The notes below the pieces were generated by a model. That model was not told the origin of the DNA. It made no database searches and worked only from the letters and a program-made list of their open reading frames with translations. Made by a program: the position numbers and the translations under genes. From a virus (lineage: Duplodnaviria; Heunggongvirae; Uroviricota; Caudoviricetes): a DNA stretch of 15,174 nt. Positions 1-15,174 of the stretch are shown piece by piece. The stretch's first letter is position 1; each line of letters opens with the position of its first letter. Where the stretch lies: positions 64,001 to 79,174 of IMG/VR virus record IMGVR_UViG_3300021963_000087; one strand, 5' to 3'.

Positions 1-2
1 AC

Positions 3-317
3 CTTAAGTCATTAGAAAAGATAAGAGGTAGTCTTATTCCTATCAAATGTGCAACCATTACCAAGGGACGTGAGTATTGGGAAGAAGTAGAAAAGAATGT
101 AGTTAACTTAAAAGAAGGCTATACTCCTGAAGAGTATGAAGAGTTCTTGAGTAAGTTAGATTACGAATATGATAGTGGATATGGTGGTCAAGAGTTATAC
201 GGAACTGTATGGTTAATGGAAGAGGGTAGTTGGTATGAAAGAGGTGAATATGATGGATCGGAGTGGTGGGAGTATAAAAGGTGTCCTTCAATTCCAAATG
301 AATTAAAAGCAAACTAA
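3..317 (+). CDS. 5'-truncated conserved phage hypothetical protein (YDSGYGGQELYGTVW...RGEYDGSEWW)
   Basis: Open frame from 3 to TAA at 315-317, translated by hand; absent from the ORF track because its start lies outside the window. The motif is recalled from other phage hypothetical proteins. Confidence 0.85.
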   Translation, partial: LKSLEKIRGSLIPIKCATITKGREYWEEVEKNVVNLKEGYTPEEYEEFLSKLDYEYDSGYGGQELYGTVWLMEEGSWYERGEYDGSEWWEYKRCPSIPNELKAN

Positions 318-318
318 T

Positions 319-633
319 ATGAAAACATTTAACGATTTAGTATTTAAAGAACATCCTCGAAATGAACCTCTTGCAAAGAGTAATCTAACTGTCTTTGGTG
401 ATGGAACTCTATACTATGGTGTAGTGTCTAGACTTACATTCGATAACGGATATGGTGTATCGGTCGTGAAGGGTCCTTTCTCTTATGGTGGTGATAAGGG
501 TTTGTATGAAGTAGCTATCCTAGGTAAGGATGGTCAGTTAAGCTACGATACTCCTATTGCCAACGATACTATTGGATCCTTGACCGAAGAAGGAGTAACT
601 GATATAATGAAACAAATACAAGAACTGATTTAA
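319..633 (+). CDS. conserved phage hypothetical protein (FDNGYGVSVV...SYGG..GLYEVA)
   Basis: 104 aa ORF starting 1 nt after the previous stop; A-rich start context. Confidence 0.85.
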   Translation: MKTFNDLVFKEHPRNEPLAKSNLTVFGDGTLYYGVVSRLTFDNGYGVSVVKGPFSYGGDKGLYEVAILGKDGQLSYDTPIANDTIGSLTEEGVTDIMKQIQELI

Positions 634-643
634 AAGATTACAT

Positions 644-853
644 ATGAAGCTATACAGATTAATTGTTATAACACCTACAACAAACATTAATAGAGGAGTG
701 TGGGCAGATTACATAAGAGTGGATGAGAATACTATTTCCTTTCTCGATGAGAATAGAGATGAGCTAGCTATGTATCCAATCAGAAGTACGATCATTACAA
801 GTATTGAAACTAAAGAAGAGTACGACAACCGTAAATCAAATGAATCATTATGA
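644..853 (+). CDS. hypothetical protein
   Basis: 69 aa ORF in operon; ATGA overlap with the next gene. Confidence 0.75.
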   Translation: MKLYRLIVITPTTNINRGVWADYIRVDENTISFLDENRDELAMYPIRSTIITSIETKEEYDNRKSNESL

Positions 854-1113
854 AAAAAGATTATTTAGATTATTTAATATACGCTTTTGCTTTCTTCGCA
901 ATCGTAATAGGATTACTCTTTGTTACCACAGATTTTAAGAAAGCACCTGAAGCAGTACCAGATTGTCAACACACTGTTGATAGCTTACGAGATGAATTGT
1001 TTATACAAAAGAGTTACGCAGGCAGATATGAATTAGCTTTAGAGTATTTACAAGAAGTAGATCCTGAAGCTGCTAAGAAATTTAATGACTATTTAGAACA
1101 CGAAACAGAATAA
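850..1113 (+). CDS. N-terminally membrane-anchored hypothetical protein
   Basis: Hydrophobic stretch YLIYAFAFFAIVIGLLFV followed by a helical, charged C-terminus. Confidence 0.8.
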   Translation: MKKDYLDYLIYAFAFFAIVIGLLFVTTDFKKAPEAVPDCQHTVDSLRDELFIQKSYAGRYELALEYLQEVDPEAAKKFNDYLEHETE

Positions 1114-1115
1114 TT

Positions 1116-1364
1116 ATGGCTACCTCAAAGAAAAAGAAAACCCAACCCCTACAAGTAAACGTTGAAGGAGCTTTACAAGCTACCAACCAAACAATGGAAC
1201 CTTTAACAACTCCACCCTTCTCTCTAGATTTTAACTTTGGATTAGGAATTAGAACTATCGTCTTGCCAAATGGTATGGATGTTCTAACCATAGCTAGAAT
1301 CTATACAGACTTATTGGATAAGTATGAAGTGAAGTATGAGATTGTAGACAAACCAATCAGCTAA
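1116..1364 (+). CDS. hypothetical protein
   Basis: 82 aa ORF tightly packed between its neighbours. Confidence 0.75.
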   Translation: MATSKKKKTQPLQVNVEGALQATNQTMEPLTTPPFSLDFNFGLGIRTIVLPNGMDVLTIARIYTDLLDKYEVKYEIVDKPIS

Positions 1365-1365
1365 T

Positions 1366-1641
1366 ATGAATGAAATTAATCTAGGACAAGGCTCTAACTT
1401 TATCTACAAAACTGCACAGACAGTTACAATGTGGGATCATTTAACAGTTATTAATGAAGGCAAAATAGTTACTTTGGATATTAAGATCGAAGCTGACTTT
1501 GCAACCATCCCAGAAGATTACCAAGAAATCTTTTTAAATATGATGACTTCTAGATACTATGGTAGAGCTTCTTTCGGAGACAATCCTTTCAGCCAATGTG
1601 TTCCAGTTAAGAAACGTAAATGGTGGCAGCTATGGAAATAA
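1366..1641 (+). CDS. hypothetical protein with C-terminal KKRKWWQLWK amphipathic tail
   Basis: 91 aa ORF, tight packing. Confidence 0.75.
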   Translation: MNEINLGQGSNFIYKTAQTVTMWDHLTVINEGKIVTLDIKIEADFATIPEDYQEIFLNMMTSRYYGRASFGDNPFSQCVPVKKRKWWQLWK

Positions 1642-1820
1642 ACGACGGACATTACCTAGAGCTAATGGATAGGCTACACATAGTGAACTGTACGATAGAA
1701 GATCACATACTAGAACATCCTCTAACTACTTCATTACCAGAAGTTGAGAAGCTTGTCGAAGAAGCTCAAATTAAACTCTACGAAGCTTACCAGATAGTTG
1801 GATCTCTTTCTCCAGGCTAA
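1632..1820 (+). CDS. hypothetical protein (start moved to ATG 1632)
   Basis: The in-frame ATG at 1632 gives a shorter overlap than the track start at 1620; 62 aa. Confidence 0.7.
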   Translation: MEINDGHYLELMDRLHIVNCTIEDHILEHPLTTSLPEVEKLVEEAQIKLYEAYQIVGSLSPG

Positions 1821-1822
1821 AC

Positions 1823-1830
1823 TATTTATA
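1823..1830 (+). promoter_or_regulatory. TATTTATA, candidate phage late-promoter motif
   Basis: Also found upstream of the genes at 2500 (2479-2486) and 7636 (7568-7575). An AT-only 8-mer can occur by chance. Confidence 0.35.
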
Positions 1831-1846
1831 TGTATAATATAATAGT

Positions 1847-2446
1847 ATGCCAGATTTACCAATATCGGGTCTTCCCGCAATAACCGTCCCTAGTAGTTCG
1901 TATCTCCTTGCAGCAGTGAGTGCAAGTGTGACTTCTAAAATGACTGTTGCTCAGTTAGGTACAGCTTTAAGTTCTACTTATACTCCTACAGCTTACCTAT
2001 CTGCCTTCCACACAGCTTCTTTAATTGTAACTTCTCCCAATACTCCGTGTACAATGTCTTATAGTACAGTTGACTTTTCTCAAGGAGTTACAATATCAGG
2101 ATCTTATAGTGATATGATTAAGGTAACTAACGGAGGAATTTACAATCTTCAATTCTCAGCAGCTACTACAAAAACTACTGGAACTACAGCAACTGTTGAT
2201 ATTTGGCTAAGAAAGAACGGAAGTAACCTATCCAACACAAATACAATAGTTACTCTAGCTGGAGGTTCAAACGACTTTGCTGTTCCAGCTTGGAATTTCT
2301 TTGTATCGGCTTCAGCTGGAGACTATTTCCAGCTAATGTTTGCATCACCTACAACAAATCCCTACATTGCCTATTCTGCCTCTGGAAGCACTGGAGTAGC
2401 TGTAGCAGTTCCTTCTGTAATATTAACTGTGAACAGAGTAGCATAA
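1847..2446 (+). CDS. C1q/BclA-C-terminal-like jelly-roll protein, probable virion surface protein
   Basis: Ser/Thr-rich; N-terminal PDLPISGLP; beta-rich C-terminal domain (G.YNLQFSA...VDIWLRKNG...AWNFF...GDYFQL...PSVILTVN). Confidence 0.6.
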   Translation: MPDLPISGLPAITVPSSSYLLAAVSASVTSKMTVAQLGTALSSTYTPTAYLSAFHTASLIVTSPNTPCTMSYSTVDFSQGVTISGSYSDMIKVTNGGIYNLQFSAATTKTTGTTATVDIWLRKNGSNLSNTNTIVTLAGGSNDFAVPAWNFFVSASAGDYFQLMFASPTTNPYIAYSASGSTGVAVAVPSVILTVNRVA

Positions 2447-2461
2447 TTATCCGGGAATACC

Positions 2462-2500
2462 TAGGCTAGCTTGATATTTATTTATATAAAAGCTAGTCTA
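2462..2500. repeat. intergenic inverted repeat TAGGCTAGCTT / AAGCTAGTCTA enclosing a TATTTATA motif
   Basis: 10 of 11 bp pair, with a 17-nt AT-rich loop; ends at the next ATG. Confidence 0.7.
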
Positions 2501-3093
2501 TGAATAAGAATGTCCAAGAGTTCGTGAACTTTGTTAAGTCCGAATGTAAAGCAAATGGTATCAAAGTGGATCTTAGAAAGCGAAAGTATCTAGTCCTGTC
2601 GGGTAACATTAAGTGTAGCGGATACTTCGATTCAGAAGAAAAAAAGCTTGTAGTGGCAACTGAAAGAGAGGATTGGGTGCCAATCCTAGTTCACGAGTTT
2701 GCCCACTTTACCCAATGGATGGATAACTGTCCTGTGTGGAGAACCTCGGGAAATTCCCTTGAAGCTGTTGATTTATGGTTAGGTGGTAAGGATGTACCAA
2801 ACATCAAGAAATCTCTTGGTAAATGCAGGGATTTGGAACTAGACAACGAGAAAAGATCAGTAGCAATCATTAAGGCTTGGGAATTACCAGTAGACATCAA
2901 AACCTATACTCAAAAGGCTAACGCTTATGTTCAGTTCTACAACTGGATGTTCTTTACTAGACGTTGGTGCACTCCTCAGAATAGTCCTTACAAGAATCCT
3001 AAGATTTACGGAGAAATGCCTACTACCTTTAGGATGAATTATAAAAATATGGGAGAAAAGTATAAAAAGATCTTCCAAGCCGCGGGTATTTAA
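2500..3093 (+). CDS. HExxH (zincin-like) putative metallopeptidase
   Basis: ILVHEFAHF motif preceded by a CSGYF strand and followed by a downstream ELDNE candidate third ligand. Confidence 0.6.
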   Translation: MNKNVQEFVNFVKSECKANGIKVDLRKRKYLVLSGNIKCSGYFDSEEKKLVVATEREDWVPILVHEFAHFTQWMDNCPVWRTSGNSLEAVDLWLGGKDVPNIKKSLGKCRDLELDNEKRSVAIIKAWELPVDIKTYTQKANAYVQFYNWMFFTRRWCTPQNSPYKNPKIYGEMPTTFRMNYKNMGEKYKKIFQAAGI

Positions 3094-3116
3094 AATAAAA
3101 GTAGTAAATTTAGGTT

Positions 3117-3818
3117 ATGAAAATAACATGCATTAGTGATACTCACAACTTTCATAAGTATTTGACCTCAAAAGGAATGGGTAGCACTTTACAAGATTCA
3201 GATCTCCTAATCCACTCAGGAGACTTAACAGGAACTGGTCGTAAGGATGAAGTTGAGGAAGTACTTCAATGGTTTAAAGAGATAGCTTCTCGCTATACTC
3301 ACGGCATAGCATTCATAGCAGGCAACCATGATAGATCATTCGATCCTAAATTCAATTACCTAGACAACCAAAGAAAGAAACCAGATTGGTTAGAAGAGAA
3401 GTTAGCATCTCTTCCCAACAACATACATTACTTAGAGAATAGTGGCTTGACTATAGAAGGATTAAAGATATGGGGTAGTCCTATCACTCCTTGGTTCTAT
3501 GGAGATCGTTGGGCATTTAATAAACATAGAGGTGCTGAAATTAATGAAGTATGGAATACTATTCCAAACGATACTGATGTAATAATTACACACGGACCTC
3601 CAGCTAAGATTAGAGACTTCATTCCATCTTCTAGGGAGTATGTTGGCTGCTCAGACTTATTACATAGAATACAAGTAGTACTACCCAAGCTAGTAGTATT
3701 TGGACATATTCATGAAAGCTACGGAATGCAGACAATGGATGATACAATTTACGCCAATGCTAGTATCTGCGATGCTAACTACGATCCAACTAATAAACCT
3801 TTTGTAATACAGTTGTAA
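3117..3818 (+). CDS. calcineurin-like metallophosphoesterase
   Basis: Canonical motifs ISDTH, HSGDL, GNHD, THGPP and FGHIHE. Confidence 0.95.
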   Translation: MKITCISDTHNFHKYLTSKGMGSTLQDSDLLIHSGDLTGTGRKDEVEEVLQWFKEIASRYTHGIAFIAGNHDRSFDPKFNYLDNQRKKPDWLEEKLASLPNNIHYLENSGLTIEGLKIWGSPITPWFYGDRWAFNKHRGAEINEVWNTIPNDTDVIITHGPPAKIRDFIPSSREYVGCSDLLHRIQVVLPKLVVFGHIHESYGMQTMDDTIYANASICDANYDPTNKPFVIQL

Positions 3819-4432
3819 TGAAAAGCAAGTTCTACAAACCAACCCCATTCAAAGAAAGAATTAAAGACTTCTTTCAGAGCCTTTTATTTTGGAAAGGTAG
3901 AAAGAAAGGGATGTGTCACACAAGAGATATTACTTGGGAGGACATTAGAAAAGTATTCTTTCCTAAAGACTTCTACGAGAAGTACCATTACTTAGGATCG
4001 GTTCCCTATAGAGAAGTAGGACCTATCTTTGAAGCAATGGAGCCTTTAGTTATCTTTATGGATTACAAAGCAAAACCTTGGTGGTGTCCGAGATGGTTCT
4101 TAAGATTCCTACATCTGTTTGGAGATGATAATTCTATAGTAAGAGTTAGAAATAGATTTCTAAGCAATCTAAAATCTAAGATTACAGGGTATATTATGAT
4201 AATGGATTACAAGACTAAGTGGCAGTATTATGATTTAAGAATATCAGTTGTAGGAGATAGGCAAGTGCAGAATTTAGCAGATGCTATTGAGAGTAGATAC
4301 TATGAAGTAGGTTATAGAACAGATCTTGCAGATAAGATCAAAGAGTTAGACCCTGACACAGTTTTTAATTCAGGCTATACGCTTAGCAGTTTGAAGGCAG
4401 AATTAACAAAATTAGGATACGAAGAATATTAA
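3818..4432 (+). CDS. hypothetical protein (aromatic-rich, KPWWCPRWF)
   Basis: 204 aa ORF; TAATG overlap with the upstream gene. Confidence 0.8.
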   Translation: MKSKFYKPTPFKERIKDFFQSLLFWKGRKKGMCHTRDITWEDIRKVFFPKDFYEKYHYLGSVPYREVGPIFEAMEPLVIFMDYKAKPWWCPRWFLRFLHLFGDDNSIVRVRNRFLSNLKSKITGYIMIMDYKTKWQYYDLRISVVGDRQVQNLADAIESRYYEVGYRTDLADKIKELDPDTVFNSGYTLSSLKAELTKLGYEEY

Positions 4433-4443
4433 AATAAAACAAT

Positions 4444-4773
4444 ATGATAAGTTTCAACAAGTATGCAGGTACACAAGTAAAGGTTACCAAGCTAATGGAT
4501 AATAAATTTGGAGGAGACCATCCTAGTGGTATTAACGAAGGCTATGTTAAGATAGGATTTGTGAATGTAGATGAGTCTAACAACATTCAGTCTCTTTTAG
4601 TTATTGCAGGAGGTAGGTTCTTTCATACTTCTCATGTACAAAAGTTAGAAGAGCATGAAGGTTTTGACTTACTAACTACTTTAAACTCAGTGTATAGGGT
4701 AGAGCCTATGTTTGATGCCTTACCAGGAGTTCAAGAAAAGTATTCAATTAAAATAGAAGAAGATGAGCAATAG
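4444..4773 (+). CDS. conserved phage hypothetical protein (HPSGINEGY...FHTS.V...TLNSVY)
   Basis: 109 aa ORF with an A-rich start context. Confidence 0.8.
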   Translation: MISFNKYAGTQVKVTKLMDNKFGGDHPSGINEGYVKIGFVNVDESNNIQSLLVIAGGRFFHTSHVQKLEEHEGFDLLTTLNSVYRVEPMFDALPGVQEKYSIKIEEDEQ

Positions 4774-4975
4774 TGAAGATCCAATGTTAGAGAATAACAG
4801 CTATTGGGATATAGATATTCTAAATAAGTACAACCGTCCTATAAACAAGAAGATAAAGGAATGGCAAGAGAATTATGATAAAGCTTCTAGTTGGCTTGGA
4901 AAATGGTACTGCCAGATTCAAATAGACAAGTACAGAAGTAAGTTACACCATTATAAAGATAAAACAGATGAGTAA
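4763..4975 (+). CDS. hypothetical protein
   Basis: 70 aa ORF with short overlaps on both sides. Confidence 0.7.
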   Translation: MSNSEDPMLENNSYWDIDILNKYNRPINKKIKEWQENYDKASSWLGKWYCQIQIDKYRSKLHHYKDKTDE

Positions 4976-5429
4976 GAAGATTTGGTTATACTTGGATGAT
5001 GTTAGGATTCCTACCTCCGAAGATTGGTTAGTTGTTAGAAGTTATGATGCATTTATATCTCAAATTAGATTGAATGGTTTAGAAAACTTTGAGTTGATCT
5101 CTTTGGATCATGATCTTGGGGATACTGCTATGAGTGAATACTATACTAATGCTAAACCTAACTACCAGATTAACTACAATAACATATTAGAAAAGACTGG
5201 AATGGATTGTGTGAAGTGGTTAGTAAACCATAGTATTAATACAAAGATTCCTTTGCCTACAGTTAAGGTACACTCAGCTAATCCTATAGGAGCGGCTAAC
5301 ATGATGGGGTACATTAATAATTACTATAAGAACTGTGGTCAGCCAGAAGTATGTACGAAGATTGAAATAACTCACACCTATCTTAATCCACTGACTCCAG
5401 ATGAAAGGGTAGCCAAGTATAAAAAGTAA
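4968..5429 (+). CDS. cyclic-phosphate-processing receiver-domain protein
   Basis: Motifs LYLDDVR.P, ISLDHDLG, TGMDCVKWL and VHSANP.GA.NM match this stand-alone receiver family. Confidence 0.8.
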   Translation: MSKKIWLYLDDVRIPTSEDWLVVRSYDAFISQIRLNGLENFELISLDHDLGDTAMSEYYTNAKPNYQINYNNILEKTGMDCVKWLVNHSINTKIPLPTVKVHSANPIGAANMMGYINNYYKNCGQPEVCTKIEITHTYLNPLTPDERVAKYKK

Positions 5430-5435
5430 ATTAAT

Positions 5436-5687
5436 ATGGCGAAAGCAATTTTAGAATATAATTTAGATGAACGTGATGATATTGAAGCACATTTACGTGC
5501 AGTCAAATCATTAGACATGGCTCTAGCTCTATGGGATATGGATCAGTATCTTAGAGCTAAGATGAAATATGGCAATAATGATTGTGAGCTAAGTGATGAT
5601 GCTTATAAAGCTCTAGAAGATGCTAGAGAGGAATTGAGGGGATTTATGAGTAGTAGAGGGATTAATTTAGATGAATTAATTAGCTAA
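5436..5687 (+). CDS. conserved phage hypothetical protein (KAILEYNL...ALWDMDQYLR)
   Basis: 83 aa ORF in operon. Confidence 0.8.
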   Translation: MAKAILEYNLDERDDIEAHLRAVKSLDMALALWDMDQYLRAKMKYGNNDCELSDDAYKALEDAREELRGFMSSRGINLDELIS

Positions 5688-5688
5688 T

Positions 5689-5805
5689 ATGATAATAGTT
5701 TACATGTCAGAAACTCTTAAGCTCCTAAAGGAGTTCCCTAAACCTACTAGGGTAGAACAAACGGAGAGAGGTACCTATGTAGTGTACGAACTTCCTGTAG
5801 AATAA
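5689..5805 (+). CDS. small hypothetical protein, 38 aa (MIIVYMSETLKLL...YELPVE)
   Basis: Translated by hand; starts 1 nt after the upstream stop; below the ORF-track size cutoff. Confidence 0.55.
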   Translation: MIIVYMSETLKLLKEFPKPTRVEQTERGTYVVYELPVE

Positions 5806-5828
5806 GTAAGCAAGTCCTAAAAAAATAG

Positions 5829-5859
5829 TTGCTAGTATCAAATATACTAGCTATTTTTA
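5829..5859 (+). promoter_or_regulatory. Bacteroidota-type promoter P1 with hairpin spacer
   Basis: TTG-N20-TAttTTTA; the spacer contains GCTAGTAT/ATACTAGC. Confidence 0.7.
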
Positions 5860-5877
5860 TGTCCTTAAATGAAAGTT

Positions 5878-6138
5878 ATGATGAAACAAATCTGGAAATA
5901 CACAGTAGACAATATTATCGAGATACCAAAGGGAGCTGAGGTTTTAACAGTTCAGATACAGAGTGCGTTCAATCCATGTATTTGGGTTAAAGTAAATCCT
6001 GAAAACGAGTTAGAAAAAAGACAGTTTGTAGTTATTGGGACTGGTCAATCGTTTGATGATACTAATTACAAGTATATTGGAACCTACCAAGATGCTCCAT
6101 TTGTATGGCATTTATTTGAAAAAACTATAAATAATTGA
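5878..6138 (+). CDS. conserved phage protein (probably DUF7352-like); start moved to 5878
   Basis: QIWKY...IPKGAEVLTVQ.Q...CIW..V.P...R.F.VIGTG...YIGT.Q...FVWHLFE; the AAAGTTATG start context is seen elsewhere in the window. Confidence 0.75.
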   Translation: MMKQIWKYTVDNIIEIPKGAEVLTVQIQSAFNPCIWVKVNPENELEKRQFVVIGTGQSFDDTNYKYIGTYQDAPFVWHLFEKTINN

Positions 6139-6140
6139 TC

Positions 6141-6332
6141 ATGGGATGGAAATCAACAGTTGACATTACAAGAGAGCAAGCAATACAACTTGCTACTAGA
6201 GAGTTAGCTAAGAAGATAGGAGAGATTCATACTATGTCCGATACTCAACTAGAAGACTATCTAGAGGAATTAGGGTATGGAGAGACTCAGGGTATGGAAT
6301 TTTTTGGACATAATTTTAGAATAGTAGATTAA
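6141..6332 (+). CDS. hypothetical protein (start at ATG 6141)
   Basis: ATG 2 nt after the upstream stop is preferred over TTG 6135. Confidence 0.7.
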   Translation: MGWKSTVDITREQAIQLATRELAKKIGEIHTMSDTQLEDYLEELGYGETQGMEFFGHNFRIVD

Positions 6333-6341
6333 ATAAGATAT

Positions 6342-6590
6342 ATGAGATTCAAGTATAGAATAAGAGTATTCGATTATCCTCAAACACGTGAAGGAATATG
6401 TAATACGATAAAGCAGTATCAACCAGAACGTCGAGAAGATACCTTCATAGGAAGATTATGTGGATGGACATCTATTACAACGTATTCTTGTGATACAGAA
6501 GCAGATGCTAGACAGAAGATAGAGAATGATAAGATGCGTATGGAGGTTAAGTATAAAAGGCCTAAGTACAAGTACATAGACGTAAAATAA
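6342..6590 (+). CDS. hypothetical protein
   Basis: 82 aa ORF starting in the junction repeat. Confidence 0.75.
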   Translation: MRFKYRIRVFDYPQTREGICNTIKQYQPERREDTFIGRLCGWTSITTYSCDTEADARQKIENDKMRMEVKYKRPKYKYIDVK

Positions 6591-6595
6591 GATAT

Positions 6596-6865
6596 ATGAA
6601 ATACGAATATAACATTATAACCAATTCAGAGTATTTAGGAGATAGATTTTTAAATCATTTAGGAGAAGAAGGATGGGAGTTAATATCTCATACTTATATC
6701 TTTGATAGGCATATGCACTATTATGCATTCAAGAGAGAAAAAGAAGCTATTGATGTTAATGCTATACTATATAGAGATATACAGAATACAGTAATAGATT
6801 GGTCTAATGATGGAACAAAGACAGCAGGTGAATTAACGAGAAGCATATTAAAACTTATTAAATAA
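6596..6865 (+). CDS. hypothetical protein (N-terminus resembles DUF4177-type KYEY...LG.EGWELIS)
   Basis: 89 aa ORF starting in the junction repeat. Confidence 0.7.
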   Translation: MKYEYNIITNSEYLGDRFLNHLGEEGWELISHTYIFDRHMHYYAFKREKEAIDVNAILYRDIQNTVIDWSNDGTKTAGELTRSILKLIK

Positions 6866-6870
6866 GATAT

Positions 6871-7071
6871 ATGACAATTAAAGAATTAAAAGAGTTTGTT
6901 AATCTATTACCGGACACATTCAACGACTACGAAGTAGAGAATGCAGAATATATGGGAGGTAATAGTGAAGATGTGAAGTATCGTTTAGACAAGCCTGTAA
7001 TAGCTATATATGTTAGAGAAGATACTAAAGAGCTTTTATTAATGAATGCACCCATGGAGCAATATAAATAA
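6871..7071 (+). CDS. hypothetical protein (MTIKELKEF..LPD)
   Basis: 66 aa ORF starting in the junction repeat. Confidence 0.75.
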   Translation: MTIKELKEFVNLLPDTFNDYEVENAEYMGGNSEDVKYRLDKPVIAIYVREDTKELLLMNAPMEQYK

Positions 7072-7077
7072 GTATAT

Positions 7078-7239
7078 ATGAAAGAGCATTGGGGAGTTAG
7101 GGACATACGACATAACTACAAGACTAGGTTCCTAATCCCAAACCTACTTAGAAAGGCTAACAAGAAGCTTCCCCATGCAAGCTATAGGAATAGAGGAGAC
7201 TACGCGAGATACATCTCCATACGCTTCAAAAGCAATTAG
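7078..7239 (+). CDS. small basic hypothetical protein, 53 aa (MKEHWGVRDIRH...RFKSN)
   Basis: Translated by hand; starts in the junction-repeat variant; not in the track. Confidence 0.55.
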   Translation: MKEHWGVRDIRHNYKTRFLIPNLLRKANKKLPHASYRNRGDYARYISIRFKSN

Positions 7240-7630
7240 CTTCGTTTTAAAAAGGTCGTACCCAAGACACTACAACTACTCCAGCCCCCCTAAGAACTAT
7301 AAAAAAAGCCCTAAGCAAATAAGAATATAATAGGGGGAAGACTACTACGGGGGGCAATAAAAGAACTAGGGGGAGATACAATACTGGAGTGCATACAAAA
7401 AACCTATTAGTATAATAACAATAGAGGCTAGCCTAGAGAAAACGTAGGGGGGGAGAAAAGGATTGTGGGGGAGGGTAAGGGTTAAACAATAATGTTACCC
7501 AGCCCTCTATTTCCTTTCCCCAGCAAAATATATATGGTTAATGTGTATATGTATGTAGTCCCCCCTCTATTTATATGTGTATAGGGGGTAGGGTGCAATC
7601 CGATTCCACCCTAGTACTCCCAAAACAATT
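7240..7630. other. non-coding block with G/C runs and several imperfect hairpins
   Basis: No ORF; TAGGGGG at 7331, 7367, 7445 and 7582; hairpins at 7278-7390, 7447-7521, 7560-7588 and 7589-7613. Confidence 0.7.
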
Positions 7631-7635
7631 GCAAT

Positions 7636-7980
7636 ATGGCAAATAATTTATTTGAGGCTGAGAAGAAGTATTCGGTTTTCGAGATCACGAATTCAAGTAC
7701 CGGAAGTAAGAACTACGGGAAGAAGATCTATGTTGTGTCTAGTTATATGACAGAAGAAGATATCCTATCCAGGATTAGATCCATGCAAGACAGCAAGACA
7801 GGTAGGGGGGGAACTAAGGACCTATCCCAAGACATTAAATCCGCAGGGAAGGATTACAAAGAGGATTTTAAGGTAAGAACCGTGAGATCAGGTTTGACTA
7901 AAGATAATGCCGAAGCTATTAAATCCCGCTTTGTGGATAAGGCAGGGAAGGTTTACAACCAATCCCAAGCAGTAGTATAA
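7636..7980 (+). CDS. degenerate GIY-YIG-fold protein
   Basis: SVFEITN...KIYVVSS...LSR...F....SGLTK..AEAIK..F....YN follows the GIY-YIG layout; catalytic Glu apparently replaced by Lys. Confidence 0.55.
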   Translation: MANNLFEAEKKYSVFEITNSSTGSKNYGKKIYVVSSYMTEEDILSRIRSMQDSKTGRGGTKDLSQDIKSAGKDYKEDFKVRTVRSGLTKDNAEAIKSRFVDKAGKVYNQSQAVV

Positions 7981-8119
7981 TCCTACTTTAATTTTAATTT
8001 TCAAAATTTTTTTTGTATTCTTGGATTTGGGTTCAAATCGCATAGGCACGGCCTACCTCTGATCCCTCCAGGTTTCTTTTGAAAACCCGCCCGTCTGGGT
8101 ATGCCTCCCTTTGACAGCC

Positions 8120-8149
8120 TAAAGGTACGAACTTCTAGATACTAGGCAA
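8120..8149 (-). promoter_or_regulatory. leftward Bacteroidota-type promoter R1
   Basis: Minus strand TTG-N19-TAccTTTA. Confidence 0.75.
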
Positions 8150-8212
8150 CTTTTCGGCTAACTTTTTTTAAAATTTATTTTCGGGAATTTAAAAAAAAAT
8201 CTCTAGGAACTG

Positions 8213-8242
8213 TTGCCGGGGAAGGTAAAGTCCGTATCTTTA
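8213..8242 (+). promoter_or_regulatory. promoter P2
   Basis: TTG-N19-TAtcTTTA with an upstream A-tract, ahead of the DUF932 gene. Confidence 0.8.
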
Positions 8243-8283
8243 GGCCATCAAAAGAGAGACACTCTTAAAACTGTTTCCAAGTT

Positions 8284-9069
8284 ATGAACCAATTATCATT
8301 AACAGAAATCCAGACACTAGCTCCTCAAGCTTTTGCTCAAACAGCTAAGCCAGGTGTTAGTCAAAAGTATTCTTTCCTTCCTACTTCTCGCATCATTGAG
8401 GATATGGATAGATTGGGATGGAAAGTTTCAGCTGCTAAGGCAGGTAAGTATCGCAATAGCGACAATGCTCAGTATGGTAACCACTTCATTGGTTTCTTCC
8501 ATCCAGAGATTTTTATCAAGGATGCAAACGGAGAGATTGAAGCTTACCCTCAAGTAGTTGTATTCAATTCTCACACTGGCCGTGGAAGCTTTAGATTCGA
8601 AATGGGAATCTTTAGATTAGTATGCAGCAACGGAATGGTTATCAAGAGCTCTGACATGGGTAGCTTTCAATTGAAGCACACAGGTTATACTTTCGAGCAG
8701 CTTCAAGTTTTAATCAACGAAGCAGTAGAGCGTATGCCAGAGATTGCTGGGAAGATTAATACCTTCGGCCAGAGATTAATGTCAATCGAAGAACAAAGAG
8801 CTTTTGCTAAATCAGCATTCGCTTTACGCTCAGATAGATTGTTAACTCCAAACGAGCTTGAAGATTTCATTGCTCCAAGAAGAAAGGAAGACGAGGGTAA
8901 CTCTTTATGGTTAGTTCTTAATCGCATCCAGGAGTCAGTTATCAAGGGAGGTTCTTTAGCAGAGCCTAAGGTTAAGAAAGGCAAGAAGGCATTCAAAGGA
9001 ATCAAAAATATTCACAGGGATTTCAAAATCAACCAAGAGCTTTGGGAGATGGCTGAATCTTATATCTAA
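8284..9069 (+). CDS. DUF932 (UPF0380, YafZ/YfjQ/YubP-like) protein
   Basis: APQAF...VSQKYSFLPT..II, NSH.G..SF.F.MGIFRLVCSNG and D....LW...NRIQE..IKGG motifs. Confidence 0.9.
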   Translation: MNQLSLTEIQTLAPQAFAQTAKPGVSQKYSFLPTSRIIEDMDRLGWKVSAAKAGKYRNSDNAQYGNHFIGFFHPEIFIKDANGEIEAYPQVVVFNSHTGRGSFRFEMGIFRLVCSNGMVIKSSDMGSFQLKHTGYTFEQLQVLINEAVERMPEIAGKINTFGQRLMSIEEQRAFAKSAFALRSDRLLTPNELEDFIAPRRKEDEGNSLWLVLNRIQESVIKGGSLAEPKVKKGKKAFKGIKNIHRDFKINQELWEMAESYI

Positions 9070-9075
9070 AACCTT

Positions 9076-9098
9076 AGGGGGGCTACGGCCCCCCTTTA
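9076..9098 (+). terminator. intrinsic terminator with cUACGg tetraloop
   Basis: GGGGGC-TACG-GCCCCC followed by TTTT. Confidence 0.8.
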
Positions 9099-9111
9099 TA
9101 AAATTAAAGTT

Positions 9112-9420
9112 ATGAAAAAGTATGAACCAATTGAAGGATCTAACAAAGAGTTAAAGATCGAAGTCTATTACGACAAAGGTGGTATGAATTATTTCAATGG
9201 CAAGAACGAACCAAGAGGCTATTGGCTATCAATGAGACAAGTGGAGGTACAAAGAACAGATCGCAGTATTGTGATTGAGAGTTATGGAATGTTCTCAGGA
9301 GCTAAAATGTTTCTCAATGAAGTTAAGAAGAAAAGCGATAAGGCTTATCAATTAGCTTTGAGCATAGCTGAAGGAAAGATCCCTGAGTTAAAACAACATG
9401 TACTAGGTACAGCAGAATAA
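9112..9420 (+). CDS. conserved hypothetical protein (YYDKGGMNYF...RGYWLS)
   Basis: 102 aa ORF with an AAATTAAAGTTATG start context. Confidence 0.85.
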   Translation: MKKYEPIEGSNKELKIEVYYDKGGMNYFNGKNEPRGYWLSMRQVEVQRTDRSIVIESYGMFSGAKMFLNEVKKKSDKAYQLALSIAEGKIPELKQHVLGTAE

Positions 9421-9427
9421 AAAAAAG

Positions 9428-9458
9428 TTGGTAGGAATGTAAAAAGTTCCTACCTTCA
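9428..9458 (+). promoter_or_regulatory. promoter P3 with hairpin spacer
   Basis: TTG-N20-TAccTTCA; GTAGGAA/TTCCTAC stem. Confidence 0.75.
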
Positions 9459-9479
9459 CTCTATCAAAAATCAAAGCAC

Positions 9480-9785
9480 ATGAAAATTATTCCAAGAGTC
9501 CAAGTTCAGGAGACTATAAATAATCTGAAAGGAGGAACCATCTACTCAGTAACGTTTGTTAAGAAAGATGGTAGCATTCGTTTGATGAACTCTATCAAGA
9601 ATACAAAGAAGGGAGTTACAGGCGAAGGCTTAAAGTACGATGCTCAAGATAGAGGATTGATTCCAGTTTATGATCTGCAGCTGGCCAAGAAGGGTGAGGC
9701 TGAGAATAAATGTTGGAGGATGGTTAATGTAGCTACTGTTCAAAAGATTGTAGTTAATCACGAAGAGTTTTTGGTTCAGGATTAG
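9480..9785 (+). CDS. phage SH3 beta-barrel (WYL_2-like) protein
   Basis: YSVTFVKKDGSIR.M...YDL......WR.VN pattern. Confidence 0.7.
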   Translation: MKIIPRVQVQETINNLKGGTIYSVTFVKKDGSIRLMNSIKNTKKGVTGEGLKYDAQDRGLIPVYDLQLAKKGEAENKCWRMVNVATVQKIVVNHEEFLVQD

Positions 9786-9810
9786 TATAGATTTTGGTTA
9801 GTTCATGGTG

Positions 9811-9842
9811 AAAGGGATGTCCACAAGACATCCTTTTTTTTT
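9811..9842 (+). terminator. intrinsic terminator, possibly bidirectional
   Basis: GGATGTC-CACAA-GACATCC followed by a T9 run, with an upstream AAAG. Confidence 0.85.
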
Positions 9843-9921
9843 GGCATATGTGAAAAATCCTGAACAACGTACCTCTGATCTCTTCGGTGCCTGTGCCCGC
9901 CCTTTCCTCAATTGGATGGCC

Positions 9922-9952
9922 TAAAGATACGTACTAAATCCATTCCCGGCAA
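9922..9952 (-). promoter_or_regulatory. leftward promoter R2
   Basis: Minus strand TTG-N20-TAtcTTTA. Confidence 0.75.
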
Positions 9953-10005
9953 CTATTTTATTAGTTATTTTTAAAAAATATTTCTGAAAAAAACCATGCA
10001 AAAAG

Positions 10006-10035
10006 TTGCTAGATGTTTCAAAGTTCGTATCTTCA
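10006..10035 (+). promoter_or_regulatory. promoter P4
   Basis: AAAAG-TTG-N19-TAtcTTCA. Confidence 0.75.
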
Positions 10036-10087
10036 TGCTATCAAAATCAAACGAGGAGTCACCTCACTAAAAACTGAAATCAAAGTT

Positions 10088-10537
10088 ATGAAACAAGAAA
10101 TTGCAAAACTGATTGATCAGGCTTTAACAGATCAGAAAAAAGATGTGGACAATTCCTTTCCAAGTATTTTCTCCAGAGAAGATGTTAAACATCAGCTAGA
10201 AGAGTTTGGTTACGGATTAATCACCATCGTTATGGAAATGAAAGAAGAAGGGAAATCCATTCGTGGTATTTCGCTTCAAGGAGTTGAGGAGTTATCTGAG
10301 TTATTAACTAAAGCTCTTTACAAAGGAATTGAAAGATTAGATTCTGAAGAAGTAGTTGATTACAGCTCAGCTTGTTTTAACATCACTTACAACAACACAA
10401 TTGAAATCGATTCGATAGATTATCTGAGCGATAATATTACAGAAGTTGTTGACACAGCAATTGCAGAAGTTTTACACGATTTCTTTTCTCCTGAGGAAGA
10501 GGAAGTGAAAGAAACTCCATACGCAACTGAACAATAA
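10088..10537 (+). CDS. acidic hypothetical protein, 149 aa (start moved to 10088)
   Basis: The track start at 10013 lies inside promoter P4; ATG 10088 has the AAATCAAAGTTATG context. Confidence 0.8.
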   Translation: MKQEIAKLIDQALTDQKKDVDNSFPSIFSREDVKHQLEEFGYGLITIVMEMKEEGKSIRGISLQGVEELSELLTKALYKGIERLDSEEVVDYSSACFNITYNNTIEIDSIDYLSDNITEVVDTAIAEVLHDFFSPEEEEVKETPYATEQ

Positions 10538-10545
10538 AAATAAAT

Positions 10546-10580
10546 TAGCTAGCCTGGGTAAACTGGGCTAGCTTTACTTT
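10546..10580 (+). promoter_or_regulatory. hairpin terminator / degenerate promoter P5
   Basis: TAG-N20-TAgcTTTA; AGCTAGCC/GGCTAGCT stem followed by TTACTTT; shares GCTAGCCTGGGTAA with P6 and P7. Confidence 0.6.
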
Positions 10581-10594
10581 CTAAAATCAAAATT

Positions 10595-10981
10595 ATGTTA
10601 AACGAAAAAATTAAATTCAATCATCAAGCTTCAGACATCAGAGAAGCATTAAGTATTGACAACAGAAGAGCTACAGAGCTTACCGGATTATTATTCTTTA
10701 CAGAAATTAACAAAGCACACACTGTGGGTAAAATCTTTGACAACGAAGATGAAGCTCCAAGAGAATTTACTACACAAACGGGAACTCTATCAACAGTGTT
10801 AGAAGAAGTTGAAGATTTAAACGAAGTAGTCTTTACTACATTCCAATGGACAAAGAATATGCAGATGGCTAGGCATAAAGATGGCTCAGGAATGTTAGCT
10901 GCATTAACAATGATATATTTAGTTTGTGATCACGATAAGGATAAATTTATTGAAATGTTTTTAAACAAAATGGAGGATTAA
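10595..10981 (+). CDS. hypothetical protein
   Basis: 128 aa ORF with an AAAATCAAAATTATG start context. Confidence 0.8.
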   Translation: MLNEKIKFNHQASDIREALSIDNRRATELTGLLFFTEINKAHTVGKIFDNEDEAPREFTTQTGTLSTVLEEVEDLNEVVFTTFQWTKNMQMARHKDGSGMLAALTMIYLVCDHDKDKFIEMFLNKMED

Positions 10982-10983
10982 TT

Positions 10984-11187
10984 ATGGACAGTTTTAAAAT
11001 GGCTTTAGATCTTTATGACAAAACGCAGAAGCGTAGTAAGCAATTAGCAACTTTAGTGGGTTATGCTAAGGGAGAGTTAAGAACTCTCATTGAAGCTCAC
11101 AACTTAGATGAAGTAGCAAAGACCAAAGCGAAGAACGCTATTGCTAATTTGGATAAGGAGTGGAAACAAATTTATGATCTTAAATAG
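10984..11187 (+). CDS. helical hypothetical protein
   Basis: 67 aa ORF, 2 nt after the upstream stop. Confidence 0.75.
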   Translation: MDSFKMALDLYDKTQKRSKQLATLVGYAKGELRTLIEAHNLDEVAKTKAKNAIANLDKEWKQIYDLK

Positions 11188-11197
11188 CCCCCCAAGC

Positions 11198-11240
11198 AAA
11201 AGCCCGATGATAGGATTATATCCTTAGGGCTTTTAATTTT
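11198..11240 (+). terminator. intrinsic terminator-like hairpin
   Basis: AAAAGCCC/GGGCTTTT outer stem, AGGAT/ATCCT inner stem, T-rich tail. Confidence 0.7.
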
Positions 11241-11243
11241 ATT

Positions 11244-11363
11244 ATGAGTAACATAATAGCCAAATTCTTGAAGTGTCGTAATTGTAGAAAATTATTTACA
11301 CAAACGACTTACAAGAATAAGAAGAGCTTACCAATTTGTCCTTGGTGTAAGACTCACCACTAA
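11244..11363 (+). CDS. 39 aa zinc-ribbon micro-protein (CRNC...CPWC)
   Basis: Translated by hand: MSNIIAKFLKCRNCRKLFTQTTYKNKKSLPICPWCKTHH. Confidence 0.7.
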   Translation: MSNIIAKFLKCRNCRKLFTQTTYKNKKSLPICPWCKTHH

Positions 11364-11389
11364 CTAACTACTAACCCAAAAACTAATCC

Positions 11390-11701
11390 ATGGACAAAAA
11401 AAATTACGTGGCTACTTACATGAGATATTGTAAGATGCCAATCGATGAGTTGCAGAGACAACTCAAAGTTCTTTATAGAAGAAGATATGATGAACATGAT
11501 ATAGAATGTCATGAGGAGTATCGGCTAGCTTCAAGAGCTTACATTACTAGAACAAAATCTGGAACCGGTCTGATATTCCATTTAAAGAATTTCATCCCAG
11601 TGTTGGTTTTAATTATAACTCTTTGTATGTTAAAAGAAAAAACATATGAGTTTCAGATTCCTACCAACAGCTTACAAGCTAGTAAAGTTTGCAGAAGCTA
11701 A
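11390..11701 (+). CDS. hypothetical protein with a hydrophobic C-terminal segment
   Basis: 103 aa ORF; its last 56 nt overlap the next gene, so the C-terminus is uncertain. Confidence 0.6.
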   Translation: MDKKNYVATYMRYCKMPIDELQRQLKVLYRRRYDEHDIECHEEYRLASRAYITRTKSGTGLIFHLKNFIPVLVLIITLCMLKEKTYEFQIPTNSLQASKVCRS

Positions 11702-11864
11702 GCGTCGTAACGACATCACAAACATTTCTCAAGAAACCGGATACAGTCCTTCTATGGTTTCTAAAACCTTGAGTGGCTTACGTAACAATGAATCAATTGT
11801 TAATAAAGCTTACCGCATTGTTAAAGATCGTCAAACAAATTTAACGGCATTGGCGAAAGCCTAA
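11646..11864 (+). CDS. small helix-turn-helix DNA-binding protein
   Basis: ITNISQETGYSPSMVSKTLSG fits the HTH pattern. Confidence 0.7.
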   Translation: MSFRFLPTAYKLVKFAEAKRRNDITNISQETGYSPSMVSKTLSGLRNNESIVNKAYRIVKDRQTNLTALAKA

Positions 11865-11907
11865 AGATAGTTATGTAGGTTCATAACTTTTGATTTTGGA
11901 AAACGAG

Positions 11908-11935
11908 GCCCCCATTCTTGGGGGCTTCCTTATTT
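11908..11935 (+). terminator. intrinsic terminator-like hairpin
   Basis: GCCCCCA-TTCT-TGGGGGC with a T-rich tail; flanks allow bidirectional use. Confidence 0.7.
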
Positions 11936-11949
11936 GCCAAAGGGACCCC

Positions 11950-11980
11950 TAAAGGTACGAACCTTGAGCCAAACTAGCAA
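11950..11980 (-). promoter_or_regulatory. leftward promoter R3
   Basis: Minus strand TTG-N20-TAccTTTA. Confidence 0.75.
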
Positions 11981-12019
11981 CGGATGTGCATAACTTTTTT
12001 GAGGAAAAAACCTTAAGAA

Positions 12020-12077
12020 AAAGTTGCTAGCCTGGGTAACTCTTAGTATCTTTAGGTCCTAAACAATCAAAGTTATG
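12020..12077 (+). promoter_or_regulatory. promoter P6 + start cassette
   Basis: TTG(12024)-N20-TAtcTTTA(12047), then GGTCCTAAACAATCAAAGTTATG. Confidence 0.85.
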
Positions 12078-12269
12078 AAAAAACAAATTTTTTTAGCAGT
12101 AATAGGGTTCTGCTCCCTAATAAGTGCTTTCGGCTTACTAATAGTCGGAGAGGTCTTTGAAAGAAGTGAGGTGTACTATCAGCTCTTTCATTTGTTCTTT
12201 GCTGTAGGACTTGTTGGTTCTTTGGGGTATCTGTTTTCGACTATTGAAACCACACAACCTAAAAAGTAA
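12075..12269 (+). CDS. small two-helix membrane protein
   Basis: Two hydrophobic segments in 64 aa. Confidence 0.8.
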   Translation: MKKQIFLAVIGFCSLISAFGLLIVGEVFERSEVYYQLFHLFFAVGLVGSLGYLFSTIETTQPKK

Positions 12270-12273
12270 AGCC

Positions 12274-12480
12274 ATGAAACAAACTCACGAAGAGATTAAA
12301 CAATCCTACAAAGAGATAGTTAGCTTATGGAACTCTCAGCCATTCCTTGAAAGATTACTATTCTTAATGAACAAGTGTAGATTCAATCAAGACGATGCAG
12401 AGGTAATAGCAAAGAAAGCTTTCCATCACATTAATGACCTCTATAGAATCATTATCTTTAACGAACTAAATAAAAGCTAA
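12274..12480 (+). CDS. hypothetical protein (start moved to 12274)
   Basis: ATG 4 nt after the upstream stop removes the 59-nt overlap. Confidence 0.75.
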   Translation: MKQTHEEIKQSYKEIVSLWNSQPFLERLLFLMNKCRFNQDDAEVIAKKAFHHINDLYRIIIFNELNKS

Positions 12481-12482
12481 TT

Positions 12483-12668
12483 ATGAATTATTATATAATA
12501 ACTTACGGGGTCCATGAACATGAAGGGTTCGATGGCTATGAACTACATCACACTAAACCTATTCCTGCTATCAGTGCTATAGAAGCTGCTGAACGATTCA
12601 GGGATGTGTTCGAAAGCAATGAAGGAGTACCTTGTGAGATACACAGTATTAAATTAGTAAAAGAATAA
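12483..12668 (+). CDS. hypothetical protein
   Basis: 61 aa ORF in operon. Confidence 0.75.
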   Translation: MNYYIITYGVHEHEGFDGYELHHTKPIPAISAIEAAERFRDVFESNEGVPCEIHSIKLVKE

Positions 12669-12672
12669 AGTT

Positions 12673-12786
12673 ATGAAAACATTCAATGAGTGGAACAAAG
12701 ATCGTCAGAAGCAAGAAGCGGAGCAAGCTGAGTTCCTAGTGGTCCTTATCTTTATCCTGCTCGGCATAGCAGCCATAGCAGCTTAA
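12673..12786 (+). CDS. 37 aa micro-protein with a C-terminal transmembrane helix
   Basis: Translated by hand: MKTFNEWNKDRQKQEAEQAEFLVVLIFILLGIAAIAA; AAAGTTATG context. Confidence 0.7.
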   Translation: MKTFNEWNKDRQKQEAEQAEFLVVLIFILLGIAAIAA

Positions 12787-12789
12787 AAA

Positions 12790-12845
12790 AAAGTTGCTAG
12801 CCTGGGTAACCTCTAGTATCTTTATATCCTAAAATCAAAGTTATG
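12790..12845 (+). promoter_or_regulatory. promoter P7 + start cassette
   Basis: TTG(12794)-N20-TAtcTTTA(12817); near copy of P6. Confidence 0.85.
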
Positions 12846-12974
12846 AATGAAACAATTACACTTGCAGAAGCAATCTTGGTGTCAATCGTGACAGTAGTCG
12901 GTTGGGCAGCAATAAAGACTATCCTAGAGATGATAGAAGATAAAAGTAATTATCGTAAACGCCAAAACTCTTAA
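12843..12974 (+). CDS. 43 aa micro-protein with one transmembrane helix
   Basis: Translated by hand: MNETITLAEAILVSIVTVVGWAAIKTILEMIEDKSNYRKRQNS. Confidence 0.7.
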   Translation: MNETITLAEAILVSIVTVVGWAAIKTILEMIEDKSNYRKRQNS

Positions 12975-12976
12975 TC

Positions 12977-13258
12977 ATGAACAAAGTAATTGAGTATGAA
13001 GTAAGCTATGACTTACAAGTAGAGATTAAGTACATAGGAGAAGAGGAGCCTAACGAGCACTACTTCGAGCTACACAGACACTTCCCTGAGCTAACCTTTG
13101 ATGATGAAGAGGATGAAGCTAAGGCAGTAGTGTTCCCTGATGGGAAGATAGAGATAGAGTCCTACGAAGGAGGCTACCTAAGAGACGAAGAGGTAAGTGC
13201 CATAGGCCAGATGATGGAAGAGATATTAGCTAAAGTAATAATTAATAGTCATGATTAA
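12977..13258 (+). CDS. highly acidic hypothetical protein
   Basis: About 26 D/E versus 7 K/R in 93 aa (hand count). Confidence 0.8.
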   Translation: MNKVIEYEVSYDLQVEIKYIGEEEPNEHYFELHRHFPELTFDDEEDEAKAVVFPDGKIEIESYEGGYLRDEEVSAIGQMMEEILAKVIINSHD

Positions 13259-13448
13259 GAAGAAGTTCAAGGTAGTAGAGACTAGAACAGCTACAGCATA
13301 TTGGGTCTACGAAGTAGAAGCAGAGAGTGAGGAGGAAGCCAAGAAGCTAGTGGAAGAGATAACAATAGACCCAGAAGACCCAGAGCACTTCACAGAAGTA
13401 GATTGGGATAGTGAGGCAGAGTTCGAGTACCAAGAAGTATTAAAATAA
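13251..13448 (+). CDS. highly acidic small protein (YEVEAESEEEA, DpnD/PcfM-like pattern)
   Basis: About 20 D/E in 65 aa (hand count). Confidence 0.75.
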   Translation: MIKKKFKVVETRTATAYWVYEVEAESEEEAKKLVEEITIDPEDPEHFTEVDWDSEAEFEYQEVLK

Positions 13449-13504
13449 AGTTGCTAGTCTGGCTAACCTGGAGTACCTTTAGGTCCTAAACAATCAAAGC
13501 TATG
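13447..13504 (+). promoter_or_regulatory. promoter P8 + start cassette
   Basis: TTG(13451)-N20-TAccTTTA(13474); 50 of 58 nt identical to P6. Confidence 0.85.
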
Positions 13505-13708
13505 ACAAATCAAACAAACTATTACATCTTTGGGAACAAAGGTGCCGTGTGGACTAACAAAGCTCACGCAGCCAAGACAGGAGAAGTAGGAACCTTATGT
13601 GGAACTCCAATGCTAAGTAGCAATTGGGCTAGGATAGAAGGTATAACCGAAGTAGGATGCCCAGAATGCCTTAAAAGACTAGAAGAAGAGAAGATAATGA
13701 AGAGATAG
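13502..13708 (+). CDS. small putative Zn-binding protein (H...LCG...CPEC)
   Basis: His/Cys spacing in 68 aa. Confidence 0.7.
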   Translation: MTNQTNYYIFGNKGAVWTNKAHAAKTGEVGTLCGTPMLSSNWARIEGITEVGCPECLKRLEEEKIMKR

Positions 13709-13718
13709 CTTTGATAAC

Positions 13719-13763
13719 CCTCGGGAAGGCTTTCAATCAACCGGAAGCCTCCCCCTCCCGAGG
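13719..13763. terminator. nested GC-rich hairpin after the P8 gene
   Basis: CCTCGGGA/TCCCGAGG outer stem and AGGCTT/AAGCCT inner stem; no clear U-tract. Confidence 0.45.
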
Positions 13764-13777
13764 ATTAGTTGAGAGAA

Positions 13778-13917
13778 GGGGGGTCCAAGCGATGACGAGG
13801 TGGGTCCATGTGAGTGCATGATGCTCTCAGATGATGGCATGATGAACCCAACGTAATTACAGCTGATACCGCGATATACGCATATTACCATGCCTCTGAT
13901 CGTTGTTAGACCCCCCC
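13778..13917. ncRNA. candidate structured non-coding RNA or DNA element
   Basis: GGGGGGTC/GACCCCCC closing stem with further nested pairings; GC-rich; no credible ORF. Confidence 0.45.
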
Positions 13918-13963
13918 GTAAAATTTTAGAAAAGGTTTTGGTATATATTAAAAACAAGTAAGT

Positions 13964-14188
13964 ATGGAAAAAACAGCAGTAGAATGGTTAGTAGAGCAAC
14001 TTGCAAGGAAACATAATGAATTTCAGGCATTGACATTTTATCATGATCATAAGGAAGAAATTGAACAAGCCAAAGCAATGGAAAAGGAGCAAATGAAGAA
14101 TATGTACTTAAAGGGTATAGAGAACTATGATCCAACCTTTAAAAGGAAATCACAATGGACACCAGTAACAAAAAAGAAATCGTTATGA
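13964..14188 (+). CDS. KTAVEWL-family phage hypothetical protein
   Basis: MEKTAVEWLVEQL...IEQAKAMEKEQ. Confidence 0.85.
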   Translation: MEKTAVEWLVEQLARKHNEFQALTFYHDHKEEIEQAKAMEKEQMKNMYLKGIENYDPTFKRKSQWTPVTKKKSL

Positions 14189-14400
14189 AAACAGCAGTAG
14201 ATTGGTTAGTAGACCACTTATATTTGGTTATACCTAATGAGGAAAGAAACTTTCTCGAAGGCTTAAGAAAGGAAGCACTTGAAAAAGAAAAAGAGCAGAT
14301 AAAAGAGGCTTGGTATAATGGAGGAATTAATGGAATGGGGTTATTTGAAACAAATACGGGAGAAGAATATTACGACCAAAAATATAACCAAAACAAGTAA
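14185..14400 (+). CDS. KTAVEWL-family paralog (start moved to 14185)
   Basis: MKTAVDWLVDHL...ALEKEKEQI..AW..GEEYY; ATGA overlap with the upstream gene. Confidence 0.85.
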   Translation: MKTAVDWLVDHLYLVIPNEERNFLEGLRKEALEKEKEQIKEAWYNGGINGMGLFETNTGEEYYDQKYNQNK

Positions 14401-14402
14401 GT

Positions 14403-14558
14403 ATGAAAAGATTATTCTCAAAATTTATAGAAAGAAGATTTACAGATGTAGTAAATGGTAGGGATGTTAATTTGTATAAATGTAAAGATGGCACTTACTT
14501 TCTTGCACATTCAAAATGGGATTCTTTATTTTTCCACGTTCAAACAAGTAAATCATGA
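14403..14558 (+). CDS. small hypothetical protein, 51 aa
   Basis: Translated by hand; same AAAACAAGTAAGTATG start context as 13964; ATGA overlap with the next gene. Confidence 0.65.
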   Translation: MKRLFSKFIERRFTDVVNGRDVNLYKCKDGTYFLAHSKWDSLFFHVQTSKS

Positions 14559-14743
14559 CGCCAAAAGAAAAAGCATTAGAGTTAGTAAACAGGTATAAAA
14601 GTATTACAAGTGGAAAAACATTGTTTGTATATACTACCGAATCAGCCAAGCAATGTGCATTAATAGCAGTAGATGAGATATTGAAGTTAAGAGTGAATAT
14701 ACCCTATTGGCAAGAAGTTAAAACCGAAATAGAAAAACTATGA
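14555..14743 (+). CDS. MTPKEKA-family phage hypothetical protein
   Basis: MTPKEKALELV...AKQCALIAVDEI...YWQEVK.EIEKL. Confidence 0.85.
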   Translation: MTPKEKALELVNRYKSITSGKTLFVYTTESAKQCALIAVDEILKLRVNIPYWQEVKTEIEKL

Positions 14744-14973
14744 CGCCAAAAGAATTCAAGGAAGAACTCTATAACCAAGTCTACAACAGAATGGCATACA
14801 ATCCAGATCGTGAGATAATGGAAAGGGCTACTCAAAAGACAAGTAAATACATTGTAAGTCTACTAATAGCCGAAAGGAAGGTACTAACAGAGGTGTTAGA
14901 AGTGAAGGAAGACACCTTTTGGAAGGAAGTAGACGAGGAAATCCAAAACGACATTCAAGCATGGAAGGACTAA
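14740..14973 (+). CDS. divergent MTPKE-family paralog
   Basis: MTPKE start and FWKEV.EEI end. Confidence 0.7.
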   Translation: MTPKEFKEELYNQVYNRMAYNPDREIMERATQKTSKYIVSLLIAERKVLTEVLEVKEDTFWKEVDEEIQNDIQAWKD

Positions 14974-15174
14974 AACGCATAACACCGGAGGAAGCAAAAA
15001 TCTATAGAGAGTTAAGTATATATGATGAAAACGTTTGCACAAAGGCAACACACTTCACGCTTACCCCCTCTCCTATACCTAATCCAGGGGGATCTGCTTG
15101 GGAAGAAGTCACATACTATACCAGTATAGGGGAAGATAGTGAATACCCCCTTTTAGAACTCCTCAAAGAATGGA
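14961..15174 (+). CDS. 3'-truncated hypothetical protein (MEGLKRITPEEAK...)
   Basis: Open frame from ATG 14961 to the window end, translated by hand. Confidence 0.65.
   Translation, partial: MEGLKRITPEEAKIYRELSIYDENVCTKATHFTLTPSPIPNPGGSAWEEVTYYTSIGEDSEYPLLELLKEW

What the first reader, a model, noticed from the sequence alone, without database searches (positions are those of the whole stretch)
8054..13917. Shared bipartite non-coding motif CCTCTGATC-N9-21-CCC(G/C)CCC in three places
Copies: 8054-8092 (TACCTCTGATC-N21-CCCGCCC), 9870-9902 (TACCTCTGATC-N15-CCCGCCC) and 13893-13917 (CCTCTGATC-N9-CCCCCCC). All are intergenic, in the same orientation, and otherwise unrelated in sequence. The first two lie just downstream of leftward promoters, so the RNA would read GGGCGGG-(variable)-GAUCAGAGGUA. 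Two fixed boxes around a variable insert suggests a protein-bound or guide-like small-RNA family, or a two-part DNA site. I do not recognise it as any known family.
Basis: partly seen in the sequence, partly recalled or inferred. Interest (0 to 1): 0.8.

Follow-up and report, generated by a model that had tools for sequence, protein, structure and literature searches.

The report
New multicopy small RNA in phages
Two of the three flagged sites are copies of an undescribed, roughly 60-base folded RNA that large lake phages of Bacteroidota appear to make from their own strong host-type promoters in the early-gene region; a look-alike sits in a phage that can be grown in the lab, so its unknown job can be tested, while the third site is a chance match.

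Summary
Copies 1 (8046-8115) and 2 (9862-9917) are real. Both are minus-strand transcription units of one family: a Bacteroidota primary-sigma promoter, an optional 3-bp 5' hairpin, RGGC, a variable hairpin, then a near-invariant 21-nt core, GRAGRGAUCAGASGKASGYYG. About 90 distinct copies occur in relatives, 1-5 per contig. There is no Rfam match and no real copy in GTDB cellular genomes.

Copy 3 is not a member. It scores nothing with the covariance model and lies in the variable spacer of a different, rigidly spaced DNA site.

A sister RNA with the same architecture but a divergent core is present once in the cultured Flavobacterium phage immuto, the closest isolate. Its homology is likely but not shown by model cross-hits.

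Best guess (0.45): a free early RNA that binds a host protein as a decoy or inhibitor. Main rival (0.28): a put-like nascent RNA acting on RNA polymerase. Neither transcription nor function is shown.

The parts
8120..8149 (-). Bacteroidota primary-sigma promoter of copy 1 (TTG 8149-8147, 19-nt spacer, TACCTTTA 8127-8120); predicted +1 at 8115
   Evidence: -7 box lies at -12..-5 (PMC9723704)
8046..8115 (-). Small RNA copy 1: P1 (8113-8115 with 8093-8095), RGGC 8089-8092, variable hairpin P2 8070-8088, 21-nt core 8049-8069
   Evidence: R1 53.5 bits; a relative has a compensatory U-A to A-U change at 8085/8073 (L183)
9922..9952 (-). Promoter of copy 2 (TTG, 20-nt spacer, TATCTTTA); predicted +1 at 9917
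9862..9917 (-). Small RNA copy 2: leader, GGGC 9899-9902, short hairpin 9886-9898, core 9865-9885
   Evidence: R1 52.3 bits
13807..13947 (.).
7636..7980 (+). 114-aa ORF with a probable GIY-YIG fold, convergent with copy 1; a positional neighbour, functional link not shown
7589..7613 (.). Motif C: conserved imperfect palindrome (GGRTGCAATYSGATTSCA) marking the left border of the early module

Best explanation
Each element is a stand-alone gene for a structured RNA whose conserved part ends about 50-70 nt after +1. Host RNA polymerase with the primary sigma factor would make it at the very start of infection, from the early module of Immutovirus-related Bacteroidota phages. The variable hairpin folds out and brings the RGGC box next to the purine-rich core, so a fixed surface forms whatever the insert length. 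That surface most likely binds a host protein as an aptamer-like decoy or inhibitor (an anti-phage RNA sensor or RNase, or a transcription or RNA-binding factor), and extra copies raise the dose. Shown: the family, promoter geometry, P2 covariation, P1 pairing, phage-only distribution. Inferred: transcription, release as a free RNA, the 3' end, protein binding, the target.
For: 91 distinct copies, 87 with the TTG of the promoter in place and nearly all starting on a purine at +1. Of 400 strict host-type promoters in these loci, 301 lead to ORFs and 64 to this element, the main gene-less product. P2: 88% of cells paired, 4/4 pairs with compensatory changes, score 0.735 against 0.26 or less when slid, and G-U is the commonest base pair, which favours RNA on this strand. 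P1 pairs in 50/52 copies of the class that can form it (GUC/GAC, AUC/GAU, ACC/GGU, GCA/UGC). Copies found without using the core keep GRAG, AUC and GUAS-GYUR. 15 of 115 copies are co-oriented with genes, and those inspected are followed by a new promoter, so direction is not obligatory. Copy number is 1-5 per contig. No exact core in 185,579 cellular genomes apart from 2 promoter-less chance hits. No in-genome pairing target better than shuffles.
Against: No intrinsic terminator within 140 nt on the RNA strand in 66 of 84 copies, so a defined free RNA needs Rho or trimming. Orientation is strongly biased: 100/115 antisense to genes, 45/48 pointing toward motif C, sister family 27/27. No partner protein or host RNA being mimicked was identified. 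Core conservation is partly an artefact of searching with the core.
Confidence: 0.45

Rival explanations
1. A put-like nascent RNA acting in cis. It folds on the polymerase that makes it and makes that polymerase pause or resist Rho, so untranslated leftward transcription reaches the left-border sites (for DNA entry, origin activation or antisense silencing of the convergent gene).
For: Size, two stem-loops and a position right at the start site match HK022 putL, which is about 70 nt with a pause 21 nt past stem II (PMC9378689). Here a G-10/Y-1/G+1 pause register falls 20-21 nt past P2 in 88/89 copies. No terminator in most copies. Orientation is toward motif C or repeat arrays in three clades.
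Against: Most copies have no co-oriented gene to antiterminate. Several copies would send polymerases head-on into early genes. 15 copies point the other way. The pause register is not evident in the sister family by eye, and in family A it is partly built into the search pattern.
Confidence: 0.28
2. A base-pairing sRNA whose 21-nt core is a seed against a conserved host mRNA or rRNA, like FopS.
For: Multicopy and primary-sigma driven. The core is largely unpaired and varies mostly by A/G and C/U transitions, which tolerate G-U pairing.
Against: No full complement in GTDB genomes (both strands). No phage target above shuffles. The core of the sister family differs while the architecture stays. 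No terminator, unlike FopS.
Confidence: 0.1
3. A DNA-level ops-like pause site for a NusG paralogue, or an R-loop primer for replication; the RNA folds are secondary.
For: Core positions 10-21 (AGASGTASGYTG) align with RfaH ops (GGCGGTAGnnTG, from memory) at G2, G5, T6, A7, T11 and G12. The core is purine-rich. Bacteroides opsX sites are about 40 bp long (PMC11685472).
Against: RGGC is conserved at a variable DNA distance (13-25 nt), which only a folded single strand can fix. P2 ends at -21, not at -9 to -14 as opsX pause hairpins do. No downstream operon. The sister family lacks the ops register.
Confidence: 0.12
4. A selfish or neutral promoter cassette spread by recombination, like PeSLs.
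For: The early module is full of repeated promoter cassettes. Copy number varies, and one relative (L126) lacks the element.
Against: The core is near-invariant and the stems compensatory among phages whose neighbouring proteins are only 45-70% identical. Single-copy clades retain it.
Confidence: 0.05

Closest known systems
HK022 put RNAs (putL/putR; PMC9378689)
   Same: About 70-nt two-stem RNA encoded right after a phage early promoter read by host polymerase; no ORF; possible pause about 21 nt past the last stem
   Different: put precedes co-oriented operons and terminators, whereas this element is mostly antisense to all genes; up to 5 dispersed copies; polymerase binding untested; sequence not compared
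Phage decoy RNAs: PhiTE pseudo-ToxI and RNA anti-CRISPRs (Racr) (from memory)
   Same: Phage non-coding RNA in several copies that could titrate a host protein
   Different: Dispersed genes with their own promoters, not a tandem 34-36-nt array or a CRISPR repeat; no host template found
FopS multicopy sRNAs of Bacteroides (PMC11697453)
   Same: Paralogous 60-70-nt RNAs from primary-sigma promoters in Bacteroidota
   Different: FopS is a 5' single-stranded seed plus a Rho-independent terminator and is host-encoded; here two 5' hairpins, a 3' core, no terminator, phage-only, no Rfam hit
PeSL cassettes of T4-type phages (PMC2839356)
   Same: Repeated promoter-plus-stem-loop units in a variable early region
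   Different: PeSL stem-loops are terminators and the promoters serve genes; here the promoter makes a gene-less RNA with an invariant core
RfaH ops / Bacteroides opsX pause sites (PMC11685472)
   Same: 12-nt register with GGTA and a TG pause edge
   Different: No operon downstream, hairpin at the wrong distance, elastic upstream box

Membership tests
Any Rfam 15 family | Match to a covariance model | tested here: not met
   0 hits at E<=1 in the window; only 2 chance hits far below threshold in 5 loci
put antiterminator RNA | About 70 nt, two stem-loops, just downstream of an early promoter | tested here: met
   47-71 nt from +1 to core end; P1 and P2; P1 absent in some subtypes
put antiterminator RNA | Lies upstream of co-oriented genes and terminators that it lets polymerase read through | tested here: not met
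   100/115 antisense to local genes; sister family 27/27
put antiterminator RNA | Binds the beta-prime zinc-binding domain and suppresses pausing and termination | not testable with these tools
   needs in vitro transcription
put antiterminator RNA | Sequence similarity to putL/putR | not tested
   no put sequence was available from a tool
ops/opsX pause site | G-10 Y-1 G+1 consensus pause | tested here: inconclusive
   88/89 in family A but partly built into the search pattern; not evident in the sister family
ops/opsX pause site | Pause hairpin reaching -9 to -14, in the leader of an operon | tested here: not met
   P2 ends at -21; no downstream ORF
Guide RNA (CRISPR, TIGR) | Variable segment is an unpaired spacer in an array | tested here: not met
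   variable segment is a covarying hairpin; copies are dispersed
Type III antitoxin or pseudo-ToxI | Tandem array of 34-36-nt pseudoknot repeats | tested here: not met
   single units, each with its own promoter; no Rfam hit
FopS sRNA | [quoted passage not shown] | tested here: not met
   5' end is hairpins; terminator-like site in only 18/84
PeSL cassette | Promoter drives a downstream ORF; stem-loop terminates upstream transcripts | tested here: not met
   gene-less transcript with the hairpins inside it

The most novel reading that the evidence does not exclude
A new class of phage-encoded RNA effectors, shared by large Immutovirus-related Bacteroidota phages, that is made within minutes of infection and disables a host defence or reprograms host RNA polymerase without any phage protein. 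It would be testable in Flavobacterium LMO8 with phage immuto.
Probability: 0.3. Interest if true: 0.85.

Novelty: new variant of a known kind. Interest (0 to 1): 0.62.

Why it matters
Few small RNAs of lytic phages have a known role, and I know of none in Bacteroidota phages (own knowledge; the paper searches found none). This family recurs in many metagenome assemblies, is under structural and sequence selection, and is the main gene-less product of host-type promoters in these phages. The closest cultured phage carries one sister copy (NC_055915.1, 67451-67503, minus strand), so expression, ends, binding partner and deletion phenotype can be tested directly. Either leading outcome, an RNA counter-defence factor or a put-like polymerase-binding RNA outside enterobacteria, would be new for this phylum.

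Tried and rejected
- Rfam: nothing. Full-text search for core strings: 0 papers. Supplements of the two main RNA-motif surveys are not held, so a listing among unnamed candidate motifs cannot be excluded.
- Cultured phages by blastn: no true copy of family A.
- Models R1 and R2 do not cross-hit, so homology of the sister family rests on architecture and position only.
- 3' helices: GGC with GYY (98.9% pairable) and CRG with YUG (95.9%) are both possible, and neither has a compensatory change. Unresolved.
- tRNA D-arm mimicry: the core shares 11/12 nt with the D-arm of the phage's tRNA-Met, but the D-stem cannot pair. Rejected.
- Likenesses to SAM-I, glycine riboswitch, K-turn, anti-SD and hammerhead, recalled from memory, fall in variable positions. 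Rejected.
- Element B read on the minus strand loosely resembles the core (AUCAG...UACGUUG), but those bases vary as a CANNTG repeat. Left as possible distant kinship, about 15%.
- Metatranscriptome contigs of related strains cover the region in four runs but give no strand or ends. In one run a contig ends at 8095 and the next begins at 8264, which is too weak to count.
- A covariance-model search of Bacteroidota genomes could not be run because no genome handle was obtainable.
- One structure string was mis-registered and corrected.
- The E. coli-type promoter scan does not cover these promoters.
Full report
Setting. The window is the right end of a 79-kb linear viral contig, estimated 46% complete. 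Its helicase and DNA polymerase are closest, among cultured phages, to Flavobacterium phage vB_FspM_immuto (56% and 58% identity). From about 7.6 to 13.9 kb lies an early module of small ORFs, most behind their own Bacteroidota primary-sigma promoter (TTG-N19/20-TAnnTTTA). The -7 box of such promoters lies at -12 to -5 (PMC9723704), which places +1 five bases after the box.

Observation. Copies 1 and 2 start at leftward promoters, with predicted +1 at 8115 and 9917. Copy 3 has no such promoter.

Family A. Relatives found through neighbouring proteins already carried many more copies with a longer consensus. A 21-nt pattern then returned 22 viral and at least 119 metagenome stretches. These gave 91 distinct copies with a promoter-like -7 box, 87 with the TTG element at the right distance. 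The architecture is constant: promoter; +1 purine; a leader, mostly 10-24 nt, that often forms a 3-bp hairpin starting at +1 (50/52 in the class that can form it, with GUC/GAC, AUC/GAU, ACC/GGU and GCA/UGC); RGGC; a 13-25-nt insert; then the core GRAGRGAUCAGASGKASGYYG, after which conservation drops. The insert is a stem-loop: 88% of cells pair, all four pairs show changes on both sides, and the score is 0.735 against at most 0.26 when slid. Related sequences inflate these counts, but at least four stem types swap both strands, and a close strain has a U-A to A-U swap at 8085/8073. G-U is the commonest first pair, which favours RNA on the promoter-sense strand. Model R1 scores copies 1 and 2 at 53 bits and finds nothing else of note in the contig. 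Other contigs hold 1-5 copies, and a complete 174-kb genome holds one. GTDB genomes gave two promoter-less chance hits, and Rfam gave nothing. Core conservation is partly ascertainment. A core-independent scan recovered the same elements plus variants with short insertions after GRAG.

Copy 3. It lies in a second conserved feature, element B. In 16 homologues TATATA sits at -80/-79 from the core, AAATT mostly at -59/-58, and CANNTG hexamers recur at +2, +34, +44, +54, +64 and +74. Folding is not conserved, and the strong hairpin seen in this window is idiosyncratic. Rigid spacing with a 10-bp phase points to a DNA site such as an origin, packaging or injection-stop signal (inference). The contrast is useful: B tolerates almost no indels, while A tolerates any insert that folds.

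Sister family. In the part of immuto's early region scanned, one leftward consensus promoter in an intergenic gap leads to GGGC, a hairpin, GAAGAG, a different middle, and GUAC. Twenty-seven distinct such copies were found. Their hairpin covaries too (93% paired, 4 of 6 pairs compensatory), several carry the same GACGGGC box, and all are antisense to local genes. Model R2 finds exactly one copy in immuto and in each of four near-complete relatives. R1 and R2 do not cross-hit. A descriptor using only promoter, RGGC, hairpin and GRAG picks 115 of 2,354 promoter-led starts: 86 family A, 27 sister and 2 unrelated, with a 3.7% null rate. It was written with both families in view, so I put homology at about 80%.

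Context. The element accounts for 64 of 400 strict host-type promoters, and almost all others lead to ORFs. 100 of 115 copies run against the local genes, and 45 of 48 point toward motif C at the left border. The leftmost copy converges on a small basic protein gene that differs by clade. Here it is a probable GIY-YIG-fold protein (top PDB hit I-TevI catalytic domain, probability 0.92 but E 0.12; 27/29 homologues within 400 nt of a copy, in loci mostly chosen by the element). Elsewhere it is an Arg/Lys-rich peptide. The link therefore looks positional. Only 18 of 84 copies have a terminator-like site on the RNA strand within 140 nt, against 42 on the opposite strand.

Mechanism. Shown: a promoter-led, gene-less, phage-specific element under selection for RNA structure and for an unpaired or weakly paired purine-rich core. 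Inferred: the hairpin extrudes the insert so that RGGC and the core form a protein-binding surface. I favour a free early RNA acting as a decoy or inhibitor of a host protein (0.45), because direction is not obligatory, copy number varies, co-oriented copies are followed by independent promoters, and no pairing target was found. The put-like cis model (0.28) explains the missing terminators, the direction bias and a pause register 20-21 nt past P2, but not the lack of genes to read into. Base-pairing sRNA (0.10), ops-like or primer site (0.12) and neutral cassette (0.05) fit less well. Transcription itself is not shown: RNA-library contigs cover the region but give no strand or ends.

Comparison and verdict. 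It works perhaps like a decoy RNA or like put, but it fails a defining test of every family considered (see the membership test). No paper in the searchable library prints the core, though large candidate lists could not be checked. It is a real, previously unnamed phage small-RNA family with two members in this window, the function is open, and a cultured test system is at hand. Interest 0.62.

Noticed in passing
window 13807-13947: Element B: conserved rigid site with a 25-bp core, 10-bp-phased CANNTG hexamers and an AT-rich flank at the right border of the early module; candidate origin, packaging or injection-stop signal; one copy per locus in about 19 distinct homologues.
   Followed up: partly
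window 7240-7613: G-run-rich gene-free stretch ending in motif C (TGCAAT-n-ATTSCA palindrome), often present twice 220-300 bp apart in relatives. With element B it brackets a 4-11 kb early module, possibly a terminal repeat.
   Followed up: partly
window 7636-7980: Stand-alone GIY-YIG-fold protein with altered GIY/YIG motifs but conserved Arg48, Glu90 and Asn108, preceded by CTATTTATA (possible late promoter); no Pfam or PHROG match.
   Followed up: partly
window 11880-11985: A third leftward host promoter drives a different gene-less hairpin RNA, seen only in near-identical strains (L215, L242).
   Followed up: partly
window 10088-10537: Acidic protein of unknown family (SFPSIFSREDV motif), the most frequent neighbour of the RNA across clades (41 of 56 long loci); no Pfam, PHROG or Atlas hit; possible DNA mimic.
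   Followed up: partly
L308:18090-18210 and 18530-18680 (phage immuto): Two arrays of ACCCG(T/A) repeats with roughly 11-12 bp period, just downstream of the sister RNA; iteron-like.
   Followed up: no
L130:9660 and L133:6957, + strand: Another promoter-led, gene-less, GC-rich transcript (core GGUGAGAGAAAACUGACAG) shared by two related phages; possible further ncRNA.
   Followed up: no
G000:C1:30860-32839: The phage encodes a tmRNA (tag ANEYAVAA) and four tRNAs, besides GroEL/GroES-like and many sugar-modifying genes.
   Followed up: no
window 9480-9785: WYL_2/Sm-like SH3 protein (PF10902, below cut-off) directly upstream of copy 2; a possible nucleic-acid binder, but only 6 of 25 homologues lie within 400 nt of a copy.
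   Followed up: partly
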